Shown: in pieces, positions 1 through 64,000 of the stretch
Position numbering within the stretch: the first letter of the stretch is position 1
Layout of the letters: every line of letters starts with the position of its first letter
DNA from: an uncultured archaeon
GTDB lineage: Archaea > Thermoproteota > Bathyarchaeia > Bathyarchaeales > Bathycorpusculaceae
NCBI GenBank assembly: GCA_963782915.1
Contig: CAWALK010000020.1
Location: forward strand, 224,001-288,000
Length of the DNA: 64,000 bases
Reading direction: 5' to 3'
Notes under the pieces: model-generated
Databases searched by the model: none
What the model was told of the DNA's origin: nothing
What the model saw: only the letters and a program-made list of their open reading frames with translations
Made by a program: the position numbers and the translations under genes

Positions 1-415
1 GCAGGGTATAACTCCGCTTTGTCTGCCTCCGCCTGTTTTCTCGGCTTTTGCCATGGAGAACCCGTGGCTTTCGTGGTGCTGGCTGTTTTGGAGGATGAAT
101 TCGCAGGCTTTCTTTATGCGGTCATCGGTTGGGTCTGGCGCCGAGTTCCGCCAAAATGATAAGTTGCCAGAGGTTCCCTTGTATTTGGCAGTGTAAAAGC
201 TGCCGGGGGTTTCCCAGTAGCCGTTGCTGTTCATTTTGGCGAGGATTTTTGGCACAACCCCTTTGTCATAATTGCCTTTTTTGCCTCTAGACTTCGGGGC
301 TTTTTTGGGGTTTTTCTAAGATATCAGTTAGTGTGAAGTAGCGGACAGATGGGTTTTCCTCTTCCAAAAGCCACTCAGTTGGGTCCCCTTTAAGGATAGT
401 TTTCCAATCGCCCAT
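1..415 (-). CDS. Partial (runs off window), frameshifted prenyltransferase/squalene-cyclase-repeat-like hypothetical protein
   Basis: Manual translation MGDWKTILKGDPTEWLLEEENPSVRYFTLTDIL...KILAKMNSNGYWETPGSFYTAKYKGT; not in ORF track because of indels. Confidence 0.55.
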
Positions 416-445
416 TCAAATCCCCCTGTCAAATCTAACCTATGG

Positions 446-1000
446 TTGAGAGAATTGTGCTTAAATGATTTTCCAGTCCATTCAGATAGCTATTTATCGA
501 AAGCCTCAGCGCTAATACTTGTGGTTTACATGCAGTTTTTCCGCTTAAGAGACGACGAATCAAGAAATTGGCGCAACCATCTCATAATACAGTTAGGCAA
601 AGAAGAATTCAATGCCCTAAAAACCCGATTCGACACTCAAGTGCCCAAACTAACCTGCCAAGCCATAATCCGCAGTGGCAACCCATATGTCGTCTTCGAA
701 TACGGCGGCTCCATCTGCCTCAGCGAAGCTTTTGGAAGCGGCGAAACCTTGGGTGAAAAATTAGTCGCCGGCGACATCGTAACCGTCATCTTAACCGATA
801 AACCAACAAATCAACTGTTCAGTTCCTCTGGTGAGGGGTTGGCATTGGATTTCGGGTTAGACCAAGTCATCATCTATCCCTTCACGTACACTAAAGAGAT
901 GGAGCAAATCTACGATTTCTATCGGCACTCCACACATTTAAAAGAGGACAAGAGTGATTTAACAAGCAAGACTAAGTCAAAACGGTTATCGTTTAGGTGA
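446..1000 (+). CDS. Hypothetical protein
   Basis: 184-aa ORF overlapping the next gene by 4 nt; true start probably downstream. Confidence 0.55.
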   Translation: MRELCLNDFPVHSDSYLSKASALILVVYMQFFRLRDDESRNWRNHLIIQLGKEEFNALKTRFDTQVPKLTCQAIIRSGNPYVVFEYGGSICLSEAFGSGETLGEKLVAGDIVTVILTDKPTNQLFSSSGEGLALDFGLDQVIIYPFTYTKEMEQIYDFYRHSTHLKEDKSDLTSKTKSKRLSFR

Positions 1001-1461
1001 ATATTATGAATTGCCCCAGATGCGGAAACATAAATGCAGACGGCGCAGGTTACTGTACAAAATGCGGCGCCCAACTAACTAATGCTCAAACCAGCCAGTT
1101 CCTTATCGTAACAACTCCAACAATAGCTGGCTACAAAATCAAAAAAGTACTCGGCATAGTCACAGGCTTAACACCGCGAACCAGAGGAATATTTGGTCAA
1201 TTCGTCGCAGGATTCGAATCCATGGTCGGCGGAGAAGTAACCGCATTCACCTCCGAAGTCGAGAAAGCCCGTTGGGAAGCCATCGAACGCGCCAAATCTC
1301 GAGCAATTGCGCTTGGGGCAAACGCGATTATCGGCATGGATGTGGAAACCTCATCTATGGGCAACCAAAACAGCAGTATAATGTTGTTTTCGGCGACTGG
1401 AACCGCTGTTATAATTGAGCCCGAAGACGTTGCCAAAAGCAACTCGTCAGTCTCCGTTTAG
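997..1461 (+). CDS. Zinc-ribbon + YbjQ (UPF0145) heavy-metal-binding family protein
   Basis: CPRCG...CTKCG ribbon, then TTPTIAGYKIKKVLGIVTG...GANAIIG...ATGTAV typical of YbjQ. Confidence 0.85.
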   Translation: MNIMNCPRCGNINADGAGYCTKCGAQLTNAQTSQFLIVTTPTIAGYKIKKVLGIVTGLTPRTRGIFGQFVAGFESMVGGEVTAFTSEVEKARWEAIERAKSRAIALGANAIIGMDVETSSMGNQNSSIMLFSATGTAVIIEPEDVAKSNSSVSV

Positions 1462-1487
1462 TCAGATAGCGGCTGGTTAGCTTGAGC

Positions 1488-3069
1488 TTGATAGAGAAAA
1501 CCAAGCCTTCGCTGCCAGTAGTGCCTAAACACGTGAACTACCCAAATGTGCCTCTGCATGGATTGCTGGAGGTAAGTGCGATGAGGTTTGGGGATAAAAC
1601 CGCTATTGGTGCATGGTGAGCGCACTATCTCTTATTCGGAATTGGATTCGTTGTCAATTCAGTTCGCGAACGCTTTGGTCACATTAGGTGTTGGAAAAGG
1701 TGACCGTGTGGCGATTTATTCTGCCAAACATTCCCCAATTCGTAATTGCATACTTCGGAGCCCTCAAGGCTGGTGCGGTTGTGACGGCGATTAGTCCTAT
1801 GCATCGCGAACGTGAGGTTGAGTATCAACTGCGCGATTCTGGACGCCCAAACAATCGTCACCCTCGACACACTTTACCCTGTAGTGGCGAAGGTTAAGGA
1901 AAAAACGCTCGCTCAAGCACATCATAGTCACTAAATTAGCTGAATGCTGACTTTGGAAAGCTGCTGGAGGCGCACTTCCAAGGACAAGCCCAACGTTGCA
2001 GTCAATCCCACTGAGGATTTGGCTGCGCTCCAATACACAGGCGGCACCACGGGAACAGCCAAAGCAGCAATGCTAACACATAGCAACCTCGTCTCAAACG
2101 CCCTGCAATTCGCCGCCATGATAAAGGGTACAGCAGACGATGTTTTTCTGACTGCGTTGCCGCTTTTCCACATCTACGGTATGACCACCAGTATGACCGT
2201 GCCCATTAGTTTGGGGGCGAAAATGGTGTTGCTGCCCAAGTTTGAACCAACTAAAGCCTGCGAAGCAATCCAGACAGCATAAAGTGACAGTTTTCTGCGG
2301 TGTCCCCACGATGTATCAGTATCTCCTCGGCAACCCCGACCTTGCCCAGTACGATTTGGGGTCGATTCGGGTGTGCATTTCGGGTGCTTCTTCGTTGCCG
2401 CCTCAGGTGCAGAAACGGTTCATGGAGGTTACGGGCGGGTTTTTGGCTGAGGGTTATGGCTTGACGGAGGCGTCGCCTGTTACCCATTGCAGCCCCGTTG
2501 ATAAGGCTTTGTTGCGTGTGGGTTCGATTGGGTTGCCTTTGCCCGATACGGAAGCTAAAATTGTTGATTTAGAAACAGGCGAAAAAGTTCTTGGCATAGG
2601 CGAAGCTGGCGAGTTAGCCGTAAAAGGACCCCAAATCATGAAAGGCTACTGGAACCACCCCGAAGAAACCGCCCTTGTGCTCCGCGACGGTTGGCTCCTC
2701 ACAGGCGACATCGCCCGCATGGACCCAGACGGCTACTTCTACATCGTCGACCGCAAAAAAGACCTAATCAAACACAACGGCTACAGCGTCTACCCCCGAG
2801 AACTCGAAGACATCCTCTACGAGCACCCAGCAGTGAAGCTTTGTGCAGTCGTGGGCAAGCCTGATGTGGCGGCGGGTGAGGTTCCGAAGGCGTTTGTGGT
2901 GCTAAAAGAGGGCTTCTCTGTTTCGGGTGGGATATTGAGGGTTTTTGTTAACGATAAAGTGGCACCTTACAAAGCAATTGCTGAAGTTGAGTTCAGAAAG
3001 GAGTTGCCTATTAGTTCTGCGGGTAAAGTGCTGCGTCGGCAACTGAAAGAGAAGCTGAATCCAACATAG
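1488..3069 (+). CDS. fadD: Long-chain-fatty-acid--CoA ligase (several frameshifts)
   Basis: Fragments carry YTGGTTGTAK, EGYGLTE, TGDIA, DRKKDLIK, GKVLRR; pieces 1588, 1688, 1944 and 2242 join across indels. Confidence 0.85.
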
Positions 3070-3090
3070 AAACCACACAAAGTCTCATGC

Positions 3091-3245
3091 GCTACCTCCC
3101 TCCCCTATCAGGGGATCAAAGTTCTGTTCTGCTTGCGGTTTGCTCCACAACCAGCTTGCAACATAAACCAGACGCTAAACGCCAAAAGCAATGGGCGGCA
3201 TAATCGATTGGTTGTTGTTGTGTATAGGCGGTTTTTGGCAACAAC
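3091..3245. repeat. Copy of dispersed intergenic repeat family
   Basis: CTGTTCTGCTTGCGGTTTGCTCCACAACCAGC and AATCGATTGGTTGTTGTTG..GCAACAAC match 21065-21184 and 34865-34910. Confidence 0.75.
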
Positions 3246-3280
3246 ACACTGTAGAAAAAACAAGCCGAAAAAAGGAAAAT

Positions 3281-3610
3281 TTATTTAGAGACAAGAAAGC
3301 CAATAACGAATCCAACAATGAACCCGATGCCCAACGGTAACATACCAAACAGTAATGTTCCAAACTGGACTGCCATGGGTCCATACTGGACTGCTAAATC
3401 ACTCATTGCCCCAAGGTTCAATGTATAGAAGCCCAGATACGCAACTATGATTGCGATTGCCGCTGCGATTATTGCGAATTTGAGGAATTTATGCAATAGA
3501 AAGCCTACGACGACTCCGATGACTAGCGGAATTATCATTATGATAAGTGGTGATAAACCGGCTATGCTTCCGGAAGTGACAAAACCGAATACATCCTCTA
3601 TTATGCCCAA
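3281..3610 (-). CDS. Small multi-pass membrane protein (FUN14-like)
   Basis: Hydrophobic 109 aa with GxxxG motifs (IGVVVGFLLHKFLK; GIGFIVGFVIG). Confidence 0.6.
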   Translation of the reverse strand: MGIIEDVFGFVTSGSIAGLSPLIIMIIPLVIGVVVGFLLHKFLKFAIIAAAIAIIVAYLGFYTLNLGAMSDLAVQYGPMAVQFGTLLFGMLPLGIGFIVGFVIGFLVSK

Positions 3611-3721
3611 CTGAATCTCTCCTCTAACTGACTGGTTAGCTATTGGAGGGCATATGGTATATACTTTTGCTGCTTGAATCCACAGGGTTTGCGTGAGCTT
3701 CTTTATTTAAGACTCAGACAG

Positions 3722-3922
3722 TTATTTTTTGAGGATTTTTAGCACTACTTTTTCGCCCATCCAACAGAAAAACAGTATCGCACAGAAGGGGCCTAAGAAG
3801 AAGCCGAAGATAATCTCGTTGTTCTGAGTTGCCGCCTGAGCTAAAACTGGGTAAGTAACTACGCCTGCAATGACAAAGCAAACTGTTAGGATAAATGCGA
3901 TGGCAAAAGTGGCTGGTTTCAT
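3722..3922 (-). CDS. Small membrane protein
   Basis: 66 aa, two hydrophobic segments. Confidence 0.5.
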   Translation of the reverse strand: MKPATFAIAFILTVCFVIAGVVTYPVLAQAATQNNEIIFGFFLGPFCAILFFCWMGEKVVLKILKK

Positions 3923-4089
3923 GTTGTATCGAACTGTTCTTTGATTGTCTTAAAGATTATCCGGTAAAACTAGAAATGTATAAGAGAAAATTGCGAAAAA
4001 AACGAAATATTCGTCGTGGGGATTTATATCGTTCTGAACCAAATAATGTTAGATTGAGGTTCATTGGCGTGGAAAACCACAAATCGTGG

Positions 4090-4252
4090 TTAAAAAGCTG
4101 TTTACGCCTATGATGACAACCAAATCGAAGGGTCAAGGATTCGGTTTAGCAGTGGTTAAAGCCTGACAGAAGGTTTAGGTGGAACAGTGACCTTTGAGAG
4201 TGAAGAGGGCAAAGGAACAATTTTTATTATGCGTTTCCCCCCAAAGAGATAA
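4090..4252 (+). pseudogene. C-terminal remnant of a sensor histidine kinase (HATPase_c)
   Basis: KLFTPMMTTKSKGQGFGLAVVK / LTEGLGGTVTFESEEGKGTIFIMRFP* : F, G2 and G3 boxes with one frameshift and no N-terminus. Confidence 0.8.
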
Positions 4253-4422
4253 ACGGTAAATGGACCTACAAGTAAAGTTTTGGAGCTTAGCTCAATTTTG
4301 TAAAAGCGTGGTATTAATGGGTTGATATACTGCGTTTTTTACACTGATAATGTTAATTCTATCCGTAATGATGTTTATCCTCAGGGCCCTGACTGACTAA
4401 GTTTACTTATCAATGAATAAGA

Positions 4423-4463
4423 AAATCGTAATTACAAGGATAGAATATTACGTTTTTTTCGGA
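4423..4463. repeat. Internal direct copy of the island right end
   Basis: AAATCGTAATTACAAGGATAGAATATTACGTTTTTTTCGGA vs 9874-9914: 41 bp, 2 mismatches. Confidence 0.85.
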
Positions 4464-4659
4464 CCTATATCTCGCCCAAAGTCGGAAGTGGGAATTTGGG
4501 CCGAAGATCTTAAAAATTTTTTTCCGTTGATTACTTCCTTAACAAAAAATTTTATTCTTGTAGGTTTGTGGCTGTTTGTAGTAGTTCACACATGCCTATT
4601 AGATGATGGATGTTACTTTATACCGTTCTAAAAAATTCCGATTTTTCGGAGGTGATTTT

Positions 4660-5181
4660 ATGGTTATGTCTCAACGAACGGTTATGTATGGTCCAATGCA
4701 GTTGCTTGCAATAGGATTTCCGGGTAACAAGTTTAGCGGTGAAATTCTTCCAGCGATAAATGATGCCAGAAATACAGATTTAATTCGGATGATTGATTAC
4801 CTATTTATAGCTAAAGATGCAAACGGCAATATAGGTGCGGTTAAAGGTTCAGATCTAGGCAAAAAAGAAATCAAACAGCTTGATTCAGTTTTAGGTGCGT
4901 TGATAGGTTTAGGTGCAGGCGGCATAGAAGGCGCAAAAATTGGAGCTATAGAAGGTGCTAAATTCGGCGAACGCGACTTTGGCTTATCGAAGCAAAACAT
5001 TAGAGAAATCGCAGAAAATATTCCTAACAATAGTTCCGCATTGCTGATGTTAGTAGAGCATTTGTGGGCTAAGGGCATTAAGCAGGCGTTGGTTAATTCG
5101 GGCGGAATTATGCTAGCACAAGGAATGGTGACACCGGAAGTTATAGTAGAAATTGGCGCTGCATTAAGAGCACAAGCCTAA
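4660..5181 (+). CDS. DUF1269/DUF6325-like protein
   Basis: YGPMQLLAIGFPGNKFSGEI...IRMID...SSALLMLVEHLWA; GGAGGTGA RBS before ATG 4660. Confidence 0.75.
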   Translation: MVMSQRTVMYGPMQLLAIGFPGNKFSGEILPAINDARNTDLIRMIDYLFIAKDANGNIGAVKGSDLGKKEIKQLDSVLGALIGLGAGGIEGAKIGAIEGAKFGERDFGLSKQNIREIAENIPNNSSALLMLVEHLWAKGIKQALVNSGGIMLAQGMVTPEVIVEIGAALRAQA

Positions 5182-5365
5182 TTTTTCTACTCATTACTGC
5201 TCTAAATTAGAAGAAGAACACGTTTTAAGTCGTCCAGAATGTATGTCTCGACTTAACGTTTTCCTTTTTTTACATCATAGTTACAAAAGTATTTTGATGA
5301 GGATATTTCAATAAGTTGGCTAGTCAAAATTTTATAATACAGGTAGCGAGGACGCATAAAAAAAA

Positions 5366-6031
5366 TTAGCCACCTAAAATCAAAGTTATTATTACAATTA
5401 TCAATCCAATAATAATTAACTCAACGGCCATTAACAGCTTATTTCTAAAAACATATTTTGCATAAAACCAACCTAGTACACCTAAGCATGCAATAGCTAT
5501 ATAAAAAGCTAGCAACAAGGCATTAAACAGATTCGGTATAACTAACAATGGCCAAACAACTAATATGCCTACAATAAAAACTAAAAAGCCCTTATAAAAA
5601 CCGCCGATATAGTCATTTCTTCTTGATAGACGGGAAGGTTTCTCAAGCACTTTTGCCTTTTCATAAATCTCTATCGCGAATTCTCTTTTTAATTTGGTGC
5701 TGAACTGCTCAAGCGAGCTCTTGTCAAGGTCTTGTTCTATTTGCGCAATTGCTGCATCTCGGTCATTTGATGCTTTTACGCTAAATCCATACCTCAAATA
5801 GGTTCCTCTTTCAAACCCTTTCTCAAAAATGTATAGAAAACCGTGAAGCGCACCATGCGCAATATTTACAGATATCGCTGTAATGGCAATTATCAATGCA
5901 AGTCCTTCAGTTTTTGAGGCAGCAAGAGTAAGGCTGCTGATAGTAATCATCGTTGCAATTACCCCAAAGAGCATACCACCTGTACTATCAGAAATTTCTA
6001 TACGATGCTTAACCATAAAAAGTGCCTCCAC
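5366..6031 (-). CDS. VIT1/CCC1-like membrane protein
   Basis: N-terminal TM pair (GMLFGVI...NIAHGAL), soluble loop, three C-terminal TMs ending LGG. Confidence 0.6.
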   Translation of the reverse strand: MEALFMVKHRIEISDSTGGMLFGVIATMITISSLTLAASKTEGLALIIAITAISVNIAHGALHGFLYIFEKGFERGTYLRYGFSVKASNDRDAAIAQIEQDLDKSSLEQFSTKLKREFAIEIYEKAKVLEKPSRLSRRNDYIGGFYKGFLVFIVGILVVWPLLVIPNLFNALLLAFYIAIACLGVLGWFYAKYVFRNKLLMAVELIIIGLIIVIITLILGG

Positions 6032-6051
6032 AAAAAACTCTTGGTTGGAGA

Positions 6052-6741
6052 TTATCCTCCTAGAAAGTATGTCAATACTGTAATGAATATGCCCAAGAGA
6101 GAGTAAATGATTCCTTTCCTCGCCTTAACCAACGGTCCCTTACGCGTCTCAGTCCAAAAACCAATGACGAACATAAGAACAATTGCTATAACAACCGCCA
6201 AATTCAGCAACTGAGGAATTGCTAGCACATTTCGCAGCAATATGAGGGGAAAAATGATTACCAGACAAGCGCCAAGGTTCAAGCACATATCAAGAAAGAT
6301 TGTAATGATGCTGTCTTTAGCTGGGACTTTCTCTTTTGACTTTATCTCGGAATAATTGGACACGATTTTTTCGTAAAGTTTTTTCTTTTCATCCTCGTCC
6401 AGAACGTTTACGTGAGTATCTTGCAGGTCCTCCTCAACCATCTTAAGGCTCATATCCGTCTGCTTTGGGCCTTTTGCATAGTTGGAGATTAGGTTCTTTC
6501 TTGCGGTTAGGTCGTGGTTCTCAAAAACATAGAAGAAACCGTCAACTATTCCCCAGGCAATGCAACAGGAAATGGCAGCAACGACTACCAAAGCTGCAAT
6601 TCGGTCGAGGAGGGCTGGATAAGCATATAGCGCCTGATTTCTTAGAATAGCAAGAAAACACAGGGTCATTACAACCCCGAAAATTGGTTCAGCGGCGAAC
6701 CAGAATCTACCGAAATAATCGGATAAGCCCATAATTTGCAC
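6052..6741 (-). CDS. VIT1/CCC1-like membrane protein (paralog of neighbour)
   Basis: EPIFGVVM...CCIAWGIVDG motif, same topology, also ends LGG. Confidence 0.65.
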   Translation of the reverse strand: MQIMGLSDYFGRFWFAAEPIFGVVMTLCFLAILRNQALYAYPALLDRIAALVVVAAISCCIAWGIVDGFFYVFENHDLTARKNLISNYAKGPKQTDMSLKMVEEDLQDTHVNVLDEDEKKKLYEKIVSNYSEIKSKEKVPAKDSIITIFLDMCLNLGACLVIIFPLILLRNVLAIPQLLNLAVVIAIVLMFVIGFWTETRKGPLVKARKGIIYSLLGIFITVLTYFLGG

Positions 6742-6981
6742 TATCCCTTCACTTTTCTGGTTGATGAATCCTGTCTAAGCGGTGATGACTCGCAATTTGA
6801 AAAATATTGAAAATATCAATTAGCGGCAACATTGCTTGCAACAGGATATTCTTCAAGAAAATGACCAAACGTATTAAGCTTAACAATTAATATTAACTTT
6901 CGTTGCAATCGCTAATTTGATTTTATAACTTCGTTTTCAAATATTGTTGTACTTTATTGCAGCCACATATATTTTTTAGAA

Positions 6982-7320
6982 ATGATTGGATTTCTCATGA
7001 TTGGTGAAATTTTGGTAAGTATTTTGAATTTGATAGGCAAAACTGTCATCACAAAAAAAGGAACAGTTCTGGGGAAACTCGCCGACTTGGATTTGGATGA
7101 CCTCACTCTGACACCGGTAGCATTCCATGTTGAACTAAGTGATGAAGTAGCAAAAACCTACGGCGCTAAGAGCGGCTTTATGAAAAAATCGGTGATACCC
7201 TTACCCATCAAAATGGTGAAGACTCCAATAGCCGACACTGTTATGTTAACAGAAGAAATAACAAATATTGACGAACTTCGCAACCGTGTAACAACCACAA
7301 GTGGGATTCCAAGATTGTAA
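6982..7320 (+). CDS. PRC-barrel domain protein
   Basis: LIGKTVITKKGTVLGKLADLDLD. Confidence 0.75.
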   Translation: MIGFLMIGEILVSILNLIGKTVITKKGTVLGKLADLDLDDLTLTPVAFHVELSDEVAKTYGAKSGFMKKSVIPLPIKMVKTPIADTVMLTEEITNIDELRNRVTTTSGIPRL

Positions 7321-7504
7321 AAATCAATTTCCGCTCAAAAACACAATTATAAGGTTTTAATAGATTTTTTTCTTCCCTGACGTAACGATTGCAATAATGA
7401 AAAGTTGTTAAATTCTATAATTCGTTCTTTTTTTGACTAATTAGTTTAATTCATGTAATAAAAATAGTGCTATTTTTTAAAATCGAAATATTAAGTGATT
7501 TCAT

Positions 7505-8164
7505 TTGTCTGAGATAGAGGGTAATAAACCGTCCATACCTAAACTAAGCATTGAAGGTCTTAATGACCTTATTTTTGGGCTTGCTTTGACTATTGGCGCC
7601 GTTACTCTTGTAGGGAATCCGCCGACCACTCCTAATGAAATGTATGTTGATATTGCAATTTTTGCTTTTAGCTACTACATTCTCATTTCACTATGGATGA
7701 GGCATAAACAAATTATGTCAGTGCTGCCGCTTGAAAGAAATAGAACAACGCTAACCAACGTTTTCCTACTGTTTTGTGTTTCCATTGAACCGTTCTTATT
7801 CAACATGCTTCAAACACCTATCACTGGAGCTGAAAGCTTCACTTTTCTTGGGACTGCGTCTGCTGTTTTCGCTATAGACCTTGGCGTGATGATGCTGATG
7901 CAAGCGCTATTATGCGATGAGGTTGGCACAGAAGACCGAAAACTTGTTCCACAAGACTTAATCCACCCGCTTAAGGTAGAAAGAAACGCTTGGTTTCTAT
8001 GTGGTGGTATCTTTTTCGTATCAGCGATTCCCGTTTTTTGGTCAATCGAGATTAGCGGACTTGCGCTCAGATATTGGATATGGATAATTCCCTTGGGCTT
8101 GGCTTGGGTTGACAGAGTTTACCGACTACGGCTAAAGAGAAGACGATCAAAAAGTCAACTTTAA
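7505..8164 (+). CDS. TMEM175/DUF1211 family potassium-channel-like protein
   Basis: IEGLNDLIFGLALTI resembles RLEAFSDGVFAIAIT; FSYYILISLWMRH. Confidence 0.75.
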   Translation: MSEIEGNKPSIPKLSIEGLNDLIFGLALTIGAVTLVGNPPTTPNEMYVDIAIFAFSYYILISLWMRHKQIMSVLPLERNRTTLTNVFLLFCVSIEPFLFNMLQTPITGAESFTFLGTASAVFAIDLGVMMLMQALLCDEVGTEDRKLVPQDLIHPLKVERNAWFLCGGIFFVSAIPVFWSIEISGLALRYWIWIIPLGLAWVDRVYRLRLKRRRSKSQL

Positions 8165-8199
8165 AGAAAGTTTTAGGTGAATTGCTGCAACCTAATTAC

Positions 8200-9630
8200 T
8201 TATTGCCTTTTTGCAGCAACAATACGGCCTTCATTAATGGCATCTAATAGTTCTTGGTAGTCGCCCTCTGTCTGTTCAGCATAAGCTACACTGAAATCGG
8301 CAATAGCTTCATCAAATTCTGAACCATCGTTGAGGTAACCGGCAATCTCTACAGCATCCCCAGAACGAGCATGAGCATGCGCCAAACAATTGCTGCAGCC
8401 TGCAAGATACTTCCCTAAGCCATTCTTATCTAACAATGACACTTCTAATGAGCCTTTCATGTCTTTTAGTTGTCGCCAGTAATATTCTCGTTCAGCAAAA
8501 ACTGGGCTTTTGCTTCTTCCAAGGAAAATGTCACTTGCCGACTGCATTAGTCGTTGTCCTGACACTACCCGCTCTGAATGATTGGCAAATTCTTCTTGAG
8601 GCAAATAACGCTCAAGTACTGAAGGTCCAGCCTCTTTTTGTTGTAGAATAAGTGCATCATCAGCAGAGTTAGCCTGCAGCAAGCTTATGAAACAGCGAGT
8701 ACCCACACTGCCTACACCGACAACCCTCAGAGCAGTGTCGACAACATGATAATGACCTAAAAGTTTGCGCCGGTCGGCTGTAACACTGCTGACATACTCA
8801 AGCCAACCCTTTTCGAGATCATTTTGCGAAACTTTGAATTTCTCGTCATCGATTAAAAGATCACTCTTCAACAGGTCAGTTGTACGAATTGTTAAAGGAG
8901 GAGCATTGATAAACTGGCGTTGACCGTGTGCAATCTCGGTAAGTTTTTCTAGTGTTTGTTCTTTTGTACTAGTTTTAGCTTTATTTAGCGTTTTTTTCAT
9001 TATGCTCAACTCTTTCTTCGAAGCAGAAGACGTTTTTACCAGATTTTCAGTGTCAATGGAATAGTACCAAACGTCAAGAGTAGGCATAGCTGCAAAGGAT
9101 GTAATCGATTTGCGATATTTTTTGGCCACACGCTTGGCTAGCTTGCGATTATCCTCTGCTTTAAGACCGTTTTGTTTTCCTGCTAGGACTGCACTTACTG
9201 CCAGGCGTTTTAGATCCCACTCCCATGGCCCAGGGTAGCATTCATCAAAATCGTTAATGTCGAAGATTAATTTGCGTTCCGGGGATGCAAAGATACCGAA
9301 ATTGGCGAGATGCGCATCTCCACAAAGCATTGTTTTGATGCCGCTTACAGGAGTTTTGGAGAGATCGGCTGCCATAACCACGGCTGATCCTCTAAAGAAC
9401 GCAAAAGAGGAAGTAGCCATGCGTCCATACTTGATCGGTAATAAGAAGGATAGGCGCCCTTTGTCATTTTCCTGAATTAAACTCATTGGATTTTGAGAAC
9501 TTTTCGCACGCTTCCAATGAGCATGACTCTTCCAAGGAATTTCCTTGTTAAGGGTTTTTCCTTTTTGCCATCGCTCATCACGACTTAGGGCTCCAATTAG
9601 CTGTTTAGGTTTAGTATTGATTGGCAACAA
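8200..9630 (-). CDS. DUF2252 family protein (kinase-like fold)
   Basis: KYGRMATSSFAFFRGSA, CGDAHLANFG, DINDFDE, RVVGVGSVGTRC, RQLKDMKGS, LAHAHARSGD. Confidence 0.9.
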   Translation of the reverse strand: MLPINTKPKQLIGALSRDERWQKGKTLNKEIPWKSHAHWKRAKSSQNPMSLIQENDKGRLSFLLPIKYGRMATSSFAFFRGSAVVMAADLSKTPVSGIKTMLCGDAHLANFGIFASPERKLIFDINDFDECYPGPWEWDLKRLAVSAVLAGKQNGLKAEDNRKLAKRVAKKYRKSITSFAAMPTLDVWYYSIDTENLVKTSSASKKELSIMKKTLNKAKTSTKEQTLEKLTEIAHGQRQFINAPPLTIRTTDLLKSDLLIDDEKFKVSQNDLEKGWLEYVSSVTADRRKLLGHYHVVDTALRVVGVGSVGTRCFISLLQANSADDALILQQKEAGPSVLERYLPQEEFANHSERVVSGQRLMQSASDIFLGRSKSPVFAEREYYWRQLKDMKGSLEVSLLDKNGLGKYLAGCSNCLAHAHARSGDAVEIAGYLNDGSEFDEAIADFSVAYAEQTEGDYQELLDAINEGRIVAAKRQ

Positions 9631-9961
9631 ACCACCAATCTTTTAAACTCAATTGCGAAAATAAGACTATGTGGTTGTATAAAACTAGTAACTTATCTTA
9701 CGGTGCCTCTAGGGCTTCAATTGTTGGTTCGTCTCCTCCGGTCCGCGCGCGCAGTTTAATTCTTGATTTCTCTAGGGCCGCTATCTTAAGCGCGCGCAAA
9801 TTGAATTAACAAGTTAGGCTTTTGGCAGGCAATAGAAACCCTCAACAGAGTTTATTTAGAATGAAAATAATATAAATCGTAATTTCAAGGACAGAATATT
9901 ACGTTTTTTTCGGAAACTATAAGAGAAAACTTCGAGCTTGATTTAAGTTAAGGTTAACTGT

Positions 9962-12244
9962 TTGCGCGTTAAACTCAACGTTTCGGGTATTGTGCAGGGT
10001 GTTGGTTTTAGGCCTTTCATCTACCGTACCGCCATTAGACATGGCTTGGCAGGGTATGTGCAAAATAGGGGCGATGCCGGAGTTGAGGTGCTGCTTGAAG
10101 GCAACGCGCAAAGTATCGAGCAGTTCATAGATAGTTTAGTTACAGGGAAACCGCCAAGGGCTAAAATAGACCGAATCAAGCGAGTTGAACTCTCAGGCAC
10201 CAACGAATATACAAAATTTACCATTATTCAAAGCTCCCAAGAAGCCGAACACCCCGGCTCCATCATACCACCCGACATCGCCATCTGCAACCAATGCCTC
10301 AAAGAACTCCGAAACCCAAACGATCCCCGCTACAACTACTTCTTCATAACCTGCACCGACTGCGGACCACGCTTCACCATCATCGAGCGGCTACCGTACG
10401 ACCGCGAAAACACAACCATGCGAGAGTTTCCGCTATGCGGTTTTTGCCAAAAAGAGTATGAGGACCCGGCGAATAGGCGGTTTCATGCCCAAACCGTGGC
10501 GTGTCCAACTTGCGGACCCAAAGCATACCTGACTACAGCATCAGGCGAAACAGTAGAAGTCAGTGACCCTGTGCGGGAAGCTGGACGATTGCTCTCCGAA
10601 GGCAGCATATTGGCAGTGAAGGGGTATGGGGGATTCCACATCGCCGCCTCCGCTATCCTTGAAGAGCCGCTTTTGCGGTTAAGGGAATCTAAGCATCGCC
10701 GTGAGAAACCCTTCGCCCTTATGGCGAGGGATTTGGATGCGGCAAAAAGCTTCGGTGAAGTGGGTGCAAAAGAACAGGAACTGCTGACTTCTCCTCAGCG
10801 CCCAATCGTACTGCTCAACAAAAGCAAAAACTATAACCTCTCATCTTTGGTCGCCCCACACCTGCATAACGTCGGCGTCATGCTGCCCTACACGGGGTTG
10901 CACTACATGCTCTTCGACCAAGTCGCGGATACATCGTTTGTTATGACTAGCGCCAACCCGCCCAACCAGCCCATAGTAAAGGACAACGATGCCGCTCTGG
11001 AAATCCTCGGCGGAACAGTCGATTATTTACTGTTTCACAACCGCAAAATAGCCCATAGATGCGACGACTCCGTCATGCGCGTCCACGGCAACCGAGAGGT
11101 ATTTCTCCGCAGAAGCCGAGGATACGCACCCGCTCCAATACGCCTAAAAACTAAGGCTAAACGTTGCGTTGTAGGTTTAGGCGCAGAATTAAACAACACC
11201 TCAACAGTGCTGCTTGACGATAAAGCCTTCATCAGCCAACATATCGGCGACGTAGAAAACATCGAAACCCAAACTTTCCTCCAAGAAGCCACACAGCATC
11301 TCCAGCGCCTAACCAATACCCGCGCTGAGGTAGTTGCCTGTGATTTGCACCCAAAATTTACAACCACTCGCTTAGCCAAAGAAATGGCGGAGTCAGCTGG
11401 GTTGCCGCTTGTTCAAGTCCAGCATCACCATGCACATGCCGCGGCGTTACTGGCGGAGCATGGTTTAGACGAAATTGTAGCGGTAACCTGCGATGGCTAT
11501 GGATATGGTTCTGATGGTGCTGCGTGGGGTGGAGAAATCCTCCATTGCACAAGCACCTCGGCAGGGTTCAGCAGACTTGCTCATTTAGAGCATCAGATGC
11601 TTTTGGGCGGTGACGTGGCAAGTCGGTACCCCCTGCGTTTGGCAGCGGCAATGCTGTCTAAAGCAGGCGTAGACGTTGAAGATTGGCTGCACCAAAACAG
11701 CGGTTTGCTGTCTTATGGTGAAATGGAAGCCGAACTAATCCTAAACCAACTAAAAAAAGGCACAGGAGCAGTTCAAACGACCAGTTGCGGCAGGGTTCTT
11801 GATGGGGTTTCGGCGCTTCTGGGGCTTTGTGAGGTTCGCAGTTATGAGGGTGAACCCGCCATGAAACTGGAATCAGCGGCGCTGTCTGGCAAAGATGTTT
11901 TGAAGCTTGAACCGCAAATTTACGGCAATATCTTGGGTACCTCTTTCTTGCTTAAGGCAGTCTATGAGAATTTAGGCAAGGTTTCTGTTGCAGACTTAGC
12001 CCACTCAGCCCACGTCTACATAGCTAAGGGTCTTGCAGCTTTAGCAATCGAACAAGCCCAAGATCAGGGCACAAAAAATGTGGGTTTCACAGGCGGCGCA
12101 GCCTGCAACCAACTCCTCGCCCAAATCATCCGAGAAGCCATCGAATCAGCCGGACTACAATTCTATGTTCACGAATCGGTTCCGGCAGGCGACGGCGGAA
12201 TCTCATTTGGACAGGCAATTGTCGCATCAAATTCGTCTTTCTAG
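9962..12244 (+). CDS. hypF: Carbamoyltransferase HypF
   Basis: Acylphosphatase GIVQGVGFRPF, two CxxC zinc fingers, QHHHAH, GDGGISFGQ. Confidence 0.97.
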   Translation: MRVKLNVSGIVQGVGFRPFIYRTAIRHGLAGYVQNRGDAGVEVLLEGNAQSIEQFIDSLVTGKPPRAKIDRIKRVELSGTNEYTKFTIIQSSQEAEHPGSIIPPDIAICNQCLKELRNPNDPRYNYFFITCTDCGPRFTIIERLPYDRENTTMREFPLCGFCQKEYEDPANRRFHAQTVACPTCGPKAYLTTASGETVEVSDPVREAGRLLSEGSILAVKGYGGFHIAASAILEEPLLRLRESKHRREKPFALMARDLDAAKSFGEVGAKEQELLTSPQRPIVLLNKSKNYNLSSLVAPHLHNVGVMLPYTGLHYMLFDQVADTSFVMTSANPPNQPIVKDNDAALEILGGTVDYLLFHNRKIAHRCDDSVMRVHGNREVFLRRSRGYAPAPIRLKTKAKRCVVGLGAELNNTSTVLLDDKAFISQHIGDVENIETQTFLQEATQHLQRLTNTRAEVVACDLHPKFTTTRLAKEMAESAGLPLVQVQHHHAHAAALLAEHGLDEIVAVTCDGYGYGSDGAAWGGEILHCTSTSAGFSRLAHLEHQMLLGGDVASRYPLRLAAAMLSKAGVDVEDWLHQNSGLLSYGEMEAELILNQLKKGTGAVQTTSCGRVLDGVSALLGLCEVRSYEGEPAMKLESAALSGKDVLKLEPQIYGNILGTSFLLKAVYENLGKVSVADLAHSAHVYIAKGLAALAIEQAQDQGTKNVGFTGGAACNQLLAQIIREAIESAGLQFYVHESVPAGDGGISFGQAIVASNSSF

Positions 12245-12295
12245 ACCAAACTGCTTTTATCGCCCAAAAACCCCTTTTTTAGTTATCTGATACTT

Positions 12296-12523
12296 ATGTG
12301 CCTAGCAATTCCAGCAAAAATCATGACGTTGGAAGGAGAAAAAGCCCAAGTTGATTTTGGACAGGGCGTATTGCGAGACGTTAACGTGTCGCTTGTTGAG
12401 GTTAAACTCGGCGAATACGTGCTTGTGCATGCAGGTTACGCAATTCAGGTTTTGGAAGAGAAAGAGGCGCTGGAGACTTTGAGCCTCTGGAATGACATTT
12501 TAGCCCAAGCGGGCGAAGAATAA
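12296..12523 (+). CDS. hypC: Hydrogenase maturation chaperone HypC
   Basis: MCLAIPA...GEYVLVHAGYAI. Confidence 0.97.
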   Translation: MCLAIPAKIMTLEGEKAQVDFGQGVLRDVNVSLVEVKLGEYVLVHAGYAIQVLEEKEALETLSLWNDILAQAGEE

Positions 12524-12536
12524 CCGAGGCATCAGC

Positions 12537-13629
12537 ATGGCTGAGAACATGCGTTTTAGAAACCCCGAGGTAGCGCATACTATTGCACAGAAAATCCGTG
12601 ACGTTGCACCCAAGAAGGGGCAAGTTAAGATTTGTCATGTCTGCGGAACCCACGAATGGACCATAACCCATTTTGGATTGCGCAGTTTACTTGCCAGAAA
12701 ACGTTGAAGTCATTGCCGGACCAGGGTGTCCAGTTTGTATTGTGCCCGCCGCTGAAATCGACGAAGCCGTGCAACTGGCAAAACAGGGCAAAATCATAAC
12801 CTGCTTTGGCGACGTCTTACGCGTACCAGGCAGCGAATCCTCGCTTCTAGAAGCCAAAGCAGCAGGAGCAGACGTCAGAATCGTCTATGCGCTCTCTGAT
12901 GCGGTGGAAATGGCTAAAAAGGAACGTGAAAAAGAGTTTGTATTCTCAGCCGTTGGATTCGAAACAACCGCACCAATCACCGCCGTCGAAGCCTTAGGTG
13001 ATTTGCCTGAAAATTTCAGTTTCTTGGTTTCCCATCGCCTCATCCCACCCGCCATGGAGTTATTGTTGGGTGTTGAGGATTTGCAGATTGACGGATTCAT
13101 CGCACCCGGACATGTAAGCGCCATAATAGGCTTAAAACCCTACGAGTTATTCACCAAAGTCTACCGAATGCCAACCGTCGTCGCAGGCTTCGAACCCAAC
13201 GACGTGTTAATGTCCATCTACATGATACTAAAACAGCACAGCACAAGCGAAGCAGAATTAGAGAATGAATATTCACGTGTAGTGAAGCCAGAGGGCAACA
13301 AGAAAGCGTTAGAAGTTATGCGTAGAGCCTTCAAAGTTACGGCTGGCAACTGGCGTGGCATCGGGCGACTCGACGATTCAGCATTAGCCCTAAAAGACTC
13401 GCTCGCAGAGTTTGATGCACGCAAAAAATATAGCCTCAAAGAAACGCAAGGAAAAGACATCCAAACCGGCTGCCAATGCCACCAAGTCATAGTCGGCAAA
13501 ATCAAACCCAACCAATGCCCCCTGTTCCTAAAAGCCTGCACCCCAGCCAAACCCGTCGGAGCCTGCATGGTCAGCAGCGAAGGAACCTGCCGTGTCTGGG
13601 CAAAAAACGTCGCCGCAAACACAGCTTAA
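12537..13629 (+). CDS. hypD: Hydrogenase maturation protein HypD (frameshift near 12690)
   Basis: ICHVCGTHE upstream of the indel; GPGCPVC, GFETT, PGHVS, GACMVSSEGTC. Confidence 0.95.
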
Positions 13630-13630
13630 C

Positions 13631-13939
13631 TTATTTTTTGAATTCCACAACTATGAGCTCGGCAGTTGTGTTGCCCGTGTTTGTAGCTTCATGGTCCTGT
13701 GCTTTTAAGAAAACTACTGAACCATCCGTTAAATTCATCTCGTCAGTTTTACCGGCTGAGGTTAACCTTAAGCGTCCGCCTTTTATGACATAAGCCATGT
13801 GGTCTGGGTGATGATGCATTTTTGCTGTATCGCCCGGTTTGAAGGTTGCTTTGAAGACTCTGGCGTTATCGTTTTCGTTTAGCAGTTTGTATACGTTGGA
13901 TGCTGTGGCCAGTGGGTCGTTGCGGTCTATGCTTTGCAT
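13631..13939 (-). CDS. Cupin domain protein
   Basis: FKPGDTAKMHHHPDH...HEATNTG...IVVEFK. Confidence 0.85.
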   Translation of the reverse strand: MQSIDRNDPLATASNVYKLLNENDNARVFKATFKPGDTAKMHHHPDHMAYVIKGGRLRLTSAGKTDEMNLTDGSVVFLKAQDHEATNTGNTTAELIVVEFKK

Positions 13940-13980
13940 GAATTCACCTCCACAAAACGCTCGCTAAAAAAAGTTAGGGT

Positions 13981-14082
13981 TTAGTGGCAGCAGCCATGTT
14001 TCTCTTCTTTTTTTGTCTTCACAAACAATGCTAATCCAAGGGCAGCCATGGCGAAGCCAACGGTTGCTATATGCAACCCCAT
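13981..14082 (-). CDS. 33-aa membrane peptide ending in HGCCH (not in ORF track)
   Basis: MGLHIATVGFAMAALGLALFVKTKKEEKHGCCH*; GGAGA upstream; co-oriented directly before the cupin. Confidence 0.6.
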   Translation of the reverse strand: MGLHIATVGFAMAALGLALFVKTKKEEKHGCCH

Positions 14083-14269
14083 ATACTTTTTATATTCTCC
14101 CAAAAACAATTCACCATCTTAGAAGGCAAGGAAAATTGCTTATAAAGTTGTGTTGTTTCCCCATGAAGCAGCGAAAGATCACTAAATATTTAATGCGCTT
14201 AATTCAGGAGGAAGCATAAAAGCCCAAATCCATAAAATGGCTGGGTTGAAGCCAAAAAACTCTGGCGGT

Positions 14270-14488
14270 TTATCTTATTGCTTCATCAATTATTTGATTT
14301 CGTTTTGTACTCGTAACTTCCTTGAAAAGTTCCAAGCACTCTTCTTTAGTTGGCGCTTCAATGGATATGCTGCCGTAAGCACCGATATCAATTCGATAGT
14401 TTCTGTCTCTTCCTCTTCGTTCCATTTCTTCAAGTTGTGCTATTTTATTTTCCCCTCTCGAAATTAATGTAAACATACTATGCACCAT
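14270..14488 (-). CDS. Small hypothetical protein
   Basis: 72-aa ORF (start may be later), protein-like composition. Confidence 0.45.
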   Translation of the reverse strand: MVHSMFTLISRGENKIAQLEEMERRGRDRNYRIDIGAYGSISIEAPTKEECLELFKEVTSTKRNQIIDEAIR

Positions 14489-14579
14489 GTATTATATTCT
14501 TAATGTCTTTTGAGCGGTTCATTAATTTCTAGGGCTAACACTGTATCAATTTAATCAAATTAACGGTAACTGGTTAACT

Positions 14580-14679
14580 TAGAGAGAGGTGAAAAGAGGC
14601 TTAAACGCAAGTAAGGGAAATTGGAAGAGAGAGGGGAAACCTGCGTTTAAGCTGGCTTTTCACTTCGCTTATCTACACT
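14580..14679 (-). ncRNA. Candidate rod-shaped sRNA with CU-rich loop
   Basis: Stems 14586-96/14656-66 and 14599-609/14642-52; TTATAT box at ~14696-14701 on the minus strand. Confidence 0.45.
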
Positions 14680-14740
14680 ATGTCCCATATGAATGATATA
14701 ATGCGATGTGACTGCCTCAAGACAACAACAAACTTCGGGT

Positions 14741-15061
14741 TTAGTGTTGCATGGATTGAGCAATTTTCCAGGGTCTGATAACGCCGGGGTTATCCCAGTA
14801 TGCACAGCACATGCGAACGGTAACGAACATTTTTATGGCTTCGTTGTTGCAGAATTTTTTGTCCGATGCATCGGTTTTTGATCCGCCGGGCAGGGTTATT
14901 AAATCGGCTTCCTGCGCTCTTTTCATATCATCTTGATTTTTTGGGTCAAGGCCGCCTTGTGTGTTGAGTTCTGTTTGGTTGGTTGGTTCCCCATTTTTTG
15001 ATATGTAGAGGCAGTTATAGCAGTTGGTTCCCATAATCTTCTGTTTTTCCAAAGAAAACAT
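14741..15061 (-). CDS. Cys-rich hypothetical protein (CxxC...C...CC)
   Basis: NCYNC ... FCN ... RMCCAYWD; GGAGG RBS. Confidence 0.65.
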   Translation of the reverse strand: MFSLEKQKIMGTNCYNCLYISKNGEPTNQTELNTQGGLDPKNQDDMKRAQEADLITLPGGSKTDASDKKFCNNEAIKMFVTVRMCCAYWDNPGVIRPWKIAQSMQH

Positions 15062-15095
15062 CCTCCAAGAAATTAATTGTGTTTAGAATTGAATT

Positions 15096-15223
15096 GCCAA
15101 GTTGAGTCTAAACCCTAAGCAGACATCCTAACCGATTCAGCACACACCCAAGACACCGAAGTGCCCCAGGCTGTTACTAGCTTCAGCTTGGATACCACAG
15201 TAAGGCGTGTTCCTCAACTTGAC
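15096..15223 (-). ncRNA. Candidate structured 5' leader RNA (riboswitch-like), family unknown
   Basis: 11-bp closing stem, 7-bp inner stem, cUUCGg hairpin; G-U pairs work only on the minus strand. Confidence 0.6.
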
Positions 15224-15288
15224 ATCACAATGCAGACTCCACATTGAATTTAATCGTTTGTTGGCACACCCTGTAATTATCAATTAGC

Positions 15289-16905
15289 CTAACGTATAGT
15301 TTGGAAAACGAAAACCCGGTATGGCGTGGCTCCGAAGGTTTCTGCTAAGGTGAAATTGCCGCTTGAAACAACAATATCCGTGATGCTTTGGGCTGTGAAT
15401 GTTGAGTTGAAGTAGTTGTAGCCTGTGTTCTCGTCCAGCATCAAGTATTTTACGTGGTTCTGTTGGCAGAGATATGTAACTTCTGTTATGTTGAAGTCCA
15501 TCGGATAGGAATCCGGCGGCAGAGTTGGGTATTGAATTAAGGTGTTGTTTTTGCCTTCGTTTGCGTTTAGGTAGAATTTGAGGACGTTTATGTTGAGGTT
15601 GTTTATGGGGCACAACACCAAAATCGAATCCGACCCATTGATTCGTTGGGCGGCGTAGTGTGTTGCTTCGGGCAGAGGTATGTAAACGGTTTCGTTAGCA
15701 ACCCACTGCTGGGCTTCAACTACGCTGTAGATTGCCGCAGAAGCGGTCAATGCAATGAGGCATCCCGCAAGAACCTTGCCCAGCAGCTTCCTATTAGCGG
15801 GGGTATTGGCGTTTTTCCAGTAGTGCTCTGCTTTGCCGTATAGTGCAGCTACAAAAGAGGCGCCGGCAACCGCCACCACCGGATAAAGCGGCAAAACATA
15901 ACGCCAAGTCCGAGAAGCAATCAAAGTAAAAAACACATAAATCACAAGCAGCCAGACAAGAAAAAACCTGTCCGCCGGCTTTCGCCGCAGAGCAAACAAG
16001 CCAATCCCAAGCGCACCCAAAACAAAGATGCCAATCGAGATGGGATGGGCAAACGCTATTCCCGGAAATGTTGACTCGATTATGTAGAAGATGGGTATGG
16101 GGAATCTGATGCTGTAAATGTTGGCTTGTGCATCATTGATTTGGAGTAGGCTTAGCCATGGTGCTATTCCTCCCGAAACCGTCAATGCAGCCAACACTGG
16201 AATGACGATGGCTGCTACGCCTACAAGGAAGAGTGTAAAGCGTGAGAGCTTAGGCTTAAACTCTGCATGGTAAAGCAGCAACGGCAAACTAATTGCAATA
16301 ATCAGTCCTGCAAGGAGCGCCGGATACTTTATCAAAAAAGCGCAGCCCAACATCAAACCACAAAACACAATCATCTTGTCTTTGCCCGAATGGATCCACT
16401 CAAGAAACAGCCAAAACGCGGCAACCAAGAAAAACATAAGCGCAACCTCCAAAATCGACAACCGAGCAACCCAAATGAACCCTGGCATAACAGCCAAAAA
16501 AATGCAAGACAAGAAAGCAACCCTTCGGTTATATGCTTTTGAGGCAAGTTTAAACAAAACAACCAGGGTTAAGAGCGCAAAAACTACCGAGACAAACCTT
16601 CCAACCCATAAACTGGCACCAAATGCAGTGAAAACTCCCGCAGTTACTATGTCAAACAAGGGCGGATAGAACGTAGTCGCCAAATACTCCGAGATTCGCC
16701 CCTGAGAAAGCAACAAAGCACCATACAAATGTGGGGTTTCATCCCAAAGGATGCTCTTAAACGCCAAATCAAAAGACAACAGCACAGCACAGGCAACGAT
16801 GAAGAGCAGGAAAAGCAGTTCCCACCTTCCAAGCCGTCGCAGTCGAGTGCTGATTTGAGAGAGCATCATATTACCTGTTAAGCCTAAAAAATGGGGCGAC
16901 GGCAT
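15289..16905 (-). CDS. GT-C glycosyltransferase (ArnT/PMT, family 39/83-like)
   Basis: WDETPH, YPPLF, KYP, RYVLP and many TM segments. Confidence 0.85.
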   Translation of the reverse strand: MPSPHFLGLTGNMMLSQISTRLRRLGRWELLFLLFIVACAVLLSFDLAFKSILWDETPHLYGALLLSQGRISEYLATTFYPPLFDIVTAGVFTAFGASLWVGRFVSVVFALLTLVVLFKLASKAYNRRVAFLSCIFLAVMPGFIWVARLSILEVALMFFLVAAFWLFLEWIHSGKDKMIVFCGLMLGCAFLIKYPALLAGLIIAISLPLLLYHAEFKPKLSRFTLFLVGVAAIVIPVLAALTVSGGIAPWLSLLQINDAQANIYSIRFPIPIFYIIESTFPGIAFAHPISIGIFVLGALGIGLFALRRKPADRFFLVWLLVIYVFFTLIASRTWRYVLPLYPVVAVAGASFVAALYGKAEHYWKNANTPANRKLLGKVLAGCLIALTASAAIYSVVEAQQWVANETVYIPLPEATHYAAQRINGSDSILVLCPINNLNINVLKFYLNANEGKNNTLIQYPTLPPDSYPMDFNITEVTYLCQQNHVKYLMLDENTGYNYFNSTFTAQSITDIVVSSGNFTLAETFGATPYRVFVFQTIR

Positions 16906-16935
16906 TTATAATTTTGCAGACAGCCGCAGTTTTGC

Positions 16936-18001
16936 TTAGCAGATTCTTGGTACTGGGTCGCCGACTGGTCGCGCAATTATTCTTTTGCCGCCAACCAGCG
17001 TCTGCATCGCTACGCCACGGAATTGTGTGGTGGCTTCGCCGATTATCTGTGCTTCTTTACCCTGGGGTGTTTGCCTCAGAAACTCTAAGGCTTCCTCTGC
17101 CTTTTCGGGAACAACGCCGATGATGAGTTTGCCTTCGTTGCCGATTTCAAGGGGGTCTAATCCGAGCATTTCGCAGGCGGTTTGTACGTCTGGGTGGATG
17201 GGGACTTTGTCTTCGTATGTTAATATGCCAACGTGGGATTTTTCGGTCCATTCGTTGAGGGCATCTGCTAAGCCGCCGCGGGTGGGGTCTTTCATGGCAA
17301 CTACTCCCCCGACTTCACCCAATAGTCGCTGCACCATTTTGTTGAGGGGTTTCACATCAGATTTGATTTCGCTGCCAAACTTTAGCCCCTGCTGAGCTGA
17401 GAGCACGGCAATTCCGTGGTCGCCGATGGCGCCTGTAAGAATGATTTTGTCGCCTACCGCTATGTTGGAGTCGAGTGTCCAGCGGGCTTTAAGCTCCCGA
17501 GTTTTCCTGACAACTTCGAGGTTGCTGTCTAAGGCTGCGGTGCGTTTGCCGATGCCTGAAACGTTCATGACTAAGCCACCCAAGGCGCCTTTCTCGACAA
17601 CTTTGGTGTCGCCTGTGACGATGCCAACGTCTGCTTCAAGGCATGCTTCCCGCATGCTGGCGAGCACCCGCTCTAAATCTGAAATCAGCAACCCCTCTTC
17701 CAAGATGAGCCCGCATGCTAATGCAAACGGCTGTGCACCCAAACAACGAAATGTCGTTTACTGTGCCCGAAATGGCGATTCTGCCGATGTCGCCGCCTGG
17801 GAAAAATATGGGCTTCACCGCATGAGAATCACTCTTAAACACCACATCACCCACGACTGCCGCGTCATCCATAGCTTCGAGTGGGACTTCTGCGTTGGCG
17901 ATGCCGCCGAAGGCTTTAACGACGTAGTTTTTGACTAAGTCATGCATGACTGTGCCGCCTGCGCCATGCAGCATAGTGATCTTCTCATTTTTTGATGCCA
18001 T
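16936..18001 (-). CDS. hypE: Hydrogenase maturation protein HypE (frameshift near 17745)
   Basis: MLHGAGG, GGDIGRIAISGTVND, GDTKVV, DPTRGGL, C-terminal PRIC. Confidence 0.95.
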
Positions 18002-18149
18002 TGTGGTTGCTCCTAAAGGGTAAAATAGGAAGGTTAAAAGTGAAACATAAACAAATCGCACCATGAATACAAACTGTGTATGGTATCCAATAATTTTTTA
18101 TAACAAAGCCACTCGAATATACGGAAGAGTAAATCGAGGCAGAACTAAC

Positions 18150-18590
18150 ATGGCTAATCAACAAGTAAGTAACCCGCCCAGTGCAGCTTATTACCTGACA
18201 CTAATCGGCGGCATATTAGGCGTAATAGTTGGAATATTCTTAATCTTCATCCTCGTCGGCGTCTGGATAATAATTGCAAACGTCCTGATGATTATTTATG
18301 CACAACGTATCCTGGCTCAACCAACAGAACATTCACACTATGGAACCTACATCATAATACTATCAATACTTTCAGGATTGAACCTCTTATGCTTGATCGG
18401 AGGCATACTCGCAGTAACATACCAACCAATGCCCACTCTGGCAGCGTCACAACCTTACCAAACAACCGCACCCTACACACAGCCAACAGGGTATGCCTAT
18501 GCATCCACCAAGTATTGCCCACAATGCGGTAACGCAGTCGGCGGAGAAGCCCAATTTTGCCCAAAATGCGGCAAAAAACTCTCCCCATAA
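18150..18590 (+). CDS. Membrane protein with C-terminal zinc ribbon
   Basis: TM segments then CPQCG...FCPKCGKKL. Confidence 0.75.
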   Translation: MANQQVSNPPSAAYYLTLIGGILGVIVGIFLIFILVGVWIIIANVLMIIYAQRILAQPTEHSHYGTYIIILSILSGLNLLCLIGGILAVTYQPMPTLAASQPYQTTAPYTQPTGYAYASTKYCPQCGNAVGGEAQFCPKCGKKLSP

Positions 18591-18602
18591 ACCTTTTTAA
18601 TT

Positions 18603-19026
18603 TTAGAGCTTCCCTCTAAGCTGCGCCCTAACCGTTTCAAAACAGAACCCAACAGCACAAACCGCAATAACCACCGCAGCAAAAAAATAACCACTCGTCA
18701 ACACAACAGGTCTAAAAAAAGCCAAATCAACCACAAGCCCAATAACCGCAAAAATTGCGTAGAAAAGATACCGCGGCACAAAATAGCGGCTAATTTTTAT
18801 GGTATCTTCCAAAATAACTCTGTCAACAACGTAATCTTCCGTTTTCCCGCTTTATCAACCCAGCGTCTTCAAGTTTTGCGAGATGATAAACCGCCAGTGA
18901 AGGCGAACTCAAATTTAGTGCTCTTTGAACTTCGCGGGTTCCCTGAGGTTTGCCTTTTTTGAGTAGGTAACGGTAGATTTCAAGTGTTGTTCCCTTGAGT
19001 ACATCTTCCGCTTTATCCGACCCCAT
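18603..19026 (-). CDS. Winged-helix regulator with C-terminal TM helices (frameshift near 18830)
   Basis: LKGTTLEIYRYLL...GTREVQRALNLSSPSLAVYHLAKLEDAGLI joined to the ISRYFVPRYLFYA TM fragment. Confidence 0.75.
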
Positions 19027-19186
19027 GGTATACCATCGTTCTTTTTCCAGTAGGGTTGGGTCTGATTTAAGCGCATCCATGTTCAAGAGTTTAGAACGGT
19101 TCCATGGGGGTTAAGCAGAGGTGTTCAAAACTGTAGAATTAAGTATGCACTTACCCATTGGCATATTAATTTGTTGAAGTGACCCT

Positions 19187-20572
19187 ATGAGCGCACAAAA
19201 AAACAAAACAATCATCGCCATAACTCTCGCAATGATAGCCGTTTTTCTTTTGGGCGGAGTAAGCTTTACCTTTTTTCCATCCCAAACAGCCAACCTCTAC
19301 ACTTTCTCCTCAGATGCGCATAATGTCGGACGCTCCAAGCATTCCAACAATCCTAGTCTCAGCACATATCATGTGGAACAGACCCATCCATGCTGACTCC
19401 AAGCTACTATTTCGTAATAACCCGATATTAACCCACTAGATACCATTAGCCATTCGATACCGATGGAAAGCATAAACTCCACAAACACGCCCATTCGTTA
19501 GAAATGGCAATATCTACACACAGACAAGTGACATTTTCAATCAAACAATCCTAATCCAGAAAGATAACATTGTTTTTGACGGTGCAATCACATTTTCAGG
19601 GCAACGTTTACAGCGACTTTCTGCGCTCAAAGACGGATAGAAATCCAGTAAACGTCAACATGGTAACGTAACAATCAAAAACTTCAACATTAGCTAATTC
19701 TTTCAGGGTATAATCGGTGCAAAATTCTGCACAAACCTGACTATTGAAAACAATAACTTAACCATACGGATAGCAATACGGCATACCGTAACTTCTGACG
19801 TCAACAATACTAAGGAAATAATCAGGCAACAGCTTCTCAACAATACTCCAACAGCTAATAACATTCTCAACCACTGGCAATAATGCGTTATGCAGAAACA
19901 ATGTAATTTCCAAAAACAGCATTATCGGAGCTTACAACGGAATATTCGCCAATTCCGTTTATAGCACTTTAGTTTCCGAAAACATGATGATGTCGATGTA
20001 AAAATCCCCATCTATGCATAGGATAAAACGCTCAAATCACAAACAACCAACTCTTCGACGGCGAAAACGCAATCACATCGACTCCTACGAGCACAGTAAC
20101 CGGCAACTATTATCTCAAATTTCAGAAGGCATATTCCTCAGTGGCGTTCAGAGCAGTCTATACCCAAAACACTGTCGCAAACTGTACCTATCCCATTGCC
20201 CTTTCTGGGTCAAACGATCCCTATCCCCTTGATAACAACACACTTCTATCATAACAACTTCATCAACTACACCCAGCCCTTATCGGCTCATCGAAATGCC
20301 TTCACTTTCGCTAATCAAATTGGGATAACGGTATGGAAGGCAACTTTTGGAGCAGCTACAGTGGCACCGACTGCAACGGCGATGGTATAGGCGACACTGG
20401 ATATGTTTTAGCTGGGAACTGTACTGATCGGTATCCGTTGATGCAGCCGTATGTGGCGCAATCACCTGATCTTGAAATGGGTCAATGGTTTTTTGTTGCG
20501 GCGGCGGTTGCTGCAGCTATAGGCGTAGTTGTGGTGGTCTTGGTTTACGCGAGGTTTAGAGGTCACCGTTAA
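19187..20572 (+). pseudogene. NosD/parallel beta-helix surface protein, heavily frameshifted (error-rich or decayed)
   Basis: Signal peptide, IQKDNIVFDG, FYHNNFIN, GNFWSSYSGTDCNGDGIGDTGY...DRYPLM, C-terminal TM. Confidence 0.75.
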
Positions 20573-20960
20573 CCAAGTCCGCTCTTTTTCTCCATGGCTT
20601 TGGGATGTCTCGGGTTTTTTATGCGAATTAGACTACCCTAAACAGCACAAAACATGCGCTTCCCGAAAGCCATCGCAGATTGGGCTGAACTCACTTCAAA
20701 AGGGCTGGCTTTTGCTATCTCTTCGGGCCATGTTTCACGACTAAAAGTGACTGTTTTTTCTCTTTCTTTTGAAGTTCTTTTTCGTGCAGTTGCTGTTTAT
20801 GATGTTCCAGTCCTTCGATTTTTTCTTTCTTGCTTTTAGGCATACATAAAACACCAAAATTGTATGCACTCACTAGAGATGTGGACGGTTAAAAATCATT
20901 GCTTGAGTGCAAAGTTGGTGGGTAGCCGTTGCAATTAGGGGTCAGCATAGGTTCAGCATT

Positions 20961-21184
20961 TAAATAGGGGTCTATCGGGGCAGACCAGCGGAAGTTGCCT
21001 ATTTATTCTTTATATAAGGGAGGGGGTAGGTGCCTCTGAGGTAGGTAGTAGGTTCTAACAATGCTTCTGCTTGTAAAATACTCCACAACCAGCCTGCAAC
21101 CCAAACCAGACGCAGACACAAAAAAGCAACCGCCTACCCAATCGGCTGGTTGTTGTTGAAATAAGAGGGGCACACAGCAACAAC
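20961..21184. repeat. Longest copy of dispersed intergenic repeat family
   Basis: AGGGGTCTAT...CTATTTATTCTTTATATAAGGGAGGGGGTAGGTGCCTCTGAGGTAGGTAG plus modules shared with 3124-3245. Confidence 0.8.
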
Positions 21185-21555
21185 CAATAAAAAAAATGTG
21201 CCTATCAAAAAGATTAACTCGCGCGCTGTATCCCTGCAAAAAATCTTAACAAGCGGGCAACCCAAAAAACCAAAAACAAACACCCTGAAACCCCAAGCGG
21301 TTGTTGTGTAGATGCACTTTTCACCAACAACTACTACCTAAAAACACCAAAAAACCTGCTTAACAAGGCATTCTTGGATAAACTATAAAAGGCTAAACGC
21401 AATCCACAAACAGTACACCTCACTGCAACGAAATGCATCCCTCTGGTAGGGACGTTAACTAGTCACTTTCGATAAAATGACTAAAATCTTAGTTGTGATA
21501 CGGAAAGCAATATAAATCGCTTTTACGTGTTTGAATGCGCATCGGAGAAATAATA

Positions 21556-22041
21556 ATGCCAAAATGGGGATACTCAATAATCCAAGAAATGCTAAATCCA
21601 GAAAAAACAGCGAAAGCCAGCGGTAGAGAACTCAAGGTATCCCACAAAGCCGCTAGGGAAGTCGCTAAAGCCCTAAAGGGTATGGATCTAGTACAAGCAA
21701 AAGATTTCCTCAGAGATGTTATGGTCAAAGCCAAACCAGTCCCATACACCCGATATACCAAGAAACTGGGGCACAAAGGCGGCATGCAAAACTGTGGAGT
21801 TGGCAGATACCCAATCAAATGCGCCGAATCAATCCTTGGCGTTTTGAAAGCAGCTCAAGCCAACGCAGAAAACAAAGGCTTAGACGTTGACCGCTTGAGA
21901 ATCATGCACTGTGCAGCCTATCCAGGCGTAAAACTAAAGCGTTACATGCCAAGAGCACACGGCAGAGCATCACCAAAATACGAAATTACCACTCACGTTG
22001 AAATCGTGCTCGAAGAAAAATCCACCTCAGGAGAGCAATAA
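21556..22041 (+). CDS. rpl22: 50S ribosomal protein L22
   Basis: MPKWGYS...GRYPIK...PRAHGRA...THVEIVL. Confidence 0.97.
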   Translation: MPKWGYSIIQEMLNPEKTAKASGRELKVSHKAAREVAKALKGMDLVQAKDFLRDVMVKAKPVPYTRYTKKLGHKGGMQNCGVGRYPIKCAESILGVLKAAQANAENKGLDVDRLRIMHCAAYPGVKLKRYMPRAHGRASPKYEITTHVEIVLEEKSTSGEQ

Positions 22042-22803
22042 ATGAGCATAGTCAAACGTTTCATAACCGAATCAATGAAAAGAACAGAAATCGATGAATT
22101 CTTACAGAAAAAACTCGAAAGAGCAGGATACGGCGGAGTAAACCTATCCAAAACACCCTTGGGCACCCACGTAGTCATCTACGCAATGCGTCCAGGTCTA
22201 GTCATCGGTAGAGGCGGAGAAACCATCAAAGAACTCGCCGCTTCACTTGAACAAAACTTCAAAGTTTCCAATCCACAAATCAGCGTCTCAGAAATCGAAG
22301 TGCCAGAATTCAACGCACACGTCATCGCCAACCGAGTCACATCAGCACTCGAACGAGGAGTACACTTCAGACGCGCAGGTTTCTGGGCACTTAACCAAGT
22401 CATGGAAGCAGGCGCACTCGGATGCGAAATCGTCATCAGCGGCAAACTAACCACTGAACGAGCACGCTTCGAAAAATTCCGCGCAGGCCACTACCCAATC
22501 GTCGGCGAACCAGCACTCGTCGCCATGAAAACAGCCGAAGCAGCTGTCCAACTAAAACCAGGCATGATCGGCGTAAGAGTCAAAATCATGCCCCCAGACG
22601 CATACTTCCCAGACAAAGTCACAATTATCGAACCAAAGAAAGAAGAAGAACCAGCAGCCGTCGCACAAGCACCAACACCAGCGCCCGCACCAGCACCTAC
22701 ACCAGCAGCAGAACCAGCCCCAGCAGTCCAAGCCAAAGAAGTAGTTGACGAACCAAAAGAAGCAGCACCAACAGAAGCAAAACCCACAGAGGAGAAACAG
22801 TAA
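22042..22803 (+). CDS. rps3: 30S ribosomal protein S3 (Pro/Ala/Glu tail)
   Basis: KH domain RPGLVIGRGG; GCEIVISGKL. Confidence 0.97.
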   Translation: MSIVKRFITESMKRTEIDEFLQKKLERAGYGGVNLSKTPLGTHVVIYAMRPGLVIGRGGETIKELAASLEQNFKVSNPQISVSEIEVPEFNAHVIANRVTSALERGVHFRRAGFWALNQVMEAGALGCEIVISGKLTTERARFEKFRAGHYPIVGEPALVAMKTAEAAVQLKPGMIGVRVKIMPPDAYFPDKVTIIEPKKEEEPAAVAQAPTPAPAPAPTPAAEPAPAVQAKEVVDEPKEAAPTEAKPTEEKQ

Positions 22804-23100
22804 ATGGCACCAATAATGCGCATGAAAGAAATAGATGCAATGAGCCCTGAAGCTCGAGAACAAAGATTAATTGATTTACGCGTAGAACTAGCACGCATAC
22901 GCACCATGGTTAAAGCAGGCGGCGCAGTTGAAAACCCAACTCGCATACGCCAACTACGCAAAACCATCGCAAGAATCCTAACAATACAAAACGAACAAGA
23001 ACTCGGGCTACGCAAAGCACCTGAACCAGAAAAGAAAGAAGAAAAACCAGCAAAAAAAGCAAAGCCCAAAAAAGAACCTGAGGAGAAAACATCCGAATGA
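22804..23100 (+). CDS. rpl29: 50S ribosomal protein L29 (Lys/Glu tail)
   Basis: ENPTRIRQLRKTIARILT. Confidence 0.95.
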   Translation: MAPIMRMKEIDAMSPEAREQRLIDLRVELARIRTMVKAGGAVENPTRIRQLRKTIARILTIQNEQELGLRKAPEPEKKEEKPAKKAKPKKEPEEKTSE

Positions 23101-23378
23101 AAGTAACTCCTGACATCATCCGTTACGAATTCATCGGAGCAAAAGGCCTAGTAGCAGCCAGCCCAAACATGAACCTGATGGGCGTAGGCGGCTTAGTAGT
23201 AGGCGAAACACGAAACACCTTCATGTTCCAAAATCAAGGTTTAACCCGCAGCGTAATCAAAGAAGCTGCAACATTCGATTTCACTTTCAACGACGGAACC
23301 GCCGTTGAAATTGACGGTAAACTTTTAGTCGGCCGCTCAGAAGACCGATTAAAGAAAAGCATAAAGAGGTTATGGTAA
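23097..23378 (+). CDS. rnp1: Ribonuclease P protein component 1 (p29)
   Basis: EFIG...GLVVGETRNT...IDGKLLVGRSEDRLK; canonical position. Confidence 0.92.
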   Translation: MKVTPDIIRYEFIGAKGLVAASPNMNLMGVGGLVVGETRNTFMFQNQGLTRSVIKEAATFDFTFNDGTAVEIDGKLLVGRSEDRLKKSIKRLW

Positions 23379-23379
23379 T

Positions 23380-23736
23380 ATGTCGATGACTTTCAAGCAA
23401 CCAAAAAAGACCTGTGACGACCCTAACTGCCCATTCCATGGCACACTCTCCGTTCGCGGACGTGTACTGGAAGGCATGGTTCACACAGCAAAGATGGACA
23501 AAACCGTTATCGTTGACAGAGAATTCACACAATTCTCATCAAAATTCGTACGTTACGAACGCAGACACGGCCACATCCCATCACACAATCCACCATGCAT
23601 TGACGTTAAAGAAGGCGACCGCGTAAAAATCGCAGAGTGCAGACCACTCAGCAAAACGGTCTCCTTCGTAGTAGTAGAAAAATTAGGAGAGGAGAAGATA
23701 ATATGTGCGCGGCTAAAGCGAAACAGAGAGCCCTAA
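23380..23736 (+). CDS. rps17: 30S ribosomal protein S17
   Basis: CDDPNCPFHG...ECRPLSKTVSFVV; 3' end may be extended by an indel. Confidence 0.95.
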   Translation: MSMTFKQPKKTCDDPNCPFHGTLSVRGRVLEGMVHTAKMDKTVIVDREFTQFSSKFVRYERRHGHIPSHNPPCIDVKEGDRVKIAECRPLSKTVSFVVVEKLGEEKIICARLKRNREP

Positions 23737-24146
23737 CATCAAAAGGCATGGCCTCACACGGACAAAAAATCAGCCGTGGCCTACTAGCAGGTTCAGAAAT
23801 GAAATGCACCGACAACACCGGCGCACGAGTTCTACGCTTAATCCAAGCTATGGGCTATAAAGGCAGACTAAGACGTTACCCATCAGCCACAGTAGGCGAC
23901 AAAGTAACAGTTTCAGTACGCCAAGGCTCACCAGACATGCGCAAAAAAATCTTCCAAGCAGTCATCGTCCGCCAAAGAAAAACATTCAGAAGAATCGACG
24001 GCGTCTGGGTACAATTCGAAGATAACGCAGCAGTAATCATCACCCCCGAAGGCGAAATGAAAGGCTCAGAAATCAGAGGCCCAGTCGCAAGAGAGGCAGC
24101 AGAGCGATGGCCAAGAATCGCAAGCGCCTCAAGCATAATCGTATAG
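23703..24146 (+). CDS. rpl14: 50S ribosomal protein L14
   Basis: CTDNTGA...FEDNAAVI...GPVAREAAERW. Confidence 0.96.
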   Translation: MCAAKAKQRALTSKGMASHGQKISRGLLAGSEMKCTDNTGARVLRLIQAMGYKGRLRRYPSATVGDKVTVSVRQGSPDMRKKIFQAVIVRQRKTFRRIDGVWVQFEDNAAVIITPEGEMKGSEIRGPVAREAAERWPRIASASSIIV

Positions 24147-24156
24147 GTGTAAAATA

Positions 24157-24744
24157 ATGCAACAAACTAACAGAGTAAAGAATCCTGGTAAACAAAGAAA
24201 GATGCTCTTCAACGCACCAGCTCACCTCCGCCACAAACAAATGGGCGCACCACTATCCAGTGAGCTAACCGCATCAAACGGCGCAAAAACCCTGCCAGTA
24301 CGCAGAGGCGATACCGTTCGCATATTACGCGGCGACAACAAGGGCTTTGAAGGCAAAGTTTCACGTGTCGACATGAAAGCCTACCGCATCTACATGGAAG
24401 GTTTAACACGCGAAAAAGTCGACGGCACAAACATCTTCATCGCAGTACACCCATCCAAGGTACAAATTCGCAAACTCAACCTTGACGACAAATACCGCAA
24501 AGAAACAATCCTTGGACGCAAAGTAGTATCTGAGAAAAAAGAAACAACCAAGGCAAAGCCAGCCAAAGCCACAAAGGCTCCAGCTAAGGCAGCAAAAGAA
24601 GAGAAACCAGTCGAAGAAGCGGCACCTGCAGAAAAAGCAGCAGAAAAGAAACCAGCCGCTAAAAAAGCAGCAAAAGAACCAGAGGAAAAAGCAACCGCAC
24701 CTAAAGCGAGCGCTAAAAAAGCCTCTGAAAACGGAGGAGAATAA
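24157..24744 (+). CDS. rpl24: 50S ribosomal protein L24 (Ala/Lys/Glu tail)
   Basis: PVRRGDTVRILRGD...HPSKV. Confidence 0.96.
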   Translation: MQQTNRVKNPGKQRKMLFNAPAHLRHKQMGAPLSSELTASNGAKTLPVRRGDTVRILRGDNKGFEGKVSRVDMKAYRIYMEGLTREKVDGTNIFIAVHPSKVQIRKLNLDDKYRKETILGRKVVSEKKETTKAKPAKATKAPAKAAKEEKPVEEAAPAEKAAEKKPAAKKAAKEPEEKATAPKASAKKASENGGE

Positions 24745-24746
24745 GT

Positions 24747-25511
24747 TTGGGTAAAAAAGGAAAAACCGCAAGGCTGAAACGTAAGCCAGCACCAGCATTC
24801 TGGCCAATTCACAGAAAAGAACTACCGTGGGTAGTGAAGCCTTCATCAGGTTCACATTCACTCGAAAAATGCGTACCTCTAACACTAGTTCTACGCGACA
24901 TGTTAGGTGTTGCACAGACAAGAAAAGAAGGCAAACTAATCATTGCACAGGGCAAAGTCCTAGTAGATGGCAAAATTAGAAAACGCGATGAATCACCAGT
25001 CGGCTTAATGGACGTAATCTCCCTGCCTGACATGAACAAATACTACCGCGTCATGCCATCACACAAAGGCTTAGTTCTGGCTCCAATCAGCAAAGAAGAA
25101 TCAACCGTTAAACTGGTTAGAGTTGAAGACAAAACCACAGTAAGCGAAGGCGTCCAAGTTGCACTACACGACGGATCAGTCATGCTCGTCAAAGTAGCAG
25201 ATCCAAAGAATCCAGTAGAAGTAAAATACGAAACCTTCGACGTCCTCAAAGTAACCTATCCAGAAAAAACAGTAACTGAAACACTCAAAACCAAAGAAGG
25301 AAACTTGGCAATAATCACAGGCGGAAAGAACATCGGCAAAACAGGCAAAATCGTTGACATCGAAAAAACAGAAGCAAAGAAACGCCGCCAAGCACTAGTC
25401 CTCATCGAAGATGCAAAAGGCCAACGTTACCAAACAATCTTAGACTTCGTCTTCTCCATAGGCGAAGCTTCCCCAATGATAAACACCCTGGAGGCATTCG
25501 CAAGTGTCTGA
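24747..25511 (+). CDS. rps4e: 30S ribosomal protein S4e
   Basis: LKRKPAPAFWPI...PVGLMDVI...ITGGKNIG. Confidence 0.96.
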   Translation: MGKKGKTARLKRKPAPAFWPIHRKELPWVVKPSSGSHSLEKCVPLTLVLRDMLGVAQTRKEGKLIIAQGKVLVDGKIRKRDESPVGLMDVISLPDMNKYYRVMPSHKGLVLAPISKEESTVKLVRVEDKTTVSEGVQVALHDGSVMLVKVADPKNPVEVKYETFDVLKVTYPEKTVTETLKTKEGNLAIITGGKNIGKTGKIVDIEKTEAKKRRQALVLIEDAKGQRYQTILDFVFSIGEASPMINTLEAFASV

Positions 25512-26043
25512 AGAAACCATGATTAAGAACTGGGAAGAGCATCCAATGCTCAAACCCAAAATCGAGAAAGTAGTCGTAAACCTCAACGTAGGCAAATCAG
25601 GCGAACCACTCGAAAAAGCAAACAAAGTACTCAAAGAAATCACCGGACGTAACCCAGTTAAAAGAAAAGCCAAAGAAACAATCCGTGACTTTGGCATACG
25701 TGAAGGTGAATCCATCGCAGTCGTAGTTACCATGCGCAAACAAGAAGCAGTCGACTTCCTAAAGAAAGTCTTCCCAGTCGTCGATAACAAACTCGCAGCA
25801 CGAGCATTCGATGTACGCGGAAACTTTAGCTTTGGACTCAAAGAACACATCGAAATTCCAGGCGTCAAATACGACCCTGAAATCGGCATATTCGGCATGG
25901 ACATCTGCGTAACCGTCAACAGACCTGGTCAACGCATAAAAATCCGCAAACGCCAAAAGAAAGCAATCGGTCCAAAGCATGTGCTAACACCGGAAGAATC
26001 AATCCTCTTCATCAAACAAACACTAGGAGTCGAAATCGTCTAA
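25504..26043 (+). CDS. rpl5: 50S ribosomal protein L5
   Basis: [11 protein letters not shown]...GNFSFG...[11 protein letters not shown]. Confidence 0.97.
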
Positions 26044-26059
26044 AACAGAGTGTGAATGT

Positions 26060-26224
26060 ATGGGAAAACAGCAAGTCAAGAAAGAACGAAAATACGGCAA
26101 AGGCTCACGTCCATGCGTAAGATGTGGTTCGTACGGTCCAGTTATCCGACGTTACAATTTATATCTATGCAGGACATGTTTTAGAGAGGCTGCCCCAAAA
26201 TTAGGTTTCAAGAAATATGAGTAG
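26060..26224 (+). CDS. rps14: 30S ribosomal protein S14 (Zn-binding; missed by ORF track)
   Basis: [54 protein letters not shown]. Confidence 0.96.
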
Positions 26225-26241
26225 GAGCTAAAAGAACAAAA

Positions 26242-26625
26242 ATGGACACTTTAACAAACGGTCTCGTGACAATAATAAATAACGAAACACGCAATAAACG
26301 CGAATGCATCATCAGCCCAGCCTCCAAACTATTGGGGCGCGTCCTACGCATTATGCAACTTAACGGTTACATAGGCGAATTCGAATTCATCGACGATGGA
26401 CGTCAAGGCAAATTCAAAGTACAGCTACTCGGCAGAATCAACAAGTGCGGTCCAGTTAAACCACGATTCGCAGTAAAATCAACAGAGTTTGAAGATTGGG
26501 AAAAGAAATTCCTACCATCCCGAGACGTAGGCATAATGGTTGTTTCAACTTCTCAAGGCGTAATTGCCCACCGCGACGCTGAAGGAAAGAATATTGGAGG
26601 AAGGCTTCTAGCCTTCGTGTATTAG
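26242..26625 (+). CDS. rps8: 30S ribosomal protein S8
   Basis: GYIGEFEFIDDGR...STSQGV...GGRLLAFVY. Confidence 0.97.
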   Translation: MDTLTNGLVTIINNETRNKRECIISPASKLLGRVLRIMQLNGYIGEFEFIDDGRQGKFKVQLLGRINKCGPVKPRFAVKSTEFEDWEKKFLPSRDVGIMVVSTSQGVIAHRDAEGKNIGGRLLAFVY

Positions 26626-26637
26626 GAGTCTAAGTGT

Positions 26638-27183
26638 ATGCGGCTTCCAGAAGTATCAAGAACAATCCAAGTTCCAGACGACGTAACATTAAATGTAGTT
26701 GGTAAAATAGTTACTGTTAAAGGTGCAAAAGGCAACCTAACACGCGACTTCTCCTTTGCAACAGTTGCAATAGAAGGCCAAGGCAAAATCGTTCGCATAT
26801 CCGCGAAGTGGCCACGCAAAAAAGAAGCAGCTCTAGTAGGAACCCTCACCTCACACATCAACAACATGATCAAAGGCGTTACCCAAGGCTACACCTACAA
26901 GATGAAAATCGTCTTCTCTCACTTCCCCATAACAGTCAAAGTACAAGGCAAAACCGTCCAAATCGAAAACTTCACAGGCGAACGTAGACCTCGTGCAGTA
27001 AAAATCTTAGGCGACGTCAAAGTCAAGATTGACCCTGAAGACATCATCATTTCAGGCGCAAACCTTGAACAAGTCAGCCAAACAGCAGCTAACATCGAAC
27101 AATCCACCAAGGTGCGTAATAAAGACCCAAGAGTCTTCCTAGACGGCATTTACACCTATGAAAGAAATGAAGGTATGGCATAA
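26638..27183 (+). CDS. rpl6: 50S ribosomal protein L6
   Basis: SHFPI...NFTGER...DPRVFLDGIY. Confidence 0.97.
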   Translation: MRLPEVSRTIQVPDDVTLNVVGKIVTVKGAKGNLTRDFSFATVAIEGQGKIVRISAKWPRKKEAALVGTLTSHINNMIKGVTQGYTYKMKIVFSHFPITVKVQGKTVQIENFTGERRPRAVKILGDVKVKIDPEDIIISGANLEQVSQTAANIEQSTKVRNKDPRVFLDGIYTYERNEGMA

Positions 27184-27776
27184 TGACAGAAAAGAAAGCT
27201 TCCCCATCACGAAAAGCACTTCAAGTTAGGGCACGCGCCAGAAACAAAAAGCCAAAGTTCGTACGTGCAGAAAGCTGGAAGTACGACCGCTTTAGCTTAA
27301 GTTGGCGTAGACCACGCGGATTAGACAACAAAATCCGCAGAAAAATCCTAGGCTGGCCTCCAGGACCAAGCATGGGTTACAAAGGACCAAAGGTTGCCCG
27401 ATTCCTACATCCATCCGGCTATAAAGAAGTCATAGTCTTCAACGTAGCAGACTTAGCAAACGTTGACGTTAACACACAAGCCGTCCGCATTGCTCATAGA
27501 GTCGGCTTACGAAAACGCGCAGACATCATCGCCAAAGCAAAAGAAATGAACCTTAAAATCTTAAACGTCAAAGTATCAGCACAAACCGAAGCAGCCGAAG
27601 AGGAAACTGAAGAAGAAGCGGAAGGCGAAGAAACAGAAACCGAGACCAAAGCGGTCAAGGAAGAGAAAAAGCCCAAACAAGAGAAAAAGGCAAAAGCAAA
27701 GTCTGCACCAAAAAAGAAAGAGGCAACTAAAAAGAAAGAAACTAAACCAAAGAAGAAGGAGACTAAGAAGCAATGA
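27183..27776 (+). CDS. rpl32e: 50S ribosomal protein L32e (Glu/Lys tail)
   Basis: WRRPRGLDNKIR...LHPSG. Confidence 0.96.
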   Translation: MTEKKASPSRKALQVRARARNKKPKFVRAESWKYDRFSLSWRRPRGLDNKIRRKILGWPPGPSMGYKGPKVARFLHPSGYKEVIVFNVADLANVDVNTQAVRIAHRVGLRKRADIIAKAKEMNLKILNVKVSAQTEAAEEETEEEAEGEETETETKAVKEEKKPKQEKKAKAKSAPKKKEATKKKETKPKKKETKKQ

Positions 27777-28228
27777 CCAATCTAACAGGACAAAGACGTT
27801 TAGCTGCACAAATCCTCAAAATTGGGCAGAACCGCGTTTGGATAGACCCAGCACGCATGGATGATGTCGATGGCGCAATCACACGTGAAGAAGTAAGAAA
27901 ACTCATTCACGAAAAAATCATCGTTTCATTGCCAGAGAAAGGCGTAAGCCGCTCTCGCGCAAAAACAATCCGAAGCAAAAAACACTTAGGCCGACGTAGC
28001 GGTCCAGGTAGCATAACTGGTGCAGGCCACGCAAAGGTAACTAAGAAAGACGCTTGGATGATTAGAATTCGCTCTCTGCGACGCAAACTCCGCGAGCTCA
28101 AAGCAAGCCGAGTTATCACAGAAGCCACCTATACACAATACTATAGAATGGCAGGCAGTGGCAGGTTCCAATCCATCGCCGATATGGAGCGCAACTTAAA
28201 AGCAAATGATCAGTGGAGGAAACGTTAA
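27773..28228 (+). CDS. rpl19e: 50S ribosomal protein L19e
   Basis: QRRLAAQILKIGQNRVWIDP...AITREEVRKLI. Confidence 0.96.
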   Translation: MTNLTGQRRLAAQILKIGQNRVWIDPARMDDVDGAITREEVRKLIHEKIIVSLPEKGVSRSRAKTIRSKKHLGRRSGPGSITGAGHAKVTKKDAWMIRIRSLRRKLRELKASRVITEATYTQYYRMAGSGRFQSIADMERNLKANDQWRKR

Positions 28229-28229
28229 G

Positions 28230-29153
28230 ATGGCAAAAAGTGCACATTACAGAGTACATGTAAGACGCAGACGTGAAGGAAAAACCGATTACCAAGCTCG
28301 AACAGCAATGGTTACTTCCGGTAGACCCCGACTTGTTGCGCGTCCATCAATCAAGAACACTACAGCACAAATCATCATTGCTAAACCAATAGGTGACATG
28401 GTGCTTGCAGCAGCTAGCAGCCGTGAACTTGTCAAAAAGTACGGTTGGAAAGCAGCAACAGGCAACATACCCGCAGCTTACCTAACTGGTTTACTCTGTG
28501 GATTAAAAGCTAAAGCAGCAGGCATAGACGCAGCAATCCTTGACATAGGCATGATTATTCCAACAAAAGGCGCAAGAGTCTTCGCAATCCTAAACGGTGT
28601 ACTAGATGCAGGCGTTGAAGTTCCACACGGCGAAGAAAAAATAGTGGCTGACCGTAACAAAGGACAGCACATCGCAAGCTACGCTGAAGAATTAGGCGTA
28701 GACTCTGACGAGTACAAAGCCAAATTCTCAAAGTTCCTTGCAGCAGACGTTGCCCCTGAAAAGCTTCCCGAACACTACAGCACAGTAAAAGCTGCAATTG
28801 TCGGGTCATTCAAGGGTGCACAAGTTGCTCCTGAACCTGAAGCTAAGCCGAAAGCTAAAGCTCCAGCTAAAGAGAAGGCAGCTCCTGCAAAGGAGAAAGC
28901 AGCCGCTCCGGTGAAGGAAAAAGCGCCAGCAGCCAAAGAAGAAGCTCCTAAAGCCAAAGCTGTCGAAGCTAAAGCTGCACCAGCTAAAGAGGCTCCAGTA
29001 GAGAAAGCCCCTAAAGCTGAGAAAGCAGAAAAAGCTCCAGCTAAAGAAGGCAAAGCAAAAGAGAAAGCTGCTCCCGCCAAAGAAAAGGCAGTTCCCGCTA
29101 AAGAAAAAGCACCAGCCAAAAAGGCAACCAAGAAGGGTGAAAAGAAAGAATGA
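28230..29153 (+). CDS. rpl18: 50S ribosomal protein L18 (about 105-aa Ala/Lys/Pro/Glu tail)
   Basis: RRRREGKTDY...GNIPAAYLTG...LDIG. Confidence 0.96.
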   Translation: MAKSAHYRVHVRRRREGKTDYQARTAMVTSGRPRLVARPSIKNTTAQIIIAKPIGDMVLAAASSRELVKKYGWKAATGNIPAAYLTGLLCGLKAKAAGIDAAILDIGMIIPTKGARVFAILNGVLDAGVEVPHGEEKIVADRNKGQHIASYAEELGVDSDEYKAKFSKFLAADVAPEKLPEHYSTVKAAIVGSFKGAQVAPEPEAKPKAKAPAKEKAAPAKEKAAAPVKEKAPAAKEEAPKAKAVEAKAAPAKEAPVEKAPKAEKAEKAPAKEGKAKEKAAPAKEKAVPAKEKAPAKKATKKGEKKE

Positions 29154-29815
29154 GTAGAAATCCACGAGATAAATCCAGAGATAGCGAAAGACGCCAAAAC
29201 AGCCTAGAAACTTGGGTACCAAGAACCCGTCTGGGCAAACTAGTACAAGAAGGCAAAATTACAACTGTCGAAGAATTATTCCTCTCCGGAATCAAAATTA
29301 GCGAATCACAAATCGTCGACTCTCTTATTCCAGACTTACAAGAAGAAGTCATCAACGTTAACCTCGTACAGAAGCAAACTGACGCAGGCGAAAAATCACG
29401 CTTCAAAGCCATCGTCGCAGTCGGCAACAGAGACGGCTACATCGGTTTAGGCCAAGGTAAAGCCAGCCAAGTCCGCAACGCCATCGAGAAAGCAGCAGTC
29501 AACGCCCGACTAAACATTATCCCTGTTAAACGGGGCTGTGGTAGTTGGGAATGCGGTTGCGGTAAACCACACAGCATCCCATTCGAGGTAGAGGGTAAAT
29601 GCGGTGGTGTCCGAGCAGTTATCATTCCAGGTCCAAGAGGCTTAGGGCTCGTTTCAAGCGAAGTTGCCAAAGTTATCTTAGGCTTAGCGGGTGTTAAAGA
29701 TCTCTGGATGCGCAGTTTCGGCTCAACAAGAACAGTGCCATCATATGCATGTGCAATCTTCGACGGCTTAAAGAAAACTTACAACTTGATTACAACAACC
29801 GATTGGGTGAAGTAA
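29150..29815 (+). CDS. rps5: 30S ribosomal protein S5
   Basis: WVPRTRLGKLV...RGCGSWECGCG...PGPRGLGL. Confidence 0.97.
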   Translation: MSRNPRDKSRDSERRQNSLETWVPRTRLGKLVQEGKITTVEELFLSGIKISESQIVDSLIPDLQEEVINVNLVQKQTDAGEKSRFKAIVAVGNRDGYIGLGQGKASQVRNAIEKAAVNARLNIIPVKRGCGSWECGCGKPHSIPFEVEGKCGGVRAVIIPGPRGLGLVSSEVAKVILGLAGVKDLWMRSFGSTRTVPSYACAIFDGLKKTYNLITTTDWVK

Positions 29816-29816
29816 A

Positions 29817-30305
29817 ATGTCAGAACAGAAAATTGAAGAATGCAAATGTTACGTAGTAGTTAGAGTTCGCGGCACCGTCAGTGCAATGAGGGAAGCCCGC
29901 GAAACACTCGATCTGCTCCGCTTAACACATACTAACCATGCAATCATAATTGACAGCAGACCAGCCTACAAAGGCATGCTACAACGCGTAAACAACTACG
30001 TAACTTGGGGCGAACCCTCCAAAGAACTCATCGTTGCAATGCTTACCAAACGCGGAAGATTCGCAGGCGACCATAAAATAGCTGAAAACATCGAAAAAAC
30101 CGGTTACAAAACCATCGAAGAACTCGCAGACGCCATAGTTAACTGCAAAGTTGCATACAGCAAACTACCAGACATCGAAGCACGCTTTAAGCTGCATCCA
30201 CCAAGCAAAGGCTACAAGGGTCAAACCAAGAACAGCTTTAAATCCGGTGGCGAAGCAGGTTACCGCGGCGCAGCCATCAACGACTTAGTCAAACGCATGG
30301 TCTAA
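29817..30305 (+). CDS. rpl30: 50S ribosomal protein L30
   Basis: VVRVRG...GMLQRVNNYVTWGE...LHPPSKG...INDLVKRM. Confidence 0.96.
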   Translation: MSEQKIEECKCYVVVRVRGTVSAMREARETLDLLRLTHTNHAIIIDSRPAYKGMLQRVNNYVTWGEPSKELIVAMLTKRGRFAGDHKIAENIEKTGYKTIEELADAIVNCKVAYSKLPDIEARFKLHPPSKGYKGQTKNSFKSGGEAGYRGAAINDLVKRMV

Positions 30306-30451
30306 GACCATCCGTTCCAACTTTATATTTTTTAATTTTTAATTTTAATTAATTAGCGAATTCTGTTAATAATTACTAATTTGTACTAACGGTAAGTTTC
30401 TAAATCCAAAAAGTTAGCTACAAAAAAAAGAACAAAGAAATTGTGGGAAAC

Positions 30452-31105
30452 TTAGTTGGTGTTTTCGAAGGTTTCTTTGAGTACACTGCGGTTTCTCCAG
30501 AAAACTTTGGATTCCGCAACATACTCTTTCTGTTGGGTGTTGTGATGTAGCATTGCACCCAAGTTCTTCTTTGCCACATATGCTTCTGCTGCGCGTAGAG
30601 GTTTGTAGATGAATGTGAAGTAGGCTGTTGCTGATCCCATCAAGAATCCGCTGAACCATAGTGGAGCTACGAAGAAGAAGAAATAGAAGTTCCACACATC
30701 AACGGGGCCGAATAATGCGATTTGTACTGGCGGCGGATAGGTCATGTTTGTCCAGTAGAAGCTGCCCAGCATGAAGTCAAGTGTGTTGAAGCCTAGTCCG
30801 GTCATGACTATAGCTATGAAGAATGCGCCTGTTAGGATTAAGATGTGTTTTTTGGTTTTTGTGTAGTTGAAGAATGAGGACATTGCAAGTCCTGTGGCTA
30901 AACCGCCGATTGCCATTGTTGCCAACCCAAAGAGGCTGTAGGCGTATTGGGCGTCCATGACGATGTAGTTGTTCATGTGCCACTGGAACGTCGCGTTTAC
31001 GCCGTACCATTCAGCGCCAATCATAACTCCAACATACAAACTATAACAGAGTAAAATAACGCTTAGCACCAATGCTGATGCTAAAGCAATTTGCTTTCCC
31101 CTCAT
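30452..31105 (-). CDS. Hypothetical multi-pass membrane protein
   Basis: Four hydrophobic segments; likely start MRGKQ at 31105. Confidence 0.65.
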   Translation of the reverse strand: MRGKQIALASALVLSVILLCYSLYVGVMIGAEWYGVNATFQWHMNNYIVMDAQYAYSLFGLATMAIGGLATGLAMSSFFNYTKTKKHILILTGAFFIAIVMTGLGFNTLDFMLGSFYWTNMTYPPPVQIALFGPVDVWNFYFFFFVAPLWFSGFLMGSATAYFTFIYKPLRAAEAYVAKKNLGAMLHHNTQQKEYVAESKVFWRNRSVLKETFENTN

Positions 31106-31300
31106 ATTCTCCCTTCCGAAACATGGAGGTAATTGCATCATTCTTAAAACTTTCTGAATCCGTAGATGGAACCATCGCTTGGATTCGATTGATATGCTAA
31201 TCCGTTTGCTATGGTTGCTCAAATGTTTTCTTGGAATGTTGAATCCGTATGCAACAAGCGTTAAATAATACTTCAAATACAACCACCCACTGGTGATGCG

Positions 31301-31606
31301 ATGCAGAAGTGGGCTGATTACTTAATCTCTTCCGTACGAACTAACCCGAGTAGTTGCCTTGTTGATTCTATGGAGATTCATTCAGACTTCGGTAATATGG
31401 TCTGTGAAACCGTAATAGCTTCTAGGGCAGATGTTATCGCCAACATAAAGCGGGGCATCACTTACTCCACAGTGTTTAAGACTGCGATGGGGAAATGGCG
31501 TAAAGGCGACGATGTGCACTTAGTTACCGTTAATGGGCAAGAGTATCTGCGTACTGATAGTGAATGTGTGGCTAAGGATCAATTCGACGAAGTGCCTGAA
31601 TTATAA
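31301..31606 (+). CDS. DUF3892 domain protein
   Basis: KWADYLIS...SRADVIANI...VHLVTVNGQEYLRTD. Confidence 0.8.
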   Translation: MQKWADYLISSVRTNPSSCLVDSMEIHSDFGNMVCETVIASRADVIANIKRGITYSTVFKTAMGKWRKGDDVHLVTVNGQEYLRTDSECVAKDQFDEVPEL

Positions 31607-31656
31607 AACTTACAACTTAACTTACCCCTATCAAAAAGCAAGTGTTCATACTGTTG

Positions 31657-31779
31657 TTAAATGGACACTTTGATTTCAGAGTATATGCTTTTGTGTTCCC
31701 TTAATCTGTGCTCTCTTAATTTGTTTGGGTTAGACATCATTGCTTTGCATATTGGGCATTTCAAAAACATGTAATCCAT
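31657..31779 (-). CDS. 40-aa C2H2 zinc-finger microprotein (not in ORF track)
   Basis: MDYMFLKCPICKAMMSNPNKLREHRLREHKSIYSEIKVSI*; C-x2-C-x12-H-x4-H; AGGAGG 6 nt upstream. Confidence 0.75.
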   Translation of the reverse strand: MDYMFLKCPICKAMMSNPNKLREHRLREHKSIYSEIKVSI

Positions 31780-31799
31780 AGCAGTCCTCCTTGGAATTA

Positions 31800-31908
31800 G
31801 GCGGACTTTTGCTCTCTTAATCCAAGTTTATCTATTAAGAGATAGCCTATTGGTGATGGAAACGAGTCTGTCTTGGCTGCGGTAAACTTGGACTACAGCA
31901 AGCCCGCC
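31800..31908 (-). ncRNA. Candidate kissing-loop leader RNA upstream of the Zn-finger microprotein
   Basis: 9-bp closing stem enclosing two hairpins whose loops CCAAGUUU and AAACUUGG are complementary. Confidence 0.6.
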
Positions 31909-32321
31909 CATTCAAAACGTGGATTTGAAGATAGTTAAATGATTGTTGGCTTCGCCCTGAAACAACTACTCAGAAAGTGAATATCTTAACGTTAAATTGC
32001 CCGCTCATTATTCAAGGAGTGTTAATGCATGCAATTTAGGCCCTATCAATAAAAGTCGTGAACAATAAATTTGAGTTATAATAGGAAAAAGGAGGGAGAG
32101 GACAAGAGTCGTCGTCTTTTTTCTCCCTACTTCTCTTTTTGAATAGCTTTGGTTTATCCATTGCTACGCGGTAAATTGGATCAGTGCCGCTTGGCTTGTG
32201 GTTGCATTCGATCTGCATCCTGCGTTAGCCTGCGAGCTTCTTTTCTTTTTGGCTCTTATCCTCACTTAAACTACTGGTGGGTTTAGTGTTATATAATTTG
32301 CGGAAATCCCTCTGGATAGGT

Positions 32322-32400
32322 TTAGTCAAGGAATGTAGACTAACCCTTAGTCAAGAAACATGAACTAAAAACTGCTGATTAGTCAAGGAACCTGCACAAG
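32322..32400. promoter_or_regulatory. Three tandem 22-bp imperfect palindromes (operator-like)
   Basis: TTAGTC-N10-GACTAA (32322), TTAGTC-N10-AACTAA (32347), TTAGTC-N10-CACAAG (32379). Confidence 0.6.
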
Positions 32401-32613
32401 AACCCTTTAATTTCTATCCGATCCAAGGCTTTATTTGTGGAGAAACATGCCAAAAAACAGTTCATCCGTCTATAAAATCTTCTTTGAATCCACTAATTTT
32501 TCACCTCAACTGCAGTACCCTTGGACAGAAGAGTTGCAATCTGAACAGGGGGAGGCTTCCTGAACCAACTAAGAGGCCGCCTAGTAAACGTTGACCTGAT
32601 TCGAACCATCGCC

Positions 32614-33666
32614 ATGATCGGTGTAATCCTCCTACATGCATCAGGCCGCTTCATAATAACCCCCGAAGAAATCAACCAGCTTAGCCCATTGGAGTTTACC
32701 CGCTGGAGCATCGTGGACGTCTATCAAAGCATCGCGGTTCCCTTGGGCGTTCCATTATTCCTAATGCTATCCGGCGCTCTTTTGTTGCAACCCCAAAAGA
32801 AAGATACCTTGCCGGTTTTTTTCAAGAAAAGATGGGCCAGAATCGGTTTACCCTCCCTGTTTTGGGGCACCGCATATTTCGCATGGGATTTTCTGGTCCA
32901 AAATATTCCCTTCTCCGCGGGAGTAATAGTTCAAGGCATACTCAATGGTCCCTATACGCAACTCTGGTACCTCTATGTGCTCGTCGGTCTCTACTTTTTG
33001 ACTCCGATACTGCGCATATTCATGGCTCATGCAGATTCGACGATGATAAAATACTTCATAATCTTGTGGACCGTTGGCGTAGCCATCATACCCTTCTTGA
33101 GCTTATTCAGCATTTACAAACTAAACGATAACGTCTTCGCACTCACTGGGTACGTTGGCTTCTTTGTGTTAGGATCTTACCTATCAACCGTGCACATACG
33201 CCGCAGAACTCTTGGAGCTCTCTTTATTTCCGGCGTCGCCTTAACCGCACTTGGCACATATGCCTTAGCCGCAACAAAGGGCGGGACAGAAATGTACTTT
33301 CTACAACAATACTTTAGCCCAACAATCATCTTAGCCTCAGTCTCCGCGTTTCTGCTGCTAATGACAATTAAGCCCCCCACCATTCAGAAAGACAGCAGCC
33401 CCTCTAAAGTCAACAAGCTAATCAAATTGATCAGCGTAAACACTTTAGGCATATTCTTCATCCACGTAATGATAATTGAATCCATACAATTGGGCTACTT
33501 TGGTTTCACAATGAACCGCACCACACTTAACCCCGTCATCGAGGTTCCATTGTTAACGGCAATCGTGCTGTTTGCTTCTCTTGGGATAATTCTTTTACTC
33601 AAAAAGATACCATATCTAAAACGGTTGATTGATGGGACATCTGAACATTTGGGGGGCGAGGAATGA
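32614..33666 (+). CDS. Acyltransferase family 3 (WecH/OafA-like O-acetyltransferase); true start slightly upstream
   Basis: DLIRTIAMIGVILLH, VPLFLMLSGALLL, QLWYLY, LGIFFIH. Confidence 0.88.
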   Translation: MIGVILLHASGRFIITPEEINQLSPLEFTRWSIVDVYQSIAVPLGVPLFLMLSGALLLQPQKKDTLPVFFKKRWARIGLPSLFWGTAYFAWDFLVQNIPFSAGVIVQGILNGPYTQLWYLYVLVGLYFLTPILRIFMAHADSTMIKYFIILWTVGVAIIPFLSLFSIYKLNDNVFALTGYVGFFVLGSYLSTVHIRRRTLGALFISGVALTALGTYALAATKGGTEMYFLQQYFSPTIILASVSAFLLLMTIKPPTIQKDSSPSKVNKLIKLISVNTLGIFFIHVMIIESIQLGYFGFTMNRTTLNPVIEVPLLTAIVLFASLGIILLLKKIPYLKRLIDGTSEHLGGEE

Positions 33667-34322
33667 ATAGAAAAAAGTTGATGATGCTAGCGGCTGGATT
33701 AGTTGTCCTGCTCATTTCGTCAGGGTTGGTAGCATACTACCTATTCGCTGACAAAGCTTCAGAGTCAATCCGCGTTGCCTGCGTCGGAGACAGTCTCACC
33801 CAATCAACCGAATACCCCTATGACCTGTGGAATCTGCTGGGCAACCAAAGCTATAGCCTCCGCAATTTTGGTGCAGGCTCAACCACAGTTACGCTGCAAT
33901 CAGAAACACCCTACATGAACACAACCGTATTCCAAGACGCCCTAAACTTCCAGCCAAACATCGTAATCATCATGCTTGGAACCAACGACGCCCAACCCAG
34001 CTTGCACCAATTCAACGCAAGCTTTGTCGGTGACTATGTGAAGTTGGTGACGGCATTTCAGGGGCTTTCAAGTAAACCTGAAGTGTGGGTTGTTTTACCC
34101 CCGCCGATTATCAGCAACCAATCGGGCAAAATGGATAGTGCCTATTTCGAGGACACTATAATTCCAGGTATCATGCAAGCGGCAAACGAGACGGATGTGC
34201 CGGTAATTGATGTTTATTCGGCGTTTGCCGAGCGCCCCGATTATTATCTGGATGGGGTCCACGTGAATAGTGAGGGTGCAAAATTAATCGCTGACACGGT
34301 ATATTCGGCTGTTTTTTCCTGA
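33663..34322 (+). CDS. Membrane-anchored SGNH/GDSL hydrolase
   Basis: N-terminal TM; CVGDSLT, MLGTND, DGVH. Confidence 0.9.
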   Translation: MNRKKLMMLAAGLVVLLISSGLVAYYLFADKASESIRVACVGDSLTQSTEYPYDLWNLLGNQSYSLRNFGAGSTTVTLQSETPYMNTTVFQDALNFQPNIVIIMLGTNDAQPSLHQFNASFVGDYVKLVTAFQGLSSKPEVWVVLPPPIISNQSGKMDSAYFEDTIIPGIMQAANETDVPVIDVYSAFAERPDYYLDGVHVNSEGAKLIADTVYSAVFS

Positions 34323-34337
34323 TGGTGAGTAGCCGAC

Positions 34338-34692
34338 CTATTTTTCTTGTTTTGCAGTTGTTTTTGGGGTTGCGAGTTGTTTTCTGATTATGAGAAACAG
34401 CGCCACAAACAGTGCTGCCGCAACTACAGCTGAGGTTGCACCCATTATGAGCCATGCTTGCCATGCTGGCATGAAGGTTTCCAAATAACGCAGGGACCCG
34501 ATGAGGAAAAACAGTGCAGCTGACCCCGCCATAGAGATACCTGAGCACATAAGTACAGCGCCCGTGATAGAGATTATTAAGAGTTTTTTCAGGCGTGCTT
34601 TAAGGGCTGCTTCTTGTTTATTGGCATATTCTTTTAGGGCTGCTTTTAGTTGGTCGAAGAATTGAGTGATTAATTCTTTAAGCTCCGTTATT
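34338..34692 (-). CDS. Two-TM membrane protein (YqjE/phage-holin-like architecture); start uncertain
   Basis: Frame stays open upstream of 34550: amphipathic helix (ELKELITQFFDQLKAALKEY..) then two TMs and a basic tail. Confidence 0.45.
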
Positions 34693-34864
34693 GTTTTTAC
34701 CCACCTAAAAACTGACTTTGCCCTGACGGTTTTTGTTGGCAGTTGGTTTAGGGCTGAACAATTTTTAAGGCTGTGTGGTTGCCAGCTAACAGCAACAGTT
34801 GTTTAATGGTGTACTTTCAGGGAAAGGGTAACTCTTACCTATTTGCAATAGACCAAAAACCGTC

Positions 34865-34910
34865 CTGTTCTGCTTGCGGTTTGCTCTACAACCAGCCAGC
34901 AACCCAAACA
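34865..34910. repeat. Partial copy of dispersed repeat family
   Basis: CTGTTCTGCTTGCGGTTTGCTCTACAACCAGCCAGCAACCCAAAC matches 3124-3170. Confidence 0.75.
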
Positions 34911-35239
34911 ATAACCCAACACCAAAACAAGCACTAATCACCTAAAACCCTCCATTTCCTTTCGGGTATTTAGTGAAGTTAAATCTGGTTTTTTCCACAC
35001 AAGGGCTTATCCGACCTCAATTATGAAAGGCAGCCTTCAGTACTCCAAAGGCAGAATCGAAACTATTGTTTATGCATCCGTTTGCATTTTCCACAGCCAC
35101 TCAAAGCAACAACAGACCTGAAACGTCGGTCAATCCATGGGGAAAACAGCAAGCATGCAGCCCACAGGAGAGGTCAAACTTACCGCTTTTCCCAGAGATG
35201 CCTACACAAAATAGCCCTATCACTAAACAGCCCTTATAA

Positions 35240-35305
35240 GAATTAACATATAGCTAACGCTGAGTCTAAAGACTGGTAATCAGGTTGGAGCTGTGGGAAA
35301 AGGTC
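35240..35305. repeat. 66-bp repeat, copy 1 (3' of surface-protein gene)
   Basis: GAATTAACATATAGCTAACGCTGAGTCTAAAGACTGGTAATCAGGTTGGAGCTGTGGGAAAAGGTC aligns ungapped with 36240-36305. Confidence 0.85.
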
Positions 35306-36047
35306 ATTGCTTCAAGTTTGCGGTTTTTCGATGGCTAATTACCACAGCAACAGCAAATACCAACAGAAGCAAAGGCACAATGGCCAACCAAGATAACTCT
35401 GGAACTGTTGGAGAGAGTGTAGGTGTTGGATTGTTGCTTTCTAATATGGTTACTGTTTGGGTCGGGCTCCAGTCACTTGATACGCCTGTAAACTTGTAAT
35501 AACTGCCCAAGCTTACTGTACCGCCGCCAACATCAGCAATATGCCCTATCTGTGCTTGCACTTCAAAATCTTCTTGTCCCTCATGAACACCAAAAATAAA
35601 TGTCGTGTTAGCCGCTTCTGATTGGGTGAAATAAGGAAAAACCCCTCTGCTGATAATCATACCATTCCAAGGAGTGGCAGTTACTCCATCAGGATTAAAA
35701 GGGAAATAAGTCCATTGGGTTCCGTAATGTCCTTTGTATCTAAAATTATAGTATAAGCCGATGTAGTTGCCGTTGGAGTCATTGTATGGCGTGAAAGGTT
35801 GGTTCTTAACCGTGACTTCAATAGACCTATTATCTACGTGATAACCTGCTTGGATTGTTATGTTCTGCCCTGTGTATTGGTCTATTCCATATTTAGGTGG
35901 AACATCATAAGAATAGTCAACATATCTAAGGGTAAATTCTGGTACAGATGGCTTAGGTATAGACTGAGCAGAAGTAAGACTAACTAGCGATAAACTTGAA
36001 ACCATCAGAAAGATGGCAACTAACAGGAACGCTTTCTTTCTTCCCAT
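35304..36047 (-). CDS. Secreted surface protein with C-terminal VPE/PEF-like sorting TM
   Basis: Signal peptide, PKPSVPEFTL, SDWSPTQTV, PTVPEL-TM-basic tail. Confidence 0.8.
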   Translation of the reverse strand: MGRKKAFLLVAIFLMVSSLSLVSLTSAQSIPKPSVPEFTLRYVDYSYDVPPKYGIDQYTGQNITIQAGYHVDNRSIEVTVKNQPFTPYNDSNGNYIGLYYNFRYKGHYGTQWTYFPFNPDGVTATPWNGMIISRGVFPYFTQSEAANTTFIFGVHEGQEDFEVQAQIGHIADVGGGTVSLGSYYKFTGVSSDWSPTQTVTILESNNPTPTLSPTVPELSWLAIVPLLLLVFAVAVVISHRKTANLKQ

Positions 36048-36177
36048 ATGATGTAACCAGCAAGAAATGATAAAAATATTCTTTCAAGTTAGCGGTAGAA
36101 CCAAAACGGAGGGTGGGTACACTGCATCGCTGGAAAAGGTAGTTAAGTGCCCTTCAAAGGGTATATCACCTTTAAAC

Positions 36178-36236
36178 TTAGGCGTCAGCGCCTAGTCACA
36201 TGCAGAAACGGCTTCTCTTCAGCTGCAAGCGCGAGC
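36178..36236 (-). pseudogene. Terminase large-subunit extreme 3' remnant (copy C)
   Basis: LALAAEEKPFLHVTRR* matches the end of copy B (PLATGEKPFLYVVRR*). Confidence 0.6.
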
Positions 36237-36239
36237 TGA

Positions 36240-36305
36240 GAATTAACATATAGTCAACGCTGAAACTGAAGACTGGAGATCAGGCTGGAACTGTGGGAAA
36301 AGGTC
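36240..36305. repeat. 66-bp repeat, copy 2
   Basis: GAATTAACATATAGTCAACGCTGAAACTGAAGACTGGAGATCAGGCTGGAACTGTGGGAAAAGGTC. Confidence 0.85.
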
Positions 36306-37114
36306 TATTTGCTCAAGTGAGCGGTTTTTAGATGCCTTCTAAAAAGCAATACCGATAGAGCCACCGCAATTAGCGCAACCACTGCAATGATAATTAAGAC
36401 ATCCAAGGGCAAGGTGACTGAATTGGTAGAGTTACCATTTGTGTCTGGTGCAGTCGGTGTTACAGTAGGCGTTGAAGTGGTAGTTGAAGTTTGACCTATT
36501 ATTAATGTTTGGGTGTTGCTCCAATCGCTATATTGGCCTACAAAATGGTATTGTTTATCCCGATAATACATGTAGCCTGCTATTGCCTGTACTTGGGTAT
36601 CAAGAGAGACACCCTGAGGAACTCTCCAAACGCCCGGGATCTTGATGGTTACGGTAGTATATTCGGCGCTGGATTGTGAAAAAGCGGGGGCAGAAGGTCT
36701 CTCCTCAAGGGGAATGAATGACCCGCCATAAGTGTTTGAAGACTGACCGTCTGGCATAAATGGATAATAGTCCCACTCTGCTCCATAAGCGCCTTTTACC
36801 CTGAAGTTATAGTACAGACCAATATGGGTCCCGTTTGCATCCGTATAGGGAGTAAATAGTTGATTTTTTATGGTGAACTGTATCGACCTGTTATCGACAT
36901 GGTAGCCATTTTGTGTGATGATGGTTTTTCCTGTGTATTGGTCGATTCCATAGGTTGGTGGTACATCATAGGATAGGTCTATGTATTTTGGAGTGAATTC
37001 TGGAACAGACGGCTTGGGTGTTGATTGAGCAAAAGTTGGCTTAACCACACTCAGGCTTGGGATAGCTAATAGAACTAAAAGCAATAGAATCAAACTTTTG
37101 CTCAGTAATCGCAT
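36305..37114 (-). CDS. Secreted surface protein, paralog of 35304-36047
   Basis: PKPSVPEFT, YDVPPTYGIDQYTG, GLYYNFR, SDWSNTQT, Thr-rich linker, C-terminal TM. Confidence 0.8.
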   Translation of the reverse strand: MRLLSKSLILLLLVLLAIPSLSVVKPTFAQSTPKPSVPEFTPKYIDLSYDVPPTYGIDQYTGKTIITQNGYHVDNRSIQFTIKNQLFTPYTDANGTHIGLYYNFRVKGAYGAEWDYYPFMPDGQSSNTYGGSFIPLEERPSAPAFSQSSAEYTTVTIKIPGVWRVPQGVSLDTQVQAIAGYMYYRDKQYHFVGQYSDWSNTQTLIIGQTSTTTSTPTVTPTAPDTNGNSTNSVTLPLDVLIIIAVVALIAVALSVLLFRRHLKTAHLSK

Positions 37115-37302
37115 AAGTACCCTGTGAAGTCGCTTTCAATAAAAGTTTACTGAAATCTTGTTTATGAGTAGTAACATCTTAACTGTGCAGATACATAGAC
37201 GGAAAAAGGCTCAACCACCTTTTCAAAAACTTAGGCGAGGGTTTTTCAATCCAAATGCTAGAATTCTGGTTATGTTGCTTATACCCTCACTATCTAAAGG
37301 CG

Positions 37303-37452
37303 TCAACGCCTAACCACATAAAGAAACGGCTTTTCTCCGGTTGCAAGCGGTTAACTATACCGCAGAGCATCGGTCGCATGGTCGTTTTCTTTGATGTCTT
37401 CCTGATACTCCAACAATTCGCTAATCAAGTTAACATAGCGCTTCATAGCACT
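37303..37452 (-). pseudogene. Terminase large-subunit C-terminal remnant (copy B)
   Basis: KRYVNLISELLEYQEDIKENDHATDALRYS*PLATGEKPFLYVVRR*. Confidence 0.75.
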
Positions 37453-37531
37453 CACACCGAACTAACAACGGGCCAAGGATGCCTCCGAAATGTTCATTTT
37501 GTTGGCAAAGGTAAAACTTGTAGGTCTCTTT

Positions 37532-38242
37532 ATGAGCGAAGTTTTAAAAGTTATCAGGGATCGTCAATCCTCCAGGGTACAATTTGACCCCAATAGACCA
37601 ATCTCCAAAGATAATATCAATCAGATACTGGAGTCTGCACGATGGTCACCTACAGGACATAACATGCAGAACTACGAAATCATGGTTATTGACGACAAGG
37701 CGCTGCTTGAAAAAATTGGCAGCGTAAAATCATGCGTCTTAGAGGAATTCTTACGCGACAACTATGAGCACCTGTCTTTCTCCGAGGAAGAACTCAAGCG
37801 GAAGAAGACTGGCATTTTATCAACTGGTTTTCCACTTGACTGGATTGACCCAGCCAAATTCCCCCAAATTGCACGTTCTCCCCCGATACCGATTAGCAAT
37901 TCCATACGAGGCAGCCCAACCCTTCTAATGGTTTTGTATGATTCAATAAAGAAAGCACCTGCCCTTGCCGTAGATGTTTATGGTTTCATTAGTTTAGGCT
38001 GCCTCATGGAGAACATCTGGCTGACTGCACAGGCTCTGGGAATTAGCATGCAAATTCTAAGTTTATCTGCCACAGTATCTGTTGAGAAGGAACTAAAACA
38101 GATCCTTGGAGTTCCCGACCCGCTAAAAATTGCTTACACAATCCGTCTGGGATATCCACTAATGCCCACAGAAAGCTTGCGCGTCAGAAGAGACATCGAG
38201 GACTTCACCCATCATAATCGGTATGGTCAAAAAGGAATTTAA
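37532..38242 (+). CDS. Nitroreductase family protein
   Basis: IRDRQSSR...ILESARWSPTGHNMQN...MENIWLTAQALGI...LGYP. Confidence 0.9.
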   Translation: MSEVLKVIRDRQSSRVQFDPNRPISKDNINQILESARWSPTGHNMQNYEIMVIDDKALLEKIGSVKSCVLEEFLRDNYEHLSFSEEELKRKKTGILSTGFPLDWIDPAKFPQIARSPPIPISNSIRGSPTLLMVLYDSIKKAPALAVDVYGFISLGCLMENIWLTAQALGISMQILSLSATVSVEKELKQILGVPDPLKIAYTIRLGYPLMPTESLRVRRDIEDFTHHNRYGQKGI

Positions 38243-38313
38243 CAAGCTTCAATACGCACCCATCTAAAAACCGCTCTTTTTTAGCGGGCGTTATTGCTTC
38301 TTTCATAGCAATC

Positions 38314-38652
38314 TCAAGTAAGGTACACCCTCAACATCGAACCACATACAGACGGCTTTTCTTCTTGAGCGAGCGGCAAACTATACCGTAGAGTATCAGT
38401 CGCATGGTCGTTTTCTTTGACGTCTTCCCGATACTCCAACAATTCGTTGATAAGGTTGACGCAGCGTTTGCTTACAAACTGGCGGGGCTTCCCATCAATA
38501 GCAGGAGTTAGGCGGCTTACAAGTTCCCCGCAACCCATCTTTACGTTTGAAAGTATAGGGCTTAGCGTTTAACCCTGCGCGGCAAAGCTTCAGAATCGAC
38601 TGGGGAAAAGGGGCATCGCACCAAAACGTTCCCTCACCCCATTCCTCTCTCT
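38314..38652 (-). pseudogene. Terminase large-subunit C-terminal nuclease remnant (copy A, frameshifted)
   Basis: EEWGEGTFWCDAPFPQSILKLCRAGLNAKPY..KDG/ELVSRL..DGKPRQFVSKRCVNLINELLEYREDVKENDHATDTLRY resembles the terminase DH..DALRY motif. Confidence 0.75.
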
Positions 38653-38917
38653 ATCTTTGTTTGTGAAGTTTGCTTATTTGTGCAGGTTGGCGTGTGGGTG
38701 GTTTAGTTTTTGTATTGGGTTGGGTGTTGTGTGTTTGTTGGTTGTTCTGAATTTTGTGGCCCTTTGTGTTGTGCCACGGGTGGTACAAGACGGCTTATCT
38801 GTAATCAGCGGCTCTTCGGGGGTACGGGCGAACCGAATTGAATGGGCCATGCTAGTGCCCGAACTCATTGCGCTGTTCATTGCTATCATTGATTGCAAAG
38901 TAATTCAGGAATTCAGT

Positions 38918-39024
38918 CTATATATAAGGGAGGGGGTAGGTCGGCAAAGCAGCAAAGCTGCGTTTTATAGGAGATAGGGGGTCTATGCAGAGCAGCAGCA
39001 GCCTAGTCTATTTATTCTTTATAA
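38918..39024. repeat. Left part of a dispersed repeat copy interrupted by the IS
   Basis: TATATAAGGGAGGGGGTAGG...AGGGGGTCTATGCAGAGCAGC...CTATTTATTCTTTATAA; continues at 40129-40162. Confidence 0.75.
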
Positions 39025-40128
39025 CAGAACAAAGTTTATGAATAGCGCTGTAACCAGCTTTTGGGTATCAAGCATGACTAGCTACAGCGCCATCCCTAGA
39101 CGAAGGGATAAGCTAAAGGCTTACTTATATTTACAGAACAATCGGCAGCTTCCTTAATCTCAAACACGCCCGAAATAGCCAAGAAACCACCAAAACGCTC
39201 ATCCTAGGAGCAGGGACAACAGCTACATAGAAGGGTGCGCACAAAACCTCCAACTTGCGCAAACAGTCAGAAACCACGAAAACAACAAAACCCTCAACAA
39301 AGACCCAAATCAACCGGCAAACAATCTAGCAAATGAAACAAAAAGGCGCCCTAAACAAGCCACTGGTTGTAGCCATAGACTGGCATGATGAAATGTACGA
39401 CGGTGACCCTAAAGCAAAAGGCGTAGTGGGAACCCACACAAGAACGGCTAAACCATGCCTACAGATATGAACGATAAGTGTTGCTACCGGTCAGAGATTA
39501 ACCTTAGCAGCAGCAACAATGATTCATAGAAGCAAGCTGTGGCATGTCAAGTATCTCCTAGACGTGTCTCTGAGTTGGGCTTAACAGTTAAGCTGGTGCT
39601 GTTGGATCGAGGCTACTTCTCCACTCAAGTGATAAACTATCTAGATGACGCCAAAATAAAGTACATAATGCATATTCCTTGGCATAAGGAGCCCTTAAGA
39701 GCCGGATTGGATGTATTTTATACAACGACTACGCATAAGAAGTCGGTTTTGGATCAGGCGACTTTTAGGCTTGTAACTGTGCGTCAAAACAAGAAGCTGC
39801 TTATTTTTGCTACCAACACCATGTTTAAGCCCAAGGTGCTTAAGAAGACGTTTAGGCGGCGTTGGGGGATTGAGACTTCTTATCGTATGATTGGGTTGTT
39901 TTTGGCTAAGACTACCTCTAAGCTCTATAGGTTGAGGCAGCTGTATTTCTTTTTGGCGGTTGTACTCTATAATTTGTGGGTTTTGTGGAATTTCAGGCGT
40001 AGAAGGCGTGTTAGGACGTATGCTCTTAAGAATGCTGTTAGGTTGTGTTTAGTCTTGTCTTGGCTGCCTGATTTGGAGGCTTACGGTTGATTTTTAGAGG
40101 AGGTGAAACACGATTTTTTGATCTACTG
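39025..40128 (+). mobile_element. ISH3-like (IS4 superfamily) insertion sequence, degraded
   Basis: CAG...CTG ends, ATAA duplicated at 39021-24 and 40129-32, internal DDE transposase fragments. Confidence 0.8.
39330..40090 (+). pseudogene. ISH3-family DDE transposase, frameshifted
   Basis: VVAIDWHDEMYDG, VLLDRGYFS, FRRRWGIETSYR, LYNLW. Confidence 0.85.
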
Positions 40129-40461
40129 ATAAGGGAGGGGGAGGTACCTCTGAGGTAGGTAGGCTCGTAAACGCACACAACAAACCCAAAGAAACCTCAA
40201 CAAGCAACCCAAAAGCACCATTTGCCACAGGACAAGTGCCTGCCTGCTCAACATTCAGTCTCCACCAGTCGTCAACACCCCAAAACAAGGCGGTAAATGC
40301 CCGAAAACACTAAGCACCCCAGCGCCAAATACCGCTATTATCGCTAGTTTTACCATCAAATAGCAATCTGTCCTTCAGGCATTTTCTAACCCTTTATGTG
40401 CGATACGTTTTATAACATCTTCAGGAAGATGGGTAGTTAAATCGGAGGGGGAAACCAACAA

Positions 40462-40896
40462 ATGAGTGCAAGATGGAAACGAACTTTAAAGAATAAAAAA
40501 TGGTTAGACCTAAACGAGTTATCAACGTCTAAATCCAGAAAATCCAGGGCTTCCCAGAAAGCAAAGGTTCCTGCACCGAGTTTTCGCCCGTCCAGCGGCC
40601 ACGCGAAGCGTCAAGATCTTAAACCATTAATCGACATTTTCCAGGATAGTAACAACATCACAATCTTCGCAGAAATCGCAGGCTTTAATAAGGAAACCTT
40701 TAAGATTAATGTAAAAGACCAGAAAATCACGCTGTCAGCCAAATCAAAAGAGCGCAGATACTATAAAAGTTTAAATTTACCGAAGGTAGTCATTCCAGAC
40801 GAAACGCACACGAAATACAAGAACGGCGTGCTAGAAATCAAACTTAAAAAAGCTGAATCAACAGCAATAGGAAAAGCAGATCAACATGCCCCATAA
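40462..40896 (+). CDS. Hsp20/alpha-crystallin family protein
   Basis: PLIDIF...AEIAG...YYKSLNLP...YKNGVLEIKLKK. Confidence 0.88.
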   Translation: MSARWKRTLKNKKWLDLNELSTSKSRKSRASQKAKVPAPSFRPSSGHAKRQDLKPLIDIFQDSNNITIFAEIAGFNKETFKINVKDQKITLSAKSKERRYYKSLNLPKVVIPDETHTKYKNGVLEIKLKKAESTAIGKADQHAP

Positions 40897-41302
40897 ACTA
40901 AGAAAAATCAGGAAATTCCGAGGCTCAAGAACAGTCGGTTACGGAAGAATAGGACAACACCGCGACAGTGGCAGTAAAGGCAACCGCAAAGTAGGACGCC
41001 ATAAACACCTCTGGAGCAAAGTCGTAACTAGCGAACCTAACTACTTCGGAAAACACGGATTCGTTTCTCCACAGAGCAAACACAGAATCGAAAACACCAT
41101 CAACCTAGTCAAACTCGACCAACTCGCTTCCGGCAAAGAAATCAACTTAACGGAACTAGGCTACACCAAACTTCTCGGCACAGGCAAAATAACCAAAGCA
41201 CTGACAATCACCGTTCCGGTCGCCTCCAAATCCGCCATGGCAAAAGTCCAAGAAGCAGGCGGAAAACTCATAACCACCGCAGCCTCCACCGTCGAGGAGT
41301 AA
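40886..41302 (+). CDS. rpl15: 50S ribosomal protein L15
   Basis: RKFRGSRTVGYGRIGQHR...YFGKHGF...KLLGTG...AGGK. Confidence 0.96.
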   Translation: MPHKLRKIRKFRGSRTVGYGRIGQHRDSGSKGNRKVGRHKHLWSKVVTSEPNYFGKHGFVSPQSKHRIENTINLVKLDQLASGKEINLTELGYTKLLGTGKITKALTITVPVASKSAMAKVQEAGGKLITTAASTVEE

Positions 41303-41311
41303 CTAAGCTAA

Positions 41312-42742
41312 ATGGCCGGAAGATTCCTCAGCCTTTTCAAACCAATCGGTAGAATATTGCCCGAAATTAAGAAGCCTGAACGTAAAGTCAGCTTTAACGA
41401 GAAACTCTTCTGGACCGCACTTGTCCTAGTCGTTTTCTTGGTGATGACCGAAATCCCACTGTACGGTGTAAGTGCAGGTGCACAGGATAACTTTGGGTCC
41501 CTTCGTGTCATCTTTGCTTCAAACCAAGGAACATTAATGGAACTCGGCATTGGTCCAATCGTCACCGCCGGTTTAATTCTACAGTTACTCGCAGGATCAA
41601 ACATCATAAAATGCGATTTATCAAACCCTGAAGACAGAGGACTTTTTACCTCTGCAAGCAAAGTCTTCAGCATCCTCCTAACAGCCGTCCAAGCAGGCGC
41701 ATACATCCTCAGCGGCATGTACGGCACCTTACCTGAACTCGGCATAGGCGTAATACTGGCAATATTCATACAACTCATCTCAGCAGGCATAATCGTCATG
41801 TTAATGGATGAACTTGTCCAGAAAGGCTGGGGTCTAGGCAGCGGCATCAGCCTCTTCATCATGGCAGGTGTGGCCCAAAACATCCTCTGGTCAATGTTCT
41901 CACCACCAACAGGCCTATTCGTCAACCAACTATCCGCTCTCCTAAACGGACAAATCACAGCAGCACAATGGGTATTCGGCACACAATCCGGCCTCCCATC
42001 ACTAGTAGGCTTCATCGCTACCATAGCAGTATTCCTAATAGTCATCTACCTACAAGGTGTCAGAATCGAACTCCCAATGAGTTACGCAGGCTACAAAGGC
42101 TTCCGCAGCAGATACCCAATCAAACTACTCTACGTCAGCAACCTACCCGTCATCTTCGCAAGTGCACTATTCGCTAACGTGTACTTCTTCACCCAACTAC
42201 TCTGGAGCCAATTTGGACAACCACCGCCAGGCACAAGCTGGTTCTTCCAAATAGTAGGCGACTACAACGTTACAGTATCCGCAGAAGGAGCCCGAAGCGT
42301 TTCACCAGTAGGCGGATTAGCATACTACGTCACAGCACCCCGCAACATACAAACCGTCGCACTAGACCCACTGCATGCAGCCGTATACCTTGGCATAGTC
42401 ATAGCCTTCTGTGCCGTCTTCTCGCTAATTTGGCTTGAAGTCGGTGGCTTAGGACCAAACAAAGTCGCCAAACAACTAATGGACAGCGGCATGCAAATCC
42501 CAGGCTACAGACGCAGCGAACGCCCCATCGAAGCCATCCTCAAACGCTACATACCTGTAGTCACAGTACTGGGTGGCATAATCGTTGGGTTAGTGGCTGG
42601 TATGTCCGACTTCTTCGGAGCCTTCGGAACAGGTACAGGTATCCTGCTATCAGTAGGCATCATCTACCAGTACTATGAGTTGCTGATGCGTGAACGCGCG
42701 GCAGAAATGTTCCCAGCGTTTAGACGAATACTGGGCGAATAA
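41312..42742 (+). CDS. secY: Preprotein translocase SecY
   Basis: GTLMELGIGPIVTAG, YPIKLLYVSNLP, IPGYRR, GTGILL. Confidence 0.98.
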   Translation: MAGRFLSLFKPIGRILPEIKKPERKVSFNEKLFWTALVLVVFLVMTEIPLYGVSAGAQDNFGSLRVIFASNQGTLMELGIGPIVTAGLILQLLAGSNIIKCDLSNPEDRGLFTSASKVFSILLTAVQAGAYILSGMYGTLPELGIGVILAIFIQLISAGIIVMLMDELVQKGWGLGSGISLFIMAGVAQNILWSMFSPPTGLFVNQLSALLNGQITAAQWVFGTQSGLPSLVGFIATIAVFLIVIYLQGVRIELPMSYAGYKGFRSRYPIKLLYVSNLPVIFASALFANVYFFTQLLWSQFGQPPPGTSWFFQIVGDYNVTVSAEGARSVSPVGGLAYYVTAPRNIQTVALDPLHAAVYLGIVIAFCAVFSLIWLEVGGLGPNKVAKQLMDSGMQIPGYRRSERPIEAILKRYIPVVTVLGGIIVGLVAGMSDFFGAFGTGTGILLSVGIIYQYYELLMRERAAEMFPAFRRILGE

Positions 42743-42897
42743 GCGTAAACGGCTTTTAGCCGCTTAACTCTTTTTTCATTTTTTTATTCAACCAAAATAC
42801 ACACTACTGCTTTTGCTAAAAACCAAAAATTTTGTGGATGAGTTAATAAACCTCCAAAGTGTGCTTCCCTACAAAAAATAATTGGGACGCTGATACA

Positions 42898-43437
42898 TTG
42901 AACGTTCTCTTGATTTACGGAACAAGATGGGGCGGGACAGAAAAAGTAGCCCAAACAATCGCCAAAGCCATAGAACAAGAAGGAAACTCCGTCGATGTTT
43001 TCGACGCAAAAAAGAGCCCAGAAAACATTGACTCCTATGACTTAGTTATTGTCGGAAGCGGCCTTAGAGCTGACAAATGGACCAAAGAATCCGTAGAGTT
43101 TATAGAAAAAAACGCTGACACTCTAAAAACAAAGAAAACCGCTTTGTTTGTCAGTTGCTCGATGGCTGACCGTAAAGATGCAGGCTATGATGTAGGCAAA
43201 AAGCGTTATCTCGACGACTTCTCCGCACAGCATAACCTATCACCAATAGCCTTAGGTTACTTTGGCGGTTTAATGGACTTCAGTTACAGCCATGGCTTGT
43301 TAGTCGATATCATAGTTAGAGTCAACCGCAGAAACCTCCGCAAAAACGGCTTAAACACCGCAAAAGTGCACGATACACGCGACTGGGCAGTGATTGAGGC
43401 GTGGGGGCACGAAGTCGCCAAACTGGCACTCAGCTAA
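42898..43437 (+). CDS. Flavodoxin-domain protein (HemG-like)
   Basis: LLIYGTRWGGTEKVA...YDLVIVGS...FGG...DTRDWAVIEAW. Confidence 0.85.
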   Translation: MNVLLIYGTRWGGTEKVAQTIAKAIEQEGNSVDVFDAKKSPENIDSYDLVIVGSGLRADKWTKESVEFIEKNADTLKTKKTALFVSCSMADRKDAGYDVGKKRYLDDFSAQHNLSPIALGYFGGLMDFSYSHGLLVDIIVRVNRRNLRKNGLNTAKVHDTRDWAVIEAWGHEVAKLALS

Positions 43438-43593
43438 CTTCCCCTGTCTTCTAATTTCAGCGTAAAATCCAACATGTCTTATTCATCTAAAAAAGCGATT
43501 TTTCGTTACTCCTTTTACTTCTAATCAAGTGAAAATAGTTATTAACAAGTAACATGTACGCATAGTTCAAAGAGCGGCAAGAGGAAAATCGTC

Positions 43594-44115
43594 GTGTCTG
43601 AAATATTGAGTGCAATCACTTCGTTGCCAACGGCAACATTGATTATTATGGGTATTGCAGCGGGAATTGCTTTCGCTAACTCTGGAGTTAACAGAGTTTT
43701 AATTAACTACTTTATCGGCTGGGAGCAATACCGAGTTATGCAAAAAGAAATGGCTGAATACCGCTCTGAAACCATGGCAGCAGCAAGAGCTAACGATAAG
43801 AAGCAAATGGAGAAACTTAAAAAGAAACAATCCCAAATCAACAACATGCAGCAGAAAATGTTCAAGCCCCAGATGCTTCAAATCGGAATATCATTCGTTT
43901 ACCTCATAGTATGGTTCCTGGTATTGATCCCCGTCTTCGGAAGCACTCCAATGGCCTATATCCCTGGAATCGGTACTATTGGAAACGCTGCTTTCACTGT
44001 AGGTGGAGCACCAGTCGTAAATGCCATCCCCGTCGTATACTGGTACCCAATCTGCTCGCTATTCTTCGGGTTACTCTCACAACGCGTCATCGGCATAATG
44101 CCCATAGAACAATAA
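43594..44115 (+). CDS. EMC3/TMCO1 (DUF106) membrane insertase-like protein
   Basis: TM, coiled coil (MQKEM...QQKMFKP), WY motif; canonical position after secY. Confidence 0.88.
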   Translation: MSEILSAITSLPTATLIIMGIAAGIAFANSGVNRVLINYFIGWEQYRVMQKEMAEYRSETMAAARANDKKQMEKLKKKQSQINNMQQKMFKPQMLQIGISFVYLIVWFLVLIPVFGSTPMAYIPGIGTIGNAAFTVGGAPVVNAIPVVYWYPICSLFFGLLSQRVIGIMPIEQ

Positions 44116-44141
44116 CAAATTAGAAGCGGAGAAACCCAAAA

Positions 44142-44753
44142 ATGGCCAACCCAAAAGACACCTGCCAACCCATCCCCAAAACAGTCATCTGCATTTCAGG
44201 TATGGCCGGAACAGGAAAAAGCACCCTAGCAAAAAAGTTGGCCCAAAAATACAACCTAAAATATTACTCCGGCGGCGACGCCCTAAAAGACCTTGCAAAA
44301 GACGAGGGCTATGACATCAATGCGCAAGGTTGGTGGGAAAGCCCCGTTGGACTAGATTTTCTGCAAAAAAGAGTTAACGACCCCAAATTCGACAAAGCCG
44401 TTGACAACAAACTCTTAGAATACGCAAATCAGGGCAATGTTCTATTGGATAGTTGGACTATGCCTTGGCTGCTTAAGGGTGGCTTCAAAATTTGGCTTGA
44501 AGCATCATTTGAGAAGAGAGCCGCAAGAGTTGCAGAAAGAGATAACCTGACCTACACTGAAGCTGTTAAAGTGCTAGGCGAAAAAGAAGGTCATACAAAG
44601 AGCATTTATAAAACACTCTATGGATTTTCGTTAGGCGACGATCTGGCTCCTTTCGATTTTGTGTTAGATACTGATAATTTGAATGCTCCTGAAGTTTTCG
44701 AGGTTCTATGCCGCGTTATGGATAACGTGGTTCTTTCCGCTTCAACTGTTTAA
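44142..44753 (+). CDS. cmk: Cytidylate kinase
   Basis: ISGMAGTGKST...KIWLEAS...RVAERD...YG. Confidence 0.9.
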   Translation: MANPKDTCQPIPKTVICISGMAGTGKSTLAKKLAQKYNLKYYSGGDALKDLAKDEGYDINAQGWWESPVGLDFLQKRVNDPKFDKAVDNKLLEYANQGNVLLDSWTMPWLLKGGFKIWLEASFEKRAARVAERDNLTYTEAVKVLGEKEGHTKSIYKTLYGFSLGDDLAPFDFVLDTDNLNAPEVFEVLCRVMDNVVLSASTV

Positions 44754-44857
44754 TTCAGTTTTGGAATAGAACAATCTTCTAGAAGAATGTTCCATAGCGC
44801 TTAAAACCAGAAGCAAACAATTAGCCCTTCTAAGATTCAAGAGAGAGGCGAAGGGGA

Positions 44858-45244
44858 ATGCATAGATTAATAAATTATTTGGCAATAGGGCTTTTTAGCA
44901 CTATAATCGCTCTATGCCTTCTTTTAGCATATCGCTATATAGACCCCCAATCCAGCGTCACTTTGATAATATGCAATTTATTATTCATAACCCTATTTTT
45001 CCAGCTCAACGGCAGCTTAACCCTGAAGAGTATTCTCTTAACCGCCTGTAACATCCTGGGGTTATTCTCGAACTATCTCTTCAAATACATCTCCGACGCT
45101 GGATATGCGCTATTTGGTTCAACATTCCACAATTTCTACGCTCTCATCTTTCCACTTTTAACTCTCATGTGGATTATTCCCTTTTGGTCCTTAAGCCTGA
45201 GCTTTCTACCTAAACTGCCAAACGTATCCGAAGAACCCTCGTGA
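44858..45244 (+). CDS. Hypothetical membrane protein
   Basis: Four hydrophobic segments; operonic with GT2. Confidence 0.65.
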   Translation: MHRLINYLAIGLFSTIIALCLLLAYRYIDPQSSVTLIICNLLFITLFFQLNGSLTLKSILLTACNILGLFSNYLFKYISDAGYALFGSTFHNFYALIFPLLTLMWIIPFWSLSLSFLPKLPNVSEEPS

Positions 45245-45248
45245 AAAT

Positions 45249-46532
45249 ATGCTAACTGAAATCCTAAACGTATTCTTTTTCTGTTCAGTGATCCTAATTA
45301 GCGCATACTTGGTACGCCACTATATCTTCACATTAACGGTTGTACGAAATGCCAAAAAACTTTCAGCCATCCATTACCCTCGGGTCAATACATACGAGCC
45401 TACAGTTTCCATTTTGATTCCTGCACATAACGAAGAACAAGTCATCGGCGCTTTGTTGCAAAAATTATCTGAACTCCAATACCCCAAAGGCAAACTTGAC
45501 GTTATAGCCATAGATGACGCGTCTAATGATAAAACGGGTTTGATCGCAGATGAGTACGCAAAAAAGTGTAAATTCATCAAAGTGTTGCATCGTGACTCTA
45601 AAGTGGGTGGGATTGGGAAGCCAGCTGCACTTAATGCTGCACTAAAACAAGCCACTGGCGAAATTGTTGTTTGTTTCGATGCAGACTATACACCCCATCC
45701 AGACCTTGTCCGTAAGATTATAGAAAAATTTGTTGACCCACAAGTTGGAGCCGTCCAAGGGAGACCTGTTGTGTTAAACGAACCGCAGAACCTAGTGACT
45801 CGTCTAATAGCGTTGGAGCGAATCGGTGGCTATAGAGTTGATCAGCAAGCACGTGATCTTTTGGGTTTGATTCCGCAATTAGGCGGTACCGTCGTGGGTT
45901 TTAGACGAAGCCTCGTAATGGATTTGGGCGGTTTTGATGAGGCAATGCTGACCGAGGACACAGACTTAACCTTCATGATTGCTCTTGGGGGCTACCAAAT
46001 TCGCTATGCGGGGGACGCTGAATGCTATGAGGAAGCGGTTGCCTCATGGAGGGCTTATTGGCGTCAAAGGCATCGATGGGCAAAGGGGCATATGCAGGTA
46101 TGCATAAAATATGCTTTAAAAGTTGTAAAAAGTGAGCATTTGACGTTTAGACAGAAACTTGATGGTTTGCTTCTGTTGCATGTCTATTTTATGCCCCTAT
46201 TAACCATGTGTTCATTGTTAGTGGGTGCTTACCTGATTATTTCTGGCTCAATTGTAGCTCCTGCGTTATGGTTTGTTGTGCCTATTTCTATGTACTGTTT
46301 TGTGGGTAATTATGCACCCTTCTTTGAGGTTGGAATTGGCGCTTATTTGGATGGGCGGAAAGAGATTCAATGGTTAGCGCCCTTACTGATTTTTTCTTTT
46401 CTCTTTAGTATGCTGATTTGTGTTAAGGCATTTTTTAGTTTGGTCATAGACAAAATCCTTGGCCGAAAAAGCCCATGGGTACATACTATCCATTCGGGAA
46501 ACGGAAATTGTTATATTGCAAACCAATCCTAA
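45249..46532 (+). CDS. Processive GT2 glycosyltransferase (cellulose synthase/PgaC-like)
   Basis: PAHNEE, DDAS, GKPAALN, FDAD, TED, QRHRW, C-terminal TMs. Confidence 0.9.
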   Translation: MLTEILNVFFFCSVILISAYLVRHYIFTLTVVRNAKKLSAIHYPRVNTYEPTVSILIPAHNEEQVIGALLQKLSELQYPKGKLDVIAIDDASNDKTGLIADEYAKKCKFIKVLHRDSKVGGIGKPAALNAALKQATGEIVVCFDADYTPHPDLVRKIIEKFVDPQVGAVQGRPVVLNEPQNLVTRLIALERIGGYRVDQQARDLLGLIPQLGGTVVGFRRSLVMDLGGFDEAMLTEDTDLTFMIALGGYQIRYAGDAECYEEAVASWRAYWRQRHRWAKGHMQVCIKYALKVVKSEHLTFRQKLDGLLLLHVYFMPLLTMCSLLVGAYLIISGSIVAPALWFVVPISMYCFVGNYAPFFEVGIGAYLDGRKEIQWLAPLLIFSFLFSMLICVKAFFSLVIDKILGRKSPWVHTIHSGNGNCYIANQS

Positions 46533-46549
46533 ATGCTTGCTAGATATTA

Positions 46550-46798
46550 ATGGTGCAAATTGAGGTAGTAACTCAAATTCTGTTACCAACTTGTCTATTA
46601 GTTCTGCTTATGTTTCTGCCGTCAATTATCGAATTAAAAAAGCCCAGAGATGCAGGACCCCGACTTATACATACAAGCCTTAAAACGGGATTGGTCAACT
46701 CAAAAAACCCGTTAATGGATGTTGAGACAGGGTTAGTTAGTGGTCAATTAGCCTTAGGCTCTATTTTTCCGAGCTTTATCTGTAATATTGAGGCTTAA
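46550..46798 (+). CDS. Small membrane protein
   Basis: TM then PSIIELKKPRDAGPR. Confidence 0.55.
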   Translation: MVQIEVVTQILLPTCLLVLLMFLPSIIELKKPRDAGPRLIHTSLKTGLVNSKNPLMDVETGLVSGQLALGSIFPSFICNIEA

Positions 46799-46800
46799 AA

Positions 46801-47850
46801 TTATTTGAAGAGTAAATTTGCATTTCGCCATTGATCCCTAGCTAAAGATATGTAACTACTTGGACCTCCATAAAGCGAATAAGCCACATAACATAGGTAA
46901 TTGCATTGCGTACAATCATGGTATGACTTCCGAAGATCTTCTACCTCTTGGGTTTTCCATTTCTTCGGTAAATCAAAGATTGATCCCAAATGATTGTGGT
47001 TATGGCAACCTGATACTCTGCCCAAATGATCTACTACTAAGAAGTTTTTAAGTGCTTGGCATTTCCAGATTCTTTTTTCTTCATCATAGAGGCTTCGGAG
47101 TGCTTCGAGGAGTTTGGTGGTTATGAGCATTTGTTTGTTTTTCTTTCGCATTTCGATGAGTTGGTTGCAGAGGTTAACCATGGCTTTTTTGTCGGTTATG
47201 ATGAATTCGTCGTTTGGTTTGCCGATTCTGAAGAGTTGATTGGTGTCTACTGAGGTGTCATATGAGTAGAGGCAATACCACATGGGTATTCCTTTGCCTG
47301 TGAAATAGTTAGTCATATCCACGATTTCATGGAGGTTTTTCTGTGAAATGGTTGGTGTTACTGCTACTCTGATGCCTTCACTTCGAAGGGTTTCTACTGA
47401 CTCCATTGCTTTTTTCCATGCGCCAGGAACCGCTTTTATGGCATCATTTTTTGCTGCATCTAAGCTATCGATAGAAATCGCTGCAAAATCCACTTTTCGC
47501 AAGGCATCTACCTTTTTTGCTGCCATACTTCCGTTATCGTAAACTGTTAGTATGAAGCGGTCTGCGGCGTAGTCGATAATTTCGTCGATGTCTGGGCGTA
47601 GAAGTGGGTCTCCGCCTGAGATGGTTAATTCCATTATGCCGATGTCTTTTAGGATGTCGAGGCCTTTCTTTATTTCTTGGGCTGAGAGTTCTCTTTCGTC
47701 TTGTTCTTTCCAGACGTTGCAGCCTACACATCGGTAATTACATTTTCTAGTGACTAACCATTGTGCATGGTGGGGTTTGCCCGGTGATAGAGAACGTGTT
47801 GCTATGGATGCTGCTTTCTTCAAACCTGCCGCCAAATTGTCACTAGCCAA
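46801..47850 (-). CDS. Radical SAM protein with SPASM/Twitch-like C-terminus
   Basis: CNYRCVGC, SGGDPL, ISIDS, C...GRVSGC...CTQC..LC. Confidence 0.9.
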   Translation of the reverse strand: MASDNLAAGLKKAASIATRSLSPGKPHHAQWLVTRKCNYRCVGCNVWKEQDERELSAQEIKKGLDILKDIGIMELTISGGDPLLRPDIDEIIDYAADRFILTVYDNGSMAAKKVDALRKVDFAAISIDSLDAAKNDAIKAVPGAWKKAMESVETLRSEGIRVAVTPTISQKNLHEIVDMTNYFTGKGIPMWYCLYSYDTSVDTNQLFRIGKPNDEFIITDKKAMVNLCNQLIEMRKKNKQMLITTKLLEALRSLYDEEKRIWKCQALKNFLVVDHLGRVSGCHNHNHLGSIFDLPKKWKTQEVEDLRKSYHDCTQCNYLCYVAYSLYGGPSSYISLARDQWRNANLLFK

Positions 47851-48000
47851 TAATTTATAGTTACAATTAGTCGGGTTGGAACTATAAAAACAATTATCAG
47901 GTCCCCCTCTACTTTGGTGATGGCGGTTTTGTTTTATGGTGGCTTAACAAGTGATGTTTTTGTTGAATCGGTTTATTGTTAGGCTTTAATTTAAAAGTGA

Positions 48001-48687
48001 ATGATGCTACAATGTGTTGGAGCAGCAATGGCTATGGCGTACGGTCAAGACTACTTTGACGCAAGGAAATACTCGGATAAACAGCAAATCGTTGAGCGGC
48101 ATGTCAGGGAAGTTCTGCGGTGGGCAACAAAAAACATGGGCGAAAACCTCTTGTGCGGTCAGGGCAAATCTGCGTTGGACATTGGCTGTGCTTATGGTTA
48201 CACTTCGCAGATGCTTTCAAGTTTAGGCTATGAGACTGTCGGCGTTGACGTTTCCGCTTGGGGTACAAAACAGGCAAAAAGCATCCTTGGCAGCGAGTTT
48301 TTGGTTTGTGATGTCCGGACGCCCTTGCCATTTAACGCTGACAAATTCGATTTGGTAACATGTTTTGATGTACTGGAGCATCTACCCTACCCCGAGAAGG
48401 CTCTCTCTAACATGTTTGCTGTATGCAAAGGAGCTCTTGTCTGCACTACGCCTAACAAGAAGGTTGAAAAACCAATTCGCAAGTTAATGCGTGATTATGA
48501 TGAGACTCACATCAGCGTCAAAACGCCCGCTGATTGGCAAGAATGTGTTGCAAATAATTTGGCGGCTAAAGAGTTGAGGGTTGAGGCATTTCATGATTTC
48601 GCATTTAGATTCTCAGGTAAGCTGTATTTCAAATCTTTTAGCGCTCGCACTTACGGGTTAACTGTTCGGATAGCCGCCACAAAGTAG
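48001..48687 (+). CDS. Class I SAM-dependent methyltransferase
   Basis: LDIGCAYG, GVDVS, FDVLEHL, TTPN. Confidence 0.9.
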   Translation: MMLQCVGAAMAMAYGQDYFDARKYSDKQQIVERHVREVLRWATKNMGENLLCGQGKSALDIGCAYGYTSQMLSSLGYETVGVDVSAWGTKQAKSILGSEFLVCDVRTPLPFNADKFDLVTCFDVLEHLPYPEKALSNMFAVCKGALVCTTPNKKVEKPIRKLMRDYDETHISVKTPADWQECVANNLAAKELRVEAFHDFAFRFSGKLYFKSFSARTYGLTVRIAATK

Positions 48688-48764
48688 CCGCAGTTCACAG
48701 AGGTTGAATATTCCAAAACTGAATTCTTATGGTTTAGCTTTTTAAGCCAACGTTAACCATAAAG

Positions 48765-49544
48765 GTGTTGATTAATTTGAATGCGCCCCTGCAAATAGAC
48801 GTTGTAGTGCTGACAAAGAACAGCCAACACCTGCTTAGCAAATGCTTAACCTCAATCTACCAAAACGTGCCTATCAAAAATCTGATTATAATCGATGGAT
48901 TCTCCACGGACCGTACACTTGAGATTCTGGAGAAGTTCAACCGTAAATATAGCAATGTTTTGCTGTTTCAGATGGAGGGTTCAAGAGCTAAGGCACGCAC
49001 CGAGGGCATACGCAAAGTATCCACTGAGTGGTTTATGTTTGTGGATAGCGATGTGCTGCTTTGTCGCGACTGGTTCAAGAAAATTAGGGTAGATTTGGCT
49101 GAGGGAGTCGGCGCTGTTTGGGGCTTAAACGTCGATGTGCTGCCTAGCTTGACAAATAAATGGATTCTGCGTTTCCAGAGTATGGTCGCTAAACAGTGCT
49201 TCAAGTTACGCGGCGGAATGCATGACACCCTGATTCTGCACAAAGCGGTTGAGGGCATCAGGATTCCCGAGGAACTTCACACCTATGAAGATGCCTATAT
49301 TGTACGCTGGATAGAAGACCACGGCCACAAAGTATCAATCGCCAGTAACGTTTACTGTTTGCATTATAAGCCTCCTGAAAATTGGAACATCAAAAACGGC
49401 ATCCAACAAGGCATCGTGGATTTGCAGTGTGGCTTGGTGTATTCGCATGTATTTTCGTATGTGCTGTTTTATCCTGTGTTTTTCTTGTATTGGGGTGTGC
49501 AGTTGCCGCTTAACGGAGTAAAAAACGGTTTACACAAAGTTTAA
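48765..49544 (+). CDS. GT2 glycosyltransferase
   Basis: IDGFSTDRT, FVDSD, YED. Confidence 0.88.
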   Translation: MLINLNAPLQIDVVVLTKNSQHLLSKCLTSIYQNVPIKNLIIIDGFSTDRTLEILEKFNRKYSNVLLFQMEGSRAKARTEGIRKVSTEWFMFVDSDVLLCRDWFKKIRVDLAEGVGAVWGLNVDVLPSLTNKWILRFQSMVAKQCFKLRGGMHDTLILHKAVEGIRIPEELHTYEDAYIVRWIEDHGHKVSIASNVYCLHYKPPENWNIKNGIQQGIVDLQCGLVYSHVFSYVLFYPVFFLYWGVQLPLNGVKNGLHKV

Positions 49545-49581
49545 ACTTTGAAAGACCGCTACTGAGATAAGTGAATAATTT

Positions 49582-50589
49582 TTACTTTGATAGTGCTATC
49601 CAGAGGTGGTCTGAGGTTGGTCGCTGCATTAGTTCCGCTGAGTCGTCGCCGTGTACTAAGAGGCGTTTGTTGGGGTTTGGCGTAAATTCGCCGATGACAT
49701 CAGCGTAGATGTGTTCTTTGGCGAGGTTGTCTATGATTTTAGGTGCTGCTTGCGGGTCCGCTGCGATGAGTAATGCGCCGGAGCTGATTAGTTGCAGGGG
49801 ATCAATTTCGTAGTAGCGGCATATTTTGGCGGTTTCTGGTTCAACTGTAATTTTTTCTTGGAGCACTCTTGCGCCCAAGTTTGCTGCGTCTGCCATTTCG
49901 TGGATGCCGTTTAGGATGCCGCCTTCGGTTGGGTCATGCATCGCATGCACTCCGCCTGTGCGGTAAGCTGTTAAGGCGTCTTTGACGACGCTGATTTGGT
50001 TGTAGAAATGTTTGGCGCCGTCGAGCATGGTTTGGTTGAAGACTTTTTTAAGTTGCTCCTCGCGGTCAGTCGCCAATATGGCTGTGCCTTCGATACCGGC
50101 GGTTTTGGTGAGTATGATTTTGTCGCCGGTTTTTGCTCCCGCGGCGGTTACGTATTTGCCTTTTTCTGTTAAGCCCATAATGCAGCCTACAACGATGGGG
50201 TTGGCTAATCCTGGTGTGACTTCACAGTGTCCCCCCACGATGGCTATGCCTAATTCTTTGGCGGCGTTATGCATTTGAGTGCTTATTTTTTCGATGATGC
50301 TGCTGTCTACGTTTTCAGGTAGCATTATGCAGCTGAAGAAGAATGCCGGTTCTACCCCAAAGGTGGCGACGTCGTTGGCGTTTATGTTGATGGCTTCCAT
50401 GCCTATGCGTTCGACTGCGCCAGTGATTGGGTCCATGGAGACAATGGCGTTTTTGCTGCCCATGTCAAGGATTGCCCCGTCAACTCCTGTTGCTGGCCCC
50501 AAAATGACTTCGCTTCTGTTTACCCCTAAATTTTTAAAAACGACATCCTTGAGAATGTCTACGGGAACTTTTCCTGGTTGAAGTTTCAT
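49582..50589 (-). CDS. AIR-synthase (PurM/HypE-like) family protein
   Basis: DPITGA, NANDVA, GGHCEVT, MHDPTEGG; lacks the HypE PRIC end. Confidence 0.88.
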   Translation of the reverse strand: MKLQPGKVPVDILKDVVFKNLGVNRSEVILGPATGVDGAILDMGSKNAIVSMDPITGAVERIGMEAININANDVATFGVEPAFFFSCIMLPENVDSSIIEKISTQMHNAAKELGIAIVGGHCEVTPGLANPIVVGCIMGLTEKGKYVTAAGAKTGDKIILTKTAGIEGTAILATDREEQLKKVFNQTMLDGAKHFYNQISVVKDALTAYRTGGVHAMHDPTEGGILNGIHEMADAANLGARVLQEKITVEPETAKICRYYEIDPLQLISSGALLIAADPQAAPKIIDNLAKEHIYADVIGEFTPNPNKRLLVHGDDSAELMQRPTSDHLWIALSK

Positions 50590-50603
50590 AGTGTATTCCT
50601 CTG

Positions 50604-51155
50604 TTAGAGGTAGCTTTTAAGTTGTGGGAAAACCCGCAGCACAGCATGCATGATTGGGACAGCTATTAGTAAGCCAACGAGCATCTGCACCACGTTAAAT
50701 GGAACTTCTAGTAATACTGCTGCGACTGGAAAACCAAGCACAGCTATTTCATATGTGAAGTAGCCAAAAATCATAATCAAGCCGCCCAATACGACTGATA
50801 TTGTGGCGCTTATGGTTATGCTCCGGGTTTTTTTCAGCAGTTTCCTGTTTAGATAACCCACTGTGAATCCTTCAAGTGCCTTGATGACTAAGGTGGCTGG
50901 GGCAAACACTGCGCCGCCAGGAACAAGCAAATCTGCTATAGCTGCTCCTGCTCCTGCGAATGCGCCTGCGAAGGGACCTAAAACTAGGGCGGCAACGTAG
51001 ATTATGGTTTCTCCCAAGTTGAAGTATCCTGTGGTTGCGGGGATAGGTATAACGAAGATGTAGGTGGCGACTGCTACGAGGGCTGCAAATACAGCTCCCG
51101 CTGCGATGGTGGCTGCTGTTCCGAAAGTTCCGTATCTTCTAGTCATAGACTTCAC
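50604..51155 (-). CDS. ECF transporter S component
   Basis: IPIPATTGYFNLGET...AIADL...PATLVIK...NVVQ. Confidence 0.88.
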   Translation of the reverse strand: MKSMTRRYGTFGTAATIAAGAVFAALVAVATYIFVIPIPATTGYFNLGETIIYVAALVLGPFAGAFAGAGAAIADLLVPGGAVFAPATLVIKALEGFTVGYLNRKLLKKTRSITISATISVVLGGLIMIFGYFTYEIAVLGFPVAAVLLEVPFNVVQMLVGLLIAVPIMHAVLRVFPQLKSYL

Positions 51156-51346
51156 AGCGTTATAGTTTTAAGTTAACTTATTTTTACTTGCTCCCTATTA
51201 AGCATCATGACTATATTATTCCTACTTGGAATTCTTTCGTTGGTTGTAACTACCATTCTGTAATCACATAGACTTAAGAATTCTTTTCCTTCTAAAATTT
51301 TTGAGTTAATCTAAATTTAGCCTATTAACATTTTTGAGATGTTTTT

Positions 51347-53484
51347 ATGACTGAAAAAATTAAGGATAAATCAAAGTTTGAACCGCCCAAAGTGGAGAAA
51401 ACCCTTGAACTCTACAGGGTTGACTCAAAGAATCAGCAATTAACCAGCAACACAGGCGTAAAAATAAACGACACCGACAACTCCCTGCGTGTTGGCCCAC
51501 GCGGCCCAACCCTAATGGAAGACTTTCACTTCAGAGAAAAAATTATGCATTTCGACCATGAACGTATTCCTGAACGAGTTGTGCATGCCCGCGGTTCAGG
51601 TGCGCATGGATATTTTCAAGTTTACCAGTCCATGAGCAAATATACCAAAGCCAAGTTTCTCCAAGACCCAGCCAAGAAAACCCCCGTTTTCGTCCGTTTT
51701 TCTACGGTTGCGGGTTCACGGGGTTCCGCTGACACCGTTCGAGACGTACGAGGATTTGCAACTCGCTTCTACACTGAAGACGGAAACTATGACCTAGTCG
51801 GCAACAACATCCCCGTATTCTTCATACAGGACGCCATCAAATTCCCCGATGTCATACATGCGGCTAAGCCTGAACAGGACAACGAGATTCCTCAAGCTGG
51901 TACGGCACATGATACTTTTTGGGATTTCGTCGTTAACAACACTGAGACGGCGCATATGGTGATGTGGACAATGTCTGATAGGGCATTGCCTAGGAGCTTC
52001 CGTATGATGGATGGGTTTGGCGTTAATACTTACAAGTTTGTTAATGCTGAGGGCAGGGCGTTTTTTGTTAAGTTCCATTGGCGTTCGATGTTGGGTGCGC
52101 ATTCTATGACGTGGGATGAAACGCAGAAGGTTGCAGGCAAAGATGCAGATTTTAATCGCCGAGACCTCTGGGACGCTATAGAGATGGGTGATTACCCCGA
52201 ATACGAGTTTTCGGTGCAGGTAATCGATGAAGCAGATGAGGGTAAGTTTGAATTTGATATTTTAGATGCGACGAAGTTGTGGCCTGAAGAGTTGGTTCCC
52301 CGAATACCCGTCGGTAAAATGGTTCTTAACCGTAATCCTGACAACTTTTTTGCTGAAACCGAGCAGGTAGCGTTCTGTCCAGCAAACGTAGTGCCAGGTA
52401 TCGATGTTAGCGATGACCCACTATTGCAGGGTCGGTTGTTCTCGTACTTTGATACGCAACTTACACGGTTGGGTGGACCGAACTTTAACGAAATTCCCAT
52501 CAACAAGCCGCTTGTACCCGTCGTCAATAACGAGCGCGACGGTTTCCATCGCATGACTATAGATAAAGGTAAGACCGCTTACACTCCCAACATCATTAAA
52601 CGATGGTTATCCCGAAGCCTGGGCTTGATCCCAAAGAAGGCTATGTACATTACCCACAAAAAGTAGCCGGACAGAAAATTCGGGTGCGAAGCGAAACTTT
52701 CAAAGAACATTTTGGGCAAGCAACACTGTTCTGGAATAGCATGTCCGAAGCCGAAAAAATGCATATTATCCATGCGTTCCATTTTGAAGTTGGAAAAGTA
52801 ACTGACAAGGCAACCCGCCAAAAAGTCGTGGACATGTTCAACAACGTGGATAACGAGTTAGCTAAGGAGATTGCGTTGGGCGTGGGTGCAAATCCGCCGG
52901 CGCCTGTTGAGCGTCACATGCCTAAAGTCTCCATGTCCAAAGCATTAAGCTTAGAAAACACCTTCAAAAACAGCATTGCAACCCGCAAAGTAGCCGCAAT
53001 CGTCATGGAAGGTTTTAACGATGACGAATTAGCCTCAGTCAAAGCAGCTCTAACTGCCCAAGGTGCCCACGTAGACATTATTTCGCAATACCTAACCCCC
53101 ATAGACAGCGCAAACGGAAAACAAATCGTGCCCGACAAAAACTATGTCAGCGTCAGCTCAGTGCTCTACGACGCCGTCTACATTCCAGGCGGAGAAGAAA
53201 GTGTTGAAAACATGATTGATCAGGGCTACGTGGTTAACTTTATTACTGAAGCTTACAAGCACTGCAAACCCATTGGCGCGACTGGGGAGGGCGTGAATTT
53301 GCTTGCGGAGTTGGGTTTGGTGGATTCTGAGGCTGCGGGAACCAAGACTGGGCAGGTGATTTCTGAGTTGGGTGTGGTTGCTTTGATGGCTAAACCAAAT
53401 GATGCTTTTAACAAAGCATTCGTTGAGGCAATCAAAGCTCATCGGCATTGGGCGAGGGAGAAAGACGAAAGCGTCCCCGCCTGA
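51347..53484 (+). CDS. katE: Large-subunit catalase HPII (frameshift near 52595)
   Basis: [25 protein letters not shown]-terminal DJ-1-like domain (EAYKHCKPI...HRHW). Confidence 0.95.
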
Positions 53485-53597
53485 GGCTGCGGCAATTGAC
53501 CAAAAAACCGCTTTACCCTTCGTAATCCGCCTACCTTATCCAATCAAACCCCAACAAGCGCATAAGCTATGAGCTGGAAGCCTAACAGATGTGGTGA

Positions 53598-53684
53598 CTA
53601 TAAATAAGGGAGGGGGTCCCTCTGCAGAGCAACAAACGCTCGGCTTTCTTTACTTTTGTGTCTATAAATAGAGGGGGGATAGCT
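53598..53684. repeat. Copy of dispersed repeat family
   Basis: TATAAATAAGGGAGGGGGTCCCTCTGCAGAGCAACAAAC...TATAAATAGAGGGGGGATAGC. Confidence 0.75.
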
Positions 53685-53702
53685 TGCACAACACACGTAA
53701 AG

Positions 53703-54191
53703 CTATTTTTTGTTAGGCACCCAACGCGCCTTATCCCATTGCGTCTTCCCAACTTTTTTAACAGGCTTTTCTCCCTGATAGCCGCATGCATAGCATCGTC
53801 CATCATGCACTGAAACTACGTCGCCGCAGGTTGGGCAACGGTATTTTTCAGCTTGGCTTTTGAGGAATTCATCCATGCCTTTGTCACGTATCATCTTCTG
53901 GTTTTCAATCATACTCATGCCGTAACGTGCCTGATAATGAGCATCCAATTTGGTTAAACGCTCACAAGGCATACTCGAGCATTCGTAGCAGAAGCTGAGT
54001 TGTTTACCCACCTTTTTTGGGCAATCCCGTTTAACAAATGCGCAGTTTTTGTTTCTGACGCGGCAACCTGAGCAATGGGATACTTCGCCTTTCTTTTGGG
54101 GTACTCCGCGTGAATAGGCGAGGTAGCTTTTGCAGATGCCGCAGTTCATTCCGCAGGGTGCGATGAGTTCGGGGGTAAATTTGGATTCCAT
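53703..54191 (-). CDS. DUF3795 Cys-rich protein
   Basis: IAPCGMNCGIC...CSGCR...FCYEC...PC. Confidence 0.85.
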   Translation of the reverse strand: MESKFTPELIAPCGMNCGICKSYLAYSRGVPQKKGEVSHCSGCRVRNKNCAFVKRDCPKKVGKQLSFCYECSSMPCERLTKLDAHYQARYGMSMIENQKMIRDKGMDEFLKSQAEKYRCPTCGDVVSVHDGRCYACGYQGEKPVKKVGKTQWDKARWVPNKK

Positions 54192-54291
54192 AACTGTGAT
54201 AGAGTGGGGATTGTGCTTATGTTTTTTGTTAACAGCTAATTAGCAAAAAATTAAATGCGAAAACAGCTCTATTTCCTAGTGGGGATTAAAT

Positions 54292-54771
54292 TTGGAAAAA
54301 CCACAGTTAACAAACCTAAACCCCATGCCAGCTGCTCATGTCTTTTCCTTAAGCCAGTCTCCAGAAGAGGAAGCTCTAACAAAAATTTTAGAATACGCCA
54401 AAAGCATCCGCTTATCGCCTGCTAAGTCTCATTTGTTTGGCAGAAACATTTACCCTACCGACCAGCCCGAACCCCACGGCTATGAATACTACCTAACGGG
54501 TGAAGACAAAATCAAACTAAATGGTGAAATTGGGTTCGGAGCGGTAAAAGGTGGATTATACGCGATTTTAGAGATAAAAAACCTCTTTAACATAGCTGAG
54601 GGCTGGAAAACCTTGTTTAGTTGGGTTGAAGCAAACGGGCATGTACCCTTCGGTGTAGTGAAGGGTCCGCATGGCTGGGTTAACAGTGCGTACGAGGAAC
54701 TGCTTGATTGGCAGCAGCCGAAGCCGCCTACAGAATGGCTTTTTCGCCTTTGGGTGCAACTCAGAGAGTAG
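54292..54771 (+). CDS. GyrI-like effector-binding protein
   Basis: SPEEEA...FGRN...GYEYY...GGLYA...W..LFSWV. Confidence 0.75.
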   Translation: MEKPQLTNLNPMPAAHVFSLSQSPEEEALTKILEYAKSIRLSPAKSHLFGRNIYPTDQPEPHGYEYYLTGEDKIKLNGEIGFGAVKGGLYAILEIKNLFNIAEGWKTLFSWVEANGHVPFGVVKGPHGWVNSAYEELLDWQQPKPPTEWLFRLWVQLRE

Positions 54772-54825
54772 GTAAGCCGCAAAGTTATTACTTAACGCTG
54801 TTTCCATTTCTTTTGGATCAGCAAA

Positions 54826-55065
54826 ATGCCTAAACCCAAACAAAAGCCTAAATGGAAACCTAAAGCTGAAGTCCCCGAAGAACCCGTAGATAAAACAACG
54901 CTGAATTTTCTGTCGCTTTTGGGCATTTTGGGTTTAATATTGATAATTGCAGGTATAGCCTCGATATTTCTGGTTTCCGTCCTCATCGGTGTTGGATTGA
55001 TTGTTGTAGGTATAGCTGTTTATGTGTTGTTTTTCATTATGGAAAAACGGTTTAAAGTTATCTAA
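54826..55065 (+). CDS. Small two-TM membrane protein
   Basis: Basic N-terminus and two TMs. Confidence 0.55.
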   Translation: MPKPKQKPKWKPKAEVPEEPVDKTTLNFLSLLGILGLILIIAGIASIFLVSVLIGVGLIVVGIAVYVLFFIMEKRFKVI

Positions 55066-55164
55066 CCCCAATTCCACCCGTTTCTTTAAAGATATCTTGG
55101 CTGTTTCCCTACAAAATTCTTAATTACCGCGCCCGCTAAATGGAGTGGCGAGGAATTACTAAAA

Positions 55165-56221
55165 ATGGTAAAACTGGACTTCGGTGGCGTAACAGAAGAC
55201 GTCATCACTCGCAAAGAGTTTACAGTGGCAATGGCCCAAAAAATCCTAAAAGATGAAGTTGTCGTTACCATCGGCTACGGAATTCAAGGCCGATCTCAAG
55301 CATTAAACATGCGTGATCAAGGTATCAAAGTAATTGTAGGTCAAAGAGAAAAATCCAAAACCTGGGATCTAGCAGTTAAAGACGGATTTGTCCCCGGCGA
55401 AACCTTGCTCCCTATTGAGGAAGCAGCCAAAAAAGGCACCATCAAAATGGTCCTACTCACCGATGCAGCACAAAAAGAAGAATGGCCAAAAATCAAAGCT
55501 GGCTTCAAAAAAGGAGACGCCCTCTACTTCAGCCACGGCTTTAGCATAGTCTTCAAAGACCAAACCGGCGTCATCCCACCCAAAGACATCGACGTCATAT
55601 TGGTCGCGCCAAAAGGCAGCGGCACCAGTGTACGCAGGAACTTTGTTGACGGCAGCGGCATCAACAGCAGCTTCGCCATCTTCCAAGACGCAACCGGCAA
55701 AGCCTTAGAACGCGCCAAAGCCATGGGCATCGCCATCGGATCCGGATACCTCTTCCCAACCACATTCGAAAAAGAAACCGTCAGCGACTTAACCGGCGAA
55801 CGCGGAACCCTAATGGGTGCCTTAGCTGGCATCATCGAAGCCCAATACCACACCCTACGCAGCCATGGTCACAGCCCAAGTGAAGCATTCAACGAAACAG
55901 TAGAAGAACTCACACAAAGCCTCATCCGCCTCGTCGACGAAAACGGCATGGACTGGATGTACAACAACTGCAGCGAAACCGCACGCATCGGCGCATTACG
56001 CTGGAAAGAACGCTTCCGCGAAGCAACCCAACCAGTCTTCGATTCAGCTCTATGACCTCGTCGCAGCAGGCGAAGAAACCCGCATCGTGCTCGAAAAGAG
56101 CAAAGGCGCAGACTACAAGCAGAAGATTGCTGACGAGCTCAAAGAGATGGGCAGCAGCGAATTGTGGCGTGCAGGCGCAACAGTGCGTTCACTTCGCCCA
56201 AGCAAACAAAAGAAAGAGTAA
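55165..56221 (+). CDS. ilvC: Ketol-acid reductoisomerase (frameshift near 56045)
   Basis: IGYGIQG, FSHGF, VAPKGSG, SDLTGER, EAFNETVEE; C-terminus SELWRAGATVRSLRP in another frame. Confidence 0.95.
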
Positions 56222-56342
56222 TCCTCTTTTCTTCATTTTTCGTTTAGTTTTTTGTTGTTTTTACCTTTTAGTTCTGTGTTGTTTGGTTAGCTAATCTTTT
56301 ATACCCCAAAGCACCGCTTGCCTCTACATTCGAGGCACCAGT

Positions 56343-57697
56343 TTGGATTACGTTGCCATAGCTGCATTGGCAGTGTTTGTTTCCACGCTTTTCTTAATGA
56401 TTAAGCGTCCATGGGGCATCAAGCTGGGTTACGCGGCGGCTATTGGCGCTGTGGCTTCGCTTCTTTTAGGCACGGTCACTTTGGGACAAGCAGCCGATTC
56501 ATTCCTCAACATTTGGGATGCCGCATTAGCTTTCATTGGCATCGTAGCGTTTTCGGTGATTTTAGATGCTATGGGCTTCTTCAAATGGGCCGCTCTTAAG
56601 GTTGTGAGGTTTTCGAAAGGCAGCGGTTTACGGCTGTACTTCTATGTGTCGCTGCTTACGGCGGCTGTTAGCATCCTTTTCGCCAATGATAGCGCAGTTC
56701 TCATTCTAACCCCCATAGTACTCGAAATAATCGTAGCACTCAAGATTGATGGCAAAGGCAAAATGGCCTATCTCTTCTCCGCAGGCTTAATCGCCGATAC
56801 CGCCGCCATGCCACTCATCACCAGCAACCCTATCAACATCTTAAGCGCAGACTACTTCGGCTACACCTTCATCGACCACCTCATCATCATGGCGCCCATC
56901 GCAGTCGTCACCATCACAACCAGCATGCTGCTCGTCTATGTTTTCTTCCGCAAAAAAATCCCCAAAACCTACGACGCAACCGCAGTGGACACCCTTGCAT
57001 TGTCGGCGCCTATCGAACCCAGAATACTAAAAGTGTGTCTTGTCACCCTCGTCGCCATTGACGTAGGATATGTTGCGGCGTCGTTTGCTAGAATTCCAGT
57101 TTCTCTTGTGATTTGTTCAGGCGCAGTTTTCCTCTTAGCAGTTTACTTGACAAGTTCAAACAGCATGATTGTACGCGGTGAGCGTAAAGGCTTCAAAGGC
57201 TTAGCGCGCGACATCAACTGGGATATAGTGCTGTTTATGCTATGCATCTTCCTGGTTGTGCAGGGTTTAACTAACGTTGGAATCACCCAGTTGCTATCCT
57301 CTGCGTTGGTCTCAGCAAGCACCTTGCCCTCAGTGTTTGGAGTTATTGCACCCAGCGTAGTCGTCACCATCGGTGCATCTTTCATGAATAACTGGCCCAT
57401 GACAATCCTGGGATTAATGTCTATACAGAACATCGCTTCAACAGTAGCCTTAAGCGGTCAAGCTTTCACTTCACTGGTTTTCTCAAACATCATCGGCAAC
57501 AATTTAGGCCCACACTTCTTCCCACTTGGGCTCATTGGCGATTTTGATGTGGCTCGAAACCATGAAGCGCAAAGGCGTAAACATCAGCCTAAGGCAGCTA
57601 CCTGAAAGTCGGCGCGGTCCTTTCAATCGTTGAGGTGGTGGTGGCGTCGGTGGTTCTGTGGATAGAGATTGCCCTCTTGGGGTTCAAGCTTTTTTAG
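56343..57697 (+). CDS. arsB: ArsB/NhaD family arsenite efflux pump (indels near 3' end)
   Basis: FANDSAVLILTPIV, ADTAAMPLITSNPINI, MNNWP, IGNNLGP. Confidence 0.85.
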
Positions 57698-57730
57698 GTA
57701 CAACTCCAAGTGATATCTTAAGTGGGTAGC

Positions 57731-58964
57731 ATGTTGATTAGTAAAGGTAACTTTGGGCGTGAATCACTCAAAGGCGAAGTCGTCGTTGTAACGGGCGCTG
57801 GAAGAGGCATCGGTTTTGAAGCCGCTCGGGCACTGGTTTGGCTTGGCGCAAACGTGGTTATTGCTGAAGTTGACGAGAAGAACGGTAAAGCCGCACAAGA
57901 AGCCATAAACAAAGAATTCGGCGAGGACAAAGCAGTTTTTGTTAAAACAGACATCGGTAAACCCGAAGACATCGACCACTTAGCAGAGGTGGCACAGAGA
58001 AAAATTTGGCAAAATCGACGCTGTCCTAAACAACGCCACAGTATTCCCAATGGGCGCCATCAAAGATGCCCCAATCGAGAGCTGGGATTTTAGTTACCGC
58101 GTCAACCTCCGAGGACCAGTACTGCTAGCTAAAAAGTTCTTGCCAAAGATGCTTGAACGCAAACATGGCATATTTGTCTGCGTTTCCTCTTCAGGTGCAG
58201 CGCCCTTTATGGGTCCATACGAAGTTTTCAAGACAGCCCAAGTGGAACTAGCCAACACCCTCTCCGCAGAAGTGGAAGGTACAGGCGTTTACGCTTTTAC
58301 GATTGGGCCAGGAATCTCCAAAACTCCAGGTTTCATCGAGGGCGGAGCAAAAGTGGCTTCGCTAATGGGGATGAGTCTTGACGAATTGTTTGAGTTAAAC
58401 AAGAATGCCCAGATTTCCCCTGAAGCGGCGGGCGCAGGTTTCGCATTAGCGATTGCACAAGCTAAGAAGTATCATGGGCAGGAGACGAGTTCGATTCAGG
58501 TGCTGCGTGAAGCAAACATACCTTTGAGTGAACAGGAAACGGTGGAAGAGCAAAAGCCGACAGTACAAGCAGCGGCAACCCAAACAGTCGCTAAACCAGA
58601 GGCTGGGCGAAGCAAAAATGAACTCTACCAATCAGTACAAAAAACCTTTATGGATCAATCTGAAGGCTGGAAAAAACGCAACCTATTCGAGCGCCAATGG
58701 GTTAGCCGAGACTTCAAAAAAACTACTGGCTTCTCGATTGATGAAATGCAGGCTAAACTCAAAGCTTTAGGCGATAGCTTAAAGGCTGGAACCTCAACGG
58801 CAGAATCTATCGATACGGTCAACAAAATTGTAGCTTACTACATGCATCAGCAGGAGCAACTCAGGGGCTTCGAGAAGAACCCAGCGAAGCTAGCGGAGAA
58901 CCTCAAGATTATGGATGGCTGGATTGCCGATGCACAAGCACTGATTAAAACGCTATCTCAATGA
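57731..58964 (+). CDS. SDR oxidoreductase with helical C-terminal extension (frameshift near 58000)
   Basis: TGAGRGIG, LNNA, YEVFK (YxxxK). Confidence 0.85.
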
Positions 58965-59698
58965 CTGCAAGTTTCGCAGTTGGGGTTCTTTGGCAGCGGC
59001 ACAGTTGTGAAACTCATGTCAGTGAAGTCGCAGACCAACATTTTGCCAACCAAATTTGAGCCGACTCCTGCGATGAGTTTGATGGCTTCCATGGCTTCAA
59101 GACTGCCCATTATACCCGCGGAGGCGCCGATAATGCCAAAAACCTTCTTTTCGGAGCTAACAGTGCGATTGTGCATTGTGCATTCTAAGCAGCCCGTTTC
59201 TGGCGGATTAAACACGGCGAGGTTACCTTCCAGTCCCATAACTGCCGCAAAAACGTAGGGTACACCGAGTTTTATGCATGCTCTGTTGACTAAGTAGCGG
59301 GTTGGAATATTGTCTAAGCAGTCCACTACTACATCCACGCCGTCTAGGAGTGATTCAACATTTAACGCATCCACCTTCTCAACCACGGCATTGACTTTAA
59401 TCAGTGGATTCTTCTTTGCCAGCAAATTGGCGGCGACTTCAGCTTTGGGCTGATGTAACTCGTCGGGGCTATAGAGGATTTGCCGATGCAAATTGTGGGT
59501 TTCAACTGTGTCAGGGTCGATTAAGCGCAAGTAGCCCACACCCGCCAACGCAAGATAAAGCGAACAAACCGAACCTAAACCCCCCACGCCTACAACGGCA
59601 ACACGGGCATCTGCAAGCTTCTGCTGCCCAGCAGCACCCAACTCATCAATCAGTAACTGCCGACTATAGAATAACTCTGCAAATTCCTTTTTATCCAT
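58958..59698 (-). CDS. ThiF/MoeB/UbaA family adenylyltransferase
   Basis: YSRQ, VGVGGLG, NLHRQ, DCLDN, CLEC, CETC. Confidence 0.92.
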   Translation of the reverse strand: MDKKEFAELFYSRQLLIDELGAAGQQKLADARVAVVGVGGLGSVCSLYLALAGVGYLRLIDPDTVETHNLHRQILYSPDELHQPKAEVAANLLAKKNPLIKVNAVVEKVDALNVESLLDGVDVVVDCLDNIPTRYLVNRACIKLGVPYVFAAVMGLEGNLAVFNPPETGCLECTMHNRTVSSEKKVFGIIGASAGIMGSLEAMEAIKLIAGVGSNLVGKMLVCDFTDMSFTTVPLPKNPNCETCSH

Positions 59699-59700
59699 CG

Positions 59701-61403
59701 CTAACCTGTCTCTTGGGCGTTGTATTTGCCTTTATTGCGGAACTGCCTATCAAATATTTGCCTAACCTGCCCAATAGTGCTGGCTTCCTCGGGCGATTTG
59801 TCGTCTCTTATTCGGGTGATTCTGGCGAATCGGAGTGCCATTTGGCTTGGGTATTTGGGGCTTTGCTGGATTTCGTTGTAAGCGACTTCGACAACGATTT
59901 TGGGGATAACCTTGACGCGGTGGCCTTCCTCGCTGATGGTGGATTCTTTTAGCCGCCTGTTAAATCGATGATTTCCGCGTCAGTTAAGCCCTTGAAGGTT
60001 TTACCAATATCCAAAAACTCGCCCGACTCGGGGTCCCTTGCGCCCAAATAATAATCAGACAACCAACCCTTCCGCCTGCCATAACCATACTCAGCAGCGG
60101 TAATGACCAAATCGAGGGGTTCAAGGACTGTTTTAATTTTTAGCCAGCGTTTGCCTCTGCGCCCAGGAGTGTATGGGCTGTCGAGTTTTTTAGCCATTAA
60201 GCCTTCGTGCCCTGCGGCTATGGCTTCTTTTAGGTAGCTTTCAGCTTGAATTGGCTGGTCGGTGACGATTTGGTTGGTTAAGGCGATTTTTCCTGCGGTT
60301 TGAGCTAAAATTTGTCGGCGTTCAATGTAGGGTTTTGAGATTTGGCTTTCGCCGTTAAGGAACAGGATATCAAAGAGGTAGAGTGTCAGCGGAATTTTTT
60401 CTTGCATGCCAGCGATTTCTCGGGTGCGTTTGAATCGGCGCATCAAATGCTGAAACGCGATTGGGTAACCAGCCGCGTCAAGAGCGATAACTTCTCCTTC
60501 GACGATGGCGTTGTCTGCTTGAAGGTTACGTTTTATGGTTTCGACGATGTCAGGGAGGCTTTCGGTGACATCGGTTAATCTTCGGCTGAAAACCCGCACA
60601 ACTCCGCCTTGTTTATGGATTTGCACCCTTGCCCCATCATACTTATACTCAAAGGCACTGTTGCCGTCTTGCTCTGCGAGGGCTTCCTGCACGGATTCTG
60701 CCGTTTGGGCGAGCATCAGTTTGACTGGGCGAAAAAGGCTAAAGCTCGTCTTCTCCAAACCCTCAATGCCCTCAGTTTTTAGCTTCTTCGCAACTTCTCC
60801 GATGTCGCCTAAAACCATGGCGGCATGCTGAACCCCCTGCAACGGTACATCAAACGCTCGAGCAACAGCTTGCTCCATCAACCCTTCATGCAGCCCAGTG
60901 CGCATTTCGCCTGTAAAGATTTTGACAAGGTATTTGGCTTCGACTGGGGTCGCTTGGCTGAGTAGCGCGGTGATTTGGAGTTCTTTTTTGGTTCTGGAGC
61001 CTGCACCCTGCGTTTGGCTGATTACTTCAAATGCACGCCTAACCTCTGTGACTGTGAGTGGAGTCTGGGTTAGTTGCATCTGTTTTTTAGATTTAGATTG
61101 CTCCAGAACCGCTTTGGTGGCTGAACCGATGTCGCCTGTTTTAGCCATAGCTTCGCGGAATAAGCTCCAATCGAAAACACTTACCCGCTCGAGAATACGC
61201 TGTAGGGTTGCCCAGCTTACGTCGAGCGTTTTTTGGCTGTATTTGGGGAAGGCTCTGCCAACCATCATGTTGACGGCTGGTTCGATTTCGTCTGCGCCCA
61301 GCGTTTTGAGGTAATTTGCGGTTTGATCTATGATTTCGAGGCGTTTCTTGGTGGCTTCAACGGTTTCGAGAAGTTCACTGAGGGATTTGAATGAGGCAGG
61401 CAT
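59701..61403 (-). CDS. lig: ATP-dependent DNA ligase (frameshift near 59950)
   Basis: EYKYDGARVQ, EGLMAK, WLKIK; LRFARITRIRDDK after the indel. Confidence 0.95.
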
Positions 61404-61562
61404 AATTAACCCAAAAATCCGCATTAAACTAAGAGTGTTTGGGGCTATAATTGGTTGCCCCCGCTTCTTCACTTTCACTGACCCCTCCCCTAGTACGCTA
61501 TGTTGGATTGTCGATGCTTTAAATAGGCAAAAAAGGCGTAACATGGTTTTTGTGAAGTAACG

Positions 61563-62342
61563 ATGCAGCAAAAACTATTACTTAAAGCGGCAATAACACA
61601 AACAACCCAAACAATCACAACACCGCTTGCCTTTAATGTGCCAGACATAGATGGGCTTTTTCCTGGATTCAAAGCAGGCGACTTCGCCGTAGTCTATGGA
61701 CCACAATCAGTTACTTCATTAATGTCACAACTCGTCGTTCGAGCGCAACTGCCCAAACAACTCGGCGGTTTAGAAAGTAAAGTGGTTTTCATTGACGCAG
61801 CCAACAGTTCCTCACTATCAAATATTTTGCAGGCTGCAGAACAACAACACTTAGACCCTAAAACAGCGCTTGGAAACGTTGTTAACATGCGCGCATACAC
61901 AGCTTATCGGTTGACTTCACTGATAATGGAGGAGCTAGAAGAAGCTCTGGCAGTATCCAACGCAAAAATCGTAGTTATCTCTGACATCGTATGTCCATTC
62001 CTAAATGATAATATAGATGACCAAGAAGCAAAAGCCGTCTACAGCCAAATCATGAGTAATCTCGCAAGCTTTGCAAAAAGACACAAAATCACCATAGTCG
62101 CAACATACCTATCGCATGAAAGCAACAGAAGAAACAGTACTCTACAAGAAATCAGTACATCAAAAGCGGGTACGGTGCTTAGATTCACAAAAACACCCTA
62201 CACAAGTGAAGTAGAGTTGGAGAAGCATCCATCATACATGTTGGGTGTTGTAGAGTTTACTCCTGAAATCAAAACCTTAACGGACTACTCTGCTTCAAGC
62301 AACGGAAACATGGGCTTTACGCTAAGCTACAGAAAATTATAA
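61563..62342 (+). CDS. RadA/RadB-like protein with degenerate Walker A
   Basis: IDGLFPG, QLPKQLGGLESKVVFIDA, RAYTAY; P-loop reads YGPQSVTS. Confidence 0.8.
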   Translation: MQQKLLLKAAITQTTQTITTPLAFNVPDIDGLFPGFKAGDFAVVYGPQSVTSLMSQLVVRAQLPKQLGGLESKVVFIDAANSSSLSNILQAAEQQHLDPKTALGNVVNMRAYTAYRLTSLIMEELEEALAVSNAKIVVISDIVCPFLNDNIDDQEAKAVYSQIMSNLASFAKRHKITIVATYLSHESNRRNSTLQEISTSKAGTVLRFTKTPYTSEVELEKHPSYMLGVVEFTPEIKTLTDYSASSNGNMGFTLSYRKL

Positions 62343-62377
62343 AAAAGCTCCCTTTATTAAAGGAAATTAAAATAGGA

Positions 62378-62794
62378 TTAAGAGAACACAGAGAACGACG
62401 ATTCGCCTTCAGGCTCTTCGTTTTTCTTGTTGATCTCAGCGATTTTCTTGTTAACTTCCTCAACTTCTTTGGTGTTGCCTAAGGCTTTTTGGCTGTCCCT
62501 CACGTTTTCAAGTGCACTTACACCATAACGGTCAAAGCCCTTGCCCAAGGAGATGTCAGCGGATTTAGTGAAGAACTCAACAGCTTTCTCGTATTCTTTT
62601 AGGTTGAAGCTGCATTCGCCTGCTTTATAGTTCATTTCTGCGGAGCCAAAGTAGTTTTGGCCTTTATAGTAGAGGTCTGCGACTTTCGCGAAGAGGTCAC
62701 GTGCCTCTGCGAGTTTGCCGCTCTCCATTAAGGCTTGAGCGTCTTTGTGGAGTTTGATCGTGTCTACTTTTTCAGTCATAATCATCAACGGCAA
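62378..62794 (-). CDS. TPR/alpha-SNAP-like repeat protein
   Basis: Helical repeats (AGECSFNLKEYEKAVEFF). Confidence 0.7.
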   Translation of the reverse strand: MPLMIMTEKVDTIKLHKDAQALMESGKLAEARDLFAKVADLYYKGQNYFGSAEMNYKAGECSFNLKEYEKAVEFFTKSADISLGKGFDRYGVSALENVRDSQKALGNTKEVEEVNKKIAEINKKNEEPEGESSFSVFS

Positions 62795-62845
62795 AATTAT
62801 TGAGGGAACTCACATTTAGAATTTTCCCTTAACAAAAGACAGCGC

Positions 62846-62926
62846 TAGCCCCCTCCCTCGCTTATGCGAAACAAAATAGAGGCAAGTTTGTTGCTCTGCA
62901 CAGACCCCCCTCCCCTCTATATAAAG
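62846..62926. repeat. Inverted copy of dispersed repeat family
   Basis: Reverse complement TATATAGAGGGGAGGGGGGTCTGTGCAGAGCAACAAAC...GAGGGAGGGGGCTAG. Confidence 0.75.
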
Positions 62927-62949
62927 GCGGATTAGTTGTTGATTGACTG

Positions 62950-63819
62950 ATGCAACATACCCTTATATGTTCTATAACATACTTAAGTATAAGCAAAGGG
63001 CTAATTTTGAACAGAGTAATGCTTAAGCAAACAGATCAGCCATCGATTACAGAAATCAGGGCTACGTCACCCCAAACAGAAATTTTAACACTCAATGGTG
63101 CCTTAATTTTAAGTGGACACCAACCCACCCTGCTTCCATATCCCGGCTTCTTCTATCGAATGTACCATTCAAACATCATGGATATCTGTCCCTATGACCC
63201 CTTTAGCCGCCACAGCGACCGCTACCAGCACCGAGTCAAAATCGGAACCGATGCAAATTGGCGCTGGCTTACCCTGCCTGTGGAAGCTTCAAATGGCTGC
63301 TCTATAATGGATGTAAAACTCAAAACTAACCTGCTCACCGATCGCTGGTGCGAATTAGAACAAGTTTACCGAAAATATCCTCTATGGAAAGAATACAGGG
63401 CTGAGTTGAAAGAGATTTTCTTTGGTTACAACTGCCTCTGGGAGCTTAACATGCGCCTTATTCTTTGGATAAGGGATATTTTGAGCATCAAAACATATCT
63501 CTCCATCTCTTATGGCGCAAAAGGCTGCGATACAACGGAGCGTGTGGCTTCGCAGTTCTCAAACTATGGCTCAGTGGTCTATCTAGCCGGCAAAGGCAGC
63601 CTGGACTATTTGGACACCCAAAAATATGAACACTTAACCAACTCAACCATCGCCATAGTCACCTATACGCCGCCCCCGCCGTTCTCAACGGTTTCTATAC
63701 TGACACCGCTAATGCTTTATGCACCCCAGAAAGTCCTGGAAATCCTAAACATCAAAAAAGAACCCATAAAAGTGATGGTTAACGGCGCTGAATACAGCGT
63801 CGATTACCTGAACAGCTAA
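62950..63819 (+). CDS. WbqC family protein
   Basis: HQPTLLPYPGFF...WLTLPV...YLAGKG; start probably downstream. Confidence 0.8.
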   Translation: MQHTLICSITYLSISKGLILNRVMLKQTDQPSITEIRATSPQTEILTLNGALILSGHQPTLLPYPGFFYRMYHSNIMDICPYDPFSRHSDRYQHRVKIGTDANWRWLTLPVEASNGCSIMDVKLKTNLLTDRWCELEQVYRKYPLWKEYRAELKEIFFGYNCLWELNMRLILWIRDILSIKTYLSISYGAKGCDTTERVASQFSNYGSVVYLAGKGSLDYLDTQKYEHLTNSTIAIVTYTPPPPFSTVSILTPLMLYAPQKVLEILNIKKEPIKVMVNGAEYSVDYLNS

Positions 63820-63821
63820 AC

Positions 63822-64000
63822 TTATGGCGCCATCAGTTTAAGATAGATGGCTTTTGCCGAATAGAGCCTATTTTCAGCTTGCTCATAAATCACTGCTTTC
63901 GGATTTTGGATAGATTCTGCATCTATTTCGTAGCCCCGGTGAATGGGCATGTCATGCATGATGTAGGCGTCGCTTCCTTTGAGTAACTGTGTATTGATTT
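63822..64000 (-). CDS. C-terminus of an ornithine/aspartate carbamoyltransferase-family protein (partial)
   Basis: IMHDMPIHRGYEID...IYEQAENRLYSAKA. Confidence 0.8.
   Translation of the reverse strand, partial: INTQLLKGSDAYIMHDMPIHRGYEIDAESIQNPKAVIYEQAENRLYSAKAIYLKLMAP

Follow-up and report, generated by a model that had tools for sequence, protein, structure and literature searches.

The archaeal splicing endonuclease EndA cuts its substrates after the second nucleotide of each bulge in the motif known as bulge-helix-bulge (BHB), a position that can in part be deduced from the geometry of the tRNA 37/38 cut. This geometry is described in PMC4090602, and the hBHBh' form of the motif is defined by a 4-bp helix between two 3-nt bulges on opposite strands (PMC4090602, PMC2724299). 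According to the reviews that we draw on, the known substrates of the enzyme are the introns of tRNAs, the processing stems of rRNA and, as isolated cases, two mRNAs. BHB introns of pre-tRNAs, for example the tRNA-Trp intron, are excised and circularised (PMC4090602, PMC12558985).

Here we describe a locus at positions 15096-15223, minus strand, of a 64,000-nucleotide stretch of DNA from an uncultured Bathyarchaeia archaeon. This stretch is referred to as the window. The region is very probably a cassette that is cut and sealed by the archaeal tRNA-splicing enzymes into a 99-nt circular RNA. It would share with pre-tRNA introns the hBHBh' motif, cleavage past the second nucleotide of a bulge, a product that is circular, and the pathway of EndA and a ligase. 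Unlike these introns it has no tRNA host, its 'exons' are two stem arms only, and a promoter of its own accompanies each copy. What is excised also differs, being a conserved rod of about 100-125 nt without C/D boxes.

BHB motifs have been found at protein-coding genes. The HVO_1309 gene of Haloferax volcanii has a 46-nt BHB intron in its 5' UTR which is detected as a circle, and the HVO_1309 mRNA drops upon depletion of EndA (PMC7714728). This intron and the cbf5 pre-mRNA intron of Crenarchaeota resemble the window copy in placing a BHB motif outside tRNA and rRNA, at a protein-coding gene. They are single introns bound to one gene, whereas the family described here is multi-copy, has its own promoters, extends over at least one order and conserves the excised RNA.

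The rRNA processing stem is likewise a long inverted-repeat stem with a BHB motif at its base, where excision is followed by circularisation (PMC7714728, PMC12918454). In contrast to this stem, the cassette has no rRNA inside, its product is about 100 nt, and there is no sign of later re-linearisation. The circles identified by circRNA-seq in Sulfolobus by Danan et al. are also small, genome-encoded, circular and without an assigned function; C/D box RNAs and variable forms make up most of them, and in the article text covered here neither the word BHB nor a family of conserved BHB cassettes with promoters appears (PMC3326292).

A strand-specific rod-shaped RNA

The minus strand at 15096-15223 folds with a minimum free energy (MFE) of -58.5 kcal/mol (z -5.44), a value equalled by none of 200 shuffles. 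The plus strand at the same coordinates gives -31.4 kcal/mol (z -2.15). The region had been picked out in an initial annotation as a strongly structured RNA that is specific to the minus strand, and the two energies bear this out. The closing stem GUCAAGUUGAG/CUCAACUUGGC is found in the fold, as are many G-U pairs. The hairpin capped by cUUCGg is also present and is longer than had been drawn, reaching GCCUGGGGCAC/GUGUCUUGGGU. The helices concerned are as follows.

15213-15223, minus strand: 5' arm of the outer helix P1 (GUCAAGUUGAG), which is helix h of hBHBh' and the end of the 5' 'exon'; from the fold and from pairing over 79 sequences.
15096-15106, minus strand: 3' arm of P1 (CUCAACUUGGC), the beginning of the 3' 'exon'; from fold and pairing.
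15144-15169, minus strand: apical hairpin GCCUGGGGCAC-UUCG-GUGUCUUGGGU of the W-type rod; 6 of the 11 pairs in this helix (helix 6) show two-sided changes across 12 W-type copies.

The remainder of the architecture that had been proposed, a multi-stem fold with a pseudoknot, is replaced by a single long rod. The inner stems ACACGCC/GGUGUGU, UUACU/AGUAA and GUCUG/UAGAC are absent both from the MFE fold and from the structure supported by covariation, and the supposed pseudoknot GUAUCC/GGAUGU is an ordinary nested helix within the rod. The letters ACAC and UAGAC, which had been assigned to inner stems, are parts of the BHB motif.

The rod is conserved and shows covariation. Among 12 orthologues of the window copy, which we call the W type, the rod is 84.5% paired, compared with 32-44% when the 3' partners are slid, a control that is biased in favour of the rod because the structure came from the window copy's own MFE fold. 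Both partners have changed in 19 of the 49 pairs of these orthologues, and none of 500 shuffles matches the covariation score. For a set of 53 sequences, pairing in the rod amounts to 82.1%, compared with 33-43% for slid partners; two-sided changes occur in 30 of the 50 pairs (143 cells), and on four of five measures no shuffle out of 500 is equal. The rod was obtained through a majority-of-MFE consensus, as RNAalifold on plain MAFFT alignments returns the base helices only. All members of the family fold as an unbranched rod and their covariance models have 0 branch points.

Two conserved motifs lie far from the splice sites, the apical GAGAU-N3-AUCAA and a mid-rod GUAAC/AAGUGC loop. The apical motif is also kept in other families of the order, and a looser form of it (GNGAW-N3-4-RUCRA) occurs in 52 of 79 sequences.

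A comparison with Rfam, which the initial annotation had called for, gave no family. At the gathering score nothing was found in the whole window, and at E<=10 the interval 14900-15400 gave nothing except one chance snoRNA match. Rfam likewise gave no match where members of the family in other genera are located, and a literature search found no paper on this RNA family. The RNA at 15096-15223 is an undescribed structured RNA without an Rfam family.

Several known kinds of RNA or repeat were considered and rejected. SRP RNA and RNase P RNA are both encoded elsewhere in the genome (154 and 184 bits). Box C/D sRNAs are often circular in archaea and are marked by the C box RUGAUGA and the D box CUGA close to their ends. 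An exact C box is found in 0 of 79 sequences, a C box with one mismatch in 26 and CUGA in 51, and no Rfam C/D family matches above threshold. For H/ACA RNA, inspection by eye showed no conserved ACA after the stem, the 6-mers at the 3' end being mostly of the GGCA type. A MITE or dispersed repeat, of which numerous near-identical copies bounded by terminal inverted repeats would be expected, is excluded by the presence of just three diverged copies in the genome and by their syntenic positions across genomes; short BLAST matches at G000:C14 and C20:312323 are due to chance. The window has no tRNA according to ARAGORN and no Rfam family, so neither a tRNA intron nor an rRNA processing stem is involved.

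The bulge-helix-bulge motif at the base of the rod

The invariant 'loop' GAACAC/UUAGA above P1 is a canonical BHB motif, in which the 4-bp helix GAAC/GUUU lies between the 3-nt bulges ACG and AGA. It is made up of the following elements.

15209-15212, minus strand: GAAC, 5' strand of the central 4-bp helix, which pairs with 15110-15113.
15110-15113, minus strand: GUUU, 3' strand of the central helix; from pairing and covariation.
15206-15208, minus strand: bulge 1 (ACG), with the 5' cut at 15207/15206; the joint begins at 15206, and the bulge has 3 nt in 79 of 79 sequences.
15107-15109, minus strand: bulge 2 (AGA), with the 3' cut at 15108/15107; from the back-joint and the alignment.

The motif thus has two 3-nt bulges on opposite strands, a 4-bp helix and the flanking helices h and h', which are the features of a BHB substrate. 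Across 79 sequences the inner seven pairs of P1 are 97.8% paired, with six of the seven changing on both sides, and pairing in the central helix reaches 99.7%. At the third pair of the central helix 68 sequences have A-U and 11 have G-C, and no sequence has it broken. The first three pairs of the inner helix h' are 95.8% paired, and the rod extends past them. The exact letters GAAC/ACG/GUUU/AGA are present in 48 of the 79 sequences and the 4+3+4+3 layout in all of them. Nine of 14 base pairs in the BHB region change on both sides, which no shuffle out of 500 equals. By nearest-neighbour MFE the BHB fold (-54.0) is less favourable than another register in which a 6x5 loop stays open (-58.5), and covariation does not tell the two registers apart at the three lowest inner-helix pairs.

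The same loop could be read as a kink-turn (K-turn) bound by L7Ae at the end of a stable, linear small RNA. In a K-turn, tandem G.A/A.G pairs come after a bulge of 3 nt, and the opposite strand runs straight into the C helix. The 3' strand GGGU-UUA-GA-CUCAAC and the 5' strand GUUGAG-GA do resemble such an arrangement. However, the non-bulged strand contains four extra nucleotides (ACAC), the GA of the 3' strand varies (UGA, UAA, UAG, AGG), and a K-turn does not predict that GAAC pairs with GUUU and covaries to GAGC/GCUU. In addition the RNA is precisely cut inside this loop, as described below. We regard a K-turn as extremely improbable and the BHB motif as the better description of the loop.

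The genome encodes enzymes that could act on such a motif. There are two paralogues of EndA (PF01974, 97 and 81 bits) and RtcB (PF01139, 592 bits). The presence of two EndA subunits suggests the heteromeric type of broad specificity, and EndA and RtcB would be the enzymes that process the cassette.

A probable circular product

Sequences from this region are present in four runs labelled as metatranscriptomes, from four studies. Each run gave one contig covering only 15108-15206, with one letter that differs from the window; these contigs belong to environmental relatives and not to the window organism, and neither strand nor ends nor abundance can be read from them. Of the four, three have a length of exactly 129 nt, each in a different rotation. 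This length is 99+30, or 99 + k-1 where k=31, as expected of a circle of 99 nt. The three 129-nt contigs show the back-joint 15206>15108 unambiguously, and in the fourth the junction is present as a 15-nt loose end. The joint corresponds exactly to the predicted BHB cuts, after the second nucleotide of each bulge.

15108-15206, minus strand: the 99-nt piece that is excised as a circular RNA, rod-shaped and closed at either end; from contigs in four runs and the circular fold.

When folded as a circular RNA, the 99-nt sequence has an energy of -37.2 kcal/mol (z -3.86). The outer stem, the spacer, the downstream reading frame (ORF106, see below) and the upstream gene gave no contigs in the four runs. 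This has no bearing on transcription or co-transcription of the flanks because the contigs are from relatives and were found through small shares of words.

A back-joint of this kind might also arise artificially from a linear RNA, through tandem duplication of the DNA in relatives, assembly or template switching. All the evidence is in the form of contigs, one of the four runs has an ambiguous label ('RNA? probably DNA'), and tandem full-length copies are present in some genomes, for example G060 and G061. Against this, three studies gave the same exact length at different rotations, and the junction lies to the nucleotide on cut sites whose conservation predates consulting the RNA data. The tandem genomic copies retain the outer helix and would not yield the 15206>15108 joint, and none of the 120 genomes of the genus yielded a permuted copy. 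We consider an artefact very improbable, and excision followed by circularisation probably accounts for the junction.

As to what the circle does, a stable protein-binding RNA would be our guess, because its two internal loops and the apical loop of the older type are conserved.

Distribution and transcription units of the family

Three copies in the window genome share the terminal motif (three matches in a pattern search, none in a reversed control), and a covariance model finds exactly three matches. The two paralogues of the window copy are predicted to give circles of 119 and 123 nt. In the genus, 88 of 120 genomes have a match, or 58 of 73 high-quality genomes, with 1-3 copies each. A sample of the order gave matches in 25 of 151 genomes. 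With a broader model (R2), 15 of 151 genomes in a sample of the class matched, three of them outside the order and one of these weak. Elsewhere in the order the relatives are single and about 140-230 nt long. The W type to which the window copy belongs is a genus-level paralogue of an older family, which occurs widely in one order of Bathyarchaeia and can be detected in another. The exact pattern also matched bacterial sequences; these 7 of 51 stretches (L049, L050, L058, L069, L082, L083 and L084) are chance matches without the stem and rod, and were dropped before all later counts.

A promoter lies upstream of the window copy, at the place where the initial annotation had noted an ATTAAAT box.

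15248-15264, minus strand: promoter, BRE-like CCAACAAACGA followed by TATA-like TTAAAT (15248-15253); from sequence and a hexamer scan of the family.

In 72 of 78 members a match of at least 5/6 to TTATAT is found 25-30 nt before the start of the alignment (about 26 nt upstream). A TATA hexamer is present within -45 to -20 in 74 of 78, and is exact in 53; random 60-mers from the same loci gave 13% and 0.7%. Transcription of the window copy would start near 15223-15226. The CCAACA..ATTATAT promoter is absent from the SRP and RNase P genes of the window genome, which rules out a promoter common to stable RNAs.

At the other end, 62 of 79 copies have a run of T5 or longer within 45 nt downstream. 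This run is missing from 7 of 9 W copies linked to the hyp genes, versus 10 of 70 other copies.

Family copies occupy syntenic positions across genomes and most are not attached to any conserved gene. The older B type (53 elements) has a gene with an AIR-carboxylase domain upstream in 15-19 cases and Cbf5 downstream in 11-12. Both are missing beside 11 order-level copies and beside the window genome's B copy, so they reflect local synteny and not a conserved neighbour. Most members of the family are stand-alone units with their own promoter, an oligo-T run and unrelated neighbours.

Association with a Cys-rich reading frame in the hyp cluster

The window copy is followed by a small reading frame.

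14741-15061, minus strand: small Cys-rich ORF (ORF106), 106 aa as listed, without a Pfam family; it may be co-transcribed with the cassette.
15062-15066, minus strand: GGAGG, Shine-Dalgarno-like, 9 nt before a TTG at 15050-15052; from the sequence.

The GGAGG had been noted before and is confirmed. The TTG at 15050-15052 is likely to be the true start of ORF106, since its homologues begin there. In five genomes (G000, G052, G054, G081 and, for its second copy, G007) an ORF106 homologue begins 25-36 nt after the RNA. The cassette of these genomes is placed 25-45 nt before the reading frame, with no oligo-T run and no promoter between the two, and it may be co-transcribed with ORF106. In the genus 40 of 120 genomes have ORF106 homologues, and W-type copies without ORF106 also exist. 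Nine of the 12 W-type copies are located between hypE and hypD.

This setting had led to the proposal that the RNA is a riboswitch-like 5' leader which responds to a metal or cofactor and regulates the Cys-rich ORF. The window copy does share with riboswitches and other cis-regulatory leaders a conserved, covarying structure upstream of an ORF and a Shine-Dalgarno-like box downstream, and its distance from the ORF in five genomes and its place among the hyp genes could be taken to agree. The hyp location is not independent evidence because it is synteny inherited within one genus. Unlike a riboswitch, the RNA is not conserved together with the gene: at further loci of ORF106 homologues, searched with filters off, the element was upstream of 0 of 20, which counts against a riboswitch. 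The rod also has no multi-helix junction or junction pocket, and no expression platform, alternative terminator or fold sequestering the Shine-Dalgarno box was found. Its invariant core is a splicing motif, it is found as an excised circle, and most of its relatives stand alone among unrelated genes. A sensing leader therefore has a very small chance of being correct; of the earlier proposal of an undescribed cis-regulatory RNA, the undescribed structured RNA is retained and the cis-regulatory part lacks support. In the five genomes the RNA may lie in the 5' UTR of ORF106 as a BHB intron rather than a sensor. Any role in ORF106 expression would be local at best, because the 20 other loci are without the RNA and some W copies are without ORF106.

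If the RNA is an intron there, the circle could be a by-product, the purpose of the reaction being to mature the flanking RNA, which would be the ORF106 5' UTR or, in stand-alone copies, a short hairpin formed by the ligated ends. The HVO_1309 intron provides a precedent in a 5' UTR (PMC7714728), and most of the hyp-linked W copies are without a terminator and border on ORFs. The outer helix and 7 nt of the would-be loop of the ligated exons are nearly invariant, beyond what EndA needs. The rod, however, has been held through many compensatory changes, and its apical and mid-rod motifs are kept far from the splice sites, neither of which a mere spacer needs. The circle alone was assembled in the RNA runs, which adds a little weight on the same side. 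We think it unlikely that the circle is a by-product.

Proposed pathway and implications

The pathway that we propose is as follows. Transcription would begin about 25 nt downstream of the conserved BRE/TATA promoter (15248-15264). The transcript would fold into a long rod with, at its base, the BHB motif formed by the outer helix GUUGAG/CUCAAC, the helix GAAC/GUUU and the bulges ACG and AGA. EndA would then cut at 15207|15206 and 15108|15107, after the second nucleotide of each bulge, and RtcB would ligate the excised piece into a 99-nt circle, a closed rod. In the window genome and four relatives this circle is probably an intron of the ORF106 5' UTR.

More tentatively, Bathyarchaeia may possess a dedicated, promoter-driven family that uses the tRNA-splicing machinery to make a viroid-shaped circle of about 100-125 nt, which functions as a component of an RNP. 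This would be the first conserved archaeal 'circular RNA gene' without a tRNA, rRNA or mRNA host. The genus paralogue might have been co-opted as a 5'-UTR intron which couples expression of a Cys-rich protein of the hydrogenase-maturation cluster to EndA/RtcB activity.

The cassette is a compact natural combination of a promoter-proximal stem and a strict BHB motif, a kind of element that is now engineered for circRNA expression; BHB-based circRNA scaffolds are the subject of a 2026 preprint. For annotation, it explains an intergenic block that is conserved within the hyp cluster, and cautions against the label of riboswitch. If the reading is true, a free-standing, multi-copy circle cassette would extend what is known of the EndA/RtcB pathway's role, and the family would be the first lineage-specific structured RNA family of the uncultured Bathyarchaeia.

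The RNA occurs as a 99-nucleotide circle

Public RNA runs were sought for 14650-15750, and four runs from four studies were found, each with a small share of the words (one from groundwater, one from freshwater and two from anaerobic digesters; the label is metatranscriptomic for all four, with the flag 'RNA? probably DNA' on one). Each run gave one contig on the stretch, confined to 15108-15206 with one differing letter. Three of the four contigs are exactly 129 nt, in three different rotations; 129 nt is 99 plus 30, the length given to a 99-nt circle by a 31-mer assembler. All three contain the unambiguous joint 15206>15108, a jump back of 99 with no letters shared across it, and in the fourth contig (118 nt) this junction shows up in a loose end of 15 nt. 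The RNA of the minus-strand element at 15096-15223 occurs as a 99-nt circle, as seen in contigs of close relatives in environmental RNA libraries and not of this organism. Such contigs cannot give strand, abundance or linear precursors, and non-coverage of the flanks is uninformative.

In the RNA sense the circle begins with the G after GAACAC and ends with the G of UUUAG. It folds into a closed rod of -37.2 kcal/mol (z -3.86). Circle lengths predicted across the family described below are 97-195 nt, with a median of 117.

Fold of the element

The minus strand of 15096-15223 forms one long, imperfectly paired hairpin (-58.5 kcal/mol, z -5.44), a stability reached by none of 200 dinucleotide shuffles. 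The plus strand gives only -31.4 kcal/mol (z -2.15), which bears out the claim of the initial annotation that the structure owes its strand specificity to G-U pairs. Its closing stem and its UUCG-capped hairpin are present as drawn; the remaining stems that it proposed are absent from the fold, and its pseudoknot is a nested helix. The Rfam comparison that it named matched no family, with zero matches at the gathering score over the whole window and nothing meaningful at E<=10 around the element. ARAGORN found no tRNA in the window. SRP RNA and RNase P RNA were rejected as identities, both genes being present elsewhere in the window's genome.

A family of rod-shaped RNAs

BLAST against the window's own genome gave short matches to both arms at one place on another contig, which when read holds two more copies in tandem. 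GGUUGAGGAACACGC...GGGGUUUAGACUCAAC is common to all three copies, and the pattern GGAACACG-N60-160-GTTTAGAC occurs three times in this genome against none in the reversed control. The two paralogues (G000:C12:396844-397001 and 397136-397289, that is locus L002 at about 1079-1236 and 1371-1524, plus strand) are about 290 nt apart, each with a TATA box and T-runs, and are predicted to give circles of 123 and 119 nt. Two other records, L059 and L078, also have the A-then-B tandem.

Further members came from scanning 40 relatives with a looser pattern and 185,579 species genomes with an exact 20-base pattern. The second scan gave 51 stretches; seven in bacterial MAGs, which have neither stem nor rod, were set aside as chance, and the others lie in Bathyarchaeota/Bathyarchaeia MAGs or contigs binned elsewhere. 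Genome reading and both pattern scans together yielded 53 distinct members, and every member folds as one rod.

The consensus structure, taken as the majority of single-sequence minimum free energy (MFE) folds, is 82.1% paired on the 53-sequence alignment against 33-43% with the 3' partners slid by 1-3 columns, a control that favours the structure since this was derived from the same sequences. Double-sided changes occur at 30 of 50 pairs (143 cells). On four measures none of 500 column shuffles reached the observed value, and on the fifth 3 did; these statistics are inflated because the shuffles ignore relatedness. Alignments of the rod interior are approximate.

A covariance model built from this alignment (R1) has exactly three matches in the window's genome, of 122, 100 and 74 bits, the weakest being the window copy. 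Within the genus it matches 88 of 120 genomes (58 of the 73 high-quality ones), with 1-3 copies per genome, and 25 of 151 genomes sampled from the order, as single copies of about 140-230 nt and 28-51 bits; among 151 genomes sampled from the class there was no match outside the order. A second model (R2), built from 79 sequences including order-level copies, matches 15 of the 151 class-level genomes, three of them outside the order (56, 41 and a weak 22 bits). Both searches used the stricter Infernal filters on group samples, in which 'not found' does not equal 'absent'. Rfam gave nothing on 11 loci of order-level copies. Longer variants of about 170 and 230 nt have the same ends with an insertion in the rod and score 28-44 bits with R1 (for example G046:C110:107-337, G002:C3:188581-188811 and G242:C12:132735-132964, the last in L164).

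At least five of six positions match TTATAT in 74 of the 78 members with enough flank (53 exactly), against 13% and 0.7% in random 60-mers of the same loci, and the box starts 25-30 nt before the alignment start in 72 members. Within the genus it is preceded by CCAACA; the combined CCAACA-TATA motif is absent from the SRP and RNase P genes of the window's genome. A run of at least five Ts follows within 45 nt of the stem in 62 of 79 members. Almost every copy is a transcription unit of its own, with a putative start in the case of the element. A second near-match to the family promoter motif (two mismatches), GCAACATACCCTTATAT, is present at 62952-62968 (plus strand), where the covariance model detected no family RNA.

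The circle ends lie in a bulge-helix-bulge motif

The bulge-helix-bulge (BHB) splicing motif of the element has the following parts.

Features of the BHB motif (minus strand; ^ marks the cut)
Outer helix (P1): GUUGAG/CUCAAC, base of the rod, given the circle ends
Central helix: 4 bp, GAAC paired to GUUU (G.U, A-U, A-U, C-G)
5'-strand bulge: 3 nt, AC^G
3'-strand bulge: 3 nt, AG^A, at the opposite end of the 4-bp helix; the inner helix is next

In pre-tRNA the central helix contains the first two anticodon nucleotides, and the intron begins after position 37 (PMC4090602). From this geometry the cut is deduced to fall after the second bulge nucleotide. Both cuts in the element do likewise. The combination GAAC/ACG/GUUU/AGA is found in 48 of 79 aligned members, and variants retain the layout. 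In each of the 11 order-level copies GCUU is faced by GAGC or a close variant of it (AAGC, GAGU, GAGA), one copy of the window's type has GAAU with AUUU, and the second bulge varies as UGA, UAA, UAG and AGG. The outer helix, central helix and three inner pairs are 97.9% paired over the 79 members. For the central helix by itself the figure is 99.7%; its third pair is A-U in 68, G-C in 11 and broken in none. Double-sided changes occur in 9 of 14 pairs of the region, and 0 of 500 shuffles reach any of five measures, with the same inflation by relatedness.

The BHB conformer lies 4.5 kcal/mol above the MFE register by nearest-neighbour energies, and the lowest inner pairs are compatible with both registers. 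The junction decides the register, not the energy model. Two paralogues of the tRNA-splicing endonuclease EndA and the RNA ligase RtcB are encoded in the window's genome. An EndA-then-ligase pathway to archaeal circles is described in the accessible parts of PMC12558985 and PMC7714728, and EndA and RtcB would be the acting enzymes here. On four membership features the element is a true BHB substrate, presumably dependent on these enzymes.

The accessible part of Schwarz et al. 2020 names a single BHB circle of Haloferax volcanii that comes from neither tRNA nor rRNA, and gives the cbf5 mRNA intron of Crenarchaeota as the only other such case. The accessible text of Danan et al. 2012 lists Sulfolobus circles of unknown function without mention of BHB, and the subjects of those 2025-2026 archaeal circRNA papers that were searched are rRNA, tRNA, omega-RNAs and C/D RNAs. 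A literature search found no account of such an RNA in Bathyarchaeia; unlisted circles could stand in supplementary tables. Unlike known BHB substrates, the element is free-standing and multi-copy, carries a promoter of its own and keeps a conserved rod, and we therefore file it as a BHB substrate of a new sort.

RNAs of the B type, the older family kind, are found upstream of a 92-aa ORF and cbf5 in part of the genus (L021:1221-2243 and 11 more loci). The only protein-coding gene of Crenarchaeota known to have a BHB intron is cbf5. The arrangement, found neither in the window's genome nor at order level, is therefore probably a coincidence.

The Cys-rich ORF and the hyp cluster

The window copy is of the W type, a genus-level paralogue with 12 copies in 11 genomes. 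Nine copies, from eight genomes, follow hypE on its own strand, and hypD, hypC and hypF are convergent beyond; the three outside the hyp cluster each have five Ts (T5) immediately after them. In relatives the end of hypE is 20-80 nt upstream of the RNA; the PMT_2-type glycosyltransferase gene (15289-16905, minus strand) that separates the two is peculiar to this genome. In the window hypD (12537-13629, plus strand) and hypE (16936-18064, minus strand) are each two overlapping ORFs in different frames, and relatives have single ORFs (a 363-aa HypD in L041, a 355-aa HypE in L065); the splits are either real frameshifts (pseudogenes) or assembly indel errors.

The downstream ORF (14741-15061, minus strand; CxxC...CC) has no Pfam family and belongs to a genus-wide family in which many matches are interrupted by stop codons. 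In five genomes its homologue begins 25-36 nt downstream of the RNA; one of the five has it behind a second, diverged W copy (G007:C125, L041:675-814). The ORF is deleted or decayed in two genomes, and other ORFs are next in one. The spacer has a Shine-Dalgarno-like box, and no TATA-like hexamer was seen in it by eye. Homologues start at the fourth codon of the window ORF, TTG 15050-15052, 9 nt after GGAGG; this TTG is likely to be the start instead of the listed ATG.

Homologues of the ORF are far more widespread than the RNA, occurring in 40 of the 120 genomes of the genus, often in several copies. The initial annotation read the RNA as a cis-regulatory leader and named a lack of conservation among homologues as a refutation. 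The outcome counts against that reading: with filters off, the RNA precedes none of 20 other loci. Nor does the hyp position speak for the metal sensing suggested there, as it reflects shared ancestry within one genus. Of the 9 hyp-linked W copies, 7 have no T5 run; among the 70 other members the run is missing in 10 (Fisher p 1.9e-4, on relatives that are not independent). This scarcity makes read-through into the ORF plausible at hyp-linked loci, where the presumed co-transcription would make the circle a 5'-UTR intron. In genome G113 (L145) the W copy has no TATA box and has changes in the BHB region, and the ORF is deleted too, which hints, on very small numbers, that RNA and ORF decay together.

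Possible role of the circle

The B type has at its apex a GAGAU-N3-AUCAA hairpin that is kept across the order's families, and it also retains a mid-rod GUAAC/AAGUGC internal loop. The W type retains the mid-rod loop, and its tip is a plain UUCG hairpin. As the outer stem is nearly invariant in sequence, the ligated ends, or the removal of an intron from a leader, may have a role. That positions distant from the splice sites are conserved argues for a function of the excised circle itself; most simply, it would be a nuclease-resistant protein-binding RNA.

Follow-up and report, generated by a model that had tools for sequence, protein, structure and literature searches.

A multi-copy C2H2 zinc-finger microprotein gene preceded by a lineage-specific palindrome in a genome of the Bathyarchaeia

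Results

The locus

The stretch of DNA analysed here (the window, 64,000 nucleotides in total) carries at about 31.8 kb a short open reading frame (ORF) for a zinc-finger protein, a Shine-Dalgarno-like (SD) motif in front of it and, further upstream, an imperfect inverted repeat to which we refer as the element (Table 1). A first-pass annotation of the sequence had read this arrangement as a leader RNA with two kissing hairpin loops, coupled to the small zinc-finger gene.

Table 1. Coordinates of the features at the zinc-finger locus, given as positions in the window
Feature	Position	Strand	Evidence and remarks
Zinc-finger ORF, 40 aa with stop, single classical C2H2: MDYMFLKCPICKAMMSNPNKLREHRLREHKSIYSEIKVSI	31657..31779	-	ORF listing, tblastn, profile, predicted fold
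Shine-Dalgarno-like AGGAGG	31786..31791	-	Read from the sequence; 6 nt before ATG 31779
Imperfect inverted repeat, 109 nt	31800..31908	-	Fold, copy-number and homology searches; long hairpin if transcribed; single copy, lineage-specific
13-bp helix, 3' arm UAAACUUGGAUUA	31818..31830	-	Inverted repeat and fold; includes part of the hairpin B loop and its 3' stem
13-bp helix, 5' arm UAGUCCAAGUUUA	31883..31895	-	Inverted repeat; pair probability ~1.0; includes the hairpin A 'loop'
Hairpin A, alternative local fold	31876..31899	-	-5.6 kcal/mol, A·C mismatch
Hairpin B, alternative local fold	31813..31842	-	-6.9 kcal/mol, 9 perfect bp
Variable segment: zinc-finger gene, hairpin and its upstream region	31607..32068		462 nt unaligned to the G122 locus L058

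The neighbourhood comprises a ribosomal protein gene, a gene for a 276-aa membrane protein and a gene for a 101-aa protein that adjoins the ORF, and these are syntenic in many genomes of the genus. G122 is the closest syntenic relative: its version of the 101-aa protein shows 97% identity, and BLASTN of positions 30000-34000 aligned its locus to the window over 30000-31606 at 84% and over 32069-32309 at 92%. The slot between these blocks is filled in G122 by 305 nt of unrelated AT-rich DNA without a zinc-finger gene. Since the 462-nt segment of the window is replaced there, the gene and the hairpin together represent a module that is a presence/absence variant.

The module is not confined to this assembly. 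In the public run X1, a DNA contig covers positions 31500-31731, which take in the terminal part of the neighbouring gene and the 3' portion of the ORF, with 10 substitutions and 2 indels before it ends, and a predicted protein from a JGI metagenome (P0001) is 86% identical to the zinc finger of the window. Over 31500-32400, none of the contigs of the public runs X1, X15, X16 and X17 spans 31748-32088, where the leader and the 5' portion of the ORF lie. This carries no information on expression, as the segment may be absent from the relatives in those samples and rare sequence is dropped from contigs. The share of query words per run was small in all 20 runs (0.05-0.17), and we drew no conclusion on habitat from it.

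A small RNA gene of about 175 nt lies 180 nt upstream. It is conserved and unclassified, and it is covered by contigs from RNA libraries, one of which is a circular permutation; the RNA is possibly circular. This neighbouring gene may be the better lead.

The zinc-finger gene and its family

The ligand pattern claimed for the 40-aa ORF (31779-31657) was found as described, with C8-x2-C11-x12-H24-x4-H29, and these four residues agree with the C-x2-4-C-x12-H-x3-5-H spacing of classical C2H2 fingers. The ORF is conserved: tBLASTn at E <= 0.01 returned matches in 96 of the 120 genomes of the genus, and 59 of the 73 genus genomes of high quality contained a zinc-finger match (tblastn). By the same method, nine copies of the family were counted in this genome itself. 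In a draw across the whole class, 13 of 201 genomes had a match, almost all of them in this genus (g1, 7 of 11) and the sister genus g26 (2 of 3), with three weak matches elsewhere. Judged by these sequence counts, the family is expanded in this genus and a sister genus.

Residues M1, C8, P9, I10, C11, P18, L21, R22, H24, R25, H29 and K30 are invariant in an alignment of 14 members. When the family profile was compared with PDB, it matched the designed finger Aart (2i13) at E = 3.2e-9 and the consensus finger 1mey at 1.9e-5. Among the 14 members, 13 matched Pfam family PF13894 (best 3.5e-6) and 11 matched PF00096, both at E <= 0.01; the window protein alone misses the Pfam gathering scores, with 19.5 versus 27 bits for PF13894 and 16.7 versus 25.2 bits for PF00096. 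The AF2 model predicts a ββα arrangement, with strands at residues 6-7 and 14-15 and a helix at residues 18-28 (pLDDT 79). All top Foldseek matches were C2H2 fingers (rmsd 0.4-1.9 Å, probability 0.9-0.99), at E-values of at least 0.2 that are weak because the domain is tiny.

No relatives of the zinc-finger protein were found in viral contigs. A 100% identical protein was not among the two returned from a collection of 5.8 billion proteins, and this absence fits the earlier description of the gene as unannotated, being no proof of it. The ORF is a genuine gene, and by spacing, profile and predicted fold its product is a classical C2H2 finger.

Helices of the element and the favoured fold

All features listed in the first-pass annotation are found on the minus strand at the positions given for them. 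The closing stem is present, with GGCGGGCUU (31908-31900) facing AAGUCCGCC (31808-31800) over 9 bp and G31903·U31805 as the sole G·U pair, and so is hairpin B, in which UCUCUUAAU (31842-31834) and AUUAAGAGA (31821-31813) form 9 perfect base pairs around a 12-nt loop. These 9 pairs are unlikely to occur by chance in 115 nt (~0.01 by a rough estimate). Hairpin A, GCUGUAGU (31899-31892) with ACCGCAGC (31883-31876), lies at the position given for it, but its stem consists of six Watson-Crick pairs, one U·G pair and one A·C mismatch that had gone unmentioned. Likewise, 8 nt of the loops CCAAGUUU and AAACUUGG can pair as proposed, but this pairing is not confined to the loops and extends into both stems. 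It forms the centre of a long-range helix of 13 bp, between 31895-31883 and 31830-31818, with one G·U pair. The spacing of AGGAGG (31791-31786), 8 nt after the closing stem, was given correctly. CCAAG or its complement occurs four times within ~115 nt, between 31890 and 31792, for which we offer no explanation.

The minimum free energy fold of the element is a rod that consists of the closing stem, 4 bp and the 13-bp helix, at -37.0 kcal/mol. The claimed three-way junction reached -28.1 kcal/mol, or -33.4 kcal/mol with extra pairs permitted. In the ensemble, folded without pseudoknots, hairpins A and B had pair probabilities of 0.0, against ~1.0 for the 13-bp helix. The 13-bp helix out-competes both hairpins, and the folding does not favour a kissing-loop form. 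At the apex of the rod, 52 nt are weakly structured. In the three-way junction, hairpins A and B are separated by a 33-nt linker of -0.7 kcal/mol alone, and because this linker is nearly unstructured on its own, the junction would be loose. The isolated loop-loop duplex amounts to -7.8 kcal/mol. A kissed junction (about -28 to -33 plus about -8 kcal/mol, minus an unquantified penalty) could therefore be iso-energetic with the rod, and it could be formed first during transcription. On these folding energies, it represents a possible alternative and not the favoured state.

Both strands of the element fold alike (-38.0 kcal/mol for the plus strand versus -37.0 kcal/mol for the minus strand), and therefore energy picks no strand. 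ARAGORN finds no tRNA in the window, so that a tRNA identity was rejected. A bulge-helix-bulge motif was discarded as well, as the internal loops of the rod (a 2-nt bulge, 4 bp and a 1 x 4 loop) do not match it when judged by eye.

Comparison of the structure with chance

None of 200 dinucleotide shuffles was as stable as the element (z = -3.94). As a stricter control from native sequence, we folded 115-nt windows at a step of 40 on both strands (n=3194), GC-corrected by regression and in a register chosen to suit the element. Here the element ranked 18th on the minus and 10th on the plus strand among the 3194, which corresponds to the top 0.3-0.6%. In addition, the 64-kb window contains 14 pairs of inverted repeats of at least 13 nt within 120 nt, and the 13-bp repeat of the element is one of them. 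The structure is unusual but not exceptional; it is too common to argue for function and may have arisen by chance. This calls for caution in general, since a fold that beats every shuffle may still fall inside the native spread of the same window.

Ribosome-binding site, promoter and leader context

When positions 31740-31911 were folded, the rod stayed intact and the SD motif lay outside of it, in a weak 3-bp hairpin of the dot-bracket structure. The sequence has no U-tract after the closing stem, and neither a pairing that hides the SD motif or the start nor a terminator, either of which might serve as an expression platform, was evident in the fold and the sequence of this region. A 6-bp UCCAAG/CUUGGA alternative that adjoins the SD motif exists on paper only.

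The upstream regions of 36 other family members are quite different and hold no comparable leader. We described their promoters by the motif A(G/A)TCACA(A/T)A-N4-TATA, with a position weight matrix trained on the same 36 regions, which makes the test circular. In 20 of the 36 regions, a site of at least 13 bits begins 31-74 nt ahead of the ATG, and several regions have GTGAT-type SD words; together, these imply short leaders in the family. The motif is general in this genome, with 69 sites of at least 13 bits before varied genes. Within the 540 nt upstream of the gene copy studied here, no site of at least 8 bits was found, and its promoter and start site are therefore unplaced. CAACAATCATTTAACTAT (31947-31930) was considered as a promoter of the paralogue type and rejected: the overlapping site at 31944-31927 scores 3.3 bits, and the motif is genome-general.

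Search for relatives of the element

The element occurs once in its own genome, and BLASTN of 31650-31930 against 60 relatives matched the ORF part alone. We then built a covariance model from the single sequence and the rod structure, which is a weak detector of diverged homologues. Over the 120 genomes of the genus it recovered the source only and nothing in the 119 others; the next matches, G124 (E = 0.10) and G032 (E = 0.76), were marginal and were dismissed with helices broken in the alignments. With filters off, the model had no match at E < 0.1 in the surroundings of zinc-finger homologues (32 loci), and another 26 loci, which comprised syntenic and metagenomic ones and those of the two marginal matches, yielded no convincing match either. 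The ribosomal protein gene served as the anchor for a further 80 loci, and 15 of these extend to the gene adjoining the ORF. By tblastn and BLASTN, neither a zinc-finger gene nor a leader was detected in these 80 loci, and the covariance model had no match in the 65 of them to which it was applied. Exact 21-mers of the element had 0 matches in the genome contig collection and 0 in the viral contig collection, by a method that is weak for diverged homologues. Eight metagenome loci of at most 66% identity, returned by a search with a 4-row alignment, were among the loci given to the model (L077-L079 in the set of 32, L080-L084 in the set of 26), none of them with a leader-like match.

At E <= 10, no Rfam 15 match in 30500-33000 overlapped the element, and across the whole window no match attained a gathering score. 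A riboswitch class would be recognised by its recurrence upstream of homologous genes with compensatory changes, and such recurrence was not found. Since no leader homologue was detected, compensatory change is neither shown nor refuted. The proposal that the element resembles a riboswitch aptamer is hence left without a leader homologue, an Rfam match or an expression platform, and with a kissing form that is not favoured.

The first-pass annotation had also drawn a parallel to an element at position 15096 of the window. The two agree in architecture but not by homology. At 15096, a rod of 130 nt (z = -4.75) precedes an ORF of 106 aa, and this element is conserved in 15 of the 119 other genomes of the genus. 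A covariance model from 10 copies of it had no match to the 31.8-kb element at E <= 10; in the window it found only itself, and the next best match (E = 0.82) was its own reverse strand. BLASTN between both elements yielded words of 6-8 nt only. The 15096 element is conserved whereas the 31.8-kb element is not, and this contrast counts against the latter.

Discussion

Interpretation of the locus

Taken together, the locus is probably best explained, with moderate confidence, by a C2H2 microprotein gene, one of nine paralogues, and a lineage-specific palindrome that folds as a long hairpin, no ligand-sensing switch being involved. Under this explanation, the ORF encodes a 40-residue single-domain classical C2H2 (ββα) microprotein, one of nine paralogues in this Bathyarchaeia genome, with translation most likely starting at ATG 31779, served by AGGAGG. 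Judging from other single C2H2 fingers, the protein is most likely a small nucleic-acid-binding regulator, and zinc binding is predicted. The 109-nt element, if contained in the mRNA, would form one long hairpin, in which a closing stem of 9-10 bp is followed by 4 bp and the 13-bp helix, with the 52-nt region at the apex, and this hairpin would leave the ribosome-binding site free. The role of the element would at most be that of a stable hairpin at the 5' terminus, which might for example slow decay from the 5' end, and any such stabilising effect is putative. Its transcription and the start position are presumed, and the element may lie outside the mRNA altogether. Of the 'RNA-regulated microprotein module' suggested at first, the conserved C2H2 microprotein is supported and the control by RNA is not: no relatives of the leader were found in the genomes and loci searched, no platform is visible and Rfam has no match.

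In another explanation, the palindrome lies outside the mRNA. Its promoter would then be located inside or downstream of the element, for instance at TTAATAGATAAA, an AT-rich stretch within the loop region of hairpin B (~31838-31827), the leader would be short like those of the paralogues, and the repeat would be a chance or neutral product of a fast-evolving intergenic segment. We regard this as unlikely, yet as an explanation to be taken seriously. It is consistent with the motif that begins 31-74 nt ahead of the ATG in the upstream regions of 20 out of 36 family members (by a matrix trained on the same sequences), with the unplaced promoter of this copy (no site of at least 8 bits in 540 nt), and with the replacement of the segment in the nearest relative. 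The rank of the element, only 10th to 18th of 3194 native windows, and the 14 comparable inverted repeats in the window point in the same direction. However, the internal AT-rich candidate scores 1.2 bits and the upstream candidate (31944-31927) 3.3 bits, and a GC-rich 9-bp stem, a 13-bp helix and a 9-bp hairpin would be rarer together than any of them alone. If the palindrome acts as DNA, or as a protein-binding site, its CCAAG/CTTGG words could be putative operator half-sites, possibly for the zinc-finger protein on its own gene. The stretch 31890-31792 contains CCAAG or its complement four times, the two strands are alike in folding stability, as a DNA palindrome should be, and single C2H2 fingers of archaeal viruses are described as DNA-binding in the accessible text of PMC3541406. 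Yet the half-sites are 52 nt apart and, by eye, such words do not recur upstream of the paralogues, and we consider an operator very doubtful. That the element is the remnant of a miniature inverted-repeat transposable element or of another inserted mobile sequence is extremely unlikely: imperfect terminal inverted repeats of ~30 nt surround a 52-nt core in a segment that is variable by presence and absence, but the element is single-copy in its genome and has no counterpart in 119 genomes of the genus, in genome contigs or in viral contigs, and no convincing target-site duplication was seen.

A riboswitch-like aptamer would consist of a closed three-way junction with an 8-bp kissing contact between its two hairpin loops, or it would switch between the kissed and the extended form, in control of the zinc-finger gene. 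The three helices and the 8-nt loop complementarity on which it is built do exist, hairpins A and B would be the first to form during transcription, the element is more stable than all 200 shuffles, and an SD motif and a conserved small gene follow directly downstream. Against this, the pair probability of the hairpins is 0.0 in competition with the 13-bp helix, hairpin A contains an A·C mismatch, and the 33-nt linker loosens the junction. The SD motif is not sequestered and no terminator follows the stem. Moreover, no homologue and hence no covariation was found, no Rfam family matched even at E <= 10, the 36 other family members have no comparable leader, and the closest syntenic relative lacks the element. 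An aptamer of this kind is highly improbable. Only a slight chance, and hardly a better one, is given to a young, lineage-specific riboregulator in the 5' leader that would toggle between the kissing junction and the 13-bp helix, set perhaps by zinc or magnesium, or by the microprotein bound to the CCAAG words. If such a toggle were true, one paralogue of a nine-member C2H2 family would have gained its own post-transcriptional control. A switch in this leader would represent a newly arisen cis-regulatory RNA, of which few are found in archaea, but the evidence lends it no support. The solid result is a family of free-standing C2H2 proteins of 40-55 aa that is spread over most of a Bathyarchaeia genus, a single genome having as many as nine copies.

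Comparison with known systems

Kissing-loop interactions are known from riboswitch aptamers and from switches that convert a kissing complex into an extended duplex, such as the dimerisation site of HIV-1. The element resembles these systems in having two hairpins with complementary loops under a closing stem, and in that it could isomerise to an extended helix. It differs from them in that no conservation, covariation, ligand candidate or expression platform was found, and in that the extended helix is favoured from the outset. In addition, a 33-nt linker that by itself is nearly unstructured takes the place of a tight junction.

For the protein, classical C2H2 fingers (PF00096 / PF13894) are the closest match in kind: the window family shares with them the ligand spacing, the hydrophobic positions, the predicted ββα fold and the profile similarity to designed and natural fingers. 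In contrast to them, it is an archaeal, free-standing 40-aa single finger without an array or an effector domain, and it has its own invariant signature, CPIC...P..LR.HR...HK.

Judged by titles and abstract openings, we found no literature on zinc-finger proteins or riboswitches of Bathyarchaeia. C2H2 motifs are described as almost exclusive to eukaryotes in the available part of PMC3541406, where AFV1p06 is presented as the first characterised archaeal C2H2 finger with DNA binding and as binding zinc. Together with B-129 (PF22034), AFV1p06 represents the C2H2 proteins of archaeal viruses, which, as far as the accessible sources describe them, are like the window family small, of archaeal context and of a eukaryote-like C2H2 fold. 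PF22034 was touched by 2 of the 14 family members at E <= 0.01, and B-129 (2wbt) appeared in the PDB search with the family profile at E = 0.088; AFV1p06 was not among the best 60 of 78 PDB profile matches. In AFV1p06, according to the same partial source, a glutamate replaces the fourth ligand, a histidine, whereas the window family is chromosomal and multi-copy and has all four ligands intact.

Among cellular archaea, the zinc-finger µ-proteins of Haloferax volcanii are described, in the portions of PMC6562870, PMC11241148 and PMC10716476 available to us, as one-domain proteins of <70 aa with many copies per archaeal genome. The window family is similar to them as a set of small one-domain zinc fingers that are multi-copy in archaeal genomes. 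As the same portions portray them, the µ-proteins are of the C4 type, with two C(P)XCG motifs, whereas the window family combines one CPxC motif with H-x4-H and is thus of the C2H2 type.

A conserved small RNA gene lies upstream of the hairpin

We observed a small RNA gene, conserved and about 175 nt long, that lies 180 nt upstream of the hairpin and shares its strand. Its promoter comprises an invariant AAATT.TA.A box located about 25 nt ahead of the RNA's invariant 5' GAGGA(U)AAGAG. The terminal stem measures 13 bp and includes three covarying pairs, and the 3' end reads CCUCUCCCUCC, followed by U5. Compared with G122, the closest syntenic relative, the small RNA is 92% identical, versus 84% for the coding DNA on its flanks. 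Using a covariance model, we found matches in 19 of the 119 other genus genomes, one per genome except for a single genome with two. In the cases compared, the small RNA lies near the syntenic 101-aa gene, and it matched no Rfam family.

Contigs of three RNA libraries (public runs X15, X16 and X17) covered the small RNA, and this coverage was restricted to positions 32094-32264. One X15 contig was a circular permutation of the small RNA, in which position 32094 was joined to 32263. This contig reflects either a 170-nt circle, in which UCCC would cap the terminal stem, or else an artefact of ligation or assembly.

The interval from the small RNA promoter to the acyltransferase gene (32614-33666) contains three 22-nt direct repeats with spacings of 25 and 32 nt. 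These repeats may represent a binding array.

Features in and around the hairpin and elsewhere in the window
Feature	Position	Strand	Remarks
Small RNA gene, ~175 nt	32087-32264	minus	promoter ~32289-32299; T-run 32086-32090
Three direct repeats, 22 nt (TTAGTCAAGGAA...TAA)	32322-32400	plus	73-77% identity to first copy
12-nt exact direct repeat AUUAAGAGAGCA	31810-31821 and 31709-31720	minus (reading)	
27-aa ORF MGGLAVVQVYRSQDRLVSITNRLSLNR	31828-31911	minus	from ORF listing
'15096' element, 130-nt rod-like hairpin	15087-15232	minus	z = -4.75
Fold-extreme window	38997-39151	minus	
Fold-extreme window	62597-62751	plus	
Fold-extreme window	47237-47391	plus	
Fold-extreme window	14557-14671	plus	

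Sequence relations between the hairpin and the zinc-finger gene

One copy of the 12-nt repeat AUUAAGAGAGCA belongs to hairpin B, a local hairpin inside the element, where it falls on the 3' strand, and the other lies in the zinc-finger ORF, where it encodes LREH, a stretch conserved in the zinc-finger family. With this sequence in both places, 9 bp could also form between the coding region and the 5' strand of hairpin B. By our own estimate, about 0.04 exact direct repeats of 12 nt are expected in 1.1 kb.

Most of the hairpin is covered by a 27-aa ORF, MGGLAVVQVYRSQDRLVSITNRLSLNR, whose ATG is located 1 nt 5' of the closing stem. This ORF has no Shine-Dalgarno (SD) sequence, and we saw no conservation of it.

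The start of the zinc-finger gene itself was compared with P0001, a predicted protein of 43 aa from a JGI metagenome that is 86% identical. In P0001 a residue other than Met stands opposite M1 of the window protein, and translation is called from a GTG three codons before it. P0001 does retain a second in-frame Met, the counterpart of M4 in the window protein. From this comparison, the start codon and SD region are perhaps unfixed even between close relatives.

Other structured elements and a recurrent promoter-like motif

The '15096' element lies just 5' of a 106-aa ORF that is equipped with GGAGG. It is kept in 15 of the 119 other genus genomes, one of which (G007) has two copies, and no Rfam match was found for it. 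The four fold-extreme windows of the table have z values between -3.7 and -2.7 for GC-corrected folding energy and are thereby more extreme than the hairpin.

Across the source genome, as well as 5' of zinc-finger homologues (loci L028-L056), we noted a recurrent promoter-like motif, A(G/A)(T/C)CACA(A/T)A-N4-TATA(A/T). At a score of at least 13 bits, it occurs in 20 of the 36 upstream regions of the zinc-finger family and at 69 sites in the source genome, which are located 5' of other small Cys-rich ORFs, a CsbD-like ORF and larger genes.

Follow-up and report, generated by a model that had tools for sequence, protein, structure and literature searches.

How do three successively shorter pieces of one gene end come to alternate with unrelated genes in an archaeal chromosome? 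This question is raised by a stretch of 64,000 nucleotides, referred to here as the window, from an uncultured archaeon (GCA_963782915.1 CAWALK010000020.1:224001-288000) whose metagenome-assembled genome comprises 25 contigs. As the original prediction had described from a reading of the window, the three pieces (A, B and C) lie on one strand, the minus strand, and shrink from A to B to C. A profile built from four large terminase (TerL) ends and searched with nhmmer recovered A at 38528-38295 (E 1.1e-75), B at 37444-37277 (E 1.8e-43) and C at 36231-36176 (E 9.3e-8). A repeat search of the window matched A to B over 127 nt at 80% and B to C over 52 nt at 83%.

Fragment A (38314..38652) is a TerL pseudogene piece covering residues ~341-444 that was detected by blastn, nhmmer, tblastn and PHROG. 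Its frame changes near 38528-38540, where the tblastn match is split over two frames, and a 74-aa frame remains open at 38538-38314. By itself it matches the PHROG terminase large subunit (E 2.7e-4), and 38338-38648 is 88.6% identical by blastn to the terminase on contig C18 of the same genome. Fragment B (37300..37455; nhmmer and alignment) covers residues ~402-444 and ends in RYS followed by an in-frame TAA stop, a 5-bp hairpin (AGGCG TTGA CGCCT) and the conserved box TAGATAGTGAGG. Fragment C (36176..36231) retains the last ~17 TerL codons (~428-444), the stop and a hairpin (AGGCG CTGA CGCCT). The regions 3' of B and C also share the predicted sequence CGCCTAAGTTT...AAGGTG. The hairpin common to B and C is only 5 bp, and the boundaries otherwise consist of TerL tails of 339, 156 and 56 nt.

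Pfam assigned no family to fragments A and B, which were identified through PHROGs and comparison with intact relatives. Their TerL family matched phrog_2 (terminase large subunit) at E 2.7e-28, and a profile of 11 family members matched the solved structure of the SPP1 G2P terminase nuclease (2wbn) at E 1.3e-7. NDHATD.LRY of the window (NDHAvDALRYS in the family) aligns to NHTIDATRYA of this nuclease, and the Asp motif of the C-terminal RNase-H-like nuclease domain is present in A and B. These comparisons identify the three fragments as 3' ends of TerL genes, in agreement with the original prediction. A complete frame and an N-terminal ATPase domain with Walker A were not found in the window; since only C-terminal residues are present, the pieces are remnants and not genes. 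A search elsewhere for an intact terminase or provirus, which had been proposed with the prediction, was productive. Intact 444-aa TerL genes were found in a related genome, G014, and contig C18 carries a terminase-bearing provirus with two TerL tails and the sole TerL N-terminal domain of the window's own genome, which is frameshifted. The Walker A motif of intact relatives reads CGTGSGKT. Pfam returned nothing for intact TerL at a cut-off of E 1e-5, and the N-terminal part on C18 matched Terminase_6N (E 9e-6).

Between the fragments lie the nitroreductase and the two paralogous surface proteins that the prediction had named. The nitroreductase gene (37490..38242, plus strand; Pfam PF00881, E 1.8e-24) is opposite in strand to the TerL pieces, and fragment B adjoins the upstream side of its start codon. 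The surface protein genes, on the minus strand, encode 269 aa (36305..37114) and 247 aa (35304..36047). Both products have a signal peptide and a C-terminal membrane anchor, with a basic tail in the first, and neither matched a Pfam family. The two are 45.7% identical and sit on long branches in the family tree, where they are not sisters; the non-coding flanks of their genes are 83-87% identical, far above the encoded proteins. About 14 further loci of the surface-protein family occur in the same genome, and among 43 relatives of the nitroreductase taken from public genomes, 42 have no TerL-tail flanks. These two observations point to a host origin of the cargo. The single flanked relative, in G014, lies between the same two TerL pieces and is 96% identical in amino acids and 91.7% in nucleotides. 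The nitroreductase had no match in viral contigs, so no complete virus with the stack of A, nitroreductase and B was found, and a metagenome scan with TerL found no nitroreductase there.

The pieces are followed by further viral sequence. A non-coding leader or promoter region, R (35101..35290, minus strand; nhmmer and blastn), was located by nhmmer at 35263-35101 (E 2.2e-48). R is about 160 nt long, lies ahead of the capsid-protease gene in every relative and is near-invariant across 18 loci. In the window it leads into the start of a capsid (head-maturation) protease gene (35047..35105, minus strand), recognized by its sequence and by blastn to C18. This remnant, at 35105-35047, reads SGCGKCKRMHKQ*, which amounts to ~13 codons and then a stop, and homology stops at 35047; its intact homologues are PHROG head maturation proteases. 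Window positions 35047-35270 match C18 13910-14142 at 81% by blastn; the C18 protease starts at 14075 and the homology runs up to 14142. The initial ~50 nt of R recur as a copy, R' (36239..36289, minus strand; 87% in the repeat search), which contains CTATATGTTAATTCT, which is TATA-like by sequence, shares a 24-nt exact match with R of C18 and is linked to fragment C via 7 unrelated bases. A 67-nt repeat (87%) lies behind both surface genes, at 35239-35305 and 36239-36305.

The order of TerL tail, R and protease start is the same in the window and in intact relatives. Since 35047-38652 extends over TerL tail, R and protease codons in this order, it is best read as a provirus remnant, and the earlier view of the array as something other than one decayed provirus is not supported. 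The accompanying claim that nothing else viral is visible needs a small correction in view of R and the protease start. Pfam on 16 ORFs (29.8-41.3 kb) found no integrase or recombinase, the sole mobile-element gene being a broken DDE transposase. A tRNA scan of the window found none, and therefore no tRNA attachment site. Rfam (E up to 1, 29-42 kb) gave no match, and GC content across 26-45 kb is not distinct (0.41-0.48).

Both ends of the remnant adjoin repeated DNA. The upstream end of fragment A is abrupt at ~38650, where a dispersed repeat with many genomic copies begins (38653..38998; blastn hits on C15, C2, C4, C25, C8 and others). Beyond it lies an IS element (39008..40163, plus strand; Pfam DDE_Tnp_1, E 2.3e-9) with copies on C15 and C23 (95.7-97.3%) and a transposase broken into 39333-39470 and 39539-40090. 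Just outside the protease-side end is a piece of another dispersed repeat (34862..34933; many short blastn hits genome-wide). Since copies of both kinds of repeat occur ~330 nt apart on C22 and C5, we asked whether the pair bounds a single transposon; the idea was rejected, as both are members of abundant short repeat families that yielded no definable element of this sort. The whole interval between rpl30 and hsp20 is variable: two species have 0.5-0.7 kb there, two others 9-10 kb.

What occupies this position in related loci that keep both TerL and R? The slot was defined as the interval from the TerL stop codon to R, the leader of the capsid-protease operon. The proviruses of C18 and G014 are collinear, with 90% and 94% DNA identity on the two sides of the slot, and hold unrelated DNA within it (4.7 kb versus 1.2 kb). 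Seventeen distinct close-clade loci have both TerL and R. The slot is empty in 6, where the stop codon abuts R (TGA GGCTATA...), and filled in 11 with 1.1-5.5 kb of unrelated, mostly host-type DNA. According to Pfam, the contents differ by locus and include signalling kinases (CheB-CheR-PAS kinase, PocR kinase), RelA/SpoT, a PLD nuclease with a DEAD/MZB helicase, Kelch, NosD and secreted proteins. Unrelated genes at one position, conserved flanks and empty sites together support the prediction that the terminase end is a recurrent gene-capture hotspot, and they tie the hotspot to the virus family rather than to the present chromosomal site.

Bathyarchaeia are an archaeal class that is very abundant in sediment and soil. 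To our knowledge, their viruses are known almost only from metagenomes, and the literature searched held no description of how these viruses move host genes. The slot is one well-defined place where near-identical structural genes border differing host-type cargo that ranges over signalling kinases, stress enzymes, a transcription factor, defence nucleases and surface proteins.

The unit of A, nitroreductase and B was also found at an unrelated locus in G014, which is another species. The two copies are 91.7% identical over 1253 nt, whereas hsp20-rpl15-secY, used as a core-gene reference, is 79% identical between the same genomes, and the homology ends exactly where B ends. This relationship indicates that the unit has been transferred between species and, for the same reason, that the stack is of viral and not local origin. 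The locus and its relatives also show that such cargo outlasts the virus in the host chromosome. The claim of stacked cargo between terminase ends is thus upheld, with the stacking placed in the virus lineage, where internal TerL-tail scars occur in 4 of 11 cargo-bearing loci (C18, L025, L032 and L043) that keep TerL, protease and capsid genes. Alternatively, a provirus with a single cargo gene could have integrated and chromosomal tandem duplications and insertions could then have produced the three tails. The layout invites this idea, since B, surface gene 1 and R' are arranged like a tandem repeat of C, surface gene 2 and R with a period of ~1.0-1.1 kb (spacings 1000-1118), and the locus is a variable island with IS and dispersed repeats. 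The interspecies unit, the similar stacks in relatives and the divergence of the non-sister surface proteins relative to their flanks make it very unlikely. The last of these also argues against one tandem duplication, one of the outcomes named in advance as fatal to the prediction, which proved inapplicable.

We favour, with a probability of roughly 60%, the reading that 35047-38652 is the surviving cargo slot of an HK97-type Bathyarchaeia provirus, with a stack built in the virus lineage by recombination. The virus would have been head-tailed, from a family infecting this genus of Bathyarchaeia, and its slot would take up host-type genes with quick turnover. New cargo would arrive via recombination between related viral genomes, with a homologous left crossover inside TerL and an imprecise right join in the resident TerL tail that sometimes brings in the head of the incoming R. 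Each event would gain one module and leave the old TerL tail as a scar, at times behind a promoter-bearing R head. Three stacked seams would give the present order of A, nitroreductase, B, surface gene 1, R' with C, surface gene 2 and R. After integration the remaining provirus would have been lost and the cargo genes kept, leaving dispersed repeats and an IS at both ends. Inter-virus recombination with an imprecise right-hand join is the most likely mechanism; what type of recombination took place, in which order the events came and why the tails persist are inferred from scars rather than from observed events. On this account the TerL-tail scars would be a readable record of successive acquisitions.

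Scars in relatives bear on this mechanism. In L043, a full TerL is followed by cargo, an old tail and the native neighbour, and the scar abuts R as at an empty site. R'-tail joins like that before fragment C occur in C18/L083 and in L092, with R' lengths of about 50, 86 and 95 nt across the joins; the seam between A-nitroreductase and B and those in L025 and L032 have no R'. Scar lengths range from about 50 to 470 nt, with start points from profile position 41 to 168. Six short scars (window C, L025, L032, L043, L092 and L099) start within ~17 nt of each other (positions 152-168) and have differing upstream flanks. In ~2.08 Mb of fetched loci, all five matches to the pattern TAGATAGTGAGG lie directly behind a TerL tail, and in all five the hairpin and box precede differing cargo genes. 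Stand-alone units of TerL tail, cargo and R were found in host genomes in at least 8 lineages, TerL body and capsid genes being absent within the 8-10 kb fetched on each side; their cargo includes catalase, TFIIB, an ABC transporter, radical SAM and cysteine desulfurase by Pfam.

Several of these features would fit site-specific or circle-mediated cassettes, in which TerL tail, cargo and R head are excised as small circles and re-insert at the TerL stop region or R in viruses, occasionally in chromosomes. The driver would be a trans-acting recombinase, or the repeated flanks recombining with one another, as proposed for the PeSL mini-circles of T4-type phages. The R'-tail joins, present in three or four lineages, are what a circularised cassette would carry. 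The clustered scar starts, the conserved hairpin and box, flanks much better conserved than cargo, the many stand-alone units and the nitroreductase unit that ends exactly at B in two species agree with it as well. However, no recombinase was found by Pfam in or beside the array or in the relatives' cargo segments scanned, scar and R' lengths are unequal, several seams lack R' and the joins are therefore not uniform, and the hairpin is short. Fragment-only copies with equal boundaries were rejected as evidence of a fixed site, as most share flanks and reflect a few lineages by descent. We regard such a system as doubtful. Its specific form, with the last ~50 nt of the TerL tail, hairpin and box at one end of a mobile viral gene cassette and the R head at the other, is rather unlikely. 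Such a cassette may exit as a circle bearing an R'-tail junction and insert again in the terminase stop region, perhaps where the DNA has been broken, for instance by a packaging cut. If true, viruses would carry host genes singly from one species to another and leave them in chromosomes as stand-alone units, with catalase, TFIIB, sensor kinases, nitroreductase and defence genes as candidate cargo.

For the favoured inter-virus recombination, the clustered short-scar starts count as contrary evidence, since random breakpoints do not predict them. They could mark a site where breakage or recombination is favoured, or reflect selection on the last ~50 nt and hairpin as an expression signal, and they raise the concrete question of whether exchange is targeted. 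The stand-alone units, whose regularity exceeds what random provirus decay requires, and the lack of a tRNA or integrase at the window locus to account for provirus entry also weigh against it, as does the R'-C join, which has no independent read cover.

That gap in cover bears equally on whether repeated TerL tails led the assembly to fuse reads of distinct viruses or strains into a chimera. This 25-contig metagenome-assembled genome contains repeats of 50-150 nt here that are 80-87% identical, and short contigs from other runs leave the R'-C join and most of the nitroreductase gene uncovered, none spanning the stretch. Among sequencing runs, three of DNA matched the stretch with small shares, and none of RNA was listed. 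Copies this diverged would not easily collapse or be misjoined, however, and the single-contig genome G014 has the same order of A, nitroreductase and B. Exact contigs from other runs also cross four boundary regions, namely A and the repeat (38588-38738, 151 nt) and, with 151-251 nt, the B and nitroreductase-start region (37374-37524), surface gene 2 and R (35265-35415) and the protease-side end (35018-35168). An artefact is extremely improbable.

Within archaea, the locus exemplifies a type of viral gene-shuffling hotspot that is already known. Cargo hotspots of phages are reported to have been catalogued (10.1101/2024.10.15.618418). Like the moron or hypervariable hotspots of tailed phages, the slot keeps a fixed position between conserved neighbours and holds accessory genes that are unrelated and often come from hosts; these lie in either orientation, some carry signals of their own, and prophage decay leaves cargo in the host. 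It differs in its Bathyarchaeia hosts, in its place directly behind the TerL stop and before the capsid-protease operon, in seams marked by repeated terminase tails, and in cargo such as complete sensor kinases, catalase and a homologue of TFIIB. The main-text passages of a Bathyarchaeia-virus paper (PMC10848311) on terminase, provirus, variable regions and integrase make no mention of a slot behind the terminase. In the hyperplastic regions of T4-type phages, as described by Arbiol et al. 2010 (PMC2839356), repeated promoter and stem-loop units (PeSL) flank non-essential ORFs and recombine to shuffle modules; for these units, mini-circles and activity as promoter and terminator have been demonstrated. 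Similarly, a TATA-like R head and a hairpin-bearing TerL tail stand before surface gene 2 and at like joins in C18 and L092, with flanks better conserved than cargo; other seams have no R head. Unlike PeSL as described there, the repeats here come from a gene end and one operon leader and not from a dedicated genome-wide motif, and their signals are predicted from sequence alone.

Integron cassette arrays resemble the stack in their single-gene units, one insertion point and conserved boundary sequences. However, among the 16 ORFs of 29.8-41.3 kb no site-specific recombinase with an attI-type site adjoins the array, and no uniform attC-like inverted repeats or single orientation were found; the nitroreductase cassette is inverted, boundary lengths vary and the end of a viral gene serves as the platform. 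In tandem integrative elements at a gene 3' end, as in tRNA-gene islands, the displaced gene end stays as a direct repeat. The array shares with them a complete gene end and shorter copies downstream between inserts, for which L043 is the exact case. It differs in that its inserts have no integrase, its repeats are unequal rather than att-like, and its target is a gene of the viral structural module and not a tRNA gene.

The predicted RNA fold of R is long-range, with compensatory changes in 0 of 38 pairs because R hardly varies. The motif GCTTGA is common to R and the TerL tail near recurrent break regions; none of the three R'-tail joins is clean there, so microhomology joining at this motif was dropped as a mechanism. 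The leader 3' of fragment C is similar to those that follow each of the two TerL tails in provirus L025.

Three minus-strand pieces of one gene end, as described in the original prediction, were found in the window. Fragments A (38648-38314), B (37455-37300) and C (36231-36176) gave family-profile E-values of 1.1e-75, 1.8e-43 and 9.3e-8, respectively, and B and C do have sequence in common downstream, as had been claimed. In minus-strand order, A comes first, followed by a nitroreductase gene on the plus strand, opposite to the terminase pieces (37490-38242), B, surface protein gene 1 (269 aa, 37114-36305), R' (~50 nt, 36289-36239), C, surface protein gene 2 (247 aa, 36047-35304) and R (35290-35101); all but the nitroreductase gene are on the minus strand. 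R is the conserved non-coding leader before the capsid-protease gene, and R' is a partial copy of its head. Beyond R, on the same strand, a further gene remains readable for about 13 codons, up to a stop, and homology ends at 35047.

A Pfam search of A and B recognised no family, and A matched the PHROGs annotation 'terminase large subunit' at E 2.7e-4. The decisive evidence for the predicted terminase identity is the comparison with relatives. A provirus on another contig of the source genome (C18) encodes a terminase ATPase domain, a head-maturation protease, a cement protein and an HK97-type capsid protein, and A is 88.6% identical in DNA to the 3' end of its terminase gene. G014, the genome of a related species, carries two intact 444-aa versions of the large terminase (TerL) with the C-terminal end ...NDHATDALRYSLPLQFEEKPFLYVVRR; intact TerL matched phrog_2 at E 2.7e-28. 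An 11-member TerL family profile matched the nuclease domain of the SPP1 large terminase structure 2wbn (E 1.3e-7), with NHTIDATRYA of SPP1 aligned to the window motif. The match to C18 and that to 2wbn uphold the terminase assignment of the fragments. A corresponds to TerL residues ~341-444 with a frame change, B to residues ~402-444 with a premature stop, and C to the last ~17 codons. An N-terminal terminase domain was found in the source genome only on C18, where it is frameshifted.

The provirus on C18 aligns collinearly with one of the G014 proviruses, at 90% and 94% DNA identity, except between the terminase stop and R. The contents of this slot are unrelated in the two and measure 4.7 kb and 1.2 kb, respectively. 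Relatives were gathered from genomes of the genus and order (61 at first, later 120), as well as from public genomes, viral contigs and metagenomes. Loci were counted if they belonged to the close clade (TerL identity of at least 90%) and had a terminase end and R; evident duplicates of one record were merged. The stop codon lies directly against R in 6 of 17 such loci, and 1.1 to 5.5 kb separate the two in the other 11. By Pfam content of close-clade and related loci, the cargo varies by locus: an intact 1101-aa CheB-CheR-PAS histidine kinase; a PocR-PAS kinase; a RelA/SpoT-domain protein; Kelch and NosD-type proteins; an ArsR-type regulator with a phosphatidyltransferase and a PNPOx protein; secreted or anchored proteins of no known family; and, within a provirus (L032, 12989-16301, minus strand), a PLD-family nuclease with a DEAD/MZB helicase, a pair that looks like a defence system. 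Units without a terminase body carry a catalase, a TFIIB homologue, an ABC transporter, a B12-radical-SAM enzyme or a DsrE/CGGC/cysteine-desulfurase set.

In every relative, the capsid-protease gene is preceded by R (~160 nt), which is near-invariant over 18 loci and less variable than the neighbouring terminase coding sequence. Besides the window copy, R is found on C18 (L006 13917-14078) and on contig C19 (L007 8903-9059, minus strand), where it is isolated and without a protease gene. The head of R is TATA-like, and a long-range fold is predicted in which CAGCUCUGGGGAAAG... is paired with ...UUUUCCCCAUGGGUUG; compensatory change was seen in 0 of 38 pairs of this fold. In the window, the sequence after R reads SGCGKCKRMHKQ followed by a stop, which matches the protease start MSEGLGCGKCKRVHEQ. 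The stretch therefore runs from terminase tail through protease start in the order of intact proviruses. Its terminase side is truncated at ~38650 by a dispersed repeat (38653-38998), beyond which lies an insertion sequence with a broken DDE transposase (39008-40163; copies on contigs C15 and C23, 95.7-97.3%), and its protease side ends close to a second repeat (34862-34933). These repeats, with another at 40129-40163, belong to short MITE-like families with dozens of copies across the genome. This gene order marks 35047-38652 as a piece of a decayed provirus. The original prediction had proposed a gene-capture hotspot with stacked cargo rather than one decayed provirus; it was right about the hotspot, which is a trait of the virus family, but the opposition to a decayed provirus does not hold.

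The A-nitroreductase-B unit points to a viral, mobile stack and not a local one: it matches a unit in G014 at 91.7% identity over 1253 nt, as against 79% for ribosomal and secY genes between the two genomes. The G014 unit is at an unrelated place; the 19 kb fetched there contain nothing else that matches window 29-43 kb, and no viral family was detected among its 12 neighbouring ORFs. The nitroreductase is a member of a host family, and terminase tails stand beside it in only 1 of 43 public-genome relatives, the G014 copy. About 14 further loci of the source genome encode members of the family of the two surface proteins. These two have 45.7% identity to one another, and in a 16-member tree they do not group as sisters, a placement with weak support (82/56 and 88/81), whereas the non-coding flanks of their genes are 83-87% identical. 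This disfavours one recent tandem duplication, an origin that would have told against the original prediction. The pattern fits modules with conserved flanks and swapped content.

Internal terminase tails occur in 4 of 11 cargo-bearing loci (C18, L025, L032 and L043). In L043 the old tail still lies against R, as in an empty site, with a complete terminase 5 kb upstream, and new DNA therefore entered within the gene's last ~50 nt, bringing its own gene end. The C18 seam consists of an 86-nt R head and a 156-nt terminase tail; the same type of seam is present at the window join before C and in L092. L025 has the order terminase, surface protein, short tail, surface protein, R, closely like the B-to-R part of the window, and the leader downstream of C is similar to the leaders downstream of both L025 tails. 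From such scars, recombination between related viral genomes is most likely the process behind the stack. The left crossover would be homologous, inside the terminase gene, and the right join imprecise, landing in the resident terminase tail and at times carrying along the R head. This head includes the TATA-like CTATATGTTAATTCTTATAA and could act as a putative promoter of the next gene.

Random joins leave two observations unexplained. Six short scars start within ~17 nt of one another (profile positions 152-168) despite unrelated upstream sequence, and many stand-alone tail-cargo-R units exist in host genomes. Both would suit a site-specific or circle-mediated cassette system, but copies with equal boundaries often have flanks in common and so are not independent events, and we regard such a system as unlikely. 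A preferred break or cassette mechanism could produce the clustered starts and the stand-alone units. The starts could also be clustered if the final ~50 nt of TerL were retained by selection as a putative expression signal; this segment has a 5-bp hairpin and a box, and all matches to the box (5 of 5 in 2.08 Mb) lie behind terminase tails.

Exact short contigs of other runs cross four boundaries of the remnant, and the order of A, nitroreductase and B is confirmed by G014, a single-contig genome. Among contigs from other runs, none spans the whole stretch or covers the join between R' and C.

Among known systems, the array comes nearest to moron or hypervariable hotspots of tailed phages and to PeSL cassettes of T4-type phages (PMC2839356). 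The array is not an integron: it differs in having no integrase, no attC-type site and one inverted cassette, the nitroreductase. Terminase-bearing tailed viruses and proviruses of Bathyarchaeia have been described, and the searched passages of the main text do not mention a variable slot (PMC10848311). Our literature search gave no account of a slot of this kind for viruses of archaea.

In more distant family clades (TerL 52-79% identical), second terminase-end copies lie 3-7 kb downstream (L155, 2-1063 and 4707-4857; L044, 11188-11297 and 18474-18623; L048, 10001-10783 and 13957-14154), so the feature extends beyond the close clade. Three loci (L056 10001-11006; L083 8572-7528 and L094 9097-6190, both minus strand) have same-strand genes close behind the terminase tail and no protease-capsid block. 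These genes are homologues of those after the portal-like gene in an intact provirus; L088 has this gene set beside its tail on the other strand. All four may be deleted or rearranged relatives.

A variable island (30306-40461), bounded by rpl30 on one side and hsp20-rpl15-secY on the other, contains the remnant. The distance from rpl30 to hsp20 in two related species is 0.5-0.7 kb, as compared to about 9-10 kb in G014 and the window, which have in common a membrane protein, a 101-aa protein and an SGNH/GDSL gene. The window Acyl_transf_3 (32614-33666) and SGNH (33663-34322) genes overlap by 4 nt. No tRNA gene or integrase was found in the window region.

The C18 provirus (~3.8-28 kb; L006/L009) is decaying and adjoins tRNA-Lys (3756-3833), with its terminase, phrog_11143-like, cargo kinase and portal-like genes each interrupted by frame changes. 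Within it, at 18492-21756, lies another CheB-CheR-PAS kinase paralogue, which the G014 relative has too; this suggests that there is a second position for cargo. Contig C11 holds another provirus remnant (134121-142853; L008) with protease, frameshifted capsid and portal-like genes at about 70% DNA identity to C18; no terminase belonging to it was found in the source genome. Several terminase contigs of the family (L038, L041, L042, L048 and L053/L057) are filed publicly under bacterial bins such as Gallionella, Bipolaricaulis and Gemmatimonadales, and these are probably binning errors.
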